Source: a virus
Taxonomy: Duplodnaviria; Caudoviricetes
Direction: 5' to 3' (one strand)
IMG/VR virus record: IMGVR_UViG_3300020045_004928
Coordinates: 1 to 60,285 of that record
Length of the DNA stretch: 60,285 bases
Part shown: in pieces, positions 1-60,285 of the stretch
Layout of the letters: every line of letters begins with the position of its first letter
Position numbering within the stretch: position 1 is the first letter of the stretch
The notes under the pieces: generated by a model
Told to the model about the DNA's origin: nothing
Database searches by the model: none
Seen by the model: only the letters and a program-made list of their open reading frames with translations
Program-made: the position numbers and the translations under genes

Positions 1-121
1 AACCGACATGATAGCTGTTGGGACTGATGGTGTAACTCACCGATTAAATAACCGTGGCGCAAAAACAAAGATAGAAGGCGCTCCCGTTCTTGGTGGATAT
101 AAAGCTTCATTCGCACGTACC
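1..121. repeat. Terminal overlap, copy 1 (circular assembly)
   Basis: 1-121 is identical to 60165-60285. Confidence 0.95.
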
Positions 122-1228
122 AGAGATGGATTGATGATGGCTGCCGGAGCGCAGATCATCAAGTTCGATGGCGAGAAAAACGAGATCTTGAGCAATGACG
201 CCCCATTATCAAGATGGGTTGGATTCATTGACGGTTACGTTCTTGCTGTTGAAAAAGACAGTGGCCGCTTCCAACACTGTGAAGCTAATAAATATCAGTC
301 ATGGCCAGCCCTTGATACATTCGGCGTTGATGGACAGCCTGACGATATCAACTCAATGCTTATTACGCCTTTCAATGAGATCCTGTTAAGCGGCGAAGAA
401 AGTATCGAGCAATACGAAAGATATGTCGGCGGTGATGTTCCGTTCTTTCGTCGCTGGAGCGTGGCTGATGGTATCAGTGAGCCAGAGACATTATGCTTTA
501 CCGACAACGCGGCATGGGGACTTAACGACAGGTTTGAATTTGTGCGCTTGTCAGGTCAGACATCTCAATCAGTTTCAGATGATATCCAGAAAGATCTGGA
601 GAATAAATTCAACTTTTCCGGCCTTGATAATAAAGAGAGAGCGTGGGCTGCTCCGGTCAATATCAAGGGCCAGAAGTTCATCATCCTTCAAGCGCCGGAA
701 GCGACAAACAGTTACGGATCTATCGGCTTTACAGCCGTTCTTGATATCAGGCAGGGAAAATGGTTCGAGATCTTCGGATGGGATAAAGAAAACGGCGTTC
801 CGACACTCTGGCCGGGATGCTCGATATTTAAAATATGGGGCAGAACTTTTGTCGGGGGTAATGGAAAAATATATGAGCTGGTCGATACTTCATACGATAA
901 TGACGGAGAAGTTCAGCGCGTTTACATCAAGACAGCTCACTATGACACTCTAGGCCCGATGCGCGTCAATGGCGTCCGTATGACACTCAAGCGTGGAGTG
1001 GGTACCTATGATGTAAACCCAAAAATTATGTTCAGGTCCAATCCCGACAACAGAGGATTTGGTAATATCCAGATGCGTGAACTGGGCAAAACAGGACCGC
1101 AGGAATTCGTGATCGAGTTTGGCGCACAAGGCCTTGCCGATACCTGGCAGTTTGAATGGGCAATGACAGACGCTTTCCCGTTTGAAATGCGTCGCCTTCA
1201 ACTCAATATTGATAGGATTTTGCGCTGA
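1..1228 (+). CDS. Tail hub / DNA stabilisation protein (P22 gp10-like), 3' part; true start at 59974 across the junction
   Basis: ORF 8..1228 is in frame with ATG 59974 (66 extra codons, 472 aa in total); beta-rich; lies between tailspike and ejection genes. Confidence 0.7.
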   Translation, partial: TDMIAVGTDGVTHRLNNRGAKTKIEGAPVLGGYKASFARTRDGLMMAAGAQIIKFDGEKNEILSNDAPLSRWVGFIDGYVLAVEKDSGRFQHCEANKYQSWPALDTFGVDGQPDDINSMLITPFNEILLSGEESIEQYERYVGGDVPFFRRWSVADGISEPETLCFTDNAAWGLNDRFEFVRLSGQTSQSVSDDIQKDLENKFNFSGLDNKERAWAAPVNIKGQKFIILQAPEATNSYGSIGFTAVLDIRQGKWFEIFGWDKENGVPTLWPGCSIFKIWGRTFVGGNGKIYELVDTSYDNDGEVQRVYIKTAHYDTLGPMRVNGVRMTLKRGVGTYDVNPKIMFRSNPDNRGFGNIQMRELGKTGPQEFVIEFGAQGLADTWQFEWAMTDAFPFEMRRLQLNIDRILR

Positions 1229-1794
1229 TGGCCGATGAAGTAGTAACAACCACAGCGAAAGCACCCATTCCGCGTCAGCTGGAATCGCCTCCGCGCACAA
1301 CAGGCAATATCCAGCAAGATATCCCGTTAATAGTTGACTGGATGTTTCGCTGTTATCAGATCATTCAGCAAGCCGTTAATTACATAAACGGACAAATTCA
1401 AGATAATGGCGATATCACCGCTACGGATTTGCCGAACCCGCAGACTTCCACGGTCGCACAAGCCCAGACAACAGCCAATCAGGCATATACAATTGCCACC
1501 AACGCTCAAAAGGATGCAGATGCTCTTGAAGCTATTGTGGCGCGTAACGTATCTGGTACCGTCACTGTATCTGATGCTTCGACCGGCGCGACCGTAAACT
1601 TCGGTACCACGCAACCAAACACCAATTACACGGTAAATATTCAGGCAAAATCCATAACAGGGGTACCTGTATCTGATGCGTATATAATTACAGGAAAAAC
1701 CTACGCAACAGGGAACTTTTCATTTACAATAAAGGATGCCCCCGCTCCGGGGAATTCCATCACATTCGAATGGCACCTAGCAAGGATCACCTAA
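1228..1794 (+). CDS. Virion tail protein, possible tail needle (gp26-like)
   Basis: Coupled to upstream stop; short coiled-coil AQAQTTANQAYTIATNAQKDADALE then a beta-rich C-terminus. Confidence 0.45.
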   Translation: MADEVVTTTAKAPIPRQLESPPRTTGNIQQDIPLIVDWMFRCYQIIQQAVNYINGQIQDNGDITATDLPNPQTSTVAQAQTTANQAYTIATNAQKDADALEAIVARNVSGTVTVSDASTGATVNFGTTQPNTNYTVNIQAKSITGVPVSDAYIITGKTYATGNFSFTIKDAPAPGNSITFEWHLARIT

Positions 1795-1795
1795 A

Positions 1796-3022
1796 ATGGC
1801 AGAAGATGATTTCTACAGCATAAATGGAAACAGCTATCGCGGTTCTCGCTATGCAAACTTTGCAGGTGGCGGTGTTGATGCGCAAGGAAACGTATCTTCT
1901 TCGGTCGTTGAAAACCAATCAAATAATAACGCGAATACGCCATCTCAGCAGACTACAAGCGTTGGTTCTGATGCTACCGATTTTTCAAATAAGGGCGTTG
2001 AGCTTGGCAATATAAACACTGATCCAAAACCAACGGCTCCATTATCTGCTTCTGAAAACGTTACAAATGCAGGTATTTCTACAGCCGTTCCTTTCGCAGC
2101 TTCATCTATAGGCGGCACAATCGGCGGCAACGTAGCTGCTGGCGCGACCGGCAGCGAAGTTTTCAAGAATTTGGGATCTGATATTTATGGCCGTGTAAGT
2201 TCCGGGCTTCTTGGTTCGGGTGCATCAACAACTGCCACAAACGCAGCATTATCGGGCATGGGAAGCTCTTATGGCCCAGCTTCACAGGCTGCCGTTTCTA
2301 AAGCTGGAAATACAGGAGCTATCGGAAGCGCCTCAAATATTGGAGCTGGTATCGGTACCGCAGCTGCAACCCTTTTAACTGGAGGCTCAGTTAAAGATGC
2401 TGCATTCCAGGGTGTAGGAGCATATGCCGGAGCAACACTCGGATCGACTTTCGGCCCAGCCGGTACAGCGGTCGGCAGTTTCATTGGATCTACAATCGGA
2501 AAATTCATTGGCGGAGCTTTTGGTGGCGGAATGCCTAGATCTACTTTGGCTGCATACATTACTCCTGATGAGTCTGGTAAGCTTTCAACAAGCCAAGTCA
2601 GCAACAAAGGCCTTGATAATAAATCCGCTACGTCATACGGCAACTCCATCACTGGAATTTTGAATTCTTTTGCTGAAAATACAGGTCTGAAATTCAAAAG
2701 CAGTTTCAAATCTGAAACCAACCTTGGCAAAAAAGACGTTAAATCCACCTACGGAAACACATCAGTTTCAGGCAAGGGCGGTGATGCCGGATCTGTCGCG
2801 CTATCTGTACTCAAAGATAGAAACGCTTATAGTCTGGGTGATGATGCTGATTTCAATTCGTTCTGGGATAACGCTCTCGGATCAGCCAGCGATATCGGAA
2901 GCTTTGGCTCTGCTATCGATGGATATTACGCTTCTAAAAACCTTACTGCCGCTCCAACCGTCGCCGCGCAAAACGGTAATCTAAGACGTACAGGCGATAA
3001 ATACGCAACATTTTATAGTTAA
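1796..3022 (+). CDS. Putative ejection / internal virion protein
   Basis: Gly/Ala/Ser-rich glycine-zipper segments (GAYAGATLGSTFGPAGTAVGSFIG); position in the podovirus ejection cluster. Confidence 0.55.
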   Translation: MAEDDFYSINGNSYRGSRYANFAGGGVDAQGNVSSSVVENQSNNNANTPSQQTTSVGSDATDFSNKGVELGNINTDPKPTAPLSASENVTNAGISTAVPFAASSIGGTIGGNVAAGATGSEVFKNLGSDIYGRVSSGLLGSGASTTATNAALSGMGSSYGPASQAAVSKAGNTGAIGSASNIGAGIGTAAATLLTGGSVKDAAFQGVGAYAGATLGSTFGPAGTAVGSFIGSTIGKFIGGAFGGGMPRSTLAAYITPDESGKLSTSQVSNKGLDNKSATSYGNSITGILNSFAENTGLKFKSSFKSETNLGKKDVKSTYGNTSVSGKGGDAGSVALSVLKDRNAYSLGDDADFNSFWDNALGSASDIGSFGSAIDGYYASKNLTAAPTVAAQNGNLRRTGDKYATFYS

Positions 3023-3038
3023 TCGAAAGGGCTGAAAT

Positions 3039-3506
3039 ATGAATCCTCTAACAAACCCGCAAGGCGAAGAAGAAAACGGAAACTTTGAAGGCGGAGGCCA
3101 AGACGGTGAGCCTTCTCAAAATAATGAAGGTGGCCAAGACGTAAACGGCGACGGCATTGATGATATCAGTGGCGAAATGCCAGACGTATCTCCAGAAGAT
3201 ATGCAGAAAGTAATGGTCATTACTCTCTGGAAACGTATCAATGAGCTGGCACCACCGGAAGCACAAGCTTTTACAGCTGCGATCACTCCTGAAACTGCGC
3301 CGGTCATGGTAAAACTGTTCCCGGAACTGACACCTTTGATCGATGAGATCATTCAAGCAAAAGGTGGCGGCATGCAACAAGGTGGCGCTCCGCAAATGGC
3401 AGGGCCTCCTCAAGGACAGCCGCAGCCTCAAATGGCAGCACCACAAGGCGCAGCTCCTCAACAAATGCCAACAGATCCGCGAGTATCTCAAGGCTTGATA
3501 GGCTAA
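3039..3506 (+). CDS. Hypothetical virion-associated protein
   Basis: Acidic N-terminus, Q/P/G-rich C-terminus; within operon. Confidence 0.55.
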   Translation: MNPLTNPQGEEENGNFEGGGQDGEPSQNNEGGQDVNGDGIDDISGEMPDVSPEDMQKVMVITLWKRINELAPPEAQAFTAAITPETAPVMVKLFPELTPLIDEIIQAKGGGMQQGGAPQMAGPPQGQPQPQMAAPQGAAPQQMPTDPRVSQGLIG

Positions 3507-3519
3507 AGGTAGGTAAATC

Positions 3520-4194
3520 ATGGCTGGATTCTGGGACTTTATTCCGAAATTGCTTCCCACTGTTATCAGTGGTGGAGCAACACTTTATGGCGCACAACTC
3601 TCATCTGATGCGACGAAATCAGCTGCGAAAACAACGACAGCTGCAAGCCAAGCCGCTGCCGCTGCACAGACAGAGAGCCTAAAACGTGCAGAAGAGATCA
3701 TAAAGTCTCAACAGGCTGCCGCTTCGCCTGGACTGATTGCCATGCAAAACATTGTTGGCCGTGGTGAGCAGCTGACGCCAGCGCAGCTTACAGCTCTTGG
3801 AGATGCACGACGCACTACACTTGATTCATTGCAAGGCGGTAGTGTTCGTGGATCTGCGAGAGCTACAGCTGAAACTGTTAAAAAAGTCGAAGGTGATATG
3901 CGGAATACTTATCTTGATAAGAACCGCGCTACCTCTGACAATGCAGCAGCAAATCTTTCAAACCAATATTTCAATTCCGGTAACACGATTGCCGGATTGA
4001 ATACACAATCTGGTACCGTTGCATCACAGAACTTGATGAACGCAGGTAATATAAATGCCGCTTCCGATCTCGGTCAGGCGAATATCCAAGGTAAAGCAAT
4101 TGGGGATATCGGCGCACTTATCGCTGGCAGCCTGAAAGATGAGATGTCAAAAAAACGTGAATCATCTTATACAGCACCGAAGGAGCAAGCATAA
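3520..4194 (+). CDS. Putative DNA transfer / ejection protein (P22 gp7-like)
   Basis: RBS aggtagg; hydrophobic N-terminus, then Ala/Gln-rich helices. Confidence 0.55.
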   Translation: MAGFWDFIPKLLPTVISGGATLYGAQLSSDATKSAAKTTTAASQAAAAAQTESLKRAEEIIKSQQAAASPGLIAMQNIVGRGEQLTPAQLTALGDARRTTLDSLQGGSVRGSARATAETVKKVEGDMRNTYLDKNRATSDNAAANLSNQYFNSGNTIAGLNTQSGTVASQNLMNAGNINAASDLGQANIQGKAIGDIGALIAGSLKDEMSKKRESSYTAPKEQA

Positions 4195-5195
4195 TGGACG
4201 CAGTATCATCTAGTCTCGTAAACACGCTTGCAGCTGGAGCCAACCCTACAGCAGAAGCATATAATCAAAGAACAGAGCAGCTGGACGCAACCAGAATGGC
4301 ATCTGAGAAACAAGCCGATGCAGACATGCTTCGGGTTTTTGAATTTGCCGGTGATGGACATGTTGACGAAGCGCGTTTTTATGCACAGCAAAAAGGATTG
4401 CAGGTGCCGGATCAGGTTTACTCAAACGCTGATTTTGCAAAGGGATTGACGCTTGCCGGTAAAATTTACGGTGACAGCCCAGAACAAGCCCAGAAATTCA
4501 CGCAAGCTTGGGTTTCTAATCCTCAAGGTGATTTCAATACTCGCCTTACTGCTGCACAGCAAGCAGCCGGAGCAGCTGTAAATCCAGAAGATCGTCAGCT
4601 GCAAAAACAAATTGCGCTTGAATCATGGAAGATGAAACACAGGCCTCCGGGTGAAGCCGATAAGCCAAGAATAATGGAAGTAAATGGAACTTTGGTTTCT
4701 GTTTCTCCTGATGGAAAAGCTGCGACGCCTGTTTACTCAGGTTCACCAAAGCAGCCGGATTACACAGACATCGGCATGAAAGCTTATAATGCAGGTGTTG
4801 GCGGTATGGCTGACGATCCGAATAAAACTGCGACAGATGCCGTAGCTCTTGCAAAGCAGCTTTACGAACAGAACAATCAAACGCAAGGCGCTCCGCAAGT
4901 GCCTTCTCCTGGACTAGTAGGATCTCCGGCTCCGGTTGCATCACCGACCGCAGCTGCTCCGTCAGCTCCAGCCGCAACGCCACAAAATCCAATAGTTAAT
5001 TCCCCAGCACCCGCCGCGCCAGCTGCTTCTCAGCCGGTACCGAAGGAAGTTGTGAGAAAAGCCATGGACGCAGGGTACCAGCCAGAAAAAATCAAAGCCA
5101 AACTTGTCGCAAGCGGGTATAATGCGGAACAGGCAGACGCTTTGATTCAATCTGCAACGCAAATGGGGCCGCAAGTTCCAATTTCCTACCCTTAA
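4194..5195 (+). CDS. Putative ejection protein
   Basis: TAATG coupling; helical N-terminus, Pro/Ala linker. Confidence 0.5.
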   Translation: MDAVSSSLVNTLAAGANPTAEAYNQRTEQLDATRMASEKQADADMLRVFEFAGDGHVDEARFYAQQKGLQVPDQVYSNADFAKGLTLAGKIYGDSPEQAQKFTQAWVSNPQGDFNTRLTAAQQAAGAAVNPEDRQLQKQIALESWKMKHRPPGEADKPRIMEVNGTLVSVSPDGKAATPVYSGSPKQPDYTDIGMKAYNAGVGGMADDPNKTATDAVALAKQLYEQNNQTQGAPQVPSPGLVGSPAPVASPTAAAPSAPAATPQNPIVNSPAPAAPAASQPVPKEVVRKAMDAGYQPEKIKAKLVASGYNAEQADALIQSATQMGPQVPISYP

Positions 5196-5216
5196 CATTT
5201 TAGAACATGGCTGAAT

Positions 5217-8200
5217 ATGACACCCGCAGATGATTTAGAATTAATTCTCTTCGGAGAAGCGCCTACAAAACCAAAGACCGCAGCCGCGCCAGCCGTGGCC
5301 CAGCCACAAGATGAGCTGTCTGCGATCCTCTTTCCGTCAGAAAATCTCGTAAACGCACAGCCAACTTATGAGAACGCAAGGCCTTCTTCGCCCGGATTTA
5401 TGGGCGGCATTAAAGATGAAGTTCTAAATGTCAAAGATGATCTCGATGCGGGAACTAGAGAACTCGGAAACGCAGCGGTTTCAGCTGCTATGCTTTATGG
5501 GCAGATGGACCCTGTAGAAGCTGCCGATTTTATCACTTCCAATCGCCAAGCTGCCGATATGGCCAGATCCTCGCGCTCAGAATCTTTGCAGCGTGACATG
5601 GAAACAATTCAAAGCTCGGACGGATTTCTTGACGCAGCCAAAAACGTCATTACAAATCCACGCGCAGCTGCTCACCTTTCCATTGAAAACCTTCCTTATT
5701 CAGCTCCCGGCATGATGGCCGCAGCTGGCGGTGCCGCGACCGGTGCCGCTGCCGGTGCCGCTACTGGCCCAGCTGCTCCTGTTATGGCTCCAATCGGAGC
5801 TGTCACTGGCGCCGTTGCTGGTGGATTTGCCGGTCAGGTTCCAGTCGAAGTCGGCGCATGGGTTGATCAGGCCTTGCAAGAAAGAGGCGTAGATATATCG
5901 ACGCGAGAAGGTCGTATTGCGGCTTATAGCGATAGAGCCATGATGGACGAAATTCGTGGAGAAGCTGAACGTAAAGGTATCACGACAGCTGCCGTCGATT
6001 CTCTATGGAATATTTTTGCAGGTTCCAAATTATTCAAGTCGGCTGGAACAAGCTTTCCAAGCAGGGTTGTTGCTGGAGCAAAAGATACCGGCCTTCAAAT
6101 GGTTGGTGAATCTGCCAGTGAAGGCGCAGGACAGCTCGCAGCTTACAAAGGCGATACCAGCAAGATAAACACAACAGACATTGCGCTTGAAGGGCTTTTG
6201 TCTGCTCCACAAGCTATAGCTGAAACTGGCGTAGGTCTTATGGTTCGTAATCAGATCCAAGGATCAGCGCAACCTCCGGCCAATGGCCAAACCTCACAAG
6301 ATAATGCGGAAGCTGTGCAAACAGCTGATGCCATCCCTCCGGTAGCTACAGCTCCGGAGGTCAAAGTTCCTACCCGTGATGATCTCGCGGCTGCCATGCA
6401 GAACCCGGAGGCACCTCTTCAAACTTCAAGCCCTCAATCCAATGCTGCACAGACGCCCTCTCCGATTATCACCCCTGACGCGGCTACTCCAATAGTTGCG
6501 CCTACCCCACAGGGATTCGCTTACGGTCAGACCGTTGAGCAAGTTAATCGGTTCGGTGAAGTGGTCGAAGGTACCGTTCAGGGTGTTCAAAATACCGCTG
6601 ACGGGATATCTATCACAATCAAAGACCGTGACGGAAATGTGGGTACCATTTTTGACAGTGAAGGTCCAATCGAAATCAGGGCGAAATCTGCTCCGACTGG
6701 ACCGACCAGAAGTGATCTGGAAGCTGCCTTAAATGGGGAAAAACCGATCTCGCCTACCGCTCCGGTGCAAATGGAAATGGCTGCTGGGCCACCGCCGCAA
6801 ACAGCGGCCCAGACACCACCAATGCAGGAGCAGCCACTTTCGCTCCCTGAATTACAAAAAAGATTAGAAACAGTTAAGGCTGGGGCTAAATTTAAGGGTT
6901 GGGATAAGAATTCTCTGGCCATGCGCGATAACCTGCAAGGTCAAATAGACCTGTTACAGAGCGCCCAATTGCCTGTTACAGAGGTTGTTCAGCCTGTAGC
7001 AAAGCCTCCGACATTCAAAGAGCAGCTGCCGACCATGACGGAAGATCAGCTGGTCGAGATTTACCGTGGCAAAAACCGTCAAAAGCGCGAATTGGCCGCA
7101 GCTGAAATCAAAGCTCGTTTCCCGGAAAACAACTTTACTGGAGCGATAGATGTGCAAGATGCAGCCGGTCAGGTCAATACAGCGCCTACTGACGGTCAAA
7201 AAGAGGCCGGAAACTACAAAAAAGGCCATGTAAAGATCAACGGCATGGATATTGCCATTGAAAACCCGCAAGGAAGCATGCGATCCGGCAAGGATAAGGA
7301 CGGAAACGCATGGGAAGTGGCCATGCCAGCCCATTACGGCTATGTGAAGCGCACTGTCGGCGCTGATAATGAGAATATGGACGTTTATATCGGAAGTAAT
7401 ATAGACGCGCCGGAAGTTTACGTGGTCGACCAGGTGCATGCCGATACCCAGGATTTTGACGAACACAAAGCTATGATTGGCTTTAATTCCATTCAGGAAG
7501 CGGTCGACGCCTATTCCGGTGCCTTTTCCGATGGTCGTGGCGGTGAGCGCCATGGTGGCGTCACGGTAATGACCGTTCAGGAATTCAAAGACTGGCTGAA
7601 AGGCGACCAGACCAAGAAGCCTCTGGTTTATAAAAAGCCGGAAGCTCCTAAAAAAGATATCCCAAGCGAAGCAGAACCGCAGAAGGCGGCTCTTACCGGG
7701 GAAACTGAGCCACAGAACGCGGTTCAGACCCAAGACGATAAACCAAGCGTCGATCAGGAAGCCTCGCTCCAGAACCCATATTTTTCCAATTTTAAGGATG
7801 CGCAGGAACGCGCCTTCATGCTGGCGACCAAAAATCAGGATGAAATTGCCGCTTCGATCAATATGGCGCTGTCAATTGTGGATGATGCGGCCCAGCTTGA
7901 CGTCGAAATCGATCCTGCATTGAAGAGACAGGCCGATGTTTTGGCAAAAAGATACTTTGCATGGCTCGATAAAGACGCCTTTGCTTTCAAAACCGCCACT
8001 TCTGAAAACGCCGGGAAGGCTTTCATTGATTCTGCCAAGAAACTTAAAGCTTTGGCTGATAAAATGGATAAGAAAATTGACGACCGCGCCCGTGAAGAAA
8101 GTCAAATAGAACCTGAGAATAATTCTGATCTGAGCTCCTATCAACAGGATGAGGATAAAGTTATCCCGGATGAAGTTGCTGAAAAACCACAGGAAACCGA

Positions 8201-11200
8201 AGTTGCTTCCCGTGAAACGCCTGAAAATGTGGATAATTCAGCCCCAACTGTGGCCGATCAGCCACAGCCTGTTGCAGAAACATCACAGTATAAGCCAGAA
8301 AGTTCCCAAGAAACTGAAAATAATCCACAGGAAAACACACTGTCCAAGACCAAACAAATGGTCAAGGACTACGTTGAAGCCAAAAACGCCAATGGTTTGC
8401 GCGGCATCCTATCTAATCTGGATAACAAACAATCACGCGCATACTTCGCCGAATTAACGGGCATCAAGCTTCCCAAAACTGTCAAGGCCACTAATGAGGC
8501 GATTGATACCTTTGCTGGCATCACGACCGATCAGAGAGCCAAAATGGACGCTGATAAGGCTGATGCGGCAGATACAAAGAAGCAGGAGCGCGACGAGCTT
8601 TGGTGGGGAAATATCCTTTCTAAAATGCCGACAGATGGTGGCAGCAACGTCAAGGCATGGATAGATGGGCTTATTGCAGAAGGCTACAACCGCGTCGTTA
8701 GCCAGAAAAACGGAGCAACAACAAATTATGTTTTAGTGAATGAAACGGGCCGAGGTTACAAAATAAGCGGCTTAAAAGGTGGTCGCTCAGAGATATGGAA
8801 GTACGCTAAAGCCGTAACTGAACGCATGGCAAAAGGGCAGGAAGCCCCGTTCATTCCAAATATGCCAGCCGAAAAAGCATCTAGTTTTGAGCCGGAAGCT
8901 GCTAATAGCTCACCAGTTTCAGAAGAAGTTAAAAGTACAGACAATCCGGATAGTCCGGACAATTCTGCGCCGGAGCGCCGGAGCTTTGACCTTATACCTG
9001 ATGATGCAGAGAACCGATCTCCGCAAATTCAAAAGCTTGTCGATGGACGAAACGCACTTCGCAAATTTGCCAATGAGCTTTCAGATGAGGATTACGCTTA
9101 CCTCGCTAAGACTTTAAAATCAGAATATGGCGCGAATTTTCCGCAAGACGCGGCAACTTCAAACGAACCTGAGAAATCTCTCAAGATCTGGCAGGAAACT
9201 TTAGATGCCCACAAAAAACCAGCTGCGCCGAAAAAACCCGCAGCTGAAAAGCCAAAAACCCAAGAAGAACCGGCTGCCGACAAGGTTGCCGATTTTGGTG
9301 AGAAGATCCAAGGCGCGAAAAAAGATCTATGGACTGGCTACAAGGACACTTTGAAGGAAGAGCTTCCAGAAGATCTGGCACAGATTACCCTGGCTAAACA
9401 TTTCCCAGAGCCAAATTACGAGAACCTGATTGAGAACGGCGTTGAGATCCCGGCGCTTGCTGCGATCAAAGCCATGCGTGATCTCATCCCTGCGAAGCCT
9501 CGCGTATCATACAAGCTGAAAGATTGGGCTGCCGCAGTTAAATCGACACGCTTAATGGCCAACTCTTTGCTGACCGGCACTCTTAAATTCAGCGATCTAA
9601 CTCAAAAATTCGGTGAATCCAGAAGCCGCATCTTGCGTGACATGCCTGATAAAATTCAGCTTTACGTGGATCTGGGATATCCGGCTTTCACAAAAGCAAA
9701 AGAATACTCAATCCATCCTTCTGATGGAGCATACGAGAACGGCGTAAAAATCGACCGTCGCCAGTGGTTCGTGACCAAAGGCAACAGATACGGCGACAGA
9801 TACGAAACGTATGAGGATGCTTTAAAAGCTCTGCGTGATAAGCTATCAGCTGATGAAGGTCCAAAAGCCAAGCTTGTAAAGTTCGACATTTATCGCGTCA
9901 CATCAACCGGCGATATCGTCGTTGGTAAAAAGATTGCAGCTGGCAAATATGTCGATTTGCAAAAAGGCTTTAAGACTGGACGTGAAGCGCGTGAATATCT
10001 CAGTGAAAATTACGACGATCTGGTAAAGCGTCTTGAAGATAAGAAGAACCTGCCGCCAGAGCGCCGAAGCATAAACGATCCTCGCGTTGGTGAGGATTAC
10101 CGTCAGGGCGAAGATGTCACTCCTGAAATGTTTGCCAAAGAATTCGGATTCCGTGGCGTTCAGTTTGGTAACTACGTTGAGCAAAAACGTCGTGTCAAAG
10201 ATCTTAATAACGCCTTTGATGCTTTGCGTGATATGGCGACCGTTCTTGGAATTCCACCACGGGCTGTTTCTCTTGAAGGTACTCTGGGCCTTGCGTTTGG
10301 TGCGCGGGGATCTGGTGGGGTAAATCCGGCAGCTGCTCACTATGAGCGCGGTCATGTCGTTATCAATCTTACCAAAATGAACGGTGCAGGATCTCTCGGC
10401 CATGAGTGGTGGCATGCAATGGATCATAACTTCGGTAAGCGTCGTGAAGGTCCGGATTATTTGACAGCTGCTCCGCGTCAGAAAGAAAAGAATAAAGACG
10501 GCACGATTGCTGAGCCTACAATTCGTCCAGAAGTGGTTGAAGCTTTCGCTGGCGTTATGAAGGCCATCAAAGGATCAACTATGGTTAAGAGAGCCAAGGA
10601 AGCCGACAAAACACGCGGCAAGGATTACTGGTCCACCGATATCGAGATGTCGGCCCGTTCGTTTGAAAAATACCTGATCGATAAAGCCAAAGAGCGCGGA
10701 TATTCAAACGACTATCTATCGAACATCGTGCCTGAGAAAGCTTTCACCGATAAAGAAGGTAATGTCAGCGACGACTTCCAATATCCGACCACGAAGGACA
10801 TGGAAACAATTGGCCCTGCTTTCGACAAGCTGTTTGCAACTATCGAGAACAAAGAAACTGACAAAGGCGTGGCGCTGTATTCCGCTGCTCCGCTTAAATC
10901 CGCGTTGGTAAAAACCGTTGATAGCCTGAAACAGGCGAAGGGTTCCGGAGAACAGATGCTTGCGATCATTCGCAACACGCAAGGCGTCAAAGAAGAAGAA
11001 ATCGCATGGACAGGCCTGGACGACTTCTTGGCTGAAAAAAAGACCGTTACGAAGCAGGAAATCGCTGATTATCTGGCTGCAAATCAGGTGAATATTCGTG
11101 AAACAACTCTTAGCTCATCAGCGTTGCCTGATGGTTGGTACACAGAAGAAAATGACGAAGGATGGGTGGTTTTAGATGAATTCCATGATACCCGTGGCGA

Positions 11201-14200
11201 AGGACTAACTGAACAGGAGGCCATCGAGAATTCTGGTACTTTCTCAAATGAAAGTGCGGAAGGAAGTGGCGGTACTAAATTCTCCCAATACACTCTCCCC
11301 GGTGGCACGAATTACCGTGAGCTGCTTATCCAGATGCCGGTCGATAACGAAAAAACCTATACGGCGCGGATAACTCCTGGCATTGGTCCTCACGATGTTC
11401 TTGATGATATTCTGGGAGATATAAGCTCAGAAGGCATGGAAGATCTTGATTATGGTCGAGATTCCGACAGGCCAGAAATCCATATTACCAATTTCACTCA
11501 AACCCAGTTTGATAAGATCAAAGAGATTATCGCGCAATATCCTGATGCAAGAATGTACGATACTCACACTATTGGCGACAAAGAAACATTCAGTTCATCT
11601 CACTTTGATCAAAGCAATATCCTGACACATGTACGCCTGAACGACCGCACCGACGCTGATGGCAAAAAGGTTTTGTTCGTTGAGGAAATACAATCTGACT
11701 GGCATCAGGCTGGCCGGAAAAAGGGGTATAAAACCAAAAAAGAGATTCCTGACGGCTACACCCTTATAGACGTAAATGCCGAAGATAGAGCTGATGGTTT
11801 CCCTGTACCAGAAGACGCTTCTGAGAAATGGAGATTCAAAGGGCCAGATGTAAGTTCTCGCATATATAATAGCCGAGAAGAAGCCGTTAGTGCCATTTGG
11901 AAAGAAGCGGAAATGGGCGACGAAATCGGCGTTCCTGATGCCCCATTCAAAAAATCATGGCACGAAATGGCCTTCCGTCGCGTTGTGCAGATGGCGGCAG
12001 ATCAGGGCTATGACCGTGTAGCCTGGACGACTGGTGAGCAGCAAAATGAGCGTTATGACCTGAGCAAACACGTTGATAAAATAGAGGTTGATAAAGTTGG
12101 CGGTGAATATCGCGTTCTAGCATTTGACAAAGGCGGCACGAGAGTAATTAACGAAACTGCCAAAGATGCCGATGCTCTTTCTGATATCATAGGTAAAGAT
12201 GCAACTGAGAAAGCTATCGAGAAACTAGAAAACCAAAATCTTGCGATACTGCAAGGGGTTGATTTAAAAGTCGGTGGCACCGGCATGAAAGGCTTCTACG
12301 ACGATATCCTTGTCAAATACGCCAACAAGTTCGGGAAGAAGTTTGGCGCAAAAGTTTCTGACACCTCATTTAATGAAAATGTCGGAACCGGAAAGATGGT
12401 TTATAGCGGACCCGAAGCTACGCTTGAACAGGTAACAGAAGTATTTGATATCTCTAAAGGCCACAACAATGTTTTCAAGAGTCCGATAACCGGCGAGAAA
12501 ATGGAATATTCTCTGACGCGGGTTGCTGTTGAAAATCCAATGCGGAATATCACTCAGGCAATGGAAAATGGGAAAAGCTTCAAAGAGGCTTTTTCTCAGT
12601 ACGGAAGTGATGAGATAGCCAGAATTTTTGGTGGCACGGCAGAATGGGGCAAGAGAAACGAAACTTTTGAAATTCATTCCCTTGATATCACGCCAGAAAT
12701 GCGCCAAGCGGCCAAAGAAGGCTTGCCACTGTTCAGAATGGGCGGCGAGAAGATCGAGGTTGATCCGAAAGCAAAAGCACGGATCGAGGGTGAAATTAAC
12801 AAGCAGCTCAAGCAGCTGGGATATCCGCAAGCAGCTGTCCGTCTTGTCAATGACACAGGCGAAGTTGATGGCCTTATGGCTGGCGCACAGGGCGCTTATT
12901 ACAAAGGCCTGATATTCCTTTCCATGCAAGCTGAGAACGTCGTGAACACTCTGACGCATGAAGTCGTACACGATTTACGAGCAGCTGGAGCTTTCACGAA
13001 AGGCGAATGGAATTTGCTGGCCGAGAAGGCAAAAAAATGGCGCACTGAGTTCGATATCGATAGCCGGTATAAATCACAGAAGCTTACCGAAGAGCAGCTG
13101 ACGGAAGAAGCGATTGCAGACGGTATTGCCAATCACAACGATGCTGGCGGTCCTATCGGTCGTATTATCAAGCGCATTGAGCGTTTCATGCGCGGAATCC
13201 GTCAAGCCCTGACTGGCAAGCCGTTAGAATTCAAAACTGCCGAGGACATCATCGAAGCTGTACGCAGCGGCGAAATGACGAAACGTGCGAAGGACAAATA
13301 CGCCAAGGATAATGGGCCTATTTATGACGCTGCCCTGAATAAACCTGATAAGGTTCTGTATTCTCTCCCGCTTAACAAAAAGCAAGCCCTCAAAGAAGCC
13401 GACGACATGCTGATGTCGGTGCGCGGATATAACCAAGGATTCCGGGCAAGCTTGGGAAAAGTTTCGTCATACTTCTTACACCCGCACCAGATAGCGTCCC
13501 TGTATAAATCTTTTACGCCTGTTTACACGCAAGCGATCAAGATGATGCAGTTCAGGGATAAGCTGGTTCACGATCTGTCCGAAACACTGGATCTGTATAA
13601 CAAGATCGATGGCGTATCGAAAAAGAATATTGATGCAGTCATTGAAATTGGTCGTTTAAGCGGCAAGAACTTCAAGCCTACCAATGGCGAGATCGTTGTG
13701 AAGAATGAAGATATCGACACAGCGCATCACAGCAAAATGGGTGAGACAATCACGCTTTCAGGCATTGAGGTCGAGGCCTATGAAGGCGTCCGGAAAACCA
13801 TGGATAAGGCGCTTGATACCTACAAGCAAGTTATTCTGGAGGAATTCGGTTACTGGAAAGACGGCATAAAAACCAAAGAAGATCTATCAAAGGCTTTGGC
13901 AAAAGAAACAGATCCGGATGAGGCTTCCCGTAAGCAACAGGCTATAAAAATGCTTGACGATATTGATGCAGCCAAACGCAAGGGATATGTCCCGTTCAAG
14001 CGTTGGGGACAGGTCGGTATTTCTGTTCGTGAGAAGGATGGCGACAAAGAACTTAAAGTATTTGAGCGCGTCGAGGTTTCGAAGATCAAGAATTTCCGCA
14101 AAGAGAAAATCGCTGAAAACAAGATTGTTAAAGAGAAGCTTCTGGAGCTGAGAAATAAATATCCGGCCAGTGGTTACGATATCGATGTGTTTGAAGTGAA

Positions 14201-16127
14201 AGATTTCACAGATCTGCAATCGAAAATGGATCTTAACGAGCTTGATGTCTTGGCTGCCAGCTCCGATATGAGCGATAAAGATTACAGCAGCTTGCGCAGT
14301 ATGCTTTCTGATGCTCTAAAACGTCGCGGGTTCCGTCAGCATTTTTTCAAGGCGTCAGATGTTCCTGGCTACAGTGCAGACTTTGAACGTGCGCTTAATG
14401 ATTATGTTGTCAGTATCTCTGGCCACTTATCACGCCGTATGTTCAATGACAAACTCGATCAGGCAATCAAGGATATCGAGACAGCCGGTGAACCGACGCT
14501 GTTCGATTATGCTCAGAAATACGTGAAGTATATCAACGAGCCGACCGAGGAATTCGGTGCAGTTCGTCAGATGGCGTTTATCTGGTACCTAGCCGGGAAT
14601 ATTGCATCAGGCGTAACCAACGCCATGCAGCCAGCTATGGTAACGGCTCCTTGGTTTAAAGCTATGTTCAGCCATGCCGATATCGCCAAGCAGATGTCAC
14701 GGGCTTACAAAGATGCAGCTGTGATGATCACTCCGAAAGCCGGGATCGATGTGTTCAATCTCGATAAAGCTCCTGATGATATTCGTGATGCCCTGAAACT
14801 GGCTGATGAGACAGGCCTGTTCATTCCGTTGGCAACTAACGATGCAATGGCAATCTCACGCACAAACAAGGCTTACCTGCGCGGTCTGGATCGCAAGATC
14901 CGCAACGCTCAAGATGTTCTGGCTGTGACCTTCTCGGTACCGGAGCGCGTCAACAGGCTTGTGACATTCACTTCCGCTTACAGATTTGCAATCAAGCCTG
15001 AAAACAAAAAGAAGATTATGGCTTTCATTAACCGTGATCAGCTTGGCCGTCAGCAGCTCGAAGGTCTTGAAGGAAAAAACTTTGCAGCTGCTTTTGCCGA
15101 ATACACGGTTTACAGCACTCAGCTTCGTATGGGTAAAATGAACCGTCCGATATTGTCACGCGGTTTTGGTACCTTACCATTTCAGTTCCTATCATTCTCA
15201 ATGCAAGCTCTGGAGCTGATGTACCGATTGAAACAAATCCACGGAGCTAAATCAGGTCAGGCGCTTGGCTTCATGCTTTTCGCGGTCGTGGCAATGGCAG
15301 GATATCAAGGTTTTCCATTCGAAAAAGATATACAAAAACTATTTGAAGCGGCTTACAAGCGTTTGACAGGCGTTGATATGGACGTTGACAGTGAAATGCG
15401 CAAGCTGCTCTCTGAACACATTGGATCAACTGCCACTAATGCAATTATGAAAGGTATTCCTTATGCGCTTCTCAATGTTGATATGTCTGGGCGTCTTGGC
15501 TTCGGCAACATTGTCCCTGACGATCAAGCAGACCTGTATGGTGTCTGGTATAACATGCTGTTCGAAAACCCAGCGAAAGCAGCTGATAGTTTAAGCCGTG
15601 GCAATGTCGTCCAGGCGATTGCTGATATCTCGCCTACCTTCCTGAAAAACGTCTTAACGGCGCAGGAATGGCAAACGGATGGCGTAAGATCCGGGACCAC
15701 CGGCAAAGTCATTATCGAGAAAGATAGCCTTGAAAAAGAAGATATCTGGCTAAAGCGGTTTGGTTTCACCTCTGCCAGCGTAGCGCGTGAACGTGAGCGC
15801 ATTTATGCCGACCAGAGGGCTTCACATGCCGTCGATAACCTTAGAAACAACTATTACTCCGAGCTGACACGCGCCTACGCTATGCGCAGGAAAATGAGTA
15901 TCGAGGGCGATACAGAAGCGTCTGCCCTTTATCAGCAAAAGATTAAAGACATTATGGACGAAATACGCGAATATAATCAGGGCGCACCGCTTTTCAAACA
16001 GGTGTTGATCAGCGAAAAAACACTTAAACAGCGTCTTAAACAGGAGATTAAGGGAAGCGAAGCCTTCAAGCCTCGTAAACAAGCCAGACAAAATTCTAAG
16101 GAATTAGATAAAGCATACGGTAAATAA
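5217..16127 (+). CDS. Giant polyvalent internal virion protein (inorganic-pyrophosphatase-like, LPD5/LPD1-like, two HExxH motifs, PLxRFG-like C-terminal region)
   Basis: 3636 aa; GNYKKGH..IENP.GS.RSG..W...M..HYGY...T.GAD...DV (~7200-7600); DFGEKIQGAKKD (~9290); FGFRGVQFGNY/HEWWHAMD/YWS..EMSARSFE (~10140-10670); EEIQSDWHQ (~11680); HEVVH (~12960); YVPFKRWG (~13985). Confidence 0.8.
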   Translation: MTPADDLELILFGEAPTKPKTAAAPAVAQPQDELSAILFPSENLVNAQPTYENARPSSPGFMGGIKDEVLNVKDDLDAGTRELGNAAVSAAMLYGQMDPVEAADFITSNRQAADMARSSRSESLQRDMETIQSSDGFLDAAKNVITNPRAAAHLSIENLPYSAPGMMAAAGGAATGAAAGAATGPAAPVMAPIGAVTGAVAGGFAGQVPVEVGAWVDQALQERGVDISTREGRIAAYSDRAMMDEIRGEAERKGITTAAVDSLWNIFAGSKLFKSAGTSFPSRVVAGAKDTGLQMVGESASEGAGQLAAYKGDTSKINTTDIALEGLLSAPQAIAETGVGLMVRNQIQGSAQPPANGQTSQDNAEAVQTADAIPPVATAPEVKVPTRDDLAAAMQNPEAPLQTSSPQSNAAQTPSPIITPDAATPIVAPTPQGFAYGQTVEQVNRFGEVVEGTVQGVQNTADGISITIKDRDGNVGTIFDSEGPIEIRAKSAPTGPTRSDLEAALNGEKPISPTAPVQMEMAAGPPPQTAAQTPPMQEQPLSLPELQKRLETVKAGAKFKGWDKNSLAMRDNLQGQIDLLQSAQLPVTEVVQPVAKPPTFKEQLPTMTEDQLVEIYRGKNRQKRELAAAEIKARFPENNFTGAIDVQDAAGQVNTAPTDGQKEAGNYKKGHVKINGMDIAIENPQGSMRSGKDKDGNAWEVAMPAHYGYVKRTVGADNENMDVYIGSNIDAPEVYVVDQVHADTQDFDEHKAMIGFNSIQEAVDAYSGAFSDGRGGERHGGVTVMTVQEFKDWLKGDQTKKPLVYKKPEAPKKDIPSEAEPQKAALTGETEPQNAVQTQDDKPSVDQEASLQNPYFSNFKDAQERAFMLATKNQDEIAASINMALSIVDDAAQLDVEIDPALKRQADVLAKRYFAWLDKDAFAFKTATSENAGKAFIDSAKKLKALADKMDKKIDDRAREESQIEPENNSDLSSYQQDEDKVIPDEVAEKPQETEVASRETPENVDNSAPTVADQPQPVAETSQYKPESSQETENNPQENTLSKTKQMVKDYVEAKNANGLRGILSNLDNKQSRAYFAELTGIKLPKTVKATNEAIDTFAGITTDQRAKMDADKADAADTKKQERDELWWGNILSKMPTDGGSNVKAWIDGLIAEGYNRVVSQKNGATTNYVLVNETGRGYKISGLKGGRSEIWKYAKAVTERMAKGQEAPFIPNMPAEKASSFEPEAANSSPVSEEVKSTDNPDSPDNSAPERRSFDLIPDDAENRSPQIQKLVDGRNALRKFANELSDEDYAYLAKTLKSEYGANFPQDAATSNEPEKSLKIWQETLDAHKKPAAPKKPAAEKPKTQEEPAADKVADFGEKIQGAKKDLWTGYKDTLKEELPEDLAQITLAKHFPEPNYENLIENGVEIPALAAIKAMRDLIPAKPRVSYKLKDWAAAVKSTRLMANSLLTGTLKFSDLTQKFGESRSRILRDMPDKIQLYVDLGYPAFTKAKEYSIHPSDGAYENGVKIDRRQWFVTKGNRYGDRYETYEDALKALRDKLSADEGPKAKLVKFDIYRVTSTGDIVVGKKIAAGKYVDLQKGFKTGREAREYLSENYDDLVKRLEDKKNLPPERRSINDPRVGEDYRQGEDVTPEMFAKEFGFRGVQFGNYVEQKRRVKDLNNAFDALRDMATVLGIPPRAVSLEGTLGLAFGARGSGGVNPAAAHYERGHVVINLTKMNGAGSLGHEWWHAMDHNFGKRREGPDYLTAAPRQKEKNKDGTIAEPTIRPEVVEAFAGVMKAIKGSTMVKRAKEADKTRGKDYWSTDIEMSARSFEKYLIDKAKERGYSNDYLSNIVPEKAFTDKEGNVSDDFQYPTTKDMETIGPAFDKLFATIENKETDKGVALYSAAPLKSALVKTVDSLKQAKGSGEQMLAIIRNTQGVKEEEIAWTGLDDFLAEKKTVTKQEIADYLAANQVNIRETTLSSSALPDGWYTEENDEGWVVLDEFHDTRGEGLTEQEAIENSGTFSNESAEGSGGTKFSQYTLPGGTNYRELLIQMPVDNEKTYTARITPGIGPHDVLDDILGDISSEGMEDLDYGRDSDRPEIHITNFTQTQFDKIKEIIAQYPDARMYDTHTIGDKETFSSSHFDQSNILTHVRLNDRTDADGKKVLFVEEIQSDWHQAGRKKGYKTKKEIPDGYTLIDVNAEDRADGFPVPEDASEKWRFKGPDVSSRIYNSREEAVSAIWKEAEMGDEIGVPDAPFKKSWHEMAFRRVVQMAADQGYDRVAWTTGEQQNERYDLSKHVDKIEVDKVGGEYRVLAFDKGGTRVINETAKDADALSDIIGKDATEKAIEKLENQNLAILQGVDLKVGGTGMKGFYDDILVKYANKFGKKFGAKVSDTSFNENVGTGKMVYSGPEATLEQVTEVFDISKGHNNVFKSPITGEKMEYSLTRVAVENPMRNITQAMENGKSFKEAFSQYGSDEIARIFGGTAEWGKRNETFEIHSLDITPEMRQAAKEGLPLFRMGGEKIEVDPKAKARIEGEINKQLKQLGYPQAAVRLVNDTGEVDGLMAGAQGAYYKGLIFLSMQAENVVNTLTHEVVHDLRAAGAFTKGEWNLLAEKAKKWRTEFDIDSRYKSQKLTEEQLTEEAIADGIANHNDAGGPIGRIIKRIERFMRGIRQALTGKPLEFKTAEDIIEAVRSGEMTKRAKDKYAKDNGPIYDAALNKPDKVLYSLPLNKKQALKEADDMLMSVRGYNQGFRASLGKVSSYFLHPHQIASLYKSFTPVYTQAIKMMQFRDKLVHDLSETLDLYNKIDGVSKKNIDAVIEIGRLSGKNFKPTNGEIVVKNEDIDTAHHSKMGETITLSGIEVEAYEGVRKTMDKALDTYKQVILEEFGYWKDGIKTKEDLSKALAKETDPDEASRKQQAIKMLDDIDAAKRKGYVPFKRWGQVGISVREKDGDKELKVFERVEVSKIKNFRKEKIAENKIVKEKLLELRNKYPASGYDIDVFEVKDFTDLQSKMDLNELDVLAASSDMSDKDYSSLRSMLSDALKRRGFRQHFFKASDVPGYSADFERALNDYVVSISGHLSRRMFNDKLDQAIKDIETAGEPTLFDYAQKYVKYINEPTEEFGAVRQMAFIWYLAGNIASGVTNAMQPAMVTAPWFKAMFSHADIAKQMSRAYKDAAVMITPKAGIDVFNLDKAPDDIRDALKLADETGLFIPLATNDAMAISRTNKAYLRGLDRKIRNAQDVLAVTFSVPERVNRLVTFTSAYRFAIKPENKKKIMAFINRDQLGRQQLEGLEGKNFAAAFAEYTVYSTQLRMGKMNRPILSRGFGTLPFQFLSFSMQALELMYRLKQIHGAKSGQALGFMLFAVVAMAGYQGFPFEKDIQKLFEAAYKRLTGVDMDVDSEMRKLLSEHIGSTATNAIMKGIPYALLNVDMSGRLGFGNIVPDDQADLYGVWYNMLFENPAKAADSLSRGNVVQAIADISPTFLKNVLTAQEWQTDGVRSGTTGKVIIEKDSLEKEDIWLKRFGFTSASVARERERIYADQRASHAVDNLRNNYYSELTRAYAMRRKMSIEGDTEASALYQQKIKDIMDEIREYNQGAPLFKQVLISEKTLKQRLKQEIKGSEAFKPRKQARQNSKELDKAYGK

Positions 16128-16157
16128 AACAATCAACTCAATATTAAGGAGAGCTAA

Positions 16158-16532
16158 ATGGTACAAGTTGCAGCAAAAGTAGAAGCCCTAAATGATGGTG
16201 CCGTAAGAGTTACTTGGGCAAACATCAAAAACGGAGACACGGTTGAACCGGCAAAAGTTCCAGCGCGTCCTGATAAAACTGCGCATATTTTTGGTACGCC
16301 AAACGGAGCTACTACAAAACTGCAAGGATCAAGCGATCCTCTGGTTCAATCCAATCCGGGATCAGCTAACTTCGTTAATTTGAAATCTCTGGACGGTGTT
16401 GAAATCTCTATTACTGATTTCACCACGCAAGCAAACATGCCGGTTATTTTAGAAGCTCCTGAATGGATCAAGCCACTGATCACCGGAGCTGGCGCTTCTA
16501 CAGATATTACCATTGTCTTAATCTGCCCATAA
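16158..16532 (+). CDS. Small beta-rich virion or tail-associated protein
   Basis: Strong RBS taaggag; precedes tail enzyme gene. Confidence 0.55.
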   Translation: MVQVAAKVEALNDGAVRVTWANIKNGDTVEPAKVPARPDKTAHIFGTPNGATTKLQGSSDPLVQSNPGSANFVNLKSLDGVEISITDFTTQANMPVILEAPEWIKPLITGAGASTDITIVLICP

Positions 16533-16550
16533 AACAATTGAGAAGATCAC

Positions 16551-18548
16551 ATGAAACTGAACAGACGAAGAAGAAGATTAATAGCGGCTACTGGTGAATC
16601 TACTCCTCCAGTAATACCAACAAGTCCTCAATTCATGTCAAGCAATCAGCGCATAACGACTGATCGTAGGCAAGGTACAAGTGGCGCTAGATCTGATGTC
16701 CAAATGCAAACCAGATCTGCCCACCGGTCAGGTGCGGCCACATGGTCAAATCTTATGATTGGGACATCAGCTTTCTATTCTCAAATAAATGCAAACGGAC
16801 CTGAAACTAACCTTGGCAATGACTATAATTTTGAAAGTGGTATTGAAACTATCACTCCCTCCGCCACAACTTTGCAAACATGGTCAAGTGCTGGAACTAA
16901 AAATGTCATAAACGGTGACGCACTCATACTTTCTGACTCTACTCCCGGATTAACAATAGGCCCTAATGAAAATTTCTGGGTTCGTAGGGGTCATATATTA
17001 GCAGCGGCCACGGATTATTTTCCTGCTAGTGGGTTACAATTTTCTGGATCAGTTATGAACTCACCTATAAGTGCTTCCCAAATTGCGGCTACTGGAACTT
17101 TCTCAACCCCGGCTGGTGGTAGTGGATCTGGACTAGCAGTTAGTTACCCAAATTTAATTGTCGGCGTTCCAGATGTTAGAACCCCGTCTGTTCTAATTAT
17201 TGGTGACAGTATAGCCGCAGGGGTCGGAGATGGAACACAAGACTTTAACGGGAATGTAGGTTTTATAAGAAGGGGACTTGCAAGTGTAAACGGAAACCAG
17301 ATCCCGTGCCATGGACAGGATGTACCTGGCTTAAAAATGGTTGTCGAGAAGGATTACACAAAAGTTAAGTCTGCGTGGCCTTATGCTACCCACGCCATTA
17401 TTGAAACAGGATTTAACGATATAAATGATCAGACTTTAGGCGCAATGCAATCAGCGCTGACAACAATTGTCAATGATCTGAAATCGACAATAGGCCCTTA
17501 CGGCAAGAGAATTCATGTTTCTGTTTGTACAATTTGCCCTTCTACAACTTCTTCTAATAGCTGGATTGACGCAGCTGGACAAACAACGAAAGCAAATTGG
17601 GCTGTTGGCGCTAAACGCGATCAATATAATGACTGGCTTGTTACTCAAGCCGGAACATTATTCGATACGCTTATAGACATTCGGACCGTAACCGACGATC
17701 CGGCTAACCCTGGCAAGTGGTATACTAACGGTACAGCAAACTACCCCACTGGCGATTCAGTACACCCTGCGTACCGAATGGTTGCAAGAATGGCATCGGT
17801 CATAAATTCTTGGGCGCTCGGCATTGGAATTTCTCGGGATGGAACAGGTTACGCCGGCTCTCCCCCAGCCTACTCAGCTAAAAGTATACTCGGACTTTTT
17901 GGATGGTTTAATGAGACAGGTATTAATGACTCATTAGGTTTTTGCCAGAAATGGGACGATATTTCAGGGTATAACAATCACGCACCGCAGCTTACGGCAG
18001 CCAGACGGCCAGCCATAACATCGCAAAACGGCATAGATTGTTTATCTTTTGATGGAATAGACGATTTCTTAGAATCCACAGGCATGGCCGCTTTGAATCA
18101 ATCTCCCACGATAACTGCATATATTGCCTATGTTCCTGATACGACCAAGTTGAAAGGATGGGTATGTAAACAGCAACCGGGATCAAGCTCTTATTTTGGT
18201 TTTGTTCAAGCTGATGACGGAGTTTCTTTAAACCGCGGTATGGCTGGGGCTAATGCCAATCCGACAAACATAACTCTAGCACCGACAAACGATATAAGGC
18301 TGGTTAATCTTGTAAAAGACGGGACAAGGTTGACTTCGTTAGTTAATGATACCGCCGGATCAGTTTCCACCGGAGCAAACAATTTAGGTAGCAGCCCATT
18401 TAGATTTGGTGCGGGGGACGGCGGAACAGCAGACCCTTTCAAAGGAAAAATTTGCGAGGCTTTATTCTTTATCGTCCCCCCGCTACCAGCCGAAGATGCT
18501 TACATTAGAAACTACTTGAAAAGATGGGGAACAGGACAGTGGACATAA
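16551..18548 (+). CDS. SGNH/GDSL hydrolase-domain tail protein with lectin/LamG-like C-terminal domain
   Basis: IIGDSI (block I), ETGFND (block III), DSVHP (block V); C-terminal WDDISGYNNHA..FDGIDD motif seen in phage tail lectin domains. Confidence 0.7.
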   Translation: MKLNRRRRRLIAATGESTPPVIPTSPQFMSSNQRITTDRRQGTSGARSDVQMQTRSAHRSGAATWSNLMIGTSAFYSQINANGPETNLGNDYNFESGIETITPSATTLQTWSSAGTKNVINGDALILSDSTPGLTIGPNENFWVRRGHILAAATDYFPASGLQFSGSVMNSPISASQIAATGTFSTPAGGSGSGLAVSYPNLIVGVPDVRTPSVLIIGDSIAAGVGDGTQDFNGNVGFIRRGLASVNGNQIPCHGQDVPGLKMVVEKDYTKVKSAWPYATHAIIETGFNDINDQTLGAMQSALTTIVNDLKSTIGPYGKRIHVSVCTICPSTTSSNSWIDAAGQTTKANWAVGAKRDQYNDWLVTQAGTLFDTLIDIRTVTDDPANPGKWYTNGTANYPTGDSVHPAYRMVARMASVINSWALGIGISRDGTGYAGSPPAYSAKSILGLFGWFNETGINDSLGFCQKWDDISGYNNHAPQLTAARRPAITSQNGIDCLSFDGIDDFLESTGMAALNQSPTITAYIAYVPDTTKLKGWVCKQQPGSSSYFGFVQADDGVSLNRGMAGANANPTNITLAPTNDIRLVNLVKDGTRLTSLVNDTAGSVSTGANNLGSSPFRFGAGDGGTADPFKGKICEALFFIVPPLPAEDAYIRNYLKRWGTGQWT

Positions 18549-18563
18549 GGATGAAGGAAAGCA

Positions 18564-18881
18564 ATGTTTGAAGTACCAATAGCTTTTATAAAAGCAAATT
18601 TAATCTGGTTCAGAATCGGTCTTATCGTCGCGGCGTTTTCGGCCATATTATATGCGGGGTATAAGGTTCACGACGGTATATGGCAGAGAGGTTATGATAA
18701 GGCTGTAGCAGATCAAAAAGCTGAGCTAGATAAGGCCAAAGAGAAAGTAGATGCCAACGTCGCAAAAGTGGAGAAAACGCATGAAAAGAACATCAAGAAA
18801 ATCCGTGAGCTGCCGGATAATGATTTTGTCGCTGGTCCTATTGTCAGCTCTGTCATTGACGGGCTGCCGAACCCTCGCTGA
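18564..18881 (+). CDS. Inner-membrane spanin (Rz-like)
   Basis: N-terminal TM helix then coiled coil; overlapped by a lipoprotein ORF. Confidence 0.65.
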   Translation: MFEVPIAFIKANLIWFRIGLIVAAFSAILYAGYKVHDGIWQRGYDKAVADQKAELDKAKEKVDANVAKVEKTHEKNIKKIRELPDNDFVAGPIVSSVIDGLPNPR

Positions 18882-19020
18882 ATTCTTCGCAAACGATCCG
18901 TACAATAAATGCGATCATCCTGAGAAGCCAAAATCTCCTTATTCAGATAAGGAGGTCGGTGTTTTTATTCAAAGTCAGGCTGATAAGATCGATGTCTGCC
19001 GGTCGCTATTGGGACACTGA
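18781..19020 (+). CDS. Outer-membrane spanin lipoprotein (Rz1-like)
   Basis: MKRTSRK..ILSLVLLSALSLTGC lipobox; +1 frame overlap with the i-spanin 3' end; Pro and Cys residues. Confidence 0.65.
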   Translation: MKRTSRKSVSCRIMILSLVLLSALSLTGCRTLAEFFANDPYNKCDHPEKPKSPYSDKEVGVFIQSQADKIDVCRSLLGH

Positions 19021-19176
19021 TTACTTTTTATTAGCTTTCCGAGATTTACGACGCTGCAACCTTTTGTTGCGGCGTTTTTCTTGATCTTTTGACGACAGCG
19101 TAGATCTGGGCTTTTTTCGTGGACCGCGTGGTCGTCGCGGTAATGAATCATCCCAAACAGGGTCCATAAACATCAT
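19021..19176 (-). CDS. Small Arg/Lys-rich peptide (51 aa, not in ORF track)
   Basis: MMFMDPVWDDSLPRRPRGPRKKPRSTLSSKDQEKRRNKRLQRRKSRKANKK; last gene of the leftward operon. Confidence 0.45.
   Translation of the reverse strand: MMFMDPVWDDSLPRRPRGPRKKPRSTLSSKDQEKRRNKRLQRRKSRKANKK
19051..19079 (+). terminator. Intrinsic terminator of the late operon
   Basis: ACGCTGCAAC-CTTTT-GTTGCGGCGT followed by a T run, at a convergent junction. Confidence 0.55.
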
Positions 19177-19177
19177 T

Positions 19178-19336
19178 TCAAATATCCTTGTGCTGAATGA
19201 TACCGCAACTCTCGCATTTACGAACTTGTATTTGTTCTTCTCTTTCCCATTTGCAGAGTATTATCACGGTAGCCGTTGCCATTTTCCATACGCTCCATTT
19301 GTGAAATCCAAAACGGCATTTTGTTGTTTGTTTCAT
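19178..19336 (-). CDS. Small putative Zn-binding protein (52 aa, not in ORF track)
   Basis: KCRFGFHKW...RKCESCG pattern common in small phage proteins. Confidence 0.55.
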   Translation of the reverse strand: MKQTTKCRFGFHKWSVWKMATATVIILCKWEREEQIQVRKCESCGIIQHKDI

Positions 19337-19338
19337 TA

Positions 19339-19812
19339 TCAGCCTTTCATCAGCTCGTTATAATCAAATTTATTGTTCAAGGATTCAACGATAGATACCA
19401 GGTCGCCGGAATATCCAAGAACCTCGTCGTTGTAGACCATGGCGTATTTCTGGACCATGACAGTGTTGTTAATGAAGTCAAAACCTTTCGGCGTGACACA
19501 CCAATAACCGCTTGTACGCTTTCCCTGATCGCCTTTTTCATGCTTTTTTGCCTCTATAAGCCCGAAGAACGCAAGCTTTGCAAAGTCACCGGCTCCTGAC
19601 GTACCCATGACGATCTCGCTATTGTGAAAGAAAGCACCGACGCCAAAATTCTTGTAAGCATGTATAAGCTGACGGGCCATCATCGAGTTCACGGATCGTT
19701 TATAAACCCTGACGTATTGTTCACAAACTGGACAGACGCAGCCCTCATCACGCTTTTTGGCGATATCGTCGCGCATCTCTTTGACAATTGATTGTTGAAA
19801 TAAGCTGGTCAT
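19339..19812 (-). CDS. Hypothetical protein, CxxC plus winged-helix-like
   Basis: CPVCEQ; FAKLAFFGLIE..GYWCVTPKG. Confidence 0.6.
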   Translation of the reverse strand: MTSLFQQSIVKEMRDDIAKKRDEGCVCPVCEQYVRVYKRSVNSMMARQLIHAYKNFGVGAFFHNSEIVMGTSGAGDFAKLAFFGLIEAKKHEKGDQGKRTSGYWCVTPKGFDFINNTVMVQKYAMVYNDEVLGYSGDLVSIVESLNNKFDYNELMKG

Positions 19813-20690
19813 TTTTTAACTTCCGATCTCTCCACCAGATCGTCCCTTGATTTGGATTTAAGGGCGCGGCTAATAGTTTCAAATATAGGAGCATCTTGTT
19901 CAAAAGCGTGTCGGGCTAGGTCAACAACCATTGACCTGCCACCACAATTTACCAGAGCTTCATGTTCAGCCCTAATTTTATTGATCCAGTCCAACGCTCG
20001 GTCCCGTTCCCCATCTCCAATGGCAGGGGTAAGGGCGGCGCGGATTGTTGCAAATTCGTCCTGCACGAAAGCATCTCCCTTTAGCTCAATAATCCTATCT
20101 AACGCTTCCAACGCTTCATTCACAGGCATGACGACTGGGTGTTCTTCAATCTCCCGGCTAATGCTTCCATCAGTATAATGGACTGGCTTTCCTATGGCGG
20201 CGGGAGGGGGTGGGTTTAGAATAAACCAGTTTACGCAACGCCTTATTGTTTCGTAACCATGCTGATCGCCACAGCACCACCATAGGCCGTTTGCATTACA
20301 TTGTGTTTCCTTTAGTGATTTTATCGCACCTTCTAAGTCAGGGACAAATTCTTCTTCTCGAACCCAGTAAGGAGGTGATTTTGGCGGTATAAGTCTAGCA
20401 TCTTTGGTTTTCCCCTGTGATTGCGCGGCGTATCGGGTTGCGGCTTCATAAATAGCCTTATCGTGCGCTAAGCAATTACCTAAATTGTTATTTCTCTTAG
20501 CCACCTTCAATGCTTCATTTAAATTGGGTATCTCTATCCCCTGCGCGGTTTGTCTTTGCGGCACGAGATCGGCGCGGATGTATTTGGTATATCCGTTAGT
20601 CCTGTATCTATCGACATATAAATGCTTTGTGCCTTTAATAGATATTTCTGCAATATACATCTCGTTTGGCAACTCTGGTTTGTTAGTCAT
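19809..20690 (-). CDS. Hypothetical mosaic early protein
   Basis: KYIRADLV motif; coupled ORF. Confidence 0.55.
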   Translation of the reverse strand: MTNKPELPNEMYIAEISIKGTKHLYVDRYRTNGYTKYIRADLVPQRQTAQGIEIPNLNEALKVAKRNNNLGNCLAHDKAIYEAATRYAAQSQGKTKDARLIPPKSPPYWVREEEFVPDLEGAIKSLKETQCNANGLWWCCGDQHGYETIRRCVNWFILNPPPPAAIGKPVHYTDGSISREIEEHPVVMPVNEALEALDRIIELKGDAFVQDEFATIRAALTPAIGDGERDRALDWINKIRAEHEALVNCGGRSMVVDLARHAFEQDAPIFETISRALKSKSRDDLVERSEVKK

Positions 20691-20826
20691 CTTTCAAAGC
20701 CTTTCTTAATTCTCTTATTCCTCTGATTTCAAGCCACGTAAGAATGATGGAATATGCTATATAGCCGATGAAAAGTAGTGCAAAGAAACCAATCAAAAAG
20801 ATGAATGCGATTGTTTCGTCTCTCAT
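20683..20826 (-). CDS. Small single-TM protein (47 aa, not in ORF track)
   Basis: MRDETIAFIFLIGFFALLFIGYIAYSIILTWLEIRG..; ATGA coupling. Confidence 0.5.
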   Translation of the reverse strand: MRDETIAFIFLIGFFALLFIGYIAYSIILTWLEIRGIRELRKALKDD

Positions 20827-21365
20827 CCCTCCACCTCTCTCCCTTGTGTAGCGTCCGAATTTATGAGCGCGGCGTGTTTAACAGCGGCATTCAGTATTAA
20901 TTTCCAATCCGAAATTCTTTGCTCATCGGCTATTTCAGCACTTACACTATACGCCAAAGCAGCGTCTGAGCCTTTCATGTTTACGCGCTTTAGAGCGTCG
21001 TCCAAACCATCTATTGCTTCCAGCGCATCGGGTTTCGCAGGGGATAGGGCGGCGAGGTCAGAATATTTTACCCATGCTCCATCTTTATTTTCCACGGCTT
21101 TAACAAAAGGAATGACTTCGGTATCAATCCGAAAATTATATCGTGTTATTTGCCCCTGCGGTTTCGGTGATAGGTCGGCACCTAGTAATGAAATTACAGC
21201 ATCGGCCATTTTTAGATATTTGTCTCTATGCGTGTCCCATTTCCATTGAATGTGTTTTTTGTCATGGCTTAAAAAATCGCCCATAGGGGAATGAGCGTCA
21301 AACATCGCTCTGGCAATAGTCGTGCGGCTCGGCAATTCCACCGTTTGTTTTTGGTTGTCGGTCAT
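20823..21365 (-). CDS. Hypothetical protein
   Basis: DGAWVKYSD motif; coupled ORF. Confidence 0.55.
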   Translation of the reverse strand: MTDNQKQTVELPSRTTIARAMFDAHSPMGDFLSHDKKHIQWKWDTHRDKYLKMADAVISLLGADLSPKPQGQITRYNFRIDTEVIPFVKAVENKDGAWVKYSDLAALSPAKPDALEAIDGLDDALKRVNMKGSDAALAYSVSAEIADEQRISDWKLILNAAVKHAALINSDATQGREVEG

Positions 21366-21498
21366 ATCGGTTTCTCATTCTGGTTTGCGGCTTTGTAAGG
21401 ATTAGGATAACCGGCTGCGACCGTGAACAGCGCAGCTTCGGCCATTGGCATTAGAATTTCCGGAGGCATGATCCTCCGGAGTGTTTTGATTAAGCTCA

Positions 21499-21705
21499 TT
21501 AGTGTTCCTTCCATCCCATCATTGCCGTGGCTTTGTTGATGAAATTTATGCAATCTTTTGGATTGGCGTATTTGACCAGAACACCAAAAATACCGCCCAG
21601 CATAGCAGCAATAACATTCAAGTTTTCAAGGCGATCAGAGGATTGATAGCGGTAAAAAACTTCGATAACATCTTTTACGATTGAAGTTGTGTCTACTTTA
21701 CTCAC
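21499..21705 (-). CDS. Hypothetical protein
   Basis: Coupled small ORF. Confidence 0.5.
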   Translation of the reverse strand: MSKVDTTSIVKDVIEVFYRYQSSDRLENLNVIAAMLGGIFGVLVKYANPKDCINFINKATAMMGWKEH

Positions 21706-21977
21706 GATTCACCTTCTTTTGGTTCAATGTTTCCAATAAAAGTTATGCCATTGAGAATTGTCTCGATAACATTTTTATTGGCAGCTATTAGGTCGGCAGT
21801 TTTATCACAGGCCCGTTTTGCTTCTATTGCAAAGTCGTAACCTTTGCCAAGGTCGATTTCTTTTCCGACTGCAAGCTCTGGAAGCTTGTCGTAGTAAAGA
21901 TTGAGAAATTTCTCAAGTTCGTGATGTTCGACTTCGCAGATGTATTTTTTTCTGCCTGACGTTGCGATTACTTTCAT
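21702..21977 (-). CDS. Hypothetical protein
   Basis: Coupled small ORF. Confidence 0.55.
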   Translation of the reverse strand: MKVIATSGRKKYICEVEHHELEKFLNLYYDKLPELAVGKEIDLGKGYDFAIEAKRACDKTADLIAANKNVIETILNGITFIGNIEPKEGES

Positions 21978-23026
21978 GGCTGCTCATCTCCAAAAAAGCT
22001 GTCTTGATCAACGGGTATTCCGCTGGCTTTTTGCAGCTCCGCAAGCTTTTCGTCATATTTCTTGGCGATCCCGGCATGCGTGTTTGCATTTTGCGTCTTG
22101 ATATTCTCAAGAGTTGCAGCGTGAGTTTCGTGGTACAGCTTCCACAGTTCCGCTTCGGTTTTGGCCACTGCAATACCTGTGAGAATTGGCGCATAAAGAG
22201 GCTGGAGAGGGTTTTTAGGCTTCTCTGGCTCTACTGGTGCCGGAGCGGCGCAGATCTCCGCAAGCTGACGGCCAGTTTCAACGCTGACCTGCCTATCCTG
22301 CTTTAAAAGCCTGTTCAGTGGACCGTCGCCAATCTCGTTGATACGAGCGGCTTTTTCTGTCCAGTCTGGCTTACCGGCAGCTCCGAGCGGCAGGATAATG
22401 GCAATACTCATCTCGAAGAAATATTCTTCACCGCCAATTGGTTGCCAGCCGTCATTAGAAATAACAGTTTTGTTATTATCGTCTTTCCCCATGGCAACTT
22501 TTTCTTTAGCCCGGAAGCAAAGAATAACGTGCGCTTTAGTCTGGGCAAGCGTGTAGTGGATCAAACGCTTACGGCCTTTTTTCGCATGATTCCAAGCGAC
22601 CATGTTAAGACCGTCGCGCTTTTTCCAGTCCATCTGCCCATTATCTTTTGTGCATTTCTCGTCAAGCCATTTCTCATGTAGCTCCAGAACTCCTCCTGGA
22701 CCTTCATGTTCATGGCTCATGCTATCGATAATAAGAACGTCGCCTTCATTGGCGTAGCCTTGAGCCTCTGCAAAACGGATAGCTTCATCATATCTATCGG
22801 GACCGTATGGAGCTTCCAGATCAATATGAAAGAAATCGAAGTTTTTGGCATACGTCAAACCGCGCTTTCTTTCGCTATCAATCATGGTAATTCTGCCCTT
22901 AGTCACCTGCGTAATGCCTGTGGCAAGCATCAAAGCGGTGGTAGTCTTACCGGAGGCCTGTGGGCCTCCGATAGCGATTAATAGGCGTTGGCTGATTGGT
23001 GCAGCCTTAGTAACAGTAAATGGCAT
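21974..23026 (-). CDS. Sak4/AAA_24-like recombination ATPase
   Basis: Walker A GPQASGKT, Walker B LIIDSMSH; next to an exonuclease. Confidence 0.75.
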   Translation of the reverse strand: MPFTVTKAAPISQRLLIAIGGPQASGKTTTALMLATGITQVTKGRITMIDSERKRGLTYAKNFDFFHIDLEAPYGPDRYDEAIRFAEAQGYANEGDVLIIDSMSHEHEGPGGVLELHEKWLDEKCTKDNGQMDWKKRDGLNMVAWNHAKKGRKRLIHYTLAQTKAHVILCFRAKEKVAMGKDDNNKTVISNDGWQPIGGEEYFFEMSIAIILPLGAAGKPDWTEKAARINEIGDGPLNRLLKQDRQVSVETGRQLAEICAAPAPVEPEKPKNPLQPLYAPILTGIAVAKTEAELWKLYHETHAATLENIKTQNANTHAGIAKKYDEKLAELQKASGIPVDQDSFFGDEQP

Positions 23027-23040
23027 GGTATCGGTTTTCC

Positions 23041-24021
23041 TTATCCGGCAATCGTTATATCGTCAGGCATTTGAGCAGCTGGAGCTTTTGCTTTGTCAGC
23101 TTCTTCTTTTTCCTGAATTTCAAGGTTCAGTTTGCGTAGTTCCCACTTATCGAGAATGTACTTTGGCGGGTAGGTATGGAATGTTTTTGGTACCTGACCG
23201 CGCCATTTCCCTGTTTTGAGACAGTTTGCAAAGCGTTTTGAGGCCATCAAATATGTTTCGTCAACTTCTTCACGCAAGCTTTCATCAATCTTTATAATGC
23301 GAATCTGATACGGAGCAACTGTGCGCTGTACTACCCATATGAATCTGAATGGCTTTCCAGTCAGAATTGACATTACTTTTCTGTAATGTACTTCCTGTAA
23401 ATGTTTGTCGTCGTTCCAAAGATCGCGTTCCCATTTATCGAAAGTGCTGGAAGTCGTTTTGTAATCAACTATCACGTCTTGATATCTAAGATCGTCGTCT
23501 GACCAATCCAAACGAGCGCGAAGCCATATGCCTAATTTTTCATCATAAGCAAAAGCTGACAGCTCTCCTTTTCCCTTATGCATTAACATCGGCCATTCGT
23601 CATGCTCTTGTGTTTGCTTCAACAAGGCTAATCTCATATCTTTTACTTTAGACAAAGTTTTTTCTGCTGTAGTTTCGTTTAAAGCAATTAATCCACGGCT
23701 TAGAATATTTGCCTTAACTGTTTTTGCATCTCCACTTTTGAAATCTTTGAAAGGAGCAATTTCATAAACTTTATGCGCTTGGCCGTTACGGAGAATAAAA
23801 TCGTGAGCAATGGTACCCAGATCCATAGCATCGGAAGATTTTTCATCTTCTTCATTGTAATTTGGATTAAGTCGTCTGCTATTAAGCATGGCTTCTTCTT
23901 CTGTGGCGTTAATCAATGTGGTTGCCATAGAAGATGATAAAGATGGAGTTTCACACGGATCGGCGTGATAAATCTTTTCTAGCATACCGCTGAGAATTTG
24001 GTTTGAAGTGATTGGTGGCAT
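23041..24021 (-). CDS. PD-(D/E)XK exonuclease (RecE / exonuclease VIII-like)
   Basis: YHADP..SLSSS, GTIAH, RARLD..VDYKT; start chosen from RBS aaggag. Confidence 0.75.
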   Translation of the reverse strand: MPPITSNQILSGMLEKIYHADPCETPSLSSSMATTLINATEEEAMLNSRRLNPNYNEEDEKSSDAMDLGTIAHDFILRNGQAHKVYEIAPFKDFKSGDAKTVKANILSRGLIALNETTAEKTLSKVKDMRLALLKQTQEHDEWPMLMHKGKGELSAFAYDEKLGIWLRARLDWSDDDLRYQDVIVDYKTTSSTFDKWERDLWNDDKHLQEVHYRKVMSILTGKPFRFIWVVQRTVAPYQIRIIKIDESLREEVDETYLMASKRFANCLKTGKWRGQVPKTFHTYPPKYILDKWELRKLNLEIQEKEEADKAKAPAAQMPDDITIAG

Positions 24022-24046
24022 AGTGTCTGCTCCTTGCAGTTGATGG

Positions 24047-24328
24047 TTAATGAGTTGGGATTGCGTAAACTTGGACCGGATCTGGCCCAAATTCTTCATG
24101 GGTTATTTCGACAATTTGCGGATCTCCCCGCCAAGGTGCCACAAGGTGTTTCTCGCGCTGGTGCTTTGGTGGATAGCCCAGAGTGAAAGTCACAGTCTTG
24201 TAAGTTTTTCCGATTAGGCGCTTTGTCCAAAAATCGTTTACAAGGCGATACTCAAAAGGCTTTTGCTTTGCCTTTATTTGGTTGAAGTAAATGCCTTTAA
24301 GCGGGATAGTGATGTTATCGGCTGTCAT
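24047..24328 (-). CDS. ASCH/PUA-domain protein
   Basis: LKGIYFNQIKAKQKPFEYR..FWTKRL..FTLGY. Confidence 0.65.
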   Translation of the reverse strand: MTADNITIPLKGIYFNQIKAKQKPFEYRLVNDFWTKRLIGKTYKTVTFTLGYPPKHQREKHLVAPWRGDPQIVEITHEEFGPDPVQVYAIPTH

Positions 24329-24558
24329 TTATCATATCCCCAATGCTTTGAAGCAGCTCTTACGATCTTTTCAAATGCCGAAATTTCTTCATCTCGTTCC
24401 TCGCAAGCTTCATCTATTGGATTTCCAAGATGAGCATAAACACCAGCTATACTTGTCCTAATTTCGGGAAGCCAATAATCAAGCTCCTCTTTTGTCATGG
24501 GAAATTCCCGTTTACTACGAACTTTAGGTTTTGACTTTTTAATATTTGATGCTGACAT
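24325..24558 (-). CDS. Hypothetical protein
   Basis: Coupled small ORF. Confidence 0.45.
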   Translation of the reverse strand: MSASNIKKSKPKVRSKREFPMTKEELDYWLPEIRTSIAGVYAHLGNPIDEACEERDEEISAFEKIVRAASKHWGYDK

Positions 24559-26089
24559 GACGAACCTTTCCAGCTGCTATAGCCGTAGCGATCATTTTCA
24601 ATTTAAGCCGCTCACTTTTTAAAGCGTCGTCGTTTGCAGGATTGTATTGAACAGCGGCTTCCAGATCGTAAAGAACCTCACCAATTATCTTGGCATTGTG
24701 AGCCTGATTGTTCTTCCGCTTTTCGTCGGCAATACGAATATTTTCAGCAGCAGCGTCGTCTATTTTCTTTTTCGCTGCGGCTGCATCATCGACTTTTTTC
24801 TGGGCAGCTGCATCAGCATCTTTTTGAATCTGATCCTGACGGGCTTTTTCAGCTTTGTCCTCGCGCTCTTTAACGGTCACAAGCGTATCTTGCAGAGATT
24901 TCAGGGCCGCATCATACGCGGTCTGGGCCTCCGCTTTAAGCTCCTGCCAATCATTATTATCAAACCAGCTTGTTATCGTGGTTATTTTTGCTTCCAGCTG
25001 CGCCGACGTTACGACTTCCGGTATCGTGAACACAAAGTTTTTCAGCTTCTCCCTGATCGCATTTAAGCGATTGGTTTCAGCTTCCTGCTGTTGGCGCTCG
25101 ATTTCGTCAGCTTCGGCCTTCTGTGCGGCCTTAAATTTATCTTGGAGAATTGGCGCTACCTTGTTGTAGGCATCATCGGCCTTATCGCCCATCTCTTCCC
25201 ATTTAGTCGTGTTGAAAGTTTTATTGACGTTATCAATTACAACAGAGATTTGACCGGAAGTGTAATTATCTGGAATGTTACCGGCATCCTCAATAGTTTT
25301 TATGGCGCTGGCAAGAGCAGCTTCACGCGCTTCTTTTGCGATCCGGGCCTCTTCATCTTTTTTCGCCTGTTCAGCCAGCTTCTTGCGTGATTCCGCAAGT
25401 TCGGCCTGATCCGCATCGTATTTTTCTTTTTTGACAATGTGTTCTGAAATAATTCTTCTGGCATCATCGGCGGCCTTAATGGCATCGTCTTTGAATTCAT
25501 GCCAATCGAAGGCAGCAAGGTTATCAACCTGGACAAGTCGATCACGCATTTCAACAAGGTCCATGGCATCAAGCGAATTAATAACGGCTACCAGCTGATT
25601 GATCTGATCAATTCTATCTGTGCGGTCGGAAACGCGGCTTTTCTCACGCTCTAAGAATTCATCACGAGGTTTTAAGATTTCATCCCGCAAAGCGTCCATC
25701 TCTTTTTCCATGCGGGAAGTTTCGCTGGTGACGGCCTTGGTTTTAACTCTCCAATCTTCTGTGAGAGCCTTAGCCATTTTCACCATACCTTGTTTGGCAA
25801 CACCAACTTGACGGGCAACAGATCCTATTTCGGCACGACCTTTTTCAGTCTTAACATCAAACTGTTTGCTTTTAACCCGATCCCGTATCTGGGCAATTAT
25901 TGGGTCAAGGCCCTTTTCTTTTGAGAAAATTTCTACAGATGTGATTTTAGGCAAAACCACTAGCGCACCCGCTTCGGCTGGTTCCTGCTCAGATGATTCG
26001 TTTTTATTAGCTCCCATGGCAGAAGTTACTGCGTCAATGGCTTCTTCGGCATCTGGAACATAGTCCATAATGTTTAATTGCTTAGTCAT
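24539..26089 (-). CDS. Long coiled-coil phage protein
   Basis: FDVKTEKGRAEIGS.A..V; heptad-rich; IAAGKVRHVSIKY C-terminus; RBS gagga. Confidence 0.7.
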   Translation of the reverse strand: MTKQLNIMDYVPDAEEAIDAVTSAMGANKNESSEQEPAEAGALVVLPKITSVEIFSKEKGLDPIIAQIRDRVKSKQFDVKTEKGRAEIGSVARQVGVAKQGMVKMAKALTEDWRVKTKAVTSETSRMEKEMDALRDEILKPRDEFLEREKSRVSDRTDRIDQINQLVAVINSLDAMDLVEMRDRLVQVDNLAAFDWHEFKDDAIKAADDARRIISEHIVKKEKYDADQAELAESRKKLAEQAKKDEEARIAKEAREAALASAIKTIEDAGNIPDNYTSGQISVVIDNVNKTFNTTKWEEMGDKADDAYNKVAPILQDKFKAAQKAEADEIERQQQEAETNRLNAIREKLKNFVFTIPEVVTSAQLEAKITTITSWFDNNDWQELKAEAQTAYDAALKSLQDTLVTVKEREDKAEKARQDQIQKDADAAAQKKVDDAAAAKKKIDDAAAENIRIADEKRKNNQAHNAKIIGEVLYDLEAAVQYNPANDDALKSERLKLKMIATAIAAGKVRHVSIKY

Positions 26090-26119
26090 TTTAGATCCTC
26101 TTAATGTTTTGATATTCTC

Positions 26120-26189
26120 AATCTAGTTCATTGCTTTTCAGAAAGCAACACAAAAAAGACATTGACCTTTTATGAGCAATAGATAATAT
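26120..26189. promoter_or_regulatory. Divergent promoters with two operator sites (switch 1)
   Basis: Leftward TTGCTT-17-TAGATT overlapping palindrome TTGCTTTTCAGAAAGCAA (26131-26148); rightward TTGACC-16-TAATAT overlapping TTGACCTTTTATGAGCAA (26162-26179). Confidence 0.65.
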
Positions 26190-26196
26190 TGAGGGT

Positions 26197-26442
26197 ATGA
26201 AAAAACCAATCAAAATTACACCAAGTCAGAGACTTGAAGCGCAAGCGAAACGAATAGAGCTGCAAAAGCTGTGGAAAGCGCGTTTAGACAAGCTGCCATA
26301 CAGCCAAGCTGAATTCTGTCGTCGTTATAAAAAGCTAAATAATTACGAAGCAAATCTGTGTAGGGCTGCCAGCCTAAAAATGATACCCACAGAAAAAACC
26401 TTCAAGATTGTTGAAGCTGCTTTGAAACGAGCTGGCGTTTAG
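26197..26442 (+). CDS. Putative Cro/XRE-like HTH regulator
   Basis: Basic 81 aa; YSQAEFCRR..P....KIVEAAL; first gene after the switch. Confidence 0.5.
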   Translation: MKKPIKITPSQRLEAQAKRIELQKLWKARLDKLPYSQAEFCRRYKKLNNYEANLCRAASLKMIPTEKTFKIVEAALKRAGV

Positions 26443-26452
26443 AAACATGTCG

Positions 26453-26470
26453 TTGACTTACGAGAAGCAA
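26453..26470. promoter_or_regulatory. Operator variant / -35 element
   Basis: TTGACTTACGAGAAGCAA matches the TTG.....AGCAA 18-mer. Confidence 0.5.
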
Positions 26471-26486
26471 TCGTAAATCATACGGC

Positions 26487-26569
26487 GGCTGGTCGGGGTA
26501 GCTCCCTGCTCAAGTCGAAGCCGGTCCCTAGCCGGTAGAGAGCCAGCCAACCTTTAAATTTCTAGGGAC
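26487..26569 (+). ncRNA. c4-like structured leader or antisense RNA with RBS-complementary loop
   Basis: Outer stem GGCTGG/CCAGCC; hairpins CGGGG-TAGCT-CCCTG and GCCGG-TCCCTAG-CCGGT; GTCCCTAG (26524-31) is complementary to CTAGGGAC (26562-69), which ends 3 nt before the ATG. Confidence 0.6.
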
Positions 26570-26572
26570 AAT

Positions 26573-27451
26573 ATGGAAATCGATAAATTCAGGGTAGATC
26601 TTTACCCGCACCAGTTTCTCACCGGAACCATGCAGCTTTCACCAGAGGATCGAGGCGTTTACGTCCAGATCATAATGCTGCTTTACATTCACCGTGGCCG
26701 TCTGAGACAGGATTATGACCTCATAAAAAATTCTGCAAATTGCTCCCTGAGACTGGCAAAAGCCGTGGTTGGCCGGCTGATCGATATGGGAAAATTACGG
26801 GTCGATGAGGAAGGGTACCTGGTCAATAATCGGGCAGAAAACGTGCTGAAAGATGTCCGAATTAGGTCTGAAAAAGCGCTGAATTCACGCCGAATTCGAG
26901 CTGAAAAAGAGGCAAAACCTAATAAAATCAATGGCAAAAGCCGAAAAAGTAACCTACTAGAATCAGAACTAGATAAAGAAGATACTAAAGTATCTTCTCC
27001 CCCTACCCCCAAGGGGGATGCCGTGAGCGGTGTTTTCAAAATGCCTGACGGAACAGAATTATTATTTGATCAGCTGTTCGAACGTTATTGGCATAATTAC
27101 CCTGCCATCCGGGACAAAGGCCACAAGGGCAAAGCCAAAGACGAACTTCTCAAAAAACTCAAAGAAAAAGGATCAGATTATGAAATCATTGGCCGAGGCA
27201 TTACCAAATATCGCAAATACTGTGATCGAACAGGTGAAAAACAACCAGATTTCTTCCGATGGATCAGGGACGAAGGCTACCTCCGCGATTACACGCTTCC
27301 AGCCATCGACGCGCCCAAACATGGAAGAGCTTCCGATAATTCTCTCGAATCTGCGCTCTCTAAAGCTTTGGCAGATCGAACCCACCAACCAGACATTAGC
27401 CCAGAACGCCGTAAAGAGCTTGGCTTGGACCACGATACCGGCGACGTATAG
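26573..27451 (+). CDS. DUF1376/YdaU-like replication initiation protein
   Basis: FLTGTMQLSPEDRGVYVQIIMLLY..G; C-terminal FERYWHNYP..K.KA. Confidence 0.7.
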   Translation: MEIDKFRVDLYPHQFLTGTMQLSPEDRGVYVQIIMLLYIHRGRLRQDYDLIKNSANCSLRLAKAVVGRLIDMGKLRVDEEGYLVNNRAENVLKDVRIRSEKALNSRRIRAEKEAKPNKINGKSRKSNLLESELDKEDTKVSSPPTPKGDAVSGVFKMPDGTELLFDQLFERYWHNYPAIRDKGHKGKAKDELLKKLKEKGSDYEIIGRGITKYRKYCDRTGEKQPDFFRWIRDEGYLRDYTLPAIDAPKHGRASDNSLESALSKALADRTHQPDISPERRKELGLDHDTGDV

Positions 27452-27920
27452 CGAGGCATCCTACTGGATTACAAGGCTTTTGGCGCATTACCCGCGCATC
27501 GAAGCATCGAAAGCCGGGGTTATCCTGTCCGACCTTTCCGGCGCCATAGTCAAAAATCAGGTCAGTTTGATAGCGGTATGCGCGGTTTGCGACGAGGCAT
27601 GGCAGGAGGCTACACCCGAAAATCCGTGGCCTTTGCCGACTGGCGAATTATTGAAAAGGATGCTGGAAAAAACCCAATCTTACCGCTTCCAGCTTGAGCG
27701 TTTGGCAAATCCCGCCCCACAGATTGCCAAAAAACCACCCTCTGAGCGAGTTGACCCATACGAAGGCAGAAAGTGGCCTGAATTTACTCCAGACGATCAG
27801 GTGAGGCTCTGGAGCGAAATTAAGGGCATGCCATACCAGCTCAAAAATGCCATACGGAGGTCTTTCTCGGTTCCGGACGACATAATCGAGCCGGGAACGG
27901 AAGAAAATACCATTCTATGA
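27321..27920 (+). CDS. Replication accessory (loader-like) protein
   Basis: ITRLLAHYP..WPLPTGEL; overlaps the initiator's end as in O/P-like pairs; start uncertain. Confidence 0.5.
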   Translation: MEELPIILSNLRSLKLWQIEPTNQTLAQNAVKSLAWTTIPATYSEASYWITRLLAHYPRIEASKAGVILSDLSGAIVKNQVSLIAVCAVCDEAWQEATPENPWPLPTGELLKRMLEKTQSYRFQLERLANPAPQIAKKPPSERVDPYEGRKWPEFTPDDQVRLWSEIKGMPYQLKNAIRRSFSVPDDIIEPGTEENTIL

Positions 27921-28111
27921 AAACTCTTGTCGCGGTCGATAATTGGATTTTGGGGCAGATCTTATGCCCGTTTTACCCGTTTTGCTGGTTTCAGGACCAT
28001 GGACCGCATCACAAGGCCTTTGGACGGGATGATGGGCTGGTTTACGTCGCTGGCTTCAAAACCCGCGAGGCGGCTGATACTTGGGCAGCCAAAGAGGCTA
28101 TTACGCCATGA
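27917..28111 (+). CDS. Hypothetical protein
   Basis: ATGA coupling at both ends. Confidence 0.5.
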   Translation: MKTLVAVDNWILGQILCPFYPFCWFQDHGPHHKAFGRDDGLVYVAGFKTREAADTWAAKEAITP

Positions 28112-28788
28112 AGGTCGTTATCGGTGATGCAACTCTGTACCTGGGCGACGCTTACGAGATTGCGCCTACACTTGGTTTCTTCGATGGCCTTGTCACAGAT
28201 CCGCAGTACGATTTTAAAACATCTGGCGGCGGCAAAATGCGGAAAGAGCGGAAATGTCTTGAAAAGATTATCGAGAAAGGTCTGGATCAGGGTTTCGACC
28301 ACCGAATAATTAATCCGCTGCTTTACCGTTCCCTCGCGGTATTCTGCCATAACGATCAGCTGCATAAGCTTTTGCCATTTATAGCCGGAAGCTTTAAGCG
28401 CCACGTTTTATGCACATGGGAGAAATCGAATCCTATGCCAGTAGCAAACAAAAATTTCCAAGCAGATCTTGAACCTTATATTTTTGCCTGGAATAACGGT
28501 GGCCATCCAGTCGGAGAACTTGCAGACAAAAAGCGCACGATTCGCACCACCAATGGAAAATCTAAATTTGATCACCCGACCGTTAAGCCGCTAGAGGTTA
28601 TGAACAAAATTGTCAAAAACATTAACGGTAATCGAATACTTGATACTTTCATGGGGACCGGAAGTACAGGCATAGCAGCTTTATCTCAAGGCAAGGAATT
28701 TGTCGGCATAGAACGCGATCAGGAATATTTTGAAATAGCTGTGAAAAGATTTGAAGATTTCTATTGCTTTTCTAAAAGCAACGAGTAA
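28108..28788 (+). CDS. Beta-class amino (N6A/N4C) DNA methyltransferase
   Basis: LYLGD, motif IV variant DPQY, HPTVKP, motif I DTFMGTGSTG, GIE. Confidence 0.8.
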   Translation: MKVVIGDATLYLGDAYEIAPTLGFFDGLVTDPQYDFKTSGGGKMRKERKCLEKIIEKGLDQGFDHRIINPLLYRSLAVFCHNDQLHKLLPFIAGSFKRHVLCTWEKSNPMPVANKNFQADLEPYIFAWNNGGHPVGELADKKRTIRTTNGKSKFDHPTVKPLEVMNKIVKNINGNRILDTFMGTGSTGIAALSQGKEFVGIERDQEYFEIAVKRFEDFYCFSKSNE

Positions 28789-28791
28789 CAT
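28764..28791 (+). promoter_or_regulatory. Operator-embedded promoter for the yfdPQ-like/RNA/csp operon
   Basis: Palindrome TTGCTTTTCTAAAAGCAA (28764-81); TTGCTT-16-TAACAT. Confidence 0.55.
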
Positions 28792-28826
28792 GCCAATTCT
28801 CAACTAACCGAACCAAGGAAACCATA

Positions 28827-29195
28827 ATGGCTGACCATAAAGACCAAGATCTAAATTCTTTCCATTCATTCATGCTGCGATTGCAGGATGGCGCTATAAA
28901 CAAGATGCTTACAGACGCTCTTGCTAAAGGCGTCACCGAGATATCAGATGCTTGCGCTAGTCGGGGCGGTAGACATGAAGCAACCATCACTCTCAAGCTG
29001 AAACTTTCAATGGACCAGAAAGATAAAGTTGTTGAAGTTTACCCAAGCGTCGATGAAAAGCACCCTAAAGTTCCTCTTGGTCGTGCTGGCATGTTCTTCG
29101 CTGGTGAGAATGGTCGATTACTGCGTGAGAACCCTCGTCAGCTGACGCTGGAAGATGAAGTTGCCCGTCAACGCGCTGCCCGTGAACAAGCTTAA
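28827..29195 (+). CDS. YfdP-like protein
   Basis: ITLKLKL..P..FFAGENGRLLRENPRQLTL; usual partner upstream of DUF2303. Confidence 0.6.
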   Translation: MADHKDQDLNSFHSFMLRLQDGAINKMLTDALAKGVTEISDACASRGGRHEATITLKLKLSMDQKDKVVEVYPSVDEKHPKVPLGRAGMFFAGENGRLLRENPRQLTLEDEVARQRAAREQA

Positions 29196-29229
29196 TTTTT
29201 AAAAAACAATTTTCTCAAGGAGAATTTAC

Positions 29230-30159
29230 ATGACTGCCGAATTACAAGAAAAACAAGAACCAGCAAAAAGCTACCCATCATCTGAGCTGGTTCAAAAAGT
29301 TATCGACAATATATCGCCTGATATTGCTGAGATCGACATCAATGGCGTTAAGGCTGCTGTCATTTTTGTGCCAAAGGGCATGGAAGTGAAAAGTGCGAAA
29401 ACAATTATCGATGAATACAAAATCAAGCCTGATCGCAGAACAGGAACCCATACTGTTCACCGCGTATCTTCTTTTATCGCACTTTTCAATCGCTTCAAGG
29501 CTCCTGAGTCTGTGGTGTTTGCGGAAGCATCTATCACTGACAACAGCATAAACGCTTCCCTCACGGGAATTCTTGATTTTCACCCAGCGACGGCTGTTAA
29601 TACGGAAGCTTCTAACGGTGGACACAAGCTGCTGTATAAATTCCCGATCTCCAGCATGTTTGCTAAATGGCTCAAGACAAATGGCGAAGTAATGGATCAG
29701 GAAGAATTTGCTGTTTTCTTGGAAGATCACATTGGCGAAATCTCTGTTGCCAGCTCTATCGAAAAAGAATCCATGGCAAATCTGTCAGCCAAGTTTGCAG
29801 AGCCTCTGGAAATCCTTTCTCTGGCGCGTGAACTGGCTATCTACTCGAATGAAACTATCGAGCAGAGCTACAAGCCTTCCAGCGGTGAACGCAAGATCAA
29901 GTTCAGTGTTCAGCACAAGGACTCCAATAACAATGAAATCTCTATTCCCGATTTCTTTGTTATCACGGTTCCAATGTTTGAAGCTGGAGAACAACAGCGC
30001 ATTATCGTCAAACTGCGCTACCGTAAATCTAGCGGTCGCATTGTCTGGTTCTACGAACTTTACCGCGTTGATAAAATGTTGGAAGCTGCTTTTGATCAGA
30101 CGATTACCGAAGTTGAGGCGGGAACAGAAGCCCCGCTATTCGTGGGTAAGTCTGCCTAA
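29230..30159 (+). CDS. DUF2303/YfdQ-like protein
   Basis: PDRRTGT..SF, ILDFH, MDQEEFAVFLED, IPDFF..PMFE, LRYR. Confidence 0.75.
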   Translation: MTAELQEKQEPAKSYPSSELVQKVIDNISPDIAEIDINGVKAAVIFVPKGMEVKSAKTIIDEYKIKPDRRTGTHTVHRVSSFIALFNRFKAPESVVFAEASITDNSINASLTGILDFHPATAVNTEASNGGHKLLYKFPISSMFAKWLKTNGEVMDQEEFAVFLEDHIGEISVASSIEKESMANLSAKFAEPLEILSLARELAIYSNETIEQSYKPSSGERKIKFSVQHKDSNNNEISIPDFFVITVPMFEAGEQQRIIVKLRYRKSSGRIVWFYELYRVDKMLEAAFDQTITEVEAGTEAPLFVGKSA

Positions 30160-30193
30160 CCTTTAACCCCAACCCTCCCGAAAGGAGATATAC

Positions 30194-30379
30194 ATGAATA
30201 ACGAACAAGACAAGCCAGCAGATGAAGCTCCAGCAACGGAATCCTCCGAAGCATCAACAGAGACAGCTGCGACAGAAACCCAACCACCAGTTGATAATGA
30301 TTACGTTGAAGAAGGCGCGACAAAATTTACTGATGAAGAAGTAGATCTTAACAAACCACAAGATCAAGCCTCCTCATAA
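30194..30379 (+). CDS. Small acidic, probably disordered peptide (61 aa)
   Basis: Strong RBS gaaaggagatatacATG; E/D/T/A-rich. Confidence 0.65.
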   Translation: MNNEQDKPADEAPATESSEASTETAATETQPPVDNDYVEEGATKFTDEEVDLNKPQDQASS

Positions 30380-30385
30380 GGCGGT

Positions 30386-30431
30386 CGTTTCTTTGAAATC
30401 CCGGTTCAAGCCGACCGGGATTTTTATGAAC
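30386..30431 (+). terminator. Hairpin module copy 1 (terminator or processing stem)
   Basis: cgtttctttga-AATCCCGGT..ACCGGGATT-tttatgaac. Confidence 0.6.
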
Positions 30432-30905
30432 CGAAAGGATCACCTACTTTCTCCCCCCAGAAAGGCTCCGGCTGGCATGGTGTCAGCCGGGGTTCTGGGA
30501 GAATAAAATACCCAAGCGAAAGGGAGGCGTCGATCCAGTTAAGTTATCCGACATAAGCAATAAGTCGGTGAAGATATCTGGGGAGCTGAACGAGTAGGGC
30601 TGTGGAGCCGTTACCACAGGGGGAACGCCACCTCATCTCAGGCGTGACGACCGGAGGATCTCTGGTTAGCTGGTGAGAGGACCAGCGCCTTTCTTTGTAT
30701 GCTGTGTGTAGTGGGTTTGAGGTAGTTCAGGATTGCGCGAAAGCCTGACCGGAATGGGTGTAAGTCCCTTGGCCTCCAACCAATGCCCAGCGGTGCGGTC
30801 TGGTCCGAATGAAGCCATTGGCTCGGATGATCTAAGACGCCTCGCACAGCAGACATGGACAGGTTCGGAACACCGGAAACGGAAAGAATTGGCCTATCCT
30901 TACTG
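30432..30905 (+). ncRNA. Putative large structured non-coding RNA, family unknown
   Basis: No credible ORF; dense hairpins, GNRA and T-loop motifs; long-range stems GAGGCGTC/GACGCCTC and TGCTGTGTG/CGCACAGCA. Confidence 0.55.
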
Positions 30906-30944
30906 CGTAACTGAGTTTTAACCCAAGCCTCACAGGAGACACCT

Positions 30945-31040
30945 ATGGCCGCTACAGTAAAAAAAGCAGTTAAAAAAACTGCAACTAAAAAACCAGCAAC
31001 AAAAAAGGCTCCGGCCAAGAAAGTTGCCGCTAAGAAATAA
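30945..31040 (+). CDS. Histone H1-like Lys/Ala-rich peptide (31 aa, not in ORF track)
   Basis: RBS caggagacacctATG; MAATVKKAVKKTATKKPATKKAPAKKVAAKK*. Confidence 0.75.
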   Translation: MAATVKKAVKKTATKKPATKKAPAKKVAAKK

Positions 31041-31045
31041 GCGCC

Positions 31046-31096
31046 CGTTTTTTGAAGTCCCCGTCTAATCTATAAGCGGCGGGGATTTTTATGAAC
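31046..31096 (+). terminator. Hairpin module copy 2
   Basis: cgttttttga-AGTCCCCGTC..GGCGGGGATT-tttatgaac; flanks nearly identical to copy 1. Confidence 0.6.
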
Positions 31097-31213
31097 AGGT
31101 GGCGGAATAGTTAGACGCTGAAAGTCGAAAGGCAAAGCTGGACAACCTAATGGCAAAAAACATTAGGATTGGAGGCCCAGCGTAATACGGGGTTAGAATC
31201 CCCGTCCTGTTCA
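31093..31213 (+). ncRNA. tRNA-like RNA with Leu/Ser-type D arm and enlarged central domain
   Basis: Acceptor GAACAGG/CCTGTTC; D arm GCG-GAATAGTTAGA-CGC; T arm ACGGGG-TTAGAAT-CCCCGT; 68-nt branched insert instead of a normal anticodon arm. Confidence 0.7.
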
Positions 31214-31243
31214 GCACTGAAACTTTAACGAAGGACTACAACT

Positions 31244-31480
31244 ATGATCTGTCTAGTAAACGGCCCAGAAGGCCAACGTCTGATAAAAGCGAAGAGTAAC
31301 CAAGCGGCAATCGATTTTGTCGTTGCTGAACGCTTCACCAGCAAAGCTGTAAATTCGGATGAGCTTTATGAGCTTACGACGAAGAGCGGCCTGAAAGTCG
31401 AAGAAGCTCCTGAAAAGATCATCCAAGGTATCGGATCTGTTCAAGCGGCTGTCGAATCTACAGGAGGCGCTAATGGCTAA
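31244..31480 (+). CDS. Phage hypothetical protein
   Basis: RBS gaagga; RLIKAKSNQAAI..DELYEL..GLKVEEA. Confidence 0.65.
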   Translation: MICLVNGPEGQRLIKAKSNQAAIDFVVAERFTSKAVNSDELYELTTKSGLKVEEAPEKIIQGIGSVQAAVESTGGANG

Positions 31481-31676
31481 AGGCAAAGTAAAATGGTTTA
31501 ACACCCAAAAAGGTTTTGGATTCATTCAGCCCGACGATGGCGGCAAAGATGTGTTTGTTCATATCTCAGCCGTTGAAAGATCCGGTCTGCGCGGTCTGAA
31601 TGAAAACCAAGTCGTTGAATACGAACTACAAACTGAAAAAGGCAAAACAGCTGCCGTCAGTTTGAAAGTTGCTTGA
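31473..31676 (+). CDS. cspA: Cold-shock protein (RNA chaperone)
   Basis: GKVKWFN..KGFGFIQPDDGGKDVFVHISAV (RNP1/RNP2); RBS aggagg. Confidence 0.95.
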   Translation: MAKGKVKWFNTQKGFGFIQPDDGGKDVFVHISAVERSGLRGLNENQVVEYELQTEKGKTAAVSLKVA

Positions 31677-31734
31677 GAAAAAAGCCAGGACGGGTTATAG
31701 TTCTATCTCCTCTTACGTGAACCTTTGAAAACGG

Positions 31735-31764
31735 AAACCCCAGCTTTAATCGGCTGGGGTTTTT
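31735..31764. terminator. Bidirectional intrinsic terminator
   Basis: AAACCCCAGC-TTTAATCG-GCTGGGGTTT-TT between convergent operons. Confidence 0.75.
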
Positions 31765-31847
31765 GTTATTGCGGCTTATTTTCTCGCTGGGCGCGGTTAT
31801 CGATCAGGCGCTTATCCAAGATCCTGCCGATCTGGTGCAGCTGGTAT

Positions 31848-32144
31848 TCAGATGTTATCAGGCGAGGCGGGTTGTTGAACTTGTCTTTGAGTTTCGGCAT
31901 TGCGGCTCCGTAAATGTTTAAGGGTTCGATTATAGGCGTTTTCACCAACGATATATTCATAGGTACTGCTATCATACGTCAATCCAGTTTCATCGTCGAT
32001 CTTAGTTTCTCCTCTGTTATAAACTTGATAACCGTAAGCATTGCAGAATTCAGCCTTTGTAACGTCCGGGTGCTTGATATCTGGAAGCTTCTTACACGCC
32101 AAAAGAAATCCGAGGGAATGTCCATTGATCGTAAGAGTCATCAA
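31848..32144 (-). CDS. Hypothetical protein
   Basis: Coupled ORF. Confidence 0.4.
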   Translation of the reverse strand: MMTLTINGHSLGFLLACKKLPDIKHPDVTKAEFCNAYGYQVYNRGETKIDDETGLTYDSSTYEYIVGENAYNRTLKHLRSRNAETQRQVQQPASPDNI

Positions 32145-32437
32145 TCATTCACCGCTTCGCTGGCAAGGCTCATGTTATTAAAAACATGTTCCTGTTCAGC
32201 AGATGATGCTTTTTCGTCGCAGGTTTTGTGGGTGCGATAAAAGAAAGATTTCAATCTGCTTTTTGCATTCATAAAACCATGTGTCCTGATATTCATTTCA
32301 CTCATTGGAAACCGACAATAAGGACATGGCAAATCTATAGGCGGGTTAACAGGGGCTTCACCCATTTTTTGGTCTGGGCTATCGTAATATCCTAATGCGC
32401 CTTTATAGTCGTATGCTTCGTTCTGGTTGCTTTTCAT
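32141..32437 (-). CDS. Hypothetical protein with CxxC/HxxC
   Basis: CPYC..HKTC. Confidence 0.5.
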   Translation of the reverse strand: MKSNQNEAYDYKGALGYYDSPDQKMGEAPVNPPIDLPCPYCRFPMSEMNIRTHGFMNAKSRLKSFFYRTHKTCDEKASSAEQEHVFNNMSLASEAVND

Positions 32438-32670
32438 GCCATCATTCCTTTGTGCGCTAACTGTTTAATTCTCTCCCAGATCCGTCGAGCAGCTGCGCGG
32501 TTTTCTTCGGTAGGGTTATTCCTGAACCGGCGCTTGACGCGGGTATATACGGCCCGTTTCTTCTTCGGAATCCAACTCCAGTGGACCTGGCAGATGTATT
32601 CGCTATCGAGCGGGTATTCTTTGGTCGTCCGGTTGCACCTGTCGATACAGCATTTCAGCCTTTCGGTCAT
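32434..32670 (-). CDS. Small putative Zn-binding protein
   Basis: CCIDRCNR..ICQVHW. Confidence 0.55.
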   Translation of the reverse strand: MTERLKCCIDRCNRTTKEYPLDSEYICQVHWSWIPKKKRAVYTRVKRRFRNNPTEENRAAARRIWERIKQLAHKGMMA

Positions 32671-33110
32671 ATCTGCTCCATGTCGGTTCTAAGGATCTCC
32701 AGAAGTTTGCTGTAAGCTTTATGCGAGTTGCATCTTATCGCGGCCAACGTCTTTTTGTCGTCGCGTAGGAAAATCAGCAAGTGACCGTGTTTATCTTTCC
32801 CGCCTTTGTGCCACCAGCTATACTGCACATTGGCAATGAATTCTTTTAATCCAGCATCATCGACGCCTTCATACGGGAACCAGAGATCTATACGCTCTTT
32901 GACCTTGGGGATGGATACCAGATCTTTTTCATTCCTTGCCCCAGCCACGTAGCCTTCTTCATAGCCATTTCTATAGGCAATGCTTTGGCGGTAATCCTGT
33001 TCGAGAAACGACTTGTAGAACTCAAGCGCCTCCTGGACGATATCGGCGTGAAGGTCGAAGCTGTCCTCATCATCGAGCGCGACTTGGATATCAGTTATTT
33101 TTTCGGACAT
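32667..33110 (-). CDS. Hypothetical protein
   Basis: RBS ggag; YRNGYEEGY. Confidence 0.55.
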   Translation of the reverse strand: MSEKITDIQVALDDEDSFDLHADIVQEALEFYKSFLEQDYRQSIAYRNGYEEGYVAGARNEKDLVSIPKVKERIDLWFPYEGVDDAGLKEFIANVQYSWWHKGGKDKHGHLLIFLRDDKKTLAAIRCNSHKAYSKLLEILRTDMEQI

Positions 33111-33261
33111 TTCTTCTCCATTCAGAGTATTGCTCTTGTGATTTGAAAGTTAAAAAGACAAAGAACTTGTTTTGCGTGATGCCAATGTAACCTTTATGTG
33201 CCGCATCTCTCAGCTCCTCGGCGCGTTCAAGCGTTTTAGCTCTAAAGCTTGCGGATATCAT
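33091..33261 (-). CDS. Small hypothetical protein (56 aa, not in ORF track)
   Basis: ATGA coupling to the upstream gene. Confidence 0.4.
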   Translation of the reverse strand: MISASFRAKTLERAEELRDAAHKGYIGITQNKFFVFLTFKSQEQYSEWRRNVRKNN

Positions 33262-33509
33262 GGCTCAATCGCTTTATTAAGAACGTCGGCAACCCACTGG
33301 CCAAATTCGTCCTGAATAGGACCAGCTTTATCAGCAGAGAGAGCTTCGGCTCCACCTCCAATAAGATTACCCCAGCCGCGCACTTGCAAAGCCATGGAAT
33401 TGTGACCGTTATGCCCGACGCAGTAAATCGTCTGGCCCATTGGTTCATATTTGAATGGCGGCTTAAAGTATTTTAAAGCTTCCGGTTTGTCAGACATTAT
33501 TTTCTCCAA
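33258..33509 (-). CDS. Hypothetical protein
   Basis: FKPPFKY..QVRGWG.L..QDEFGQWVAD.LN. Confidence 0.6.
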   Translation of the reverse strand: MEKIMSDKPEALKYFKPPFKYEPMGQTIYCVGHNGHNSMALQVRGWGNLIGGGAEALSADKAGPIQDEFGQWVADVLNKAIEP

Positions 33510-33916
33510 TTATAAGGGTGCGTTTCATCAAGAACGAATAGGTGACGCATGTTTGCGACGTTCACAAGATGGTGCCGCGCCGGATATATTTCGATGCAGT
33601 CATTTTTTGAGAACCCGATCTGATTCTTGATCGTGTATAGATCGTCCCATGTTATCCCATCTTCATAATCTCCATTACGGTTCAGCGTCGTTTTGTTTAC
33701 CGATATGCGGATATGGCCATCTGGCTCGATATAAATCTGTGCAATAAATTTGCGCGACCGGAAAACCTTTTCGGGTCGTCCATCTACCTGTTTTTGCTCT
33801 TCGCTCCATTCTTCAAAAGGAACTTCACGCAGCTCGTTTGTTGGATAAGGTGCGCTGGTTTTTCTTGCTGATCGCTTCATGTCTTGAAGCATTTGTCTTT
33901 TCAGTTGTCGGCTCAT
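33497..33916 (-). CDS. Phage hypothetical protein
   Basis: ITWDDL..IKNQIG..IEIYP..LVNVANMRHL. Confidence 0.65.
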   Translation of the reverse strand: MSRQLKRQMLQDMKRSARKTSAPYPTNELREVPFEEWSEEQKQVDGRPEKVFRSRKFIAQIYIEPDGHIRISVNKTTLNRNGDYEDGITWDDLYTIKNQIGFSKNDCIEIYPARHHLVNVANMRHLFVLDETHPYNWRK

Positions 33917-34437
33917 AGGTTTCCTCCAGCTAAACGACAGGCTTCATTGAAAATTGGGTATTGAGTTATCTCGCTGTGACGGTGCGCCATCAATCTCAAC
34001 AGCTCACGCTTCTCCGCAAGGTAAACGATGGCAAAATCTGGATCGCGCTCGACTATTGATTTTGTATTGCTGATAAGATCAGCGCACTTGATCAGCAAAG
34101 GATCTATATCTGGCGTACTAACGATGTGCAGGATATTCAGCTCGAAGCGTGTTTTGCGATTACCCTGATCTTTATCGACAAGATTGGTCACAAAGAAAAC
34201 CAGCTGACAGACCTTTCTGCCGAACATTATTTTGATGTCCTGAAATGTGGCGTCGGTATCTTCTACCACATCATGCAAAATGGCGGCGGTTTTCAGATCT
34301 TCATCATTGTGGCCATAATCCTCAAGGATGCTGACGACTTCGGCACAGTGATTGATGTACGGCTCTCCGGTGTATTTACGAGTTTGGCCGTCATGTTTCT
34401 TCATGGCGAATGCCATGGCTTGTTGATATTTAGACAT
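33913..34437 (-). CDS. HD-domain protein, RelA/SpoT hydrolase (Mesh1/SAH)-like
   Basis: FA..KH.GQ.RK..GEPYINH..EV; AAILHDVVEDT; IKCADLISN. Confidence 0.8.
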   Translation of the reverse strand: MSKYQQAMAFAMKKHDGQTRKYTGEPYINHCAEVVSILEDYGHNDEDLKTAAILHDVVEDTDATFQDIKIMFGRKVCQLVFFVTNLVDKDQGNRKTRFELNILHIVSTPDIDPLLIKCADLISNTKSIVERDPDFAIVYLAEKRELLRLMAHRHSEITQYPIFNEACRLAGGNL

Positions 34438-34682
34438 TAGTTTGACTCCTTGCGTTGTAAGTTCCGGGTTCTGGCGTCGAGCAGACAGTTTTTAAACTGC
34501 TCTATCAGCTCTTCGTCAGTGTTATCTGCTAAAACGGAAAGGTTGGCTGCAACCGATATCATGGCCGGTACGAAAACAGCGTCCTCATAATTCTTATCAA
34601 CGGCCAATTTAAACAAAGCCTTTCTGATTTCATCGAAAGCGGCTTTGAACTGTTCATATGGTGGCGTGAAATATTCAGCCAT
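34437..34682 (-). CDS. Hypothetical protein
   Basis: Coupled ORF. Confidence 0.5.
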   Translation of the reverse strand: MAEYFTPPYEQFKAAFDEIRKALFKLAVDKNYEDAVFVPAMISVAANLSVLADNTDEELIEQFKNCLLDARTRNLQRKESN

Positions 34683-34684
34683 GA

Positions 34685-35557
34685 TTATTGCTCCTTACTA
34701 TTTCCGATTAAATTAAAATTCTGAACTTTCTTTATTTGCTCAAGTAGTGGGACGCCCTGACCAAAGAAAAACTGCAATTTATTATTAAGAGAGCAAAGAC
34801 CAATCATAAAGTCATAAAAGAATTTTGCCGCTTCAATTGAATATGGCATTTCATTTACGCCGTGGTCGTCAGGTTTAAGACCTTCGAGATGTGAAAAAGC
34901 GTTTAGCCTTTCTCCCCAACTAATGGCGTGATGGTGACCATTAGGAAATTCTGGGTGTTCGGAGTGTATAGGATTATCGTATTCGTATCTGACGGCTGGA
35001 CCTCTCTTAAAAGCCTTTTTATTGTAAACTCTTGCAGCCATTCCAATTGAAAAAAACTTAATGCCACGAAAACTGGAAGATTGATTTTTTTCATTGCTCC
35101 ATTCGTAATCAGATTTATAAAAATCATCAAATTTTACGGGAGAGTTATCCTGTGCGTCGTTGCCATTGGCAAAAATGTTTATCCCATCCGAGCAGTATGA
35201 AACATCTCCTACGTACCTATAAAGTATTACCAACTCTTCATTAGTGCTAGATTTAAGATATTCATTCCCGGCTTGATAGATAAGGGCTTGCGCTTCTTTT
35301 AGTGTTTCACTTTTTATCTGATAATACTCACGTCCAAAATCAGTTCTGGTATTAGCATAGAGCCGCAAAGCATGATCTTTTTTGTAATCTTGTTTAATCA
35401 ATTCATCTACAACTTGTACGAAATCGCTAACCCCATGGAAATCTGGAAGCGTAAAAGTGAAAGTACCCTCTGTAGAAACAGAAACTTTGCATTTAAAATC
35501 TAACTTATCTCCGGCTTTGTTTCTAAAGGCGAATGAAACTGGTTTAATGCTAGACAT
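34685..35557 (-). CDS. Hypothetical protein
   Basis: 290 aa; C-terminal MPYS.EAAKFF. Confidence 0.6.
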   Translation of the reverse strand: MSSIKPVSFAFRNKAGDKLDFKCKVSVSTEGTFTFTLPDFHGVSDFVQVVDELIKQDYKKDHALRLYANTRTDFGREYYQIKSETLKEAQALIYQAGNEYLKSSTNEELVILYRYVGDVSYCSDGINIFANGNDAQDNSPVKFDDFYKSDYEWSNEKNQSSSFRGIKFFSIGMAARVYNKKAFKRGPAVRYEYDNPIHSEHPEFPNGHHHAISWGERLNAFSHLEGLKPDDHGVNEMPYSIEAAKFFYDFMIGLCSLNNKLQFFFGQGVPLLEQIKKVQNFNLIGNSKEQ

Positions 35558-36876
35558 TATTGCTCCTTACGTATCGTTAAAACTGTGGTGTTTATATTGG
35601 TACCGCTTTCGCTAAATGATCCGACAGGCAAATCACTCCACTTACCGTCGAGCAGCTGATGATCGTATCGAGCTGTCACAGGCAGGATGGCTGTCAGAAC
35701 TCCTCCTGGCTTCAAGAACTTCATGGCGTGTTGAACATGCTTGACGTAGTGAAGGCCATAGAAAGGAGGGTTCATTATCACTCGGTCGAAGTCTCCGGTC
35801 GGGACAGTTTCGAGGAAGTTGCCGCAATATACATTGTGGCCTTTGTTCTTGGATTCCGCAGCGCGTTTCGTATCGACTTCAATGCCGTATGCTTTGCCGC
35901 CAGCTGCTCTAATAGCGTCGAGGAAGCGACCGCAGCCGCATGATGGCTCTAGAACTCTTTCGCCTTTGATATTGTAAATATCGTCCATAACAAGTTTTAC
36001 GACTTTTACAGGCGTCGGATAATATTGCAGGTCTTTCGATACTGCTGTACTGGCTTGCTTCTCGGTAGGCTTATCATCAGAACAGTCAGCCAGAACGTCG
36101 CCATAGTATTCGGCAAGCGCCATGTTGATATCTCGCAAAGTGTCAGGCTCAAATATGAGATGTCCGTTTCCATTACCAAAGCGTTTGAGTGTCACGCCTC
36201 TGGCAGGTGTCGGAGCATCTTCATATTCATAAGTTTTACGATTATATTTTTTATGAACACCGCCAGATTTAAGAGCCGTTCCATCTGTAAGAATAGCTTC
36301 CATTTCTCCATGCGATACAAGCGGCTTACCTTGATAGGAAGCAAGAGCATTTAAAACATTCTCAAGGCGATCACGGCCCCAAGAAGAATACCCGCCAACA
36401 TTGGTCAAGATGATACGCTTCGGCAATCCGGACACGCCAATCTTTACCTTGTCGTGCGATTTGTAAGCCTGATCGAGATCACAGAAAACTTCTGCCAATC
36501 CGCGAAGAATGTTTGCGCGAGGATCTGCGATAAAATGTCCGAAGGTGGCGCGTATGTTATCCATGGTGAATGGAGCTGGTGACGCCATAGCCTGATCGAA
36601 ACGACGCTTATCAGCTGCGCTTGCTATCCGCTTAATGTTCAAGCCATCGTAAATATGCTGCCATGCAGATTTGAGAAGAGATGCAGCCATCGTGCTATCC
36701 CATACAGATCCAACGTCAAGAGTTGTATTCCCCCAAGTGCCGCCAACGGTCGATGCGTTTTTGAGATCGTTTCCAGCTGCTTCGAAAGCCGCAATAGTTT
36801 CTTTAATCTGCGAAACTTTCAAATCATATTCTTCGATAACAGCGGCTATGCTCCGGGGTAAGGCTAGTTCGTTCAT
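35557..36876 (-). CDS. DUF4942-like domain fused to a SAM-dependent amino-DNA methyltransferase
   Basis: FGNGNGHLIF; QYYPTP, VLEPSCGCG, MNPPF, FSESGT. Confidence 0.8.
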   Translation of the reverse strand: MNELALPRSIAAVIEEYDLKVSQIKETIAAFEAAGNDLKNASTVGGTWGNTTLDVGSVWDSTMAASLLKSAWQHIYDGLNIKRIASAADKRRFDQAMASPAPFTMDNIRATFGHFIADPRANILRGLAEVFCDLDQAYKSHDKVKIGVSGLPKRIILTNVGGYSSWGRDRLENVLNALASYQGKPLVSHGEMEAILTDGTALKSGGVHKKYNRKTYEYEDAPTPARGVTLKRFGNGNGHLIFEPDTLRDINMALAEYYGDVLADCSDDKPTEKQASTAVSKDLQYYPTPVKVVKLVMDDIYNIKGERVLEPSCGCGRFLDAIRAAGGKAYGIEVDTKRAAESKNKGHNVYCGNFLETVPTGDFDRVIMNPPFYGLHYVKHVQHAMKFLKPGGVLTAILPVTARYDHQLLDGKWSDLPVGSFSESGTNINTTVLTIRKEQ

Positions 36877-37103
36877 TTACCGCCTCTTTTGTGATTTAGG
36901 TTGATCATTATTAGATTAGCAATACAAACAAATATCATGGCGATCAGGCCGCCATATAAGACAATTGCACCGCGAGATGTCTTAGAGCTGAAATCAAGAA
37001 AAAACCAATCCCAGCATATAAACACGCCGATAAAGTATGGGATTGATAAACATGCAGCGTAAATAAGCAGCTGTTGAACTACGGGTATTTTTTTGTAAGA
37101 CAT
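36873..37103 (-). CDS. Small two-TM membrane protein
   Basis: Two hydrophobic segments; RBS gagga. Confidence 0.55.
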   Translation of the reverse strand: MSYKKIPVVQQLLIYAACLSIPYFIGVFICWDWFFLDFSSKTSRGAIVLYGGLIAMIFVCIANLIMINLNHKRGGK

Positions 37104-37146
37104 GGTAAATCCTCAATGAAAATTACATTGAGTTATTTATGAACCA

Positions 37147-37164
37147 TTGCTTAGAGGAAAGCAA
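37147..37164. promoter_or_regulatory. Operator / leftward promoter
   Basis: TTGCTTAGAGGAAAGCAA in an intergenic gap. Confidence 0.6.
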
Positions 37165-37167
37165 CGG

Positions 37168-37344
37168 TTATTTTAATCCCTCTACAATATAGTCAGCCAT
37201 AGTTTTCCTGAAATATTCAGGGTTATGCTCACGCTCGTATTCAAGCCTCATCAACCTTTGATTTTCATGCAGTTTGTCAATGTCAACACCAGCAGCTCGT
37301 ATTGCTTCGTAATTGTTTTTAAAGGTTATGCTTTTGAATGCCAT
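37168..37344 (-). CDS. Hypothetical protein
   Basis: Start at TAATG coupling (MAFKSIT..). Confidence 0.45.
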   Translation of the reverse strand: MAFKSITFKNNYEAIRAAGVDIDKLHENQRLMRLEYEREHNPEYFRKTMADYIVEGLK

Positions 37345-37511
37345 TATTCCCCACAGGTCCAATAAGTCATTATCCCCTTTAGGTCTGTAATGCCCATGCG
37401 CTTGCAACGCTCCAGAAATTCTTCTGGAAGCCTTCTGACTTGATATTTAGCAGACAGAATCTCAAATATATTTGAGTGATCTGATGGTGGATATTCCACG
37501 TGATTTTTCAT
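37344..37511 (-). CDS. Small hypothetical protein (55 aa, not in ORF track)
   Basis: Coupled at both ends. Confidence 0.4.
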   Translation of the reverse strand: MKNHVEYPPSDHSNIFEILSAKYQVRRLPEEFLERCKRMGITDLKGIMTYWTCGE

Positions 37512-37738
37512 TTGAGAGCCTTTGCACCAAATCGATTGAACATATCTTTATCCATCACGATAATAACTTTATCGTTAAACTCTGCCTGAACGTCAGCTCT
37601 GCTTTCGCAAGCCAGATCATAAACAATTTTTGCAGCCGAAGCAGAATCGGTACCCGCAAGAAATTCAATCTTGACTGTTGAAAGCTTGCCCTTTCTCTCT
37701 TCACGGATATTTTTGTGGTATTCTTCAATTGTAGCCAT
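37508..37738 (-). CDS. Hypothetical protein
   Basis: RBS aaggag. Confidence 0.55.
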   Translation of the reverse strand: MATIEEYHKNIREERKGKLSTVKIEFLAGTDSASAAKIVYDLACESRADVQAEFNDKVIIVMDKDMFNRFGAKALK

Positions 37739-37770
37739 TTATTTTCTCCTCTTAGAAATTTCATGGATTG

Positions 37771-38022
37771 TTATTTGTAGTGCTTATCGAGATCTTCTTG
37801 TGAAAGCTCGAAAATGTCGGTTTTGTATTGTCCTGTCCAAGCCAAGAGCAAAACGAAATCAGAATCACCAGCCTCGTATGCCTCGATCAGTTTGTCTTTT
37901 TGAAGTGGACTGCTGTTTTCAAATGAAAAAACTTTATCACCATCCATCAAGATTAATGTCATGCCACCACTGGTTCTAATTTTTATGCCGCCGATATTGT
38001 CTGCAAGTTTTCTAAGTTCCAT
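37771..38022 (-). CDS. Hypothetical protein
   Basis: RBS ggag. Confidence 0.55.
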   Translation of the reverse strand: MELRKLADNIGGIKIRTSGGMTLILMDGDKVFSFENSSPLQKDKLIEAYEAGDSDFVLLLAWTGQYKTDIFELSQEDLDKHYK

Positions 38023-38023
38023 T

Positions 38024-38689
38024 TTATTCTCCTAAATTGTCGATCATGTATTTGATGGAGCCAGCCGAGTATGGCCGACCTGTTGGCTTGCCTTTTTCAA
38101 GAACCGTGAAACCATTATTTTTCATCGTTTCTGCGACCTCTCGCAAAGAAATACCCTGATTTCTAAGTTTTATTGCCATTGCAACTGCTTCTGCTGGAGG
38201 AGGTTTTCGCCCTTCACAGCGTCCAGTTATGGCTCGTTTCTTTTCTTTTCCAGAGTTTAGCTTGGAAACGAGCTGGTTTTTTTCGAACTCGGCAATGGCT
38301 CCAAGCATTGTCGAAAGAAATCTCTGTGTCGGTGTTTCATCATCGAAAGCATCAGGGGCGTTCACCGGGATAACGGAAATTCCGTGTGATTTTAGAAAAG
38401 CCAGGGCATTCATTTGAACCATAAGGTCACGGGCAAATCTATCAGGCGCTTCGACTAAAATTGTCCTAATGCCCTTGTCTCTTATTTCCCAGAATAATTT
38501 CTTAAAAGCGGGCCTTTCCATTGCTGGATCTGCCCCCTTAACGGCAGCATCATAGTATTCTCCGACGATCTCCATCGAGTGCTTTTCTGCATACCGATCA
38601 ACGGCTGCTTTTTGCCGGGATTTTGAGTCTTTATCTTCGCCAACATTGACTTGCGAAGAGGTCCGATAATAGGCGACAACTTTTTCCAT
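38024..38689 (-). CDS. Small serine recombinase (resolvase/invertase family)
   Basis: VAYYRTSS catalytic Ser; RP.F..L; LVE.PDRFARD; C-terminal helix-turn-helix-like segment. Confidence 0.85.
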   Translation of the reverse strand: MEKVVAYYRTSSQVNVGEDKDSKSRQKAAVDRYAEKHSMEIVGEYYDAAVKGADPAMERPAFKKLFWEIRDKGIRTILVEAPDRFARDLMVQMNALAFLKSHGISVIPVNAPDAFDDETPTQRFLSTMLGAIAEFEKNQLVSKLNSGKEKKRAITGRCEGRKPPPAEAVAMAIKLRNQGISLREVAETMKNNGFTVLEKGKPTGRPYSAGSIKYMIDNLGE

Positions 38690-38710
38690 TTTTTACCTTT
38701 CAAAACGCTT

Positions 38711-38826
38711 ATTTTACAGTCAATAGTTTACAAAAAACATGATTATTTACACGTTTAATATCAATAGGTTAGATATTTTACAGGCGTATGATAATTCGGT
38801 TTAAACTAATTCCGAATACTTTACAG
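38711..38826. promoter_or_regulatory. Putative res-like recombinase binding region
   Basis: AT-rich; TTTACA at 38713, 38727, 38746, 38777, 38820; inverted ATTCGG/CCGAAT. Confidence 0.4.
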
Positions 38827-38892
38827 AGAGGGTAAGCGCACAGAAAAACGGCAATTCCTTTAACAAAGTCAAGCACTTAAAGCGAAAACGAA

Positions 38893-39378
38893 TCATAATC
38901 CACCCTCTTTTAGGGCATCTGCCAAAATCGCCTGATTTTTCTCGATTTCATCACCCATTTTTAGGTCCAAAATGAACCTGTAAATCTTTCGCGCCTCGGC
39001 CAAATCTTTGATATCGGAGGTGTGATATTCATAGCCGAGATACCGGGAAATGATTTTATATAATTCTTTCCGGCCAATTCGTTTAGATTTCCATAGCGGA
39101 TCAAGGATTTTGTGGATATGGCCCCGCGCTTCCTTGATCTCCGGAGTGGCGATGCAGCCGAGCGGTCTGGTGAAATCCTTCGTTTTGTGATGGCACCCGA
39201 CAAAATTCAGGCAGACGTCACAAATCCAAAAAGGCACTTCGGCCAGGTCGGGTCGGTGCGGGTACATGGAAAATCCGGTCGTCAGCCGCGCCGGTACCGT
39301 GATCTCGCAGCAGCAGCACCAAATGTCACGAGTTCGTTCAACCTTGACTTTCGGATTTTTCTCCCATCCCTTTTTCAT
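38893..39378 (-). CDS. DUF3268-like zinc-finger protein
   Basis: YPHRPDL..FWIC..C..FVGCH..PLG..A..R..H..DPLW. Confidence 0.7.
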   Translation of the reverse strand: MKKGWEKNPKVKVERTRDIWCCCCEITVPARLTTGFSMYPHRPDLAEVPFWICDVCLNFVGCHHKTKDFTRPLGCIATPEIKEARGHIHKILDPLWKSKRIGRKELYKIISRYLGYEYHTSDIKDLAEARKIYRFILDLKMGDEIEKNQAILADALKEGGL

Positions 39379-39584
39379 TCTTCAATCCTCGGTCTTTTTG
39401 GTAAACGAGTATCAAGCCCCCGGCCTTCGCGACCGTGAGCTTCCCAGATTCCTTGAAGCTTAGTTGCTACGCGGAGCCGAGTTCTGAAATCTCTTAAATT
39501 CGGACCCTCATCACCTGATAACGCCAAAAATGTTTGTTTGTATTCTGCCTCTGACAGATCGATAGTAATTACTCTTCTGGTCAT
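39375..39584 (-). CDS. Hypothetical protein
   Basis: Coupled ORF. Confidence 0.45.
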   Translation of the reverse strand: MTRRVITIDLSEAEYKQTFLALSGDEGPNLRDFRTRLRVATKLQGIWEAHGREGRGLDTRLPKRPRIEE

Positions 39585-40096
39585 GTTCCGCTCCGCATTT
39601 TGGCTTCATGGGCAAGAATACCCGAATCACTCGTAAGGCATCCATCACGGACAAGCTTGTCGCTTACTTCTTCGGGCAGCAGAAAGTTTTCCCAGAACGG
39701 ATATTTGAATATCACGCATTTGAGCTTTTTCTCTCCCATTTCGAAGTTTTTAACGACGCGGTGACTTCCATCAACAATAGTCAGTTCACCTTCTGGCCAG
39801 AGGACCGCAAGCAATGGAGCTGACAGGTATGGATCGCACAATCGATCAAGCCGCGCCTGTTCTATGCCTTGATTAGTTCGCATGTAATCGGAGACTTTCT
39901 TATCAATAGGAAGCCATTGATAAATCAGATCAGCGCATGCAGGGTAATCTGTTACGAAGTGCTGCATTGTCTCGATCAAAAATGACCGAGATTTTCCAGT
40001 GTCATTATCAACGTGAGTAAAAGTCTCTTGTTTGTCTGGAAACTTTAATTGAGCTACAGCCTGTTCTGTTTCTTTACGATGCTTCATCTCTGCCAA
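39581..40096 (-). CDS. ParB/Srx-fold-like protein
   Basis: P.L.V..ELTIVDGSHR. Confidence 0.5.
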   Translation of the reverse strand: MAEMKHRKETEQAVAQLKFPDKQETFTHVDNDTGKSRSFLIETMQHFVTDYPACADLIYQWLPIDKKVSDYMRTNQGIEQARLDRLCDPYLSAPLLAVLWPEGELTIVDGSHRVVKNFEMGEKKLKCVIFKYPFWENFLLPEEVSDKLVRDGCLTSDSGILAHEAKMRSGT

Positions 40097-40446
40097 TCCA
40101 TTCCTGACGCATAAGCATAGGCATCTTTCATATCATCATCGTGGTTTAATCTTCCAGCAGATACCAGTTGGTCAACAATGTTAGAGAAGAATTTATTTAT
40201 AGTTTTCTGAGCATCATTGAATTCTGGAGATCCCATGCTGATGGCAGGTATAGATGGATCTTTGTTTGGAACAATGACGCCAATGCCAGGGTAATATCTG
40301 ACCATTGTTCCCGGAGCCGCGATCACTCGCTCATAATTGGCATCAGCATCGGCATAAAGGTTATTGCCATCCCATCTGTTTTCGACCAGCAACATTCTGT
40401 GGCCGTTCAATGGATCGTAGAACTGCGCAAGATTAACCATTGGCAA
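40084..40446 (-). CDS. Hypothetical protein
   Basis: Operon ORF. Confidence 0.5.
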   Translation of the reverse strand: MPMVNLAQFYDPLNGHRMLLVENRWDGNNLYADADANYERVIAAPGTMVRYYPGIGVIVPNKDPSIPAISMGSPEFNDAQKTINKFFSNIVDQLVSAGRLNHDDDMKDAYAYASGMDWQR

Positions 40447-40675
40447 TGTCCTCTATTTGAAATTTGATTTGGTTTATATTTTCTTGAACATCATTGGCAA
40501 TAACGCTCTCAGCAGCTTGTAGTATCGCCATGCCGCGCTCCAGATAGTCTTTCGCAGCTGCCAGCTCTATTATCCGATGAAGTTTGTATTGTGTTTCTTG
40601 CAAATTGATACAAGACTTAGCCATCTTGCTAAAGAATTCGTTTTGTCTTGCGACTATTTCACTTCCGGTCGTCAT
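40433..40675 (-). CDS. Hypothetical protein
   Basis: Start at MTTGSE after RBS ggag. Confidence 0.5.
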   Translation of the reverse strand: MTTGSEIVARQNEFFSKMAKSCINLQETQYKLHRIIELAAAKDYLERGMAILQAAESVIANDVQENINQIKFQIEDIANG

Positions 40676-40816
40676 GTTGTCTCCTGTAATCCCAGCCCAT
40701 GTATAAGGCGCAGAGGTTGTTGTGTGATTCGGTGAGTTCGCGGATTGCTTCAAGCATTTCCTCTTCGCGTTCTTTTGTCGTCAGGTCAAATACCTGTGGC
40801 GTTCCGCGAGTTCTCA

Positions 40817-41047
40817 TTATTCGATACCTTGGAATACATAGCCTTCATTCTGATAGGCTTTGAGGCACATACGATCTTCGTTTTCTTGCCACTTATATCC
40901 AGCCATACCGAAAGCTATCGATTTGCCACGATGGCCACCGCAAACAACGCTCTTTTTAGTCTTTGGATCTGTTAAGCGCATTTCCTGTGTAGCGCATGCC
41001 GATAATAAAAGGGTTGCCGACACGCATAAGATCAATGTTTTTTTCAT
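40817..41047 (-). CDS. Small lipoprotein
   Basis: MKK..LLLSAC lipobox; two further Cys. Confidence 0.65.
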   Translation of the reverse strand: MKKTLILCVSATLLLSACATQEMRLTDPKTKKSVVCGGHRGKSIAFGMAGYKWQENEDRMCLKAYQNEGYVFQGIE

Positions 41048-41079
41048 TTCTTTATCTCCTGTAAATGATTAGATGATTA

Positions 41080-41146
41080 AAATTAGATCATTGCTTTCTG
41101 AAAAGCAATAAAAAAGATTGACGGGGTATTCGGACAGGTCTATATA
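41080..41146. promoter_or_regulatory. Divergent promoters with operator (switch 2)
   Basis: Palindrome TTGCTTTCTGAAAAGCAA (41091-108); leftward TTGCTT-17-TAATTT; rightward TTGACG-17-TATATA. Confidence 0.7.
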
Positions 41147-41217
41147 GGTTGTAAGGCTCGGTGGTACTTCCCCCTCCATCGAGCCGATTTTTACGGGGAA
41201 CACGAAAGGACTTTAAG

Positions 41218-41382
41218 ATGGCTATTGATTATGAAGAGATATTCAACCGCGAAGAAACCGAGGACTTTAACGACATCGACAGATGCCGCGAGATACTTTT
41301 GTCATTACTTGATGATGAGAATGTCTCGATATGCTCCGAAGCTGGAGCTTTAATTCAACGCGCAGCCGATCTAATCGAATAG
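41218..41382 (+). CDS. Small acidic hypothetical protein
   Basis: RBS gaaagga. Confidence 0.5.
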   Translation: MAIDYEEIFNREETEDFNDIDRCREILLSLLDDENVSICSEAGALIQRAADLIE

Positions 41383-41391
41383 GAGAAAATC

Positions 41392-41595
41392 ATGGTTAAA
41401 GACAATCAAGCGCACCGCGTTTTAAAAATAATCGGCTGGGCTGGCAATCGATACGCCAGAAACGGCAACATCGTTACCAATGTCGGCGGTGTTCCTACCC
41501 GCTTCAAGGTAATCGAAGATCTGGCGTTTATGAAGTACCTGGGCGTTTCGCCTAACTTCCCAAGCCATAACCTTTTGACAGCAGCGAGGGCATAA
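41392..41595 (+). CDS. Hypothetical protein
   Basis: RBS aggag. Confidence 0.5.
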   Translation: MVKDNQAHRVLKIIGWAGNRYARNGNIVTNVGGVPTRFKVIEDLAFMKYLGVSPNFPSHNLLTAARA

Positions 41596-41840
41596 TGACA
41601 ACAGCTCATATAAATCTCAATCACAACCGTAATGAAACTGCGGTCACAAGTGCAGGTGACAGCCCACATAGAGCAATATCGGACACAATCGCAAACTGCC
41701 ATGTGATGCTTTACAAGTTGTATGCTCCGTCAAGCCCGATGTACGGAATCATAGAGAAGCAAATACAGGATCTATTCAAACTCCAGCAAGATCTTGTCAG
41801 AGCTGAGATTAAAAAACTGTCTGCGGGGAAAACAGAATGA
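41595..41840 (+). CDS. Hypothetical protein
   Basis: Coupled ORF. Confidence 0.5.
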   Translation: MTTAHINLNHNRNETAVTSAGDSPHRAISDTIANCHVMLYKLYAPSSPMYGIIEKQIQDLFKLQQDLVRAEIKKLSAGKTE

Positions 41841-42025
41841 ACGATGTAACCGCAACACAACATCCAAACGGACACTGGACTGTTATCGATCACCAGTGCA
41901 TGAACTACAGCTTTCATGGCTCAACTGAAACCGAAGCCCTGCAAGCCGTCTGGCGTTACCGCGCTAAGTATCGCCGCAATCGTAAAGAGTTTTTTAAATT
42001 TCAAGCTGAATTCGGGAGAGCATAA
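41837..42025 (+). CDS. Hypothetical protein
   Basis: Coupled ORF. Confidence 0.5.
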   Translation: MNDVTATQHPNGHWTVIDHQCMNYSFHGSTETEALQAVWRYRAKYRRNRKEFFKFQAEFGRA

Positions 42026-42222
42026 TGATATACGGAATAATCGGAATAATAGCACTGGCCTTGTGCATGTTCTTTTCATCAGCTTTTGGCATGTGCTTGG
42101 AAATGGCCAGTCAAGAAGTTGGACGTAGAAAATCAGATCTATTCAACAGAGCAACGCGAGAATTCTTTCTCGCTGTTCTTTCTTTTGCAATCGGGGTTGT
42201 GCTTTTATGGGTGAAGCCATGA
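42025..42222 (+). CDS. Small two-TM membrane protein
   Basis: Two hydrophobic helices. Confidence 0.5.
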   Translation: MIYGIIGIIALALCMFFSSAFGMCLEMASQEVGRRKSDLFNRATREFFLAVLSFAIGVVLLWVKP

Positions 42223-42539
42223 TCAAAGCCAACGACAACCAGATCCAAGAGCAAAAAGCTTTCTGGACCTATGAGAACGGTGAAGGCGTATGCGATATCG
42301 AATTCGAAACCCGCGCCAAGGCCACAGAGGACGCTCAACAGGATTTCGATGAGCGCTGTATTGAAAATGATCAATACAGCAGCAACGAAGAAGATATTCT
42401 TCTGATCCGCTGCTGGCTTGACGATCAAGGCAATCGCCACGATCTTTACACTATCCAAACGACCCTCAACTATGAATACGAACAAAGCGACTATGAGCAG
42501 CACAACACATTGCACTCAGGCGCGGGAGGTGTTCTATGA
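42219..42539 (+). CDS. Acidic hypothetical protein
   Basis: ATGA coupling. Confidence 0.55.
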   Translation: MIKANDNQIQEQKAFWTYENGEGVCDIEFETRAKATEDAQQDFDERCIENDQYSSNEEDILLIRCWLDDQGNRHDLYTIQTTLNYEYEQSDYEQHNTLHSGAGGVL

Positions 42540-42883
42540 CACGCGGTATAAACGACTTCACCGAAGAAGATGAATGCAATATCGATTTCGAGGAAGGGTG
42601 CAGCGCGAAGCGTGACTTGCTGATCGCAGCCGTAAAAGTTCATGGCGCAATAAGGATTTACGTTTCCGGAGCTATATTCCCTGTTAAGCACGGCGAAGTG
42701 AACTGGAAAAAACTTCCTATCGAAGACTTCGGCAATCTGGGCGATCAATATGTCCTAGCGGCTGGCGACGATCACGACGAGCTGAACGATCTGGTCGATG
42801 GCGTATATTTCGGTGATAAACGCGGCGAGTGCTTCCTTACCACTGACGACTGGCTATCAGAAGAAAAAGGCTTCAAGAAATGA
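42536..42883 (+). CDS. Acidic hypothetical protein
   Basis: RBS ggaggt; coupled. Confidence 0.55.
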   Translation: MTRGINDFTEEDECNIDFEEGCSAKRDLLIAAVKVHGAIRIYVSGAIFPVKHGEVNWKKLPIEDFGNLGDQYVLAAGDDHDELNDLVDGVYFGDKRGECFLTTDDWLSEEKGFKK

Positions 42884-42974
42884 AACACAACATCAAACAC
42901 TTCCTGATCGGCGCGGCCATGACCGCTCTGGTCCTCACATACTACTACCACTGGTTTTTAGAAGGAGCATGCCA

Positions 42975-43256
42975 ATGACCATCGAACCCATCGTTAATGA
43001 CGTAGAGATGCAAGCCGCAATGGATTTGCATGACGAAAATCAGCTCAAGCTGCACTTCCAGAATTATACAGGCGTCATAACCGTATCTCTGGAGGTCGAT
43101 AACAACCGCTTGACCTTGACACTCGATGAGCTGCAAGCCATTGTCGTAAAAACCCGACAATATGAACGCGCAGTAGCTAACCTGACGGCCACAGGCCCGA
43201 AAGTTCCGGAGCTGCACAGATTGGCAGATAGAGTTGAGACAGACTTTCATGGATAA
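42975..43256 (+). CDS. Hypothetical protein
   Basis: RBS gaaggag. Confidence 0.5.
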   Translation: MTIEPIVNDVEMQAAMDLHDENQLKLHFQNYTGVITVSLEVDNNRLTLTLDELQAIVVKTRQYERAVANLTATGPKVPELHRLADRVETDFHG

Positions 43257-43376
43257 GCTAATTTTCAGCATCGGAGGCGTCAGCCTCCGCATGCGTTATC
43301 GCCTACCTGTTAGAGCAAAGCGTCAGACCGCTGAGAATGACAATTCGGCCCTCGGTTTCATGGCCGGAGGCCCGAT

Positions 43377-43574
43377 ATGATTTTTTATCTTGTAATAGTG
43401 TTTCTAGCTTACGGGAATGGCGGCATAACCTCGCAGCAAATTCCCATGCCAGATAATCAGACCTGTCAACAGATCAAAGCGACAATAGAAACCAAAACAG
43501 CTTTATCGGGGTATAGAACCGATGCTTACTGCATAGGCGGCATGCCTTCCGGTAGGAAGATTGCATATGATTAA
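43377..43574 (+). CDS. Small secreted or membrane protein
   Basis: Hydrophobic N-terminus, two Cys; RBS ggagg. Confidence 0.5.
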   Translation: MIFYLVIVFLAYGNGGITSQQIPMPDNQTCQQIKATIETKTALSGYRTDAYCIGGMPSGRKIAYD

Positions 43575-43765
43575 AGACCCCCGCTTACGCCTGACCTGGA
43601 AGGATCACCTATCTCTTGTCGGGATGGCTTTGCTGTATACTGCCTTCGCAATCGCGTTTGGCATCCTAATTGGAACAGGGGTTAATTCCCTGATGAATTT
43701 CCTCTTCCCGTAATGTAAAATTAACCTTCTTGAATTTTTAGATCCATTTGCGGTAACATGACCGC

Positions 43766-44299
43766 ATGGATGAGCCGCAAGCACCCTCAAAACAACCTGT
43801 AGGACGACCGACCGACTATTCGCTTGAGTTGGCGGCAAAGTTCTGTGCCGAGCTGGCCTGTGGTACCTCCGTTATGACCATATGCCTAGATGAATCAATG
43901 CCTTGTAGGAAAACGATATACCTTTGGCTAGCTAAGCACGAAGAATTTTTACACATGTACACACGCGCAAAGGAAGATGGAGCTGATGCTATCTTCGATG
44001 AAACGCTGGATATCGCTGATGATGGCTCAAACGACTGGATGGATATCCGCAACAACAAAGGCGAGGTGATCAAAACGGTCGTGGACAAGGAGGCTGTGAT
44101 GCGCTCAAAGCTTCGTGTCGAAACCCGGAAGTGGTACCTGTCGAAGATCAAGCCGAAGAAATACGGGGAAGCTGTACTCCTCAAGAACCAGCAGCTCGAC
44201 AAGAAAGGCGACCCGACCGATCCAGTGTCGGCTGATTCGTATCTGGCAGATGCCCTAGAGCTTGCGAGGAAAGTAAATGGCCATACTGAGAAGCCTTGA
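43766..44299 (+). CDS. terS: Terminase small subunit
   Basis: GRPTDYS..ICL..MP..TIY.WL..EF..Y.RA; RSKLRVETRKW.LSK..PKKYG. Confidence 0.9.
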   Translation: MDEPQAPSKQPVGRPTDYSLELAAKFCAELACGTSVMTICLDESMPCRKTIYLWLAKHEEFLHMYTRAKEDGADAIFDETLDIADDGSNDWMDIRNNKGEVIKTVVDKEAVMRSKLRVETRKWYLSKIKPKKYGEAVLLKNQQLDKKGDPTDPVSADSYLADALELARKVNGHTEKP

Positions 44300-45908
44300 G
44301 CCTCCACATTTCGTACTAAATTTCAAAGCGACCATGACCTATTACGCCAATGTCTTATCGGCAGCGGCGAAGGATGGTCCCGAAGCTACACTGGCCGTTA
44401 AGCGCAAACTCGGCTCAACGGATCTGTTTTTCCTGTGCGTCTTTGTCTTAAAGCGGAAGGACATGGCAAGGGCATGGCTCTTTGATCGATGCCGGGAGTT
44501 CCAGCGTGACCCAGACGATCACTTGGATCTATGGGCGCGGGAGCATTACAAGTCTACCGTCATAACCTTTGCCGGGACCATATTCGAATTCATTCAGGAC
44601 GTAGAGGTTACAGCCTGTATCTTTTCACACACGAAAGGGATTGCCAGAGACTTCTTGAACCAGATCAAGATGGAATTGGAAGGTAATCCCGATCTGCACG
44701 AGCTTTGGCCTGATGTTTTCTGGGCAAATCCGAAGTCAGAAGCGCCTACGTGGTCATTAGATGGTGGCCTAGTACTCAATCGAAAGCTAAATCCGAAGGA
44801 GAAAAGCCTTGAAGCGCATGGTCTGGTCGATGGTATGCCGACCGGACGACACTTTGCCCTGATGATTTACGATGATGTCGTGACCATGGACGGCGTTAAT
44901 ACCACTGAACAGATCATCAAGACGACCAGTTCTTTCAGAATGTCGGATAACTTGGGAGCTGTGGGAGGCCGCAAGCGTTACATTGGTACGCGCTATCACA
45001 TGTTCGACACCTACAGGACCATGATTGATGAGAAGATTGCCATTCCTCGCATCCATCCTGCCACCAAGAACGGCAAAGAGTATGGCGAACCTGTCCTGAT
45101 GCCAGCTGATGTCCTGGCTAAAAAGCGCCAGACACAAGGACCGTACATCTTTGCATCCCAAATGCTTCTCAATCCGACAGCTGATGCGTCCATGGGCTTC
45201 AAGATTGAGTGGCTGAGATACGGAGATGTGCCTTTCGCAGCTGCCATGACGAACCTTTGGCGCTTTATTCTGGTCGATCCAGCTGGATCTAAGAAGCGGG
45301 TGAACAACGATTACACGACTATGTGGGTTATCGGCGTGGGAGCTGATGGCGTTTACCGTGTTCTCGACGGCGTGAGAGATCGTTTGAACCTGTCAGGAAG
45401 GCAGAAAGCACTGTTTAAGCTCCATAAGAAATGGAAGCCGGGACTTGTCGCCTATGAAGAATACGGTATGCAAGCCGATATAGAGCATATGAAATCACGG
45501 ATGGAAACGGAAGTTTATGACTTCCACATCGAGCCTTTAGGCGGTTCAATGCCCAAGCCTTTGCGAATCATGCGCATCGTGCCGCACTTCGAGAACGGCT
45601 ATAAGTCGGTCGAAGAAGGTGGGGATGGTATAGCCAAGAGCCGTATCATATTGCCTACCCAGATTATTTATCAAGATTATCAGGGCCATACCCGCGACAT
45701 GGTGAAGGATTTTGTGGACCAAGAATACACAGCCTTCCCTGTTTTGAGCCATGATGATATGCTGGATTGCTTGTCAAGGATCTCCGATCTGGAATCCGCG
45801 AAGCTTATTCAACTGCCAAAAGCCGAACAAGAACCAGAGCAGGGCCAAAAGGTCAAAGACGCTCTAAGTAAACGAATGGGAACGGAAGCCGCATGCCTAA
45901 CTCCTTAA
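44277..45908 (+). CDS. terL: Terminase large subunit
   Basis: REHYKST (Walker A-like), TGRHF..IYDD (Walker B), IGTRY, ILVDPA and HDDMLD nuclease motifs. Confidence 0.9.
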   Translation: MAILRSLEPPHFVLNFKATMTYYANVLSAAAKDGPEATLAVKRKLGSTDLFFLCVFVLKRKDMARAWLFDRCREFQRDPDDHLDLWAREHYKSTVITFAGTIFEFIQDVEVTACIFSHTKGIARDFLNQIKMELEGNPDLHELWPDVFWANPKSEAPTWSLDGGLVLNRKLNPKEKSLEAHGLVDGMPTGRHFALMIYDDVVTMDGVNTTEQIIKTTSSFRMSDNLGAVGGRKRYIGTRYHMFDTYRTMIDEKIAIPRIHPATKNGKEYGEPVLMPADVLAKKRQTQGPYIFASQMLLNPTADASMGFKIEWLRYGDVPFAAAMTNLWRFILVDPAGSKKRVNNDYTTMWVIGVGADGVYRVLDGVRDRLNLSGRQKALFKLHKKWKPGLVAYEEYGMQADIEHMKSRMETEVYDFHIEPLGGSMPKPLRIMRIVPHFENGYKSVEEGGDGIAKSRIILPTQIIYQDYQGHTRDMVKDFVDQEYTAFPVLSHDDMLDCLSRISDLESAKLIQLPKAEQEPEQGQKVKDALSKRMGTEAACLTP

Positions 45909-47857
45909 TTATACCATCGACCCTGCCAAAACAGGATGATGAACTCATTCACAGGCTGTCCCTACGATGGCTCAGAGCGGCAGAACCGCATGCAAAATGG
46001 GCCAAGCTGGCCCGTAAGTGTATTAACTATCTGGAAGGGCAGCAATGGGATGAAGAAACCATGGCCCTCTTACGCAGCCTAAAGCGTACATCTCTCACGA
46101 TTAACAAGATCAACCCACTCTATCGCCTTGTCATGGGCTACCAATCGTCTAACCGTATGGACGTTTCCTTCCTGCCCACCAGTGACGCCATGGCAACGGA
46201 AGATGTAGCCAAGCTTCTTACGAATATCTTCAAATCAGAAAGTAATCGTACAGATCTCAAGTTTATCGATAGTGAGGTTTTCTCAGACGGTATTTCAGGT
46301 GGCCGAGGCTTCTGGGATATGCGCCTTTGCTTCGAAGATAATGATTTTGGTGAGTGGAAGCCGACAGCAGCAGATCCATTCTCAGTGTTTTTGGACCCGG
46401 ACGGCAACACATACGATATCGAAGGCAGCTGTAAGTACGTTCAGGAAAGCGTATGGACCGATCTAGATAGCATCAACTCGACATACGGATCTGATGCAGC
46501 CAAAGCCTGTGAGAATTTATACTCTCCGAACTACACCTCTTCCATGCTGCATTACTTCGGCTCAGAGGACATATCGCCTGAAAGATATTTCGGTTCCTAT
46601 ACCGATGATAAGGCCATGAACAGTTTCGCTGATGTTTATTACAACGATTTCGTTGATAGACAGGCCAAGAGATTACGCCTTTTGGATTCTCAGTACAAAA
46701 TTACAGTCGTCGCGCCTTGCTTTGTCGATCTTGAGACAGGCGATAAGCAGGTTATCCCTGATGAATGGCTGAAACCAGAGAACCAGCACAAGATCCAAGC
46801 CGCTTTAGACTACGGTATGGCGCACAACAACCCGCTCAAGATCGTAAGGCGTCCTGTTACACGCACCAGATGGACTGTTTCATGTGCTGATGTGACGCTA
46901 TTCGATCAATGGTCGCCGTTTGAAACCTATACGAAGGTCGGCTTCTTCCCGTATTTCCGTCGCGGTAAAACCCGTGGAATGATGGAAGATCTTTTAGATC
47001 CACAAGATGAGATCAACAAGAAGCGTTCAGCTCTTACAGATATCCTCAACCGCAACGCTAACTCTGGATGGATTTATGAAGAGAACACACTTGATGCAAC
47101 ACAGGAAGAAAACCTGCGAAAATTTGGTGCCTCTCCCGGTATTAATGTTAAATGGAAACGTACTGCCAAGAATTCCGAAGCTCCTCGTCGTCTGGAGCCA
47201 GGTGGTTATCCGCAAGGCTTGGATCGCCTTGAAGAGAAAAACTCCGAAGATCTAAACGGTATTTCAGGTATCAATGAATCAGCTATGGGCCAGATGGATC
47301 GCGTTGTTTCAGGTCGTGCGCTTGAAGCCCGTCAGCGTCAGGCCGTTCTGTCTATCCAATTGTACTCGGATAACTTCACGCGCTCTAAGAAACTGCAAGG
47401 CCGTAATGCTTTGTCGATCTTCCAACGTCATTACACCGAAGCCCGTATCTTCCGTATCACCAATGAAGATAGCACTATTGCCAAGTACGAGATTAACAAG
47501 AAGGCAGTTATGGGCGATAACGCGGCAAGCCAGATCGTAAATGATATTACAGTCGGGAAATACAGCGTTAATGTCGATGAAGTTCCGATGTCAGCTACGT
47601 TCAAACAGGCTCAGTTCGAAGAAACAATGGAGCTATTGCAGAAACTCGGACCTATCGGCGCAGCTGTGGCTCAAATGAATCCGGGCTTGATCATCGATCA
47701 ATCGTCTATTCCGCGTAAGCAGGAATGGAAACAGGTGCTTCAACAGGCAGCTCAACAGCAACAAGCTATTGCAGCAGCTGGTGGAGGCATGCCACCGGGA
47801 GCAGCTGGAGGTGAACCAGTCGGTCAGCCTGTAACTCCAGAAGGTATGCCGTCGTAG
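45893..47857 (+). CDS. Portal protein (P22-like)
   Basis: GQQW..LTINKI; DPQDEINK; ISGIN..MG..SGRA..RQ.Q. Confidence 0.85.
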   Translation: MPNSLIIPSTLPKQDDELIHRLSLRWLRAAEPHAKWAKLARKCINYLEGQQWDEETMALLRSLKRTSLTINKINPLYRLVMGYQSSNRMDVSFLPTSDAMATEDVAKLLTNIFKSESNRTDLKFIDSEVFSDGISGGRGFWDMRLCFEDNDFGEWKPTAADPFSVFLDPDGNTYDIEGSCKYVQESVWTDLDSINSTYGSDAAKACENLYSPNYTSSMLHYFGSEDISPERYFGSYTDDKAMNSFADVYYNDFVDRQAKRLRLLDSQYKITVVAPCFVDLETGDKQVIPDEWLKPENQHKIQAALDYGMAHNNPLKIVRRPVTRTRWTVSCADVTLFDQWSPFETYTKVGFFPYFRRGKTRGMMEDLLDPQDEINKKRSALTDILNRNANSGWIYEENTLDATQEENLRKFGASPGINVKWKRTAKNSEAPRRLEPGGYPQGLDRLEEKNSEDLNGISGINESAMGQMDRVVSGRALEARQRQAVLSIQLYSDNFTRSKKLQGRNALSIFQRHYTEARIFRITNEDSTIAKYEINKKAVMGDNAASQIVNDITVGKYSVNVDEVPMSATFKQAQFEETMELLQKLGPIGAAVAQMNPGLIIDQSSIPRKQEWKQVLQQAAQQQQAIAAAGGGMPPGAAGGEPVGQPVTPEGMPS

Positions 47858-48082
47858 ATGCAGAGAGTGGCCCGTACCAGAATAGGAAAGATCAAACCGA
47901 AATCAGGTGGGGAAATCCGCGTTCTTCATACGCCAGATGTTTCGAAATGCGTTATAGATTTGAAGTGGGGAAGAGTAACGCTAGAATATTTTGGTGATGA
48001 TGAGCCGAAGAAGATGCAAGCCATGATGGCAAATTACATTCTTGATGCAGCCAAAGATAAACTTATAAACGGTGAAGCATGA
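47858..48082 (+). CDS. Hypothetical protein
   Basis: Abuts the portal stop codon. Confidence 0.45.
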   Translation: MQRVARTRIGKIKPKSGGEIRVLHTPDVSKCVIDLKWGRVTLEYFGDDEPKKMQAMMANYILDAAKDKLINGEA

Positions 48083-48420
48083 AAGTTAAAAAAGTAATAG
48101 AAGGCAGGATGAGAATTTATTGTCCAGGTTGTGAAGAGCATCACGATCTTACAGTAAATCCCGGCTGGTCTTTCAATGAGGATTACGAGAAGCCTACATT
48201 CAGCCCTTCATTGCTTGTGCGCTCCGGTCATTATGTTCCGGGACAAGAAGGTAAGGAGTGCTGGTGTACGTACAAAGAAAGGTTTGGTGAAGAAGCCGAC
48301 TTTGGCTGTTCAATTTGCCATTCATTTATAACAGACGGTCAGATACAATTCCTAAACGATTCAACACACAAGCTTGCTGGCCAGACAGTTCCACTCCCAG
48401 ACCTTCCGGAAAAAGAATGA
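48079..48420 (+). CDS. Cys/His-rich protein (DUF6527-like)
   Basis: CPGC..H, W.FN..PTFSPSLL, CHSFITDG.IQFL.D.TH.LAGQTV.LP. Confidence 0.65.
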   Translation: MKVKKVIEGRMRIYCPGCEEHHDLTVNPGWSFNEDYEKPTFSPSLLVRSGHYVPGQEGKECWCTYKERFGEEADFGCSICHSFITDGQIQFLNDSTHKLAGQTVPLPDLPEKE

Positions 48421-48653
48421 GCAATCGCATGAGCATTTCATACAAATCACTGGTCGAGCCTACAGGTTATTCGCCTTTCGAGTGTCAGGTTCAGAAAATG
48501 ATAGGCGATCTTGTTGATCCAACCACGGCACAGGAAATATCGAAGCGCGTCAGTGGCCTTATCATCGGTTCATTCCCAAATCCAACCAAGCAAGTTTCCG
48601 CATCAATGCTATTAGCCAACGAGGTTATCAATGTCCAAGCCACTAAAAAGTAA
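48417..48653 (+). CDS. Hypothetical protein
   Basis: ATGA coupling. Confidence 0.4.
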   Translation: MSNRMSISYKSLVEPTGYSPFECQVQKMIGDLVDPTTAQEISKRVSGLIIGSFPNPTKQVSASMLLANEVINVQATKK

Positions 48654-49197
48654 TATCTGGGATAGCCCAATTCTCAAGCAGCGTTTCGCAATCGAAGGCG
48701 CTTTTGAAGGCGCAAATGGCTTTCCGAATAAGGCCAATTACTATTTCCTTGTACCGACGCCTGAATCTCCGCGCTCTCAAGCAGCTATTATCCTGCAAAA
48801 CTACATCGAGAATGGCTATGATGTATCGCCTCACGAATTGCAGATTGGCTTTGCCGATGAGCTTCGGTACCAATTGCAGAAGGAAGTCGGGCATGATGGC
48901 TATTGGATTGTTGGCTGGACGCACCCGCCTGTGGCTTCCCCGGTCCTGATCGATCACGATACCGTATGGGGCAGACTTGTAATTATCTGGCTCGATGAAG
49001 ATGCAGACCCGAAGATTTCCATGGACTTTGAACGTCCCTTTGCGGATCTTATCGGTGACGGTGGGCGTTATTTCATTCAGCAAGCAGAGAAAGCCTATGA
49101 GATCTGGGCAGCTGAGTACGGCAAGAAGAACATCAAGAAGGACATGGGCCTTTCAGACGACCAGATTACCAAGCCAGTTCAATCATCCCTTCATTAA
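48631..49197 (+). CDS. Hypothetical protein
   Basis: RBS gaggt; 188 aa. Confidence 0.6.
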   Translation: MSKPLKSNIWDSPILKQRFAIEGAFEGANGFPNKANYYFLVPTPESPRSQAAIILQNYIENGYDVSPHELQIGFADELRYQLQKEVGHDGYWIVGWTHPPVASPVLIDHDTVWGRLVIIWLDEDADPKISMDFERPFADLIGDGGRYFIQQAEKAYEIWAAEYGKKNIKKDMGLSDDQITKPVQSSLH

Positions 49198-49205
49198 GGA
49201 TTTCC

Positions 49206-49355
49206 ATGGACCGCAAACTTCAATGGGCAATCGCTAAGATACTGGACTTTCTCAAGCCCGACTTCTACGGCACCATAACCCTGACCTTTCAAGGCGGGGT
49301 TTTGCAGTCGATGAAGAAGGAGGAGACTTTCAAGGTTGTTGACTTGGATGGATAG
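49206..49355 (+). CDS. DUF2292/YezD-like small protein (49 aa, not in ORF track)
   Basis: RBS taagga; MDRKLQWAIAKILDFLKPDFYGTITLTFQGGVLQSMKKEETFKVVDLDG. Confidence 0.55.
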   Translation: MDRKLQWAIAKILDFLKPDFYGTITLTFQGGVLQSMKKEETFKVVDLDG

Positions 49356-49430
49356 GCCAGTGTAGAATCACCCTCATTGGTATCGGAACAACCGAGCCGC
49401 TAACTCCTCACGGAGCTGGCGGCTTTTTTT
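49339..49430 (+). promoter_or_regulatory. Promoter followed by hairpin and intrinsic terminator (attenuator) upstream of head genes
   Basis: TTGACT-18-TAGAAT; TCGG-AACAA-CCGA; AGCCGC..GCGGCT plus T run. Confidence 0.55.
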
Positions 49431-49445
49431 GTGCCTTTTTCCAAG

Positions 49446-49518
49446 CTGCCGCCGAGCTTACGGGCGTTCTTCGCTCCCTGTGGCGTTAAACAGGGAACCT
49501 GCCGCCGAGGTTCGGGCG
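49446..49518 (+). repeat. Repeated leader motifs before the scaffold gene
   Basis: CTGCCGCCGAG..CGGGCG at 49446 and 49499, flanking TCCCTGT-GGCGTTAA-ACAGGGA. Confidence 0.6.
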
Positions 49519-49550
49519 CTACCGCAAGTCAAGCGAAAAAGGGACATACT

Positions 49551-50612
49551 ATGGCTGATAATGTTGATACGACCGATACGGTCGAGGATTTAGTATCTGA
49601 TTTTGGACCTAACCCAGATAACGACCCGATGCTACGGGAAGCTATCGAAGCTGAGAAAGAAATCGCAGGAGGCACTACCGATACGCCAGCAGCAGAAGGG
49701 GAAAACCCAGAAGCAGCCACGGCAGAAGGTGGCGCAAGTTCCAAAGCTCCGGCCAAAGAACCTCCGATTATGATACCAAAAGCCCGACTTGATGAAGTCG
49801 TAGCCAAGTTGAACCGCGCACAGAGTCATAACGATTACCTTCAAGGTGTTGTGACGACTCAAAAGGAAATGATCAAGGCTCCGGCTGGAAATCAATCCCC
49901 AAGCAACGGCCAGACTGGTCCCGCAACAACTGAAACCGCTCCCACGGATTACGATACCCTGATTTCCAATGCTGAGACTGAGAAATTAGCCTTGGCGCAA
50001 AAGTACGAAGATGGCGAGATAACTCTCGTTGAGCTGCGTAAACAGGAAATCTCTATCGACCGCAATATTCGTAAGCTTGATACAGACAGGCTTAATGAAA
50101 TATCCGAAGGAGCCAAAGCTGCCGCTGTTGAGACTGTTAGTGCGAACAACGTAGGACAGGTAATCAATTCGGAAGCTCTGAAAGTTCAGGAATTGCATCC
50201 GTATGTAGCTGAGATCGATAAACTGCCAGAGGCTATCGCAAAAGGTATCTGGCAAGCTATCGCAGATGAAGCGTTTTTGAATCTTACTCAGAAGGGTATC
50301 AATCCCAATGATGGTTCAGTCACTTCAAGGGTTGCATACATCAAGGAAAAGGCCGCTCTGACTGATAAGTACGGACCTCAATATACTGGTAAAACACTCA
50401 GCCAGCCGAAACCGACGCTATCCCTACAAGCTCAACAACGTGAGGCGAAGCTCGATTTGGCACAAACTCAACCACCTGCGGTTACGGGCGCGACGGGAGA
50501 GAGAGCTGAGATTACCGAAGCTGACTTAATGAAAATGTCAGACGATCAAGTCGCAGACCTCATCGAAAAAAATCCCAATCTAGCCAATAAACTCGCAGGT
50601 TCCCTCAAATAG
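49551..50612 (+). CDS. Capsid scaffolding protein
   Basis: Acidic N-terminus, IPKARLDEV motif, coiled coil; precedes the major capsid gene. Confidence 0.75.
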   Translation: MADNVDTTDTVEDLVSDFGPNPDNDPMLREAIEAEKEIAGGTTDTPAAEGENPEAATAEGGASSKAPAKEPPIMIPKARLDEVVAKLNRAQSHNDYLQGVVTTQKEMIKAPAGNQSPSNGQTGPATTETAPTDYDTLISNAETEKLALAQKYEDGEITLVELRKQEISIDRNIRKLDTDRLNEISEGAKAAAVETVSANNVGQVINSEALKVQELHPYVAEIDKLPEAIAKGIWQAIADEAFLNLTQKGINPNDGSVTSRVAYIKEKAALTDKYGPQYTGKTLSQPKPTLSLQAQQREAKLDLAQTQPPAVTGATGERAEITEADLMKMSDDQVADLIEKNPNLANKLAGSLK

Positions 50613-50675
50613 GGAACAGGCAGGGCTTGTCATGGTGACACTCCCGTTTGTTCTCACAAACCTGGAGAAAAACTC

Positions 50676-51776
50676 ATGCAAACTGATTTCGGTGCATTAA
50701 CAGCCGCGCAAAAGAAAGTTTGGTCCGGTAAACTGTGGAAGCAGTTCCGCGACGAATCTTTCTGGCAATCTAACGGTTTCGTCGGAACCGATCTAAACCA
50801 CCCAATCCAACGTGTTGACGAACTCACCAAGACATCTCGTGGTCTTGAGTGCGTTATGCAGCTCGTAAACGATCTCGAAAACGATGGTATCGTTGGTGAC
50901 AACGACATCAACGGCAACGAAGAGCAAATGGTCAACGATGCGCAAGTAATCGTGATCGATAACATTGCCAACGCTGTGAAATCCAAAGGTCAAATGGCTG
51001 AACAGGCGACGGTTATCCGTTTCCGTGAGCAAGCCAAAGACAAATTGGGCTTCTGGCTTCCTGACAAGATCGATGAACTGATGTTCTTGACAGCTGCTGG
51101 TCGTGCTTACACCAACAAAACTGACCTTTCCACTCGCTCTGCTGGTTCTCAGCTTCCTTCTCTTGCCTTTGCTGCCAGTGTTTCTGCACCATCAGCAAAC
51201 CGCGTGAAGTTCGCTGGATCTGCAACATCAGAAGCTACACTTACAGCTTCCGATAAAATGACATGGAACGGTCTGGTTGGGATTAAAGCCTTCGCTCGTC
51301 GTCAAGGTATTCGCCCAATCCGTCAAGGTGGCCGCGAATACTACGCTATTGTGATGTCGCCTGAACAGCGTCGTGATCTCGTTACAGATCCTAACTATCA
51401 AAACATTGTCAGAGCTGGTGCTGAACGCGGTGGCGATAACCCACTGTTCAAAAACGCTTTGGTAACTGTCGATGGCCTGATCCTGTACGAACACAGAAAA
51501 GTCATTAACACTGGCGGTCTTGCTGCTGCTTCCAAATGGGGTTCAGGCGGTACTGTAGACGGCGCTCAAGCTACATTGCTTGGCGCTTGTGCTATGGGCT
51601 TCACGACCCTTGGTGGTGGCGAATGGCTAGAAGGCGATCAAAACGATTACGGTCGCAAACCAGCTGTCGGTTATCAGCAAATGCTTGGATTGCTAAAACC
51701 AAAATTCAAAGTCAGCAAATCTGGTGCTGCCGAGGATTATGGCGTTCTGCAATACAAAACAGCCGCTGCGTTCTAA
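50676..51776 (+). CDS. Major capsid protein (N4-gp56/DUF4043-like)
   Basis: TDFG..KVWS; IQR..ELTK..G; GIVGD..GNEE; G.LKP.F; DYGV. Confidence 0.85.
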   Translation: MQTDFGALTAAQKKVWSGKLWKQFRDESFWQSNGFVGTDLNHPIQRVDELTKTSRGLECVMQLVNDLENDGIVGDNDINGNEEQMVNDAQVIVIDNIANAVKSKGQMAEQATVIRFREQAKDKLGFWLPDKIDELMFLTAAGRAYTNKTDLSTRSAGSQLPSLAFAASVSAPSANRVKFAGSATSEATLTASDKMTWNGLVGIKAFARRQGIRPIRQGGREYYAIVMSPEQRRDLVTDPNYQNIVRAGAERGGDNPLFKNALVTVDGLILYEHRKVINTGGLAAASKWGSGGTVDGAQATLLGACAMGFTTLGGGEWLEGDQNDYGRKPAVGYQQMLGLLKPKFKVSKSGAAEDYGVLQYKTAAAF

Positions 51777-51784
51777 CCAGTAAC

Positions 51785-51812
51785 AGAGAGCCGGGGCAAC
51801 TCGGCTCTCTTC
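51785..51812 (+). terminator. GC hairpin after the capsid gene
   Basis: AGAGAGCCGGG-GCAA-CTCGGCTCTCT. Confidence 0.6.
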
Positions 51813-51854
51813 TGGTGAATTAAATTCAACAATTTTTCTCAAGGAGAAAAGACT

Positions 51855-52592
51855 ATGAAACACTACCACCTTCAACTTACAGCCGCAGCTAACGGTATTG
51901 CCGTTTCTGCGACTGGTGGCGTTTGCTATGTTGCTCAATCTGGTAGCCCTAAAAAAGCCGCCATCTACACTAAAACCGCTACTGGAGATTTTATTGCTGC
52001 CTCTAACCCTGTTGCTTTGGTTAATGGTGCAATTGATTTCTACACTCTTGACACTGTTCAAAAAGTCGATCTGTACGGCCAAGCCCCTTCTGGAGTTGGC
52101 TTCATCAAGAAGGGAGTATTCCCATCTGGTGACGCTTCCCTTCCTATAGCGGCTGCCGGAATTGGCGCATCGGTTGTTGTCATTCCATTCTCATTTGCAG
52201 ATGGTGTTGCCGCTACCGAAATCCAGACAGGCTTCCGGGTTCCTACCCTTGGCGCTGTTATGCCTATGCCTCTTGTTGAAGTGACGGCGGCAGACGCAGG
52301 TATCACGCTTGAAGTTGGAACTTTATCTTCTGATGCTGGTGATGCTGATGGCTTTGTCGATGTGCTTTCAGTAGCCACAACTGGTCTGAAAAAAGCATCT
52401 TTGGCTAACGGCGCTACCACAATGGGCGTATTGCTATTCGTCCAGGACTCTGCCAATGCCGGTGATAAAGCCCCTGAATGTGATGTTACAATGCAAGGTA
52501 AGCAAATCACTTACACATTGCTAACTGGCGCAGATACAGCAGAAGGCTTCATTCGCCTTCCTGTATTGCCAGCGGTCGGCACACTCGCTTAA
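51855..52592 (+). CDS. Capsid decoration or minor virion protein
   Basis: RBS aaggag; position after capsid; TLEVG..DADGF. Confidence 0.55.
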   Translation: MKHYHLQLTAAANGIAVSATGGVCYVAQSGSPKKAAIYTKTATGDFIAASNPVALVNGAIDFYTLDTVQKVDLYGQAPSGVGFIKKGVFPSGDASLPIAAAGIGASVVVIPFSFADGVAATEIQTGFRVPTLGAVMPMPLVEVTAADAGITLEVGTLSSDAGDADGFVDVLSVATTGLKKASLANGATTMGVLLFVQDSANAGDKAPECDVTMQGKQITYTLLTGADTAEGFIRLPVLPAVGTLA

Positions 52593-52668
52593 TCTAGTCT
52601 CCTAAATGAAGTACCCCGGAGCGGAATAACCTGCTCCGGGCAACTAGATTAAAGAAGGAATATCCCAG

Positions 52669-53406
52669 ATGGATAATCAAGAATTTCTGATTGTAGAAGA
52701 TACAAGCTGCACAGATACAAGCGGAGATCGCATACACACGATCATCCACAACGGCGAAGAAAAGCCGATCACTTTCAAGTACGGCGAAACAGTAACCCTG
52801 CCTCGCGATATCGCTATGAAGTTCCACAAAGACGGCTTCAAGATTAAAGACATCTCCGGTGACAATGAAATCGCGCTGCCTAAAGCAGTCGATAACGTAA
52901 TCCTCGGACCTGATCAAGTTATCGCGGTCTATGACGAGCTGACAGTAGAAGCTCTTCAAATCCGCGCAGCTTCACAAACGCATGGCGAAGATTATCTGGA
53001 CAGTACTGATCGTCACTTGCTGACATCATTCCTGAAAGGCGAGATCACTCGTACTGTTGATGATGAAGAAGAGCTGATCGACGGTGACGACGACGAAGAT
53101 ACAGACTTCGACATCAATGCTATCGATGAAGATAACAAAATCCCGGCAGCTCCAGTTCCAGAAGTTCCTGCAACTGAGCCAGAAGCAGAAGTCAAAACCG
53201 AACTGACAGAAGAAGAAAAAGCGGATATCACCAAATCCCGTTTTGACGCTGTTGTCACAAAGTTTGGCGCTGATGATTTCAGTATCGAAACCGATAGTGA
53301 TGTTATCACTCTGACAAAAGAAGGCGCTCTGCTTGCCTCCGGCACTCTCGATGAGCTGGAAGTAGCGGAATTGCCAGCAGCTACGGAAGAAAGCAAAGGA
53401 GAATAA
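52669..53406 (+). CDS. Acidic hypothetical head-region protein
   Basis: RBS gaagga. Confidence 0.6.
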   Translation: MDNQEFLIVEDTSCTDTSGDRIHTIIHNGEEKPITFKYGETVTLPRDIAMKFHKDGFKIKDISGDNEIALPKAVDNVILGPDQVIAVYDELTVEALQIRAASQTHGEDYLDSTDRHLLTSFLKGEITRTVDDEEELIDGDDDEDTDFDINAIDEDNKIPAAPVPEVPATEPEAEVKTELTEEEKADITKSRFDAVVTKFGADDFSIETDSDVITLTKEGALLASGTLDELEVAELPAATEESKGE

Positions 53407-53409
53407 TCT

Positions 53410-54168
53410 TTGCCTAACTTCCAAAGTGCAAAACAAATATCGGAGAACGCGCTGACACAAATCGGCGCGTTCCCTGCTTCTATGTCGCAAGCTGATGAAG
53501 GTGAGCTGAAACGCACACTTAAATGGCTTGAGATGCTACTCAATCTGCAAACAGGCGTAAGGCCTATGGCAGGTTTCTTTCGTGTTATCGAGATCCCGTT
53601 GGAAGCCAACGTGGGCGATTACAGCCTGGGCGATTATGCCGATCAAGGCGAAACTCAGCACGTATTCAGCGTTTCACTGGTCAATCATACTGGTGATGTC
53701 AACCCGCTCGATCTCTTATGGGAGAGTGATGCGGTAAATGAGAACCTATCGCAGACTGGTGGCCCTTCCCGCGTCATGGTTTCCAAGGATGCGGTACCAA
53801 CTTTAAGCGTTTACCCAATGCCTGTTCAATCCAATCAGGATGCAGGTCAGGTTTTGCGCGTCAGAATCCAAACTTATCATCCCTCCATCGATGGCAACGG
53901 TACCGGGAACGAAGAGCTTTTCATCCGTCCATCGTGGTACCTGTGGCTTACAAAGCGTTTGGCCTATGAGATTGGCTGTGGCCCTGTTCGTCGCCTCGCA
54001 GAAGGCGAATTGAAGCGTTTACAGGACGATGCAGCTGATATCGAAGGCCTACTTGAGGCGCGTGACGGCCAATTTCAATCACCGCAACCACCGACAACAG
54101 ATCCTATGGTCGGCTGGGACAGCTCAAACAACTGTGGCCGTTACAACGGAGGATATAGACCCCGATGA
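53410..54168 (+). CDS. Head-tail adaptor (P22 gp4-like / tail tubular A)
   Basis: TTG start; A..ISENAL..IG; GPSR..L.VYP.P; L...LAYEI. Confidence 0.6.
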   Translation: MPNFQSAKQISENALTQIGAFPASMSQADEGELKRTLKWLEMLLNLQTGVRPMAGFFRVIEIPLEANVGDYSLGDYADQGETQHVFSVSLVNHTGDVNPLDLLWESDAVNENLSQTGGPSRVMVSKDAVPTLSVYPMPVQSNQDAGQVLRVRIQTYHPSIDGNGTGNEELFIRPSWYLWLTKRLAYEIGCGPVRRLAEGELKRLQDDAADIEGLLEARDGQFQSPQPPTTDPMVGWDSSNNCGRYNGGYRPR

Positions 54169-55493
54169 TTAGAGTTAAGATTTCAGACTTTGGCGTAATC
54201 CAAAAGCTCCTTGCCGGGGCTAATGTCACATTCTTTCAGACAAACGATGATGGCTCAAATTCTGGGATATTGGCTTTTGTTTATGAAGCCGCGATTGGAA
54301 CAGAGCTTAGAAACAATCCGCAAACGCTTGATGAGAACGGCCAGCTATCCGTAGATTGCTTTGTTGATACTTCCATTATGTGCGAGATCAATAATATTTC
54401 AGACCTTGCGCAACGTCAGATCAAAAAGATCAAGGCCAATCCGCTCGATTATGCTTTGCCTGTAACTAATTCCACTTTTGAATCAGTGAATGTGATAGGC
54501 GCGGCTTCTGATGCGGCAGCTTCGGCAGCAGCAGCTCTCGTAAGTGAGAATGCGGCAGCTGTATCTGCAACGACCGCGACGACACAGGCAGGTATCGCAA
54601 CCACGCAGGCTGGAATTTCAACGACACAAGCCGGGATTGCCACTACTCAGGCTGGACTGGCTTCGGCAAGCGCCACGGCAGCGGCGGCATCAGCGTCAGG
54701 CTTCAAGGATAAAGGATCTGTAAGGGCTTCAACAACAGCGGCTCTTCCATCATCTACATACAACAACGGCGCGTCAGGCGTTGGTGCGACAATTACAAGC
54801 ACGACTAATAATGCTTTTCCATCTGCATCATCTGATACCGTCACCTTAGTATTGAACGATCTTTTGCTTGTTCAAAACCAAGCAGCTCCGGCACAAAACG
54901 GTATATATCGCCTGTCTCAAGTTGGAACCGGATCTGTCCCATGGATTTTGACCCGCGTTACAAACATGGACGTATGGGCAGAAGTCAACGGCGCTACTGT
55001 TGTTGTTGAAGAAGGCGCAACTCTTGCCGATAGCGCATGGTTATGTTCTGCCAATACTGGCGGGACAATGGGAACGACCTCTATAACATGGATTCCTTTC
55101 CCGCTTTTCATTCCAAATGCCAGTATTGTAGAAGGAAAACTTGATCCTGCTATAAAAGTAAACTTCCAGAAGTTCACTCAAAATATCCAAAGCGCAAACT
55201 ATACGCTTGTTCTGGCAGACGCTGGACAATCAGTGCAGCACCCATCATCAGACGCAACTGCAAGAACAACGACAATACCTGCAAACGCCTCTGTACCTTT
55301 TCCAATCGGGACAATGATCTTGTTAGACAATGATAACGGCGCTGGTGTTATGAACGTGGCAATCACTACAGATACATTGCGCCAAGCTGGTTCAGGCCTC
55401 ACAGGTCCACGGGCGATTGCAGCAAATGGCTTTGCTATTATCTGGAAAGTGAAAGCAACTGAATGGAAAATTAATGGAGTTGGGGTTAGCTAA
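54165..55493 (+). CDS. Tail fibre protein
   Basis: N-terminal NPQTLD.NG anchor; ATTQAG heptads; SVRASTT..L.LVQNQ..AQNGIY; C-terminal NYTLVL.D..TIP.N..FP.GT. Confidence 0.75.
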   Translation: MIRVKISDFGVIQKLLAGANVTFFQTNDDGSNSGILAFVYEAAIGTELRNNPQTLDENGQLSVDCFVDTSIMCEINNISDLAQRQIKKIKANPLDYALPVTNSTFESVNVIGAASDAAASAAAALVSENAAAVSATTATTQAGIATTQAGISTTQAGIATTQAGLASASATAAAASASGFKDKGSVRASTTAALPSSTYNNGASGVGATITSTTNNAFPSASSDTVTLVLNDLLLVQNQAAPAQNGIYRLSQVGTGSVPWILTRVTNMDVWAEVNGATVVVEEGATLADSAWLCSANTGGTMGTTSITWIPFPLFIPNASIVEGKLDPAIKVNFQKFTQNIQSANYTLVLADAGQSVQHPSSDATARTTTIPANASVPFPIGTMILLDNDNGAGVMNVAITTDTLRQAGSGLTGPRAIAANGFAIIWKVKATEWKINGVGVS

Positions 55494-56143
55494 TGCTTGA
55501 AAAGCTCCTTGCATCCATAAAGCCTGACGTTTCCTTTATTTGGAACGGACAAATTGCTGGAGCAAACAACGTAAATCCATTTTATGATGATGTTCCGGTC
55601 GGCCCTCCTGCTGAAAAAAGGCTCATTGTTATATCAGCAACTTCTGTACGCGGATCTGGTCTTACAAATACAATTACAGGCTGTACGATAAACGGCGTTG
55701 CTGCAAACCAAATATCTTCTTTAGGAACTGGTAACAATGGAGGAGCTTCTGCGCAGCTGGCCATGTTTTGGCTAGAGGTTCCGACAGGGAATACAATTGA
55801 TGTGCAGGTAACACTCGCAGCTTTAACAGGTACGGTCGTAAACCAATACATAGACGTATTCTCTGTTTACAATTATGACAGCCCTACACCCATAGTTGAT
55901 GCTGGGGGTGGACAAGTACAACCTACTGGCAGCGCCGTTTTATCTCAAACTATGAATATAAAAGCAGGTGGGTTGACAATTATTTCTGATGTTGTTCGAA
56001 CAGGTGGTTACACGCCATCAAGAGTGACAATCAATACAAGTTTAGGCGGAAGTTTTGATTCGGCTTATGATCGAGGCCCATCAGATCAAAGCCAAGCATA
56101 TTCTTTAGATTGCCGTATTCTTATCGGCGCACATTGGAGATAA
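55493..56143 (+). CDS. Tail-fibre-associated beta protein
   Basis: TAATG coupling; beta-rich. Confidence 0.55.
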   Translation: MLEKLLASIKPDVSFIWNGQIAGANNVNPFYDDVPVGPPAEKRLIVISATSVRGSGLTNTITGCTINGVAANQISSLGTGNNGGASAQLAMFWLEVPTGNTIDVQVTLAALTGTVVNQYIDVFSVYNYDSPTPIVDAGGGQVQPTGSAVLSQTMNIKAGGLTIISDVVRTGGYTPSRVTINTSLGGSFDSAYDRGPSDQSQAYSLDCRILIGAHWR

Positions 56144-56145
56144 AC

Positions 56146-56736
56146 ATGGAAGAATTATATGTAAGCATAGCTGTTGTTTTAATTTCAATCTGGGGAGCTT
56201 TCTGGGCGCGGGTTGATGGTGGAGGTATCATCGATACTCCAAACTGGTTTGAGCGCCTTATGTGCGCTTTGCCATTTCTCGGTTATGGCGCCGTAAATGC
56301 CTTCGCAGATTTCGGAGATAATCACGAAACTTATTGGGCTTTGCTTTGTATTCTGCCGTATCTTTTGATGGGCATGGACCCCGGATCTTATTTCTCATCA
56401 CGCCAAGCAAAGCTGATGGACAGTGAGCCGGGAGCAATCGACTGGATCGTGCGCATATTCTTTGGCCCAGATCCGCGAATTACATCGATCTCGCGTCCGT
56501 CTATCGGTCGTGTTCGCCTTGGAATGTTCCTGACAGGCCTCGCCCAGGTACTTGGCCCCCTGATTTATGCACTCATCATTGAAGATTACTTCTCTGCTAT
56601 AATGTTTTTCTTAGCAGGATTCGGCAGGGCTGTAGCTTATGCCGTGTTCTACGACACCGAAGATGCTGAACCAGCCAACGGCTTTCAACGGTCCTTCTTT
56701 GCGGCACTGGCGATATTCTTTGGAGGCATAAAATGA
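56146..56736 (+). CDS. Multi-pass membrane protein
   Basis: Several hydrophobic segments; RBS ggag. Confidence 0.6.
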   Translation: MEELYVSIAVVLISIWGAFWARVDGGGIIDTPNWFERLMCALPFLGYGAVNAFADFGDNHETYWALLCILPYLLMGMDPGSYFSSRQAKLMDSEPGAIDWIVRIFFGPDPRITSISRPSIGRVRLGMFLTGLAQVLGPLIYALIIEDYFSAIMFFLAGFGRAVAYAVFYDTEDAEPANGFQRSFFAALAIFFGGIK

Positions 56737-57080
56737 TGGGAAATAGTAATGAAGCTGTCAAGAAGATTGACGATGTTTCGGAAGCAATCGGTGGCCTCAA
56801 AGCCATCGCCGAGAGCATCGAAAAGAAAATCGACAACGTGGATCGCAGCGTGACCGACTTGATCAGAAGCGACGGCGCTCAAGAAGCTGCCATCAAATCA
56901 GCTCACAAACGCATTGATGATATGGGCATAGTCTGGGACGCCATGAACGCGGTCGTCAAAGAGCATGAAGCTTTGAAGAATAAGGCTTTCGGCATAATCG
57001 CCGTTCTCGGAGTTGTCGTTGGTGCTATCGGCGCAGGTCTATCTAAACTCGTTTCAATGTGGATGAGCCATGGCAACTAA
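56733..57080 (+). CDS. Coiled-coil protein with C-terminal TM (holin/XhlA-like candidate)
   Basis: AHKRID motif; C-terminal TM; immediately upstream of the endolysin. Confidence 0.5.
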   Translation: MMGNSNEAVKKIDDVSEAIGGLKAIAESIEKKIDNVDRSVTDLIRSDGAQEAAIKSAHKRIDDMGIVWDAMNAVVKEHEALKNKAFGIIAVLGVVVGAIGAGLSKLVSMWMSHGN

Positions 57081-57660
57081 GAAAGACAAATCACTATTAG
57101 CCGTTCTTGTTGCTGCTGGCGTTGCTGGCGGCATGGCTTTTACACCACCATTTGAAGGCAAGGAGAATCGTCCTTATGTCGAAAATATCGCTGGCGGCAG
57201 CAATGTCACATACTGTTTCGGTCACATGGGTAAACCAACCAAGAGTTATTATACTGATGCGGAATGCAAAATTATCTTGGAAAAAGACCTGATAAAGCAT
57301 GTCGATTACGTGGCCCAGAATACAGATCCGTATCTTGACCCGCTAATGTACACAGCCGTTGGAGACTTCGCTCTCAATACCGGCAACGGAAACTATTACA
57401 ATTCTTCCGTCCGTCGCCTTTTCAACGAAGGCAAGTTTCGTGAAGGGTGCAGCTTCATTCTGAAATACAAATTCGTCAAGGGAACAGACTGTTTTCTGCC
57501 CCAAAACGCCAAGATCTGTGGCGGCATCAAGATCCGTCGTGAAGCCGAAGCCAGCCTGTGCCATAAAGGCGTCGATAATATGGAGCAACAAAATAAGAAA
57601 AAGAAACAGGGCTTCTTTGAATGGCTCCTGTCTAATTTCAAGAAAGGTAGCGCGGCATGA
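57070..57660 (+). CDS. GH24 lysozyme, probable SAR endolysin
   Basis: N-terminal Gly/Ala-rich TM; FEG..PY..TYCFGH; DFALNTG.G..SS; GIK.RR.AE..LC. Confidence 0.8.
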   Translation: MATKKDKSLLAVLVAAGVAGGMAFTPPFEGKENRPYVENIAGGSNVTYCFGHMGKPTKSYYTDAECKIILEKDLIKHVDYVAQNTDPYLDPLMYTAVGDFALNTGNGNYYNSSVRRLFNEGKFREGCSFILKYKFVKGTDCFLPQNAKICGGIKIRREAEASLCHKGVDNMEQQNKKKKQGFFEWLLSNFKKGSAA

Positions 57661-58085
57661 CATACGCAAGGATGCTGATACAGGATTTTGCAACGGCCAA
57701 TAAAGCCTACGTGAACGCGGAGGTTACATTCTGGAAGGTCGTAAGCGGCCAGAAAACCAATGTCAAGGCTACGGTTTTTGCCAATATTTCAGGTGAAGGA
57801 TTACTGGCTAACCCGCAAATGCTTGATAGCTACGGTAAATTCAAAAGCCCTGTCTATGTAGCAGAGCCGATCATAATGACGGTTGATGGACTTTCTAACG
57901 CGCCTGATCACGATTCAGGAATTGTTACTCCAGATGCAGCCGTATTAACTGGCGCAGGATCTCCGCAGGGAGTTGTTGCAGCTCCGGTTAGCACAATGTA
58001 CCTGCGCACAGACGGAGGCACCAACACAACGATTTACGTCAAGGAAACAGGCGGAAACACTAACCTCGGATGGGTGGCGAAATGA
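57657..58085 (+). CDS. Short tail protein (anchor domain plus GSPQGVV.A..G motif)
   Basis: NPQMLD.YG; GAGSPQGVVAAPVSTMYLRTDGG..YVKE.G..GW. Confidence 0.65.
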   Translation: MTYARMLIQDFATANKAYVNAEVTFWKVVSGQKTNVKATVFANISGEGLLANPQMLDSYGKFKSPVYVAEPIIMTVDGLSNAPDHDSGIVTPDAAVLTGAGSPQGVVAAPVSTMYLRTDGGTNTTIYVKETGGNTNLGWVAK

Positions 58086-59974
58086 CAAGACGTATTGCTG
58101 ATTTTGATTTCTGGAAGCCCGGATATGGTGGCGCGGTCGTAAACATCTACGCTCCTGGCACGAACACGCTGATTAATATCTTTCTTGACGAGGCCTTGAC
58201 GGTACCAGCTGAGAACCCGCAGATCTTAAATGCCCTTATCGGCCCGGATGGCACCCGCTTCGGGAAATTTGCGCGTCCGGTTTATACAAACCAGCCGTAT
58301 TACTACAATATCCAAGGCACAGAGGACAGCGGCATCGTGCGCCCAAGTCTTTCATCTCTTGATGGAGAAGATGCAAGCACAGCCACGATCACAGCGGAAG
58401 GATCTGATTTCCCCGTTACTCTGGAGAAATTCGCTGCCATGACAGTCAATGTCGGCATGTACGGCCCATTCGTTTCCGGATCAGGCGGAATTGCAGCAAC
58501 CAATACTGCGACGTTAGAACTTGCGATTGCAGCTCTTCCAAACGGCGGTCAGGTTATTGTACCGGCTGGAACTTACAACGTAAACGGAACTGAAATTCCT
58601 CAAGGCGTTGAGATCGTCGGCTCTGGTCGGGAATCTACAATCCTGAAAAGCGTACTCGGTGCCGTCAGCTTTACAATGGTAGGTGGTCGCAGCGGTTTTC
58701 GGTCAATCACCCTTGATGGAAACTCTTTATCGTTAAATTCTATAGCGATTAAATCTGTTGGTAATGACGAGATCATTCTGGATAACGTGATGATCCGTCG
58801 CTTTGAAACCGGCTTGCATTGCATAGGCGGCAAAGGTCACATTTACAATGATCTTTCTATTGAGAACGTTGTTGTTGGAGCCAAGTTTCATGGTGACTTG
58901 AATACCGGAGGCGGCGGTGGAGGCGGAGTATTCTCAGACCTAGTTTGGACCGGAGGACTTGTAAGCGTGGCAACCAGCGCAGGAGTTTCATTCTCGTATG
59001 AAGATGAAATCTGCCACAATGCTCTTTTACAAGGCGTCGGTTTTGAAGATTGCCCTGGCATCGGTATGGTCATTAATGGCGCTCAGTCATTAAAGATTGA
59101 AGGATGCTGGTTTACTGGCAACACCATCAACGTAGATGTCCATGACGATTCACTGGTTCTGAATATCACCCAGGACTATCGCAATGACGTCATTAACGTA
59201 GACTTCTCAGGCGGTCGCATGAATGGCGGCAGCTTTACTGCAAGCGGAACATTGCAAAACGTCGCTCTCAGAAACATGAAGCTTGAAGATGTTGATTTTG
59301 TTATGGCCGTTCCTATCAAGAATTTCCTTGTCGTTCAGGATTGTTTTGAAGATACAGCGATCACGATCACAGGCGATACATCTAAGTTCTTGAGAAAAAC
59401 AACATCTCTCGACGGTACTTCATTAGGTTTAACAACGGCAGCCGTGGCGACAAAAGCATGGAACATGACTTTGAAGCCCGGACAAACTGTTTATCTCGAA
59501 GCCAAGGTAATTGCCAAGGGACGGAACAATACTGATAGAGCGATCTATCACAAGGCTGTCGGCGCATTTTTGGCAGGGGCAACGCTTAATTACGATACAC
59601 AAACTGCAAACTTTACGGTTGGCACGATCCTAACAGGCCAGACCAGTGGAGCATCTGGACGTATTCAAGCTGACTCTGATAGCGGGACAACCGGCGCTCT
59701 CACGCTTACTGATGTCCAAGGGACGTTTATCGATAACGAGATCATCACTGATAACAACGGAACTCCGGGTAGCGCAACTGCAAACGGTCTTATCGTTGTT
59801 GGGAATGTCAGCCTTGATACCGTTGGCACAGTTAGTTTGAGGGCAGATTACGAAACGACAGCCGGTTTTGATGTTACCTTCGTTCCTAATCAGCAGGACA
59901 TCGAAGTTCGTGTTCTCGGAGCTGCAAGTAAAACAGTCGAATGGACCTGTAACGTAACGGTGGTATCGAGCTAA
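58082..59974 (+). CDS. Tailspike with right-handed beta-helix (pectate-lyase-like)
   Basis: NV..YG..AL..AIAA..GG.V.VPAGTY..V.IVG.G..ST. Confidence 0.75.
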   Translation: MTRRIADFDFWKPGYGGAVVNIYAPGTNTLINIFLDEALTVPAENPQILNALIGPDGTRFGKFARPVYTNQPYYYNIQGTEDSGIVRPSLSSLDGEDASTATITAEGSDFPVTLEKFAAMTVNVGMYGPFVSGSGGIAATNTATLELAIAALPNGGQVIVPAGTYNVNGTEIPQGVEIVGSGRESTILKSVLGAVSFTMVGGRSGFRSITLDGNSLSLNSIAIKSVGNDEIILDNVMIRRFETGLHCIGGKGHIYNDLSIENVVVGAKFHGDLNTGGGGGGGVFSDLVWTGGLVSVATSAGVSFSYEDEICHNALLQGVGFEDCPGIGMVINGAQSLKIEGCWFTGNTINVDVHDDSLVLNITQDYRNDVINVDFSGGRMNGGSFTASGTLQNVALRNMKLEDVDFVMAVPIKNFLVVQDCFEDTAITITGDTSKFLRKTTSLDGTSLGLTTAAVATKAWNMTLKPGQTVYLEAKVIAKGRNNTDRAIYHKAVGAFLAGATLNYDTQTANFTVGTILTGQTSGASGRIQADSDSGTTGALTLTDVQGTFIDNEIITDNNGTPGSATANGLIVVGNVSLDTVGTVSLRADYETTAGFDVTFVPNQQDIEVRVLGAASKTVEWTCNVTVVSS

Positions 59975-60285
59975 TGGGCGATTGGGTAGATATCCAGTTA
60001 AATAAAAAGTTGTTTAAGAACGTCGATCAAGACGCTCTTACAGCAACTTTTGTTGCGCTTGAAAATAGCTTTGTCACAGAGGCTAATGGATTATCACGCT
60101 TTCCGGGCTTGAAACTGTTTGCTGATCTTGGTGGAAATGCCCAAGTCAAAATGAATAAATTCGGAACCGACATGATAGCTGTTGGGACTGATGGTGTAAC
60201 TCACCGATTAAATAACCGTGGCGCAAAAACAAAGATAGAAGGCGCTCCCGTTCTTGGTGGATATAAAGCTTCATTCGCACGTACC
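59974..60285 (+). CDS. 5' part of the gp10-like tail hub gene (continues across the junction to 1228)
   Basis: TAATG coupling; MGDWVDIQLNKKLFKNVD..LSRFPGLKLFADLGG.. runs into MIAVGTDG. Confidence 0.8.
   Translation, partial: MGDWVDIQLNKKLFKNVDQDALTATFVALENSFVTEANGLSRFPGLKLFADLGGNAQVKMNKFGTDMIAVGTDGVTHRLNNRGAKTKIEGAPVLGGYKASFART
60165..60285. repeat. Terminal overlap, copy 2
   Basis: Identical to 1-121. Confidence 0.95.

What the first reader, a model, noticed from the sequence alone, without database searches (positions are those of the whole stretch)
30160..31764. Candidate new system: tandem peptide-hairpin-structured RNA cassette ending in CspA
Seen: the pattern repeats twice. Unit 1 is a leader tttaacccc..aggag, a 61-aa acidic peptide, a hairpin module and a ~470-nt structured RNA. 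Unit 2 is a leader ttttaaccc..aggag, a 31-aa Lys/Ala peptide, the same hairpin module and a tRNA-shaped RNA. A 78-aa ORF, cspA and a terminator follow, all downstream of an operator-bearing promoter at 28764. Established: Csp proteins melt RNA hairpins and can antiterminate; H1-like tails bind nucleic acid. Inference: a phage ribonucleoprotein or RNA-decoy module that targets host translation or RNA-cleaving defences, with CspA and oppositely charged peptides as chaperones or partners. I know no described system with this layout.
Basis: partly seen in the sequence, partly recalled or inferred. Interest (0 to 1): 0.8.

Follow-up and report, generated by a model that had tools for sequence, protein, structure and literature searches.

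The report
tRNA-derived RNA in variable phage segment
The repeated layout is real, but it looks like a patchwork of small phage genes separated by related terminator hairpins, and its one convincing RNA is a transfer-RNA-shaped molecule with no anticodon arm.

Summary
The window is a complete 60,285-bp phage genome. The two "hairpin modules" are true paralogues. They share an exact 15-mer and have a compensatory stem change. A third, more distant copy follows cspA. They look like intrinsic terminators.

The short spacer (31093-31213) is tRNA-derived. Rfam's tRNA model aligns end to end at 23.4 bits, below the 29-bit gathering score, with E 0.0049 in a 151-nt search. Acceptor, D and T arms are kept. 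A 64-nt branched insert replaces the anticodon arm. The fold has z -4.9.

The "~470-nt structured RNA" is not supported as one unit. Only its 5' hairpin is unusually stable. A close relative lacks the central 356 nt.

Contigs of near relatives in one wastewater run swap the modules independently. No other genome searched holds the cassette. orf78 and cspA, and probably the Lys/Ala ORF, look like real genes. The acidic ORF has no homologue.

Best reading: a mosaic accessory end of an operon, punctuated by terminators and a tRNA-like processing element. An integrated peptide-RNA-CspA system is not supported.

The parts
29230..30159 (+). DUF2303 gene, the conserved gene that borders the variable segment
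   Evidence: Pfam PF10065 at 1.6e-43 and phrog_210. In relatives, 10 of the 11 listed changes fall on third codon positions. Two relatives' contigs end at 30165.
30194..30379 (+). 61-aa acidic ORF, an orphan whose coding status is uncertain
   Evidence: It has an AGGAG Shine-Dalgarno, pI 4.05 and 17 D+E. It matches no Pfam or PHROG family. A search of 5.8 billion clusters found only the protein itself.
30385..30434 (+). Hairpin H1, intrinsic-terminator type, ending in the shared 15-mer
   Evidence: Folds at -22.0 kcal/mol, z -5.41. Paralogous to H2. The simple terminator scan did not list it.
30456..30499 (+). Hairpin A, a 19-bp interrupted hairpin kept in a relative
   Evidence: The stretch 30445-30512 folds at -34.2 kcal/mol, z -4.54, with pair probabilities 0.88-0.96. 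Record 3 of run X1 retains 30447-30498.
30499..30854 (+). 356-nt GC-rich non-coding insert, absent or replaced in a close relative
   Evidence: GC is 54.5% against 46.5% for the genome. z is -0.93 on + and +0.74 on -. Record 3 of X1 skips it; my arithmetic on record lengths gives about 72 other letters in its place. The 5 ORFs tested inside it gave no PHROG match and only one Pfam match, below the curated cutoff. Rfam found nothing real.
30855..30944 (+). Conserved leader of the Lys/Ala ORF
   Evidence: Retained at about 90% and about 97% identity in records 3 and 4 of X1. Single-base insertions listed at 30895 and 30924 would frameshift any ORF that crosses them.
30945..31040 (+). 31-aa Lys/Ala-rich ORF
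   Evidence: It has an AGGAG Shine-Dalgarno and pI 11.0. The 3 listed changes in a relative are two on third positions (read from the codons as synonymous) and one on a first position (read as Thr to Ala). Its Pfam HC2 match is only E 0.11.
31045..31098 (+). Hairpin H2, paralogue of H1
   Evidence: Folds at -21.3 kcal/mol, z -4.81. Aligned with H1 in A3. The listed changes in a relative (31067-31068) lie in its loop.
31093..31213 (+). tRNA-derived RNA: acceptor, D and T arms kept, anticodon arm replaced by a 64-nt branched insert
   Evidence: RF00005 covers model positions 1-71 at 23.4 bits, E 0.0049. The MFE is a cloverleaf at -46.3 kcal/mol, z -4.91, frequency 0.36. The tRNA-type D stem costs only 1.5 kcal/mol more. 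ARAGORN finds it only at an 80% threshold with introns allowed.
31244..31480 (+). orf78, a small protein of a rare family of unknown fold, overlapping cspA by 8 nt
   Evidence: 12 homologues at 39-61% identity. All 4 listed changes fall on third positions. The AF2 model has pLDDT 80 and no PDB match.
31473..31676 (+). cspA-family cold-shock protein gene
   Evidence: PF00313 at 6.5e-25 and phrog_729. 28 viral loci encode relatives at 47-81% identity.
31730..31767 (.). Hairpin H3, the terminator that closes the rightward operon, a distant third copy of the module
   Evidence: Folds at -25.1 kcal/mol, z -4.90. Aligns with H1 and H2 at 67% mean column identity. Leftward ORFs begin just beyond it.

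Best explanation
The segment 30160-31767 is the variable, mosaic far end of a rightward phage operon. That operon carries a replication-type gene, a methylase, a phrog_204 gene and the DUF2303 gene.

The segment holds small accessory genes: an orphan acidic ORF, a Lys/Ala-rich ORF, orf78 and cspA. Each gene or gene pair ends in one of three related intrinsic-terminator-type hairpins.

The 121-nt spacer before orf78-cspA is a tRNA-derived RNA. Its acceptor stem, D arm, T arm and most core tertiary nucleotides are kept. A 64-nt three-way-junction insert stands where the anticodon arm should be, so it cannot decode.

Inferred mechanism:
- Transcription reads through the leaky hairpin H2.
- Host RNase P and the tRNA 3'-end enzymes excise the tRNA-like unit.
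- The upstream mRNA is left ending in a protective hairpin.
- The orf78-cspA mRNA starts with a short leader.
- A stable tRNA-shaped RNA is released, and its insert is the part free to vary.

The phage Csp may raise read-through of the hairpins.

The long spacer is composite, not one structured RNA. It is a conserved 19-bp hairpin, an optional 356-nt GC-rich insert, and the conserved leader of the Lys/Ala gene.

Shown here: the anatomy, the paralogy, the match to the tRNA model, and the mosaicism. Inferred: processing, read-through and stability of the RNA.
For: - **tRNA match.** RF00005 aligns over all 71 model positions with 64 nt in place of the 18 anticodon-arm positions, at 23.4 bits and E 0.0049.
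- **Core nucleotides (my reading of that alignment against standard tRNA numbering).** U8, A14, A15/U48, G18, U54, U55, A58 and G53-C61 are present. The 19-56 elbow pair is U-A instead of G-C.
- **Fold.** z -4.91, 0 of 200 shuffles as stable, MFE frequency 0.36. The tRNA-type fold lies within 1.5 kcal/mol of the MFE.
- **Changes in a ~90% relative.** Of the 4 listed changes, one turns a GAAA loop into GCAA and two turn A-U pairs into G-U (mapped on the fold).
- **Hairpins.**
- **Coding status.** Third-position bias in listed changes: DUF2303 10 of 11, orf78 4 of 4, csp 4 of 5.
- **Mosaicism.** Contigs end at 30165. The stretch 30499-30854 is skipped. 135 other letters replace 31058-31205 between flanks about 97% identical. 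183 letters replace 31277-31471.
- **Csp antitermination.** PMC4347634, passages read.
- **RNase P on non-tRNA phage RNAs.** PMC11143913, passages read.
Against: - The tRNA score is below Rfam's gathering score (23.4 against 29).
- The match appeared only when 151 nt were given. It was absent from the 1001-nt scan and both whole-window scans.
- The genome search with RF00005 on this genome gave 0 matches at E <= 10, with 4 candidates scored.
- ARAGORN finds nothing at default settings or at a 90% threshold.
- The MFE uses a different D-region pairing than the tRNA model.
- One of the 4 listed changes breaks a predicted pair (G-C to G-A). One search also cut its list: 106 further differences, across the whole 2.1-kb stretch and all three runs, are not shown.
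- No homologue of the RNA was found anywhere, so there is no covariation test.
- No RNA data exist. The 3' end reads GCA rather than CCA.
- H1-H3 were not listed by the simple terminator scan.
- No promoter was found for the units, so they do not meet the moron definition.
Confidence: 0.5

Rival explanations
1. The two units plus orf78 and cspA are one ribonucleoprotein or RNA-decoy system. The acidic and basic peptides and CspA act as partners or chaperones of two dedicated structured RNAs. The system targets host translation or RNA-cleaving defences.
For: The layout repeats with paralogous hairpins. One RNA is tRNA-shaped, which would suit a decoy for tRNA-targeting enzymes. Csp proteins melt RNA structure (PMC4347634). 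Everything lies on one strand with no detected internal promoter.
Against: The parts are exchanged independently among near-identical relatives. The acidic peptide is an orphan. RNA1 is not one stable unit and a relative lacks most of it. No other locus among 106 loci, 42 metagenome loci or 48 sources combines these parts.
Confidence: 0.08
2. The tRNA-like element is a decaying phage tRNA gene, a pseudo-tRNA with an insertion. The whole segment is recombination debris between terminators, with no RNA-level function.
For: The score is below the tRNA gathering score. There is no anticodon arm, C56 is changed, and CCA is not encoded. The region is highly mosaic. Most of RNA1 is no more stable than shuffles. 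No homologues were found.
Against: Acceptor stem (8 bp in the MFE) and T stem (6 bp) are perfect, and the fold is very well defined (MFE frequency 0.36, z -4.91). The insert is itself tightly structured. By my reading, both sides of the 19-56 pair are changed so that a Watson-Crick pair remains. 3 of the 4 listed changes in a relative preserve structure.
Confidence: 0.2
3. The two spacers are long cis-acting 5' leaders. RNA1 would control the Lys/Ala gene and RNA2 would control orf78-cspA, for example as thermosensors like the cspA 5'UTR. They would not be excised as stable RNAs.
For: Both spacers lie directly upstream of Shine-Dalgarno-bearing ORFs. The 3' 90 nt of RNA1 are conserved together with the Lys/Ala ORF. 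A sigma-70-like 9-of-12 match lies at 30480-30509.
Against: The RF01766 sub-threshold match (38.5 bits against 78) covers 31362-31766, so it does not include RNA2. The tRNA-like fold leaves the Shine-Dalgarno of orf78 outside the structure. No promoter was found between H2 and RNA2.
Confidence: 0.12
4. RNA1 (about 30427-30920) is a new large ornate structured RNA of the kind found in phages, such as GOLLD or ROOL, and is simply too rare to have relatives in the collections.
For: GC is 54% against 46.5% for the genome. No coding signal was found. Several high-probability helices and a 19-bp long-range closing helix are predicted. The + strand folds 25 kcal/mol better than the - strand. The 556-nt stretch 30380-30935, which includes terminator H1, has z -2.66.
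Against: The stability signal comes from the first ~170 nt. The central 356 nt gives z -0.93 and domain 30687-30864 gives z -1.59. In the first 28 kb of this genome, mostly ORF-covered, 11 of 378 windows reach z <= -3. A relative lacks the central 356 nt. Rfam found nothing with a plausible E-value.
Confidence: 0.1

Closest known systems
Phage-encoded tRNAs and tRNA-like stable RNAs
   Same: Examples are the T-even 'tRNA-like molecules' and the RNase P-processed phage RNAs M3 and C4. The first was seen in the reference list of PMC11143913 and the others in passages of that review. T4 species 1 and 2 RNAs are recalled only. Like these, the element here sits in a phage operon and has an acceptor-T minihelix of the kind RNase P recognises. 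It has U at -1, G1-C72 and discriminator A. It follows and precedes other genes on one transcript.
   Different: It has no anticodon arm; a 64-nt three-way junction stands in its place. Its T stem is 6 bp, C56 is A, and CCA is not encoded. Processing was not tested. It scores below the tRNA gathering score.
tRNA-like punctuation elements
   Same: Examples are plant mitochondrial t-elements (PMC1920247, listing and abstract start only) and mascRNA (Rfam RF01684, weak match at E 0.71). Like these, it is a tRNA-shaped unit inside a longer transcript that could define mRNA ends when tRNA-processing enzymes cut it out.
   Different: Those are eukaryotic or organellar. The match to RF01684 is not significant.
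tRNA-like domain of tmRNA
   Same: The topology matches: acceptor, then a D-loop analogue, then a long helix replacing the anticodon arm, then the T arm. The insert contains a short open frame that starts with GCA.
   Different: ARAGORN's tmRNA search found nothing even at an 80% threshold. The 3-70 pair is A-U, not G-U. The element is 121 nt, whereas tmRNAs are roughly 230-400 nt (recalled). The candidate tag does not end in the usual Ala-Ala.
Phage morons and repeated regulatory cassettes
   Same: Morons were read in passages of PMC3594210. The promoter-stem-loop cassettes of T4-type hyperplastic regions are recalled only. Like these, the segment holds small accessory genes each closed by a terminator. 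The non-coding insert differs in GC, presence varies among close relatives, and repeated hairpins could serve as recombination joints.
   Different: No unit has a detectable promoter of its own. The genes lie at the end of an operon rather than inside a late operon.
Phage-borne csp genes of lambdoid phages
   Same: It is a cold-shock-domain gene carried as an accessory gene. The matched stretch (query positions 1313-1430 of the segment) is 74-83% identical in the listed phage records, among them Escherichia phages annotated CspI or CspG.
   Different: In those records only the csp coding part matches. The upstream RNA, orf78 and the hairpins do not.

Membership tests
tRNA (Rfam RF00005) | Score at or above the curated gathering score (29 bits) | tested here: not met
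   It scores 23.4 bits, E 0.0049, in a 151-nt search. It is not reported in the whole-window scans or by the genome search on this genome.
tRNA (Rfam RF00005) | 7-bp acceptor stem with discriminator base, and a T arm with a 7-nt loop carrying U54, U55 and A58 | tested here: met
   The alignment and the fold show these. The T stem has one extra pair, and position 56 is A.
tRNA (Rfam RF00005) | D arm with A14 and G18 that can pair as in a tRNA | tested here: inconclusive
   It aligns to the model. The MFE uses another pairing. The tRNA-type D stem is 1.5 kcal/mol less stable and has probability 0.12.
tRNA (Rfam RF00005) | Anticodon arm: a 5-bp stem with a 7-nt loop | tested here: not met
   64 nt forming a three-way junction stand in place of the 18 model positions. 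ARAGORN calls an intron-bearing tRNA only at an 80% threshold, where it reported 4 such calls in the 1 kb scanned.
tmRNA | Detected by ARAGORN's tmRNA search; G3-U70 pair; tag frame ending in Ala-Ala | tested here: not met
   ARAGORN -m found nothing at default or at 80%. Read directly from the sequence, the 3-70 pair is A-U and the candidate frame ends Gly-Pro-Ala.
Intrinsic (Rho-independent) terminator | GC-rich stem-loop followed directly by a run of U | tested here: inconclusive
   H1, H2 and H3 fold at -21 to -25 kcal/mol with z about -5. The sequence shows runs of 5 T after each. The simple consensus scan listed none of the three. Termination itself was not tested.
Cold-shock protein (CspA family, PF00313) | Cold-shock domain over the whole ~67-aa protein, above the Pfam cutoff | tested here: met
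   87.2 bits against a cutoff of 27, E 6.5e-25, residues 3-64.
Phage moron | Own promoter and own terminator; GC differs from the surroundings; absent from related phages | tested here: inconclusive
   Terminator-type hairpins are present. Presence varies among relatives. The insert is 54.5% GC against 46.5% for the genome. No convincing promoter precedes any unit.
Known large phage-associated RNAs (GOLLD, ROOL and others in Rfam 15) | Match to the family's covariance model | tested here: not met
   No Rfam family matched 30425-30925 at E <= 10 except a chance TarA match on the - strand at E 9.2.

The most novel reading that the evidence does not exclude
The 121-nt element is a natural tRNA scaffold. 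The phage keeps the tRNA core so that host enzymes process and stabilise the RNA. It uses the place of the anticodon arm to display an exchangeable effector domain. That domain could be an aptamer or decoy aimed at a host tRNA-binding or tRNA-cleaving defence, or at a regulator.

The replacement of this exact stretch by 135 unrelated letters between flanks about 97% identical in a sister phage would then reflect allele swapping under an arms race.
Probability: 0.15. Interest if true: 0.75.

Novelty: new variant of a known kind. Interest (0 to 1): 0.4.

Why it matters
If the tRNA-like unit is processed and stable, it would be a bacterial-virus example of a tRNA core re-used as a carrier for another RNA domain. 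Engineers copy this design, and it is known from a few eukaryotic and viral transcripts, but it is little documented in phages.

It would also show how a phage can punctuate a polycistronic message using the host's tRNA-processing enzymes.

The paralogous terminator hairpins at module borders give a concrete case of how small accessory genes and RNAs are shuffled between nearly identical phages.

The broader claim of a new peptide-RNA-CspA system does not hold on present evidence. The finding is therefore of moderate interest, not high.

Tried and rejected
**Searches for homologues of the cassette (all negative)**
- Phage records by distant blastn: 22 records matched, and every listed match lies within the csp part.
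- Plasmids: no match.
- blastn and nhmmer against 106 fetched loci: only matches of 33 nt or less, at E 0.007 or weaker.
- 42 metagenome DUF2303 loci, 24 of which have at least 1 kb downstream by my count from the table: no DNA match. tblastn found nothing for the acidic ORF, the Lys/Ala ORF, orf78 or Csp. The 122-aa neighbour matched in 8 loci.
- One genome contigs locus, L079: the phrog_204-like and DUF2303 pair is followed by unrelated genes.
- L002: coding DNA directly follows DUF2303.

**Exact-pattern scans of viral contigs**
- 72 hits, 1 hit and 2 hits respectively. All look like chance matches.

**orf78 searches**
- Viral contigs: none.
- With alignment A5: 2 loci, both false positives inside another gene.
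- Phages and plasmids by tblastn: none.
- Its 12 homologues lie on Logan or ENA contigs that I could not fetch.

**Other tests that led nowhere**
- Single-sequence covariance model R1: among the 48 other sources only a chance hit at E 3.2.
- Antisense targets of RNA1 or RNA2 in the phage: only chance-level matches of 15 nt or less.
- orf78 fold: no PDB match by Foldseek (best E 2.0) or VIA-align (best Z 2.2). Atlas leads score under 0.9.
- Complex prediction for Csp plus orf78: no answer.
- The look-up of sequencing runs: no RNA holder listed. One DNA run held 0.13 of the words.
- The - strand 126-aa ORF and the + strand 62-aa ORF inside RNA1: rejected. They match no family above cutoff, and the single-base insertions listed at 30895 and 30924 in relatives' contigs fall inside them (30895 in both, 30924 in the 126-aa ORF only).
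- Group I or II intron, RNase P RNA, riboswitch and other Rfam families: no match.

Full report
**Context**

The window is a complete IMG/VR virus record of 60,285 bp with direct terminal repeats. It encodes small and large terminase subunits, portal, major head protein, a 3,636-aa virion-type giant protein, an exonuclease VIII-like protein and a small serine recombinase.

The finding lies at the end of a rightward gene block: a primosomal/replication-type protein, an N6/N4 methylase, a phrog_204 protein and DUF2303. Beyond 31767 the ORFs run leftward.

**Observation**

Every listed feature is in the sequence.
- The 61-aa ORF has pI 4.05 with 17 acidic residues.
- The 31-aa ORF has 12 Lys and 9 Ala, pI 11.0.
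- Both have AGGAG Shine-Dalgarno sequences.
- orf78 overlaps cspA by 8 nt.
- cspA is a full cold-shock domain (6.5e-25).

The two hairpin modules are paralogues.
- An exact 15-mer occurs at 30417 and 31082 and nowhere else in the genome.
- 45 columns of their 78-column alignment are invariant. The stem shows a G-C to C-G swap on both sides.

The hairpin after cspA is a third, more distant copy. All three fold at -21 to -25 kcal/mol with z about -5 and end in five T. I read them as intrinsic terminators. However, the simple consensus scan listed none of them, and termination was not tested.

The shared leader is only a TTTAAC hexamer. A longer version of it is not enriched: 4 matches against 3.67 expected.

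At 28765-28782 there is a palindrome, but the scan found no promoter there.

**The short spacer is tRNA-derived**

- ARAGORN at default settings and Rfam at gathering thresholds find nothing.
- Folded alone, 31092-31216 gives a four-arm cloverleaf at -46.3 kcal/mol. It has z -4.91, none of 200 shuffles is as stable, and the MFE is 36% of the ensemble.
- When only 151 nt were given to cmscan, the tRNA model RF00005 aligned over all 71 positions. It scored 23.4 bits against a gathering score of 29, E 0.0049. 64 nt stand where the model has its 18 anticodon-arm positions.
- Reading that alignment against standard tRNA numbering (established knowledge), U8, A14, A15/U48, G18, U54, U55, A58 and G53-C61 are present. 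The 19-56 elbow pair is U-A instead of G-C, so both sides are changed and a Watson-Crick pair remains.
- The tRNA-type D stem competes with a longer stem used in the MFE and costs only 1.5 kcal/mol.

Evidence against a true tRNA:
- The score is sub-threshold.
- The match was not reported in the 1001-nt or whole-window scans.
- The genome search with RF00005 on this genome gave no match at E <= 10, with 4 candidates scored.
- ARAGORN calls it only at an 80% threshold with introns allowed, where it reported 4 such calls in the 1 kb scanned.
- There is no anticodon arm, so it cannot be a decoding tRNA.
- It fails the tmRNA tests (A3-U70 read from the sequence).

**The long spacer is not one structured RNA**

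- The 556-nt stretch 30380-30935, which includes terminator H1, has z -2.66. In 150-nt windows only 30376-30525 (-4.75) and 30451-30600 (-3.17) stand out. Windows across 30526-30900 give z from -1.15 to +1.08.
- For scale, 11 of 378 windows over the first 28 kb of this genome (mostly ORF-covered) reach z <= -3, with 20 shuffles each.
- The stable part is terminator H1 plus a 19-bp hairpin at 30456-30499.
- The Y-shaped domain 30687-30864 has high pair probabilities but z of only -1.59.
- The central 356 nt has z -0.93 on + and +0.74 on -.
- The region is GC-rich: 54% against 46.5% for the genome.
- The 5 ORFs tested inside it gave no PHROG match and only one Pfam match, below the curated cutoff.
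- No Rfam family matches.

**Relatives**

No collection held the cassette (see Tried and rejected). The DUF2303 gene and its 122-aa neighbour travel together in distant relatives, but different genes follow them.

One wastewater run holds contigs 90-97% identical to the flanks. They show the following.
- Two contigs end at 30165, right after the DUF2303 stop codon.
- One contig keeps 30447-30498 and 30855-31276 at about 90% identity but skips 30499-30854. My arithmetic on record lengths gives about 72 other letters in between. It is unlike this phage upstream of 30447. It has 183 other letters in place of 31277-31471.
- Another contig is about 97% identical over 30857-31057 and 31206-31377. 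It has 135 other letters in place of 31058-31205, which is hairpin H2 plus the tRNA-like RNA up to its T arm.

So the modules are exchanged independently, with break-points at or near the repeated hairpins.

The listed substitutions:
- DUF2303: 10 of 11 on third codon positions.
- orf78: 4 of 4.
- csp: 4 of 5.
- Lys/Ala ORF: 2 of 3, with the third a first-position change that I read as Thr to Ala.

Single-base insertions at 30895 and 30924 rule out the ORFs that cross RNA1's 3' part.

In the tRNA-like RNA, of the 4 listed changes:
- one keeps a GNRA loop (GAAA to GCAA);
- two turn A-U into G-U;
- one breaks the end pair of a 3-bp helix.

One search cut its list: 106 further differences, across the whole stretch and all runs, are not shown. 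This count is therefore partial.

**Proteins**

- The acidic ORF has no homologue among 5.8 billion clusters.
- orf78 belongs to a rare family. It has 12 homologues at 39-61% identity, with a conserved ~58-aa N-terminal domain and an acidic tail.
- The confident AF2 model (pLDDT 80) is a beta-hairpin plus two helices and matches no solved fold.

**Mechanism**

I commit to the following at about 0.5 confidence. This is the mosaic accessory end of an operon.
- Read-through of the leaky hairpins H1 and H2 carries RNA polymerase into the tRNA-like unit.
- RNase P and the tRNA 3'-end enzymes cut the unit out. RNase P is known to process non-tRNA phage RNAs (PMC11143913, passages).
- The upstream message is left with a 3' hairpin, and the orf78-cspA message gets a short leader.
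- The released RNA keeps a tRNA core, with a free 64-nt domain of unknown target.

Csp proteins prevent terminator formation in E. coli (PMC4347634, passages). The phage Csp may therefore feed back on H1 and H2.

All of these steps are inferred. None was measured.

**Comparison and novelty**

tRNA-like candidates are already reported in bulk from IMG/VR (PMC10690425, abstract and passages; supplements not seen). A tRNA core with the anticodon arm replaced by a branched domain, placed between a terminator and a csp operon, is a new variant of that kind and not a new kind.

I ran five literature searches. None of the listings or passages I read describes this layout. The searches were few and not exhaustive.

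The moron concept fits only in part (PMC3594210, passages). Terminators and variable presence are there, but no unit has its own promoter.

**Verdict**

The system-level interpretation is not supported. One component, the tRNA-derived RNA, is worth a bench test. Interest: 0.4.

Noticed in passing
window 5217-16127 (+): A single 3,636-aa ORF. Its PHROG matches are phrog_616 (2e-117), a DarB-like antirestriction family (2.7e-47), and families annotated endolysin and minor head protein. It is probably a giant multi-domain virion or ejected protein.
   Followed up: partly
window 31362-31766 (+): In the whole-window E-value scan, Rfam's cspA thermoregulator model RF01766 matches at 38.5 bits (gathering 78, E 2e-6). 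The match spans the end of orf78 and all of cspA, and does not reach the tRNA-like spacer.
   Followed up: no
window 28765-28782: A palindrome with 8-bp arms lies inside the 3' end of the methylase gene. A weak -35/-10 pair with a 15-nt spacer can be read by eye, but the scan listed no promoter there.
   Followed up: partly
window 30480-30509 (+): A sigma-70-like match (9 of 12, with an 18-nt spacer) overlaps the 3' half of hairpin A. If it is active, part of the long spacer would be a 5' leader of the Lys/Ala ORF.
   Followed up: no
window 30617-30686: A 168-nt, low-depth contig from a second wastewater run aligns here with 9 other letters and 4 gaps over 70 nt (record 7). It may be chance, or a fragment shared with another organism.
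   Followed up: no
L079 3505-4819: An 18,967-bp contig binned with an uncultured Acidobacteriaceae genome carries the same phrog_204-like plus DUF2303 gene pair, at 47% identity. A 294-aa ORF lies just upstream and a large-terminase-like ORF lies further downstream; I read both by eye, with no family search. No csp or RNA cassette follows the pair.
   Followed up: partly
window 30427-30506 and 31089-31112: Both spacers begin with ATGAAC inside the shared 15-mer, giving short frames that both start Met-Asn-Arg (26 aa and 7 aa). No Shine-Dalgarno precedes them. This is probably a by-product of the duplication.
   Followed up: no
window 38024-38689 (-): A 220-aa small serine recombinase or invertase (phrog_95 and phrog_125) sits in a genome with direct terminal repeats. 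The phage's lifestyle and host remain unknown.
   Followed up: no

Follow-up and report, generated by a model that had tools for sequence, protein, structure and literature searches.

A probable conserved structured RNA element with a terminator-like hairpin in two distantly related phages

RESULTS

Genome and gene neighborhood of the structured stretch

The window analyzed here, meaning the whole stretch of 60,285 bp that makes up one IMG/VR virus record, is a complete phage genome with direct terminal repeats, and its gene content includes a terminase, a portal, a major head protein, and a DarB-like virion protein of 3,636 aa. The ORF of the last (5217–16127, + strand) matches DarB-like antirestriction and large virion-protein PHROGs, and on the basis of these matches it is not an N4-type virion RNA polymerase. 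At 30432–30905 lies a stretch which a preliminary description had presented as an ORF-free, densely structured RNA with crossing long-range helices. This stretch sits within a block of + strand genes, with the flanking genes also on the + strand, and is surrounded by replication and recombination genes (DUF1376, methylase, RecA-like, and PDDEXK genes).

Upstream, a DUF2303 gene (29230–30159, +), preceded in the block by the DUF1376 and methylase genes, is followed by the gene of a 61-aa acidic protein (30194–30379, +). This unit is closed by T1, an intrinsic-terminator-like hairpin read from the sequence (30396–30425, +) that consists of a GC stem and then five T, and the structured stretch begins immediately after it. 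The first ORF downstream of the RNA lies behind an AGGAG site and encodes a Lys/Ala-rich peptide of 31 aa (30945–31040, +), nearly all of it Lys, Ala, Thr, Pro, and Val (MAATVKKAVKK...), followed by a second terminator hairpin at about 31054–31090 (+). Further on, a 78-aa gene overlaps a cold-shock-domain gene (31244–31676, +). The acidic, lysine-rich, and 78-aa proteins had no Pfam or PHROGs match, and for a structural model of the 78-aa protein (mean pLDDT 66, two-sequence alignment) no PDB entry matched at an E below 0.8. Pseudomonadota predominate among the nearest Atlas clusters of the cold-shock-domain protein, which is only a hint at a Pseudomonadota host. The preliminary description called a gap of this length rare in so tightly packed a genome; once a minus-strand ORF at 30638–31018, which is not conserved, is set aside, 30380–30944 is the longest non-coding stretch, and the remaining gaps are of 311 bases or less.

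Helices, coding potential, and folding energy

Every helix named in the preliminary description was found in the + strand sequence where it had been placed. These are the 5′ hairpin, whose stem CTCCGGCTGGCA (30466)/TGTCAGCCGGGG (30481) is extended by CCCAGAA (30456)/TTCTGGG (30493); the helices CCGAC (30548)/GTCGG (30564), CTGTGG (30600)/CCACAG (30614), ACCGGAG (30650)/CTCTGGT (30660), TCAGG (30727)/CCTGA (30744), and TCCGA (30804)/TCGGA (30823); the hairpin CCG-GAAA-CGG (30873); and the two long-range helices GAGGCGTC (30524)/GACGCCTC (30836) and TGCTGTGTG (30700)/CGCACAGCA (30843), the latter with one G-U pair. The stretch is also ORF-free in the sense that no frame is conserved, as comparison of its six ORFs (30–126 aa) with the homologous region of a related phage, G001, gave a best E of 0.23, against 5e−15 for the neighboring 78-aa gene used as a control.

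Dense structure was borne out in part. The + strand folds with an MFE of −179.8 kcal/mol (z −2.21, 3 of 100 shuffles as good), a modest signal, and the − strand with z −0.74. The segment 30499–30854 alone reaches only z −0.93, with 15 of 100 shuffles folding as well, so that much of the folding signal is that of the 20-bp 5′ hairpin. The helices are present, the stretch is non-coding by the comparison with G001, and the fold as a whole goes only partly beyond chance. The pseudoknot-like crossing of the two long-range helices was not supported. Perfect 8-mers at least 100 nt apart number two, where 1.12 would be expected, and two or more such pairs also occur in 85 of 300 dinucleotide shuffles. 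For the helix 30524–30531/30836–30843, G001 offers no counterpart at that position and only a 6-bp match elsewhere, competing with an 11-bp local hairpin, and at the place of the second crossing helix G001 carries only a hairpin of unrelated sequence.

That the RNA fits no known family was upheld by Rfam 15, which gave no match at the gathering score across the window and nothing inside 30432–30905 even at E up to 10; the Rfam classes without a match include GOLLD, ROOL, RNase P, tmRNA, group I/II introns, riboswitches, T-box, 6S, and Csr/Rsm RNAs. In the G001 homolog, Rfam 15 returned only miRNA and lncRNA noise of 14–22 bits against cut-offs of 66–90. A role as a CsrA/RsmA sponge was considered separately and rejected, with 16 GGA in the RNA of the window against 11.1 ± 2.8 in shuffles (123 of 2,000 reach 16) and 12 against 10.6 in G001 (708 of 2,000).

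A homolog located by gene order

One homolog was located by gene order, in the IMG/VR record G001, a genome of 60,043 bp that also has terminal repeats. Between G001 and the window, the terminases are 63% identical, the DUF2303 proteins 43%, and the 78-aa proteins 51%. The order in G001 is DUF2303, acidic protein, terminator hairpin, RNA, 78-aa gene, and cold-shock-domain gene, with a hairpin and T-run at the place matching T1 and with the 78-aa/cold-shock-domain pair directly following an RNA region of ~420 nt that has no conserved ORF; the 31-aa lysine-rich ORF is not present in G001. Four collinear blocks are common to both phages (ATACCCnAGCGAAAnGGAnGCGTnGATC, GATAnCnGGGGAGnnGAnnGAGTAGG, AGGCGTGAC, and GAGAGGnCCnnCGCCTTTCTT), the best block match being that of block A (blastn E 4.6e−4). 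Blocks of 19–28 bases differ between the phages at only 3–4 places, and nucleotide identity in the core is 67–76% over ungapped columns against 63–68% in the flanking genes, whose proteins are only 42–51% identical. Because unconstrained DNA should no longer align at such a flanking-protein identity, the stretch appears to be under selection.

Architecture of the conserved core

The conserved core (30508–30695, +) comprises four sequence blocks together with hairpins H2, H3, H4, H5, and H6 and is followed by a variable H7. Ahead of it, the fold places the long 5′ hairpin of ~20 bp (30449–30503, +), which is not in G001 and is kept in a core-less wastewater relative. The CCTAC at 30443–30447 (+), invariant in both phages and an MFE candidate for pairing with GTAGG at 30594–30598, is perhaps also part of the core. 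The leader sequence GATCACCT (30438–30445, +), before CCTAC, may resemble the anti-Shine-Dalgarno end of 16S rRNA; its counterpart in G001 is GATTACCT (locus L032, 3313–3320).

Block A, ATACCCnAGCGAAAnGGAnGCGTnGATC (30508–30535, +), is identical to G001 at 24 of 28 bases and leads into H2 (30535–30581, +), an irregular hairpin with an outer CCAG/CTGG, an inner CCGAC/GTCGG, and purine-rich internal loops. All 22 cells of its 11 pairs are paired, and three of the pairs are changed on both sides. Block B, GGGGAGnnGAnnGAGTAGG (30580–30598, +), was defined by alignment with G001 and precedes H3 (CTGTGG/CCACAG, 30600–30619, +), in place of which G001 has a longer branched insert. The five pairs of H4 (30623–30648, +; ACGCC 30625–30629/GGCGT 30641–30645) do not vary, and the two strands that contain the stem, GAACGCC and AGGCGTGAC (block C), are themselves invariant. 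H5 (30650–30666, +), the hairpin ACCGGAG/CTCTGGT seen by alignment and by RNAalifold, has seven pairs, of which two are changed on both sides, two on one side, and one is broken in G001. H6 (30669–30695, +), GCTGGT-GAGAGG-ACCAGC followed by the invariant GCCTTTCTT, has six pairs, two of them changed on both sides, and is terminator-like in both phages. Beyond the core, TGCTGTGTG/CGCACAGCA would close a branched domain of ~134 nt in the predicted fold (H7 domain, 30700–30851, +), whose counterpart in G001 is a 12-bp hairpin with an unrelated stem sequence and a similar loop start. H3 and H7 are in this way hairpins at equal places in both phages with unrelated stem sequences. The 3′ tail (30855–30944, +) holds small hairpins, among them CCG-GAAA-CGG, as well as the site for ribosome binding ahead of the next ORF, and in the relatives it stays together with that ORF.

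Two further features of the conserved sequence were observed. The purine blocks GGGAGG, GGGGAG, and GAGAGG, all conserved, resemble ribosome-binding sites by eye. RNAalifold also returned a lone compensatory pair (30522 and 30591, columns 15/85 of alignment A5), G-C in the window and C-G in G001, which may hint at a contact between blocks A and B.

Taken together, H2, H4, H5, and H6 count 29 pairs with 57 of 58 cells paired. The covariation looked for in a homolog was found, within the limits of two sequences: the four hairpins are kept in G001, seven of the 29 pairs have changed on both sides, and pairing is lost in only one of the 12 changed pairs. For H4, H5, and H6 alone, the figures are 18 pairs, 35 of 36 cells paired, four pairs changed on both sides, three on one side, and one broken. 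These counts come from plain MAFFT alignments of two sequences, with helices chosen after the folds had been viewed. When the 3′ partners were moved by 1–3 columns as a control, 18–54% of cells were paired, with 0–1 two-sided changes, and RNAalifold recovers all four hairpins unaided. A shuffle control, again on two sequences only, reached the observed covariation in 73 of 500 cases (A5) and 32 of 500 (A6). The + strand is taken as the working strand because four G-U cells on it would be A-C on the opposite strand and because G exceeds C in both RNAs (0.31 vs 0.24 in the window, 0.32 vs 0.20 in G001); the flanking genes lie on this strand too. By folding energy, the G001 RNA scores equally on both strands (z −4.09 on + and −4.15 on −).

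A terminator-like hairpin and its alternative fold

H6 and its tail GCCTTTCTT were flagged as terminator-like by a simple scan in both the window and G001; the U tract, which a C interrupts, begins three bases (GCC) past the stem. An alternative fold can be drawn in which the 5′ strand of H5 pairs with the 5′ strand of H6 and the H6 loop GAGAGG pairs with CCTTTC, both of these motifs being invariant, and this fold excludes the H6 hairpin. All 32 of its 32 cells are pairable, and four of the five new pairs vary and stay paired, a result equaled by 242 of 500 shuffles. The energies of the H6 fold and the alternative are −20.3 vs −16.2 kcal/mol in the window and −22.4 vs −22.2 kcal/mol in G001, a gap of 4.1 and 0.2 kcal/mol, respectively. 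In the window, block A pairs well with CCTTTC; in G001, as read by eye, this pairing has three mismatches.

In both phages, the RNA lies after T1 and upstream of a + strand ORF, which is a leader position. Between H6 and the next ORF stand 130–210 nt of further structured RNA, and the next ORF is not the same in the window and in G001. H7 is not followed by a terminator, and the position of the RNA would therefore have it co-transcribed with the ORFs. A promoter scan gave two promoter-like sites in the window against 1.4 expected and none in G001. A motif upstream of genes, TTAACCCnA, was also considered and dismissed, with three matches against 1.27 expected.

Search for further members

Searches by blastn against 50,697 phage records, E. 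coli genomes, and plasmids found no homolog, and a blastn search of five related viral records found nothing at the right place. Since blastn also missed the true homolog in G001, these blanks are weak evidence. Patterns of three blocks, searched in IMG/VR, matched G001 only, as did an alignment of the 78-aa protein. A search with a DUF2303 alignment yielded 42 loci in metagenome contigs and 44 in IMG/VR, and two covariance models of the RNA, R1 and R2, were run over 50 sources and 43 of the 44 IMG/VR loci, the 44th being G001. The window scored 110 and 89 bits and G001 108 and 123 bits, and the next best score was 14 bits. Because the models match only the window and G001 among the DUF2303 loci, the RNA does not accompany DUF2303 in general; in the closest DUF2303 relatives (L036 and L040), the genes that follow are ordinary ones.

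The two models found nothing in the five related viral records, and R2 gave four matches of 19–22 bits in 151 sampled Pseudomonadota genomes, which were taken as noise. A single match in a scan of a genome-contig collection was rejected as chance, the hairpin being missing and the genome being without block A. The papers searched on DUF2303 and on surveys of phage structured RNAs, supplementary tables aside, showed nothing on the present element. The element is rare, with no third full member among the collections searched, and it is a candidate new family outside Rfam with two members.

Modularity of the locus and a tRNA-shaped neighbor

Relatives of the window were found in one wastewater run, and no RNA run was listed as containing the stretch. 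A contig of 1,240 nt is ~90% identical to the window over 30855–31276 and also holds 30447–30498, the 5′ hairpin, whose retention is read from this single contig. It joins 30498 to 30855, with a 215-letter loose end before 30447, and by arithmetic (1240 − 901 − 52 − 215) ~72 letters replace the 356 bases of 30499–30854. A second contig is 97.5% identical over 30857–31057, preceded by 231 unalignable letters. These contigs delimit an exchangeable module (30499–30854, +) holding blocks A–D and H7, which two distant phages share and closer relatives have replaced. They also bear on the lysine-rich ORF, which does not need the core because the closer relative keeps this ORF and its leader without it. 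In a second run, a 168-nt contig matches 30617–30686 at about 81% and may be a third, diverged copy.

Two different contigs lose their match at almost the same base (30855 and 30857) and match well downstream; on this comparison, 30855–30857 is a recurrent mosaic junction. In G001, a short similar sequence, TGGACgGG, stands right after its H7 hairpin.

The preliminary description noted that large phage ncRNAs such as GOLLD and ROOL often lie next to tRNAs; here, ARAGORN calls no tRNA or tmRNA gene in the 60,285 bases. What the fold does predict is a tRNA-shaped RNA at 31092–31213 (+). Its acceptor-like stem has 7–8 bp (GAACAGG/CCTGTTC), one short arm is D-like, another arm is T-like (GGGG-TTAGAAT-CCCC), and the place of the anticodon arm is taken by a branched arm of ~65 nt. 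Its MFE is −46.3 kcal/mol (z −4.76), and none of 200 shuffles folds as well. It is not called by ARAGORN, its sole Rfam match is a weak one to a tRNA-like family (E 4.7), and nothing in IMG/VR matches its T-arm pattern exactly. It is not present in G001; one wastewater contig keeps it at ~90%, and another has 135 other letters there.

A 13-mer, GGGATTTTTATGA, occurs exactly twice in the window (30417–30429 and 31082–31094, +). It consists of the end of a terminator hairpin plus TATGA, each copy standing directly before a structured RNA, and at the matching place G001 carries GGGGAAGTTTATGA. The 13-mer may be a processing or start signal.

DISCUSSION

A selected RNA element and a possible switch

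From the comparison of the two phages, the stretch is quite probably a selected, conserved, structured RNA element. What survives of the preliminary interpretation is a conserved structured RNA on the + strand; the crossing helices and the link to GOLLD and ROOL are not supported.

For its function, we tentatively favor a cis-acting switch, in which a new module of structured RNA would belong to a 5′ leader whose terminator can be switched. By its position, the RNA would be the 5′ part of a transcription unit that begins past the terminator and continues into small genes whose products probably bind nucleic acids, namely, the lysine-rich peptide in the window and the 78-aa/cold-shock-domain pair in G001. 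Blocks A and B with H2–H4 would serve as the sensing part, and the core would end at the terminator-like H6 and its U-rich tract, which the alternative fold would replace. The sensed signal, possibly the downstream nucleic-acid-binding product (feedback) or temperature, which is a guess, would decide the fold and thereby the amount of transcription continuing into H7 and the ORFs. Several observations weigh against the switch. Only two sequences are available, the shuffle controls are weak, and the helices were picked after the folds had been seen; the core alone folds no better than shuffles, and the G001 RNA folds alike on both strands. Neither phage has a convincing promoter, the U tract is weak and separated from the stem by GCC, and 130–210 nt of structure stand before an ORF that differs between the phages. 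A closer relative, moreover, keeps the lysine-rich ORF without the core.

Alternative explanations

A less probable yet serious alternative is a stand-alone structured RNA, trans-acting or a scaffold, that is cut from a longer transcript or ends at H6, an accessory “RNA moron” gained and lost by phages. The large size and many helices of the RNA suit this explanation, as do the terminator-like hairpins that flank it and the change of downstream ORF between phages. The swapping out of the module 30499–30854 in closer relatives, with both flanks staying, and the presence of a second structured, tRNA-shaped RNA 190 nt downstream are explained by it as well as, or better than, by a switch. Against it, no promoter of its own was recognized, no terminator follows H7, the RNA belongs to no known family, and the conserved alternative pairing at H6 suits a switch better than a static scaffold.

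We consider rather unlikely a new class of large sensing RNA, an “RNA moron” that phages would exchange as a cassette and whose conserved blocks and irregular H2 would bind a protein or small molecule and flip the terminator. The flipped terminator would gate transcription into genes for RNA/DNA chaperones, e.g., the cold-shock-domain protein, and the junction near 30855 would be the site of cassette swapping.

We also find it improbable that the stretch is a functionless leftover or spacer whose similarity reflects shared descent and chance hairpins in G-rich DNA. There are only two members, the MFE z of the core is not significant, the shuffle controls are weak, and a close relative does without the core, all of which speak for this reading. 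Neutral DNA, however, should not align where flanking proteins are 42–51% identical, yet the blocks differ at only a few places, and the changed pairs remain paired with a single exception. Still less credit is given to an element that acts as DNA, which could be a replication origin, a site of recombination or mosaic joining, or a set of single-stranded DNA hairpins, with the blocks as protein-binding sites. The surrounding replication/recombination genes and the mosaic junction at 30855–30857 fit this explanation, but stems that change with pairing kept and G-U pairs on the + strand only speak for RNA, and the stretch is not AT-rich and shows no repeated binding motifs by eye. Small proteins encoded by the ORFs of 30–126 aa on both strands are very improbable, as none is conserved in G001 and the conserved blocks alternate with covarying stems.

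Comparison with known systems

The mRNAs of cold-shock proteins carry a long structured 5′ leader, of which the cspA thermosensor is an example. The RNA of G001 resembles this arrangement in that the operon immediately after it has a cold-shock-domain gene as its last member; it differs in having no Rfam match, and in the window an ORF, a terminator, and the tRNA-shaped RNA intervene. Transcription-attenuation leaders and riboswitches use a switch between terminator and antiterminator, e.g., in T-box leaders, and by analogy the present element would work most like such a leader. The likeness lies in its position at the head of a unit, on the strand that carries the ORFs, in a conserved structure of ~190–250 nt followed by a terminator-like hairpin and U-rich tract, and in a putative mutually exclusive pairing that could form in both phages. 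Unlike the known attenuator leaders, it has no Rfam match, is followed by 130–210 nt of structure past the putative terminator, and would not regulate the same gene in the two phages.

GOLLD and ROOL are reported to be large ornate RNAs often found in phages and prophages (PMC12286853). The present RNA shares with them its size, its lack of ORFs, its phage carrier, its many helices, and a tRNA-shaped element close by; it differs in a far shorter conserved core and in having no tRNA gene called by ARAGORN. The link to these RNAs is not supported, there being no Rfam 15 match at E up to 10 in either phage and no tRNA gene. A survey of viral structured RNAs in IMG/VR kept only motifs matching at least three regions (PMC10690425). 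Its candidates are objects of the same kind from the same source collection, and the present motif, with two regions found against the at least three required, differs from them in this respect.

A role is known for only a few structured phage RNAs, and abundant families supply most of the candidates. The element presented here is rare in the collections searched and long, heads a unit of small, likely nucleic-acid-binding proteins, and acts as an exchangeable module. If the terminator switch is true, it would be a new regulatory RNA, and if it is a free RNA, it would add to the short list of large function-less phage RNAs.
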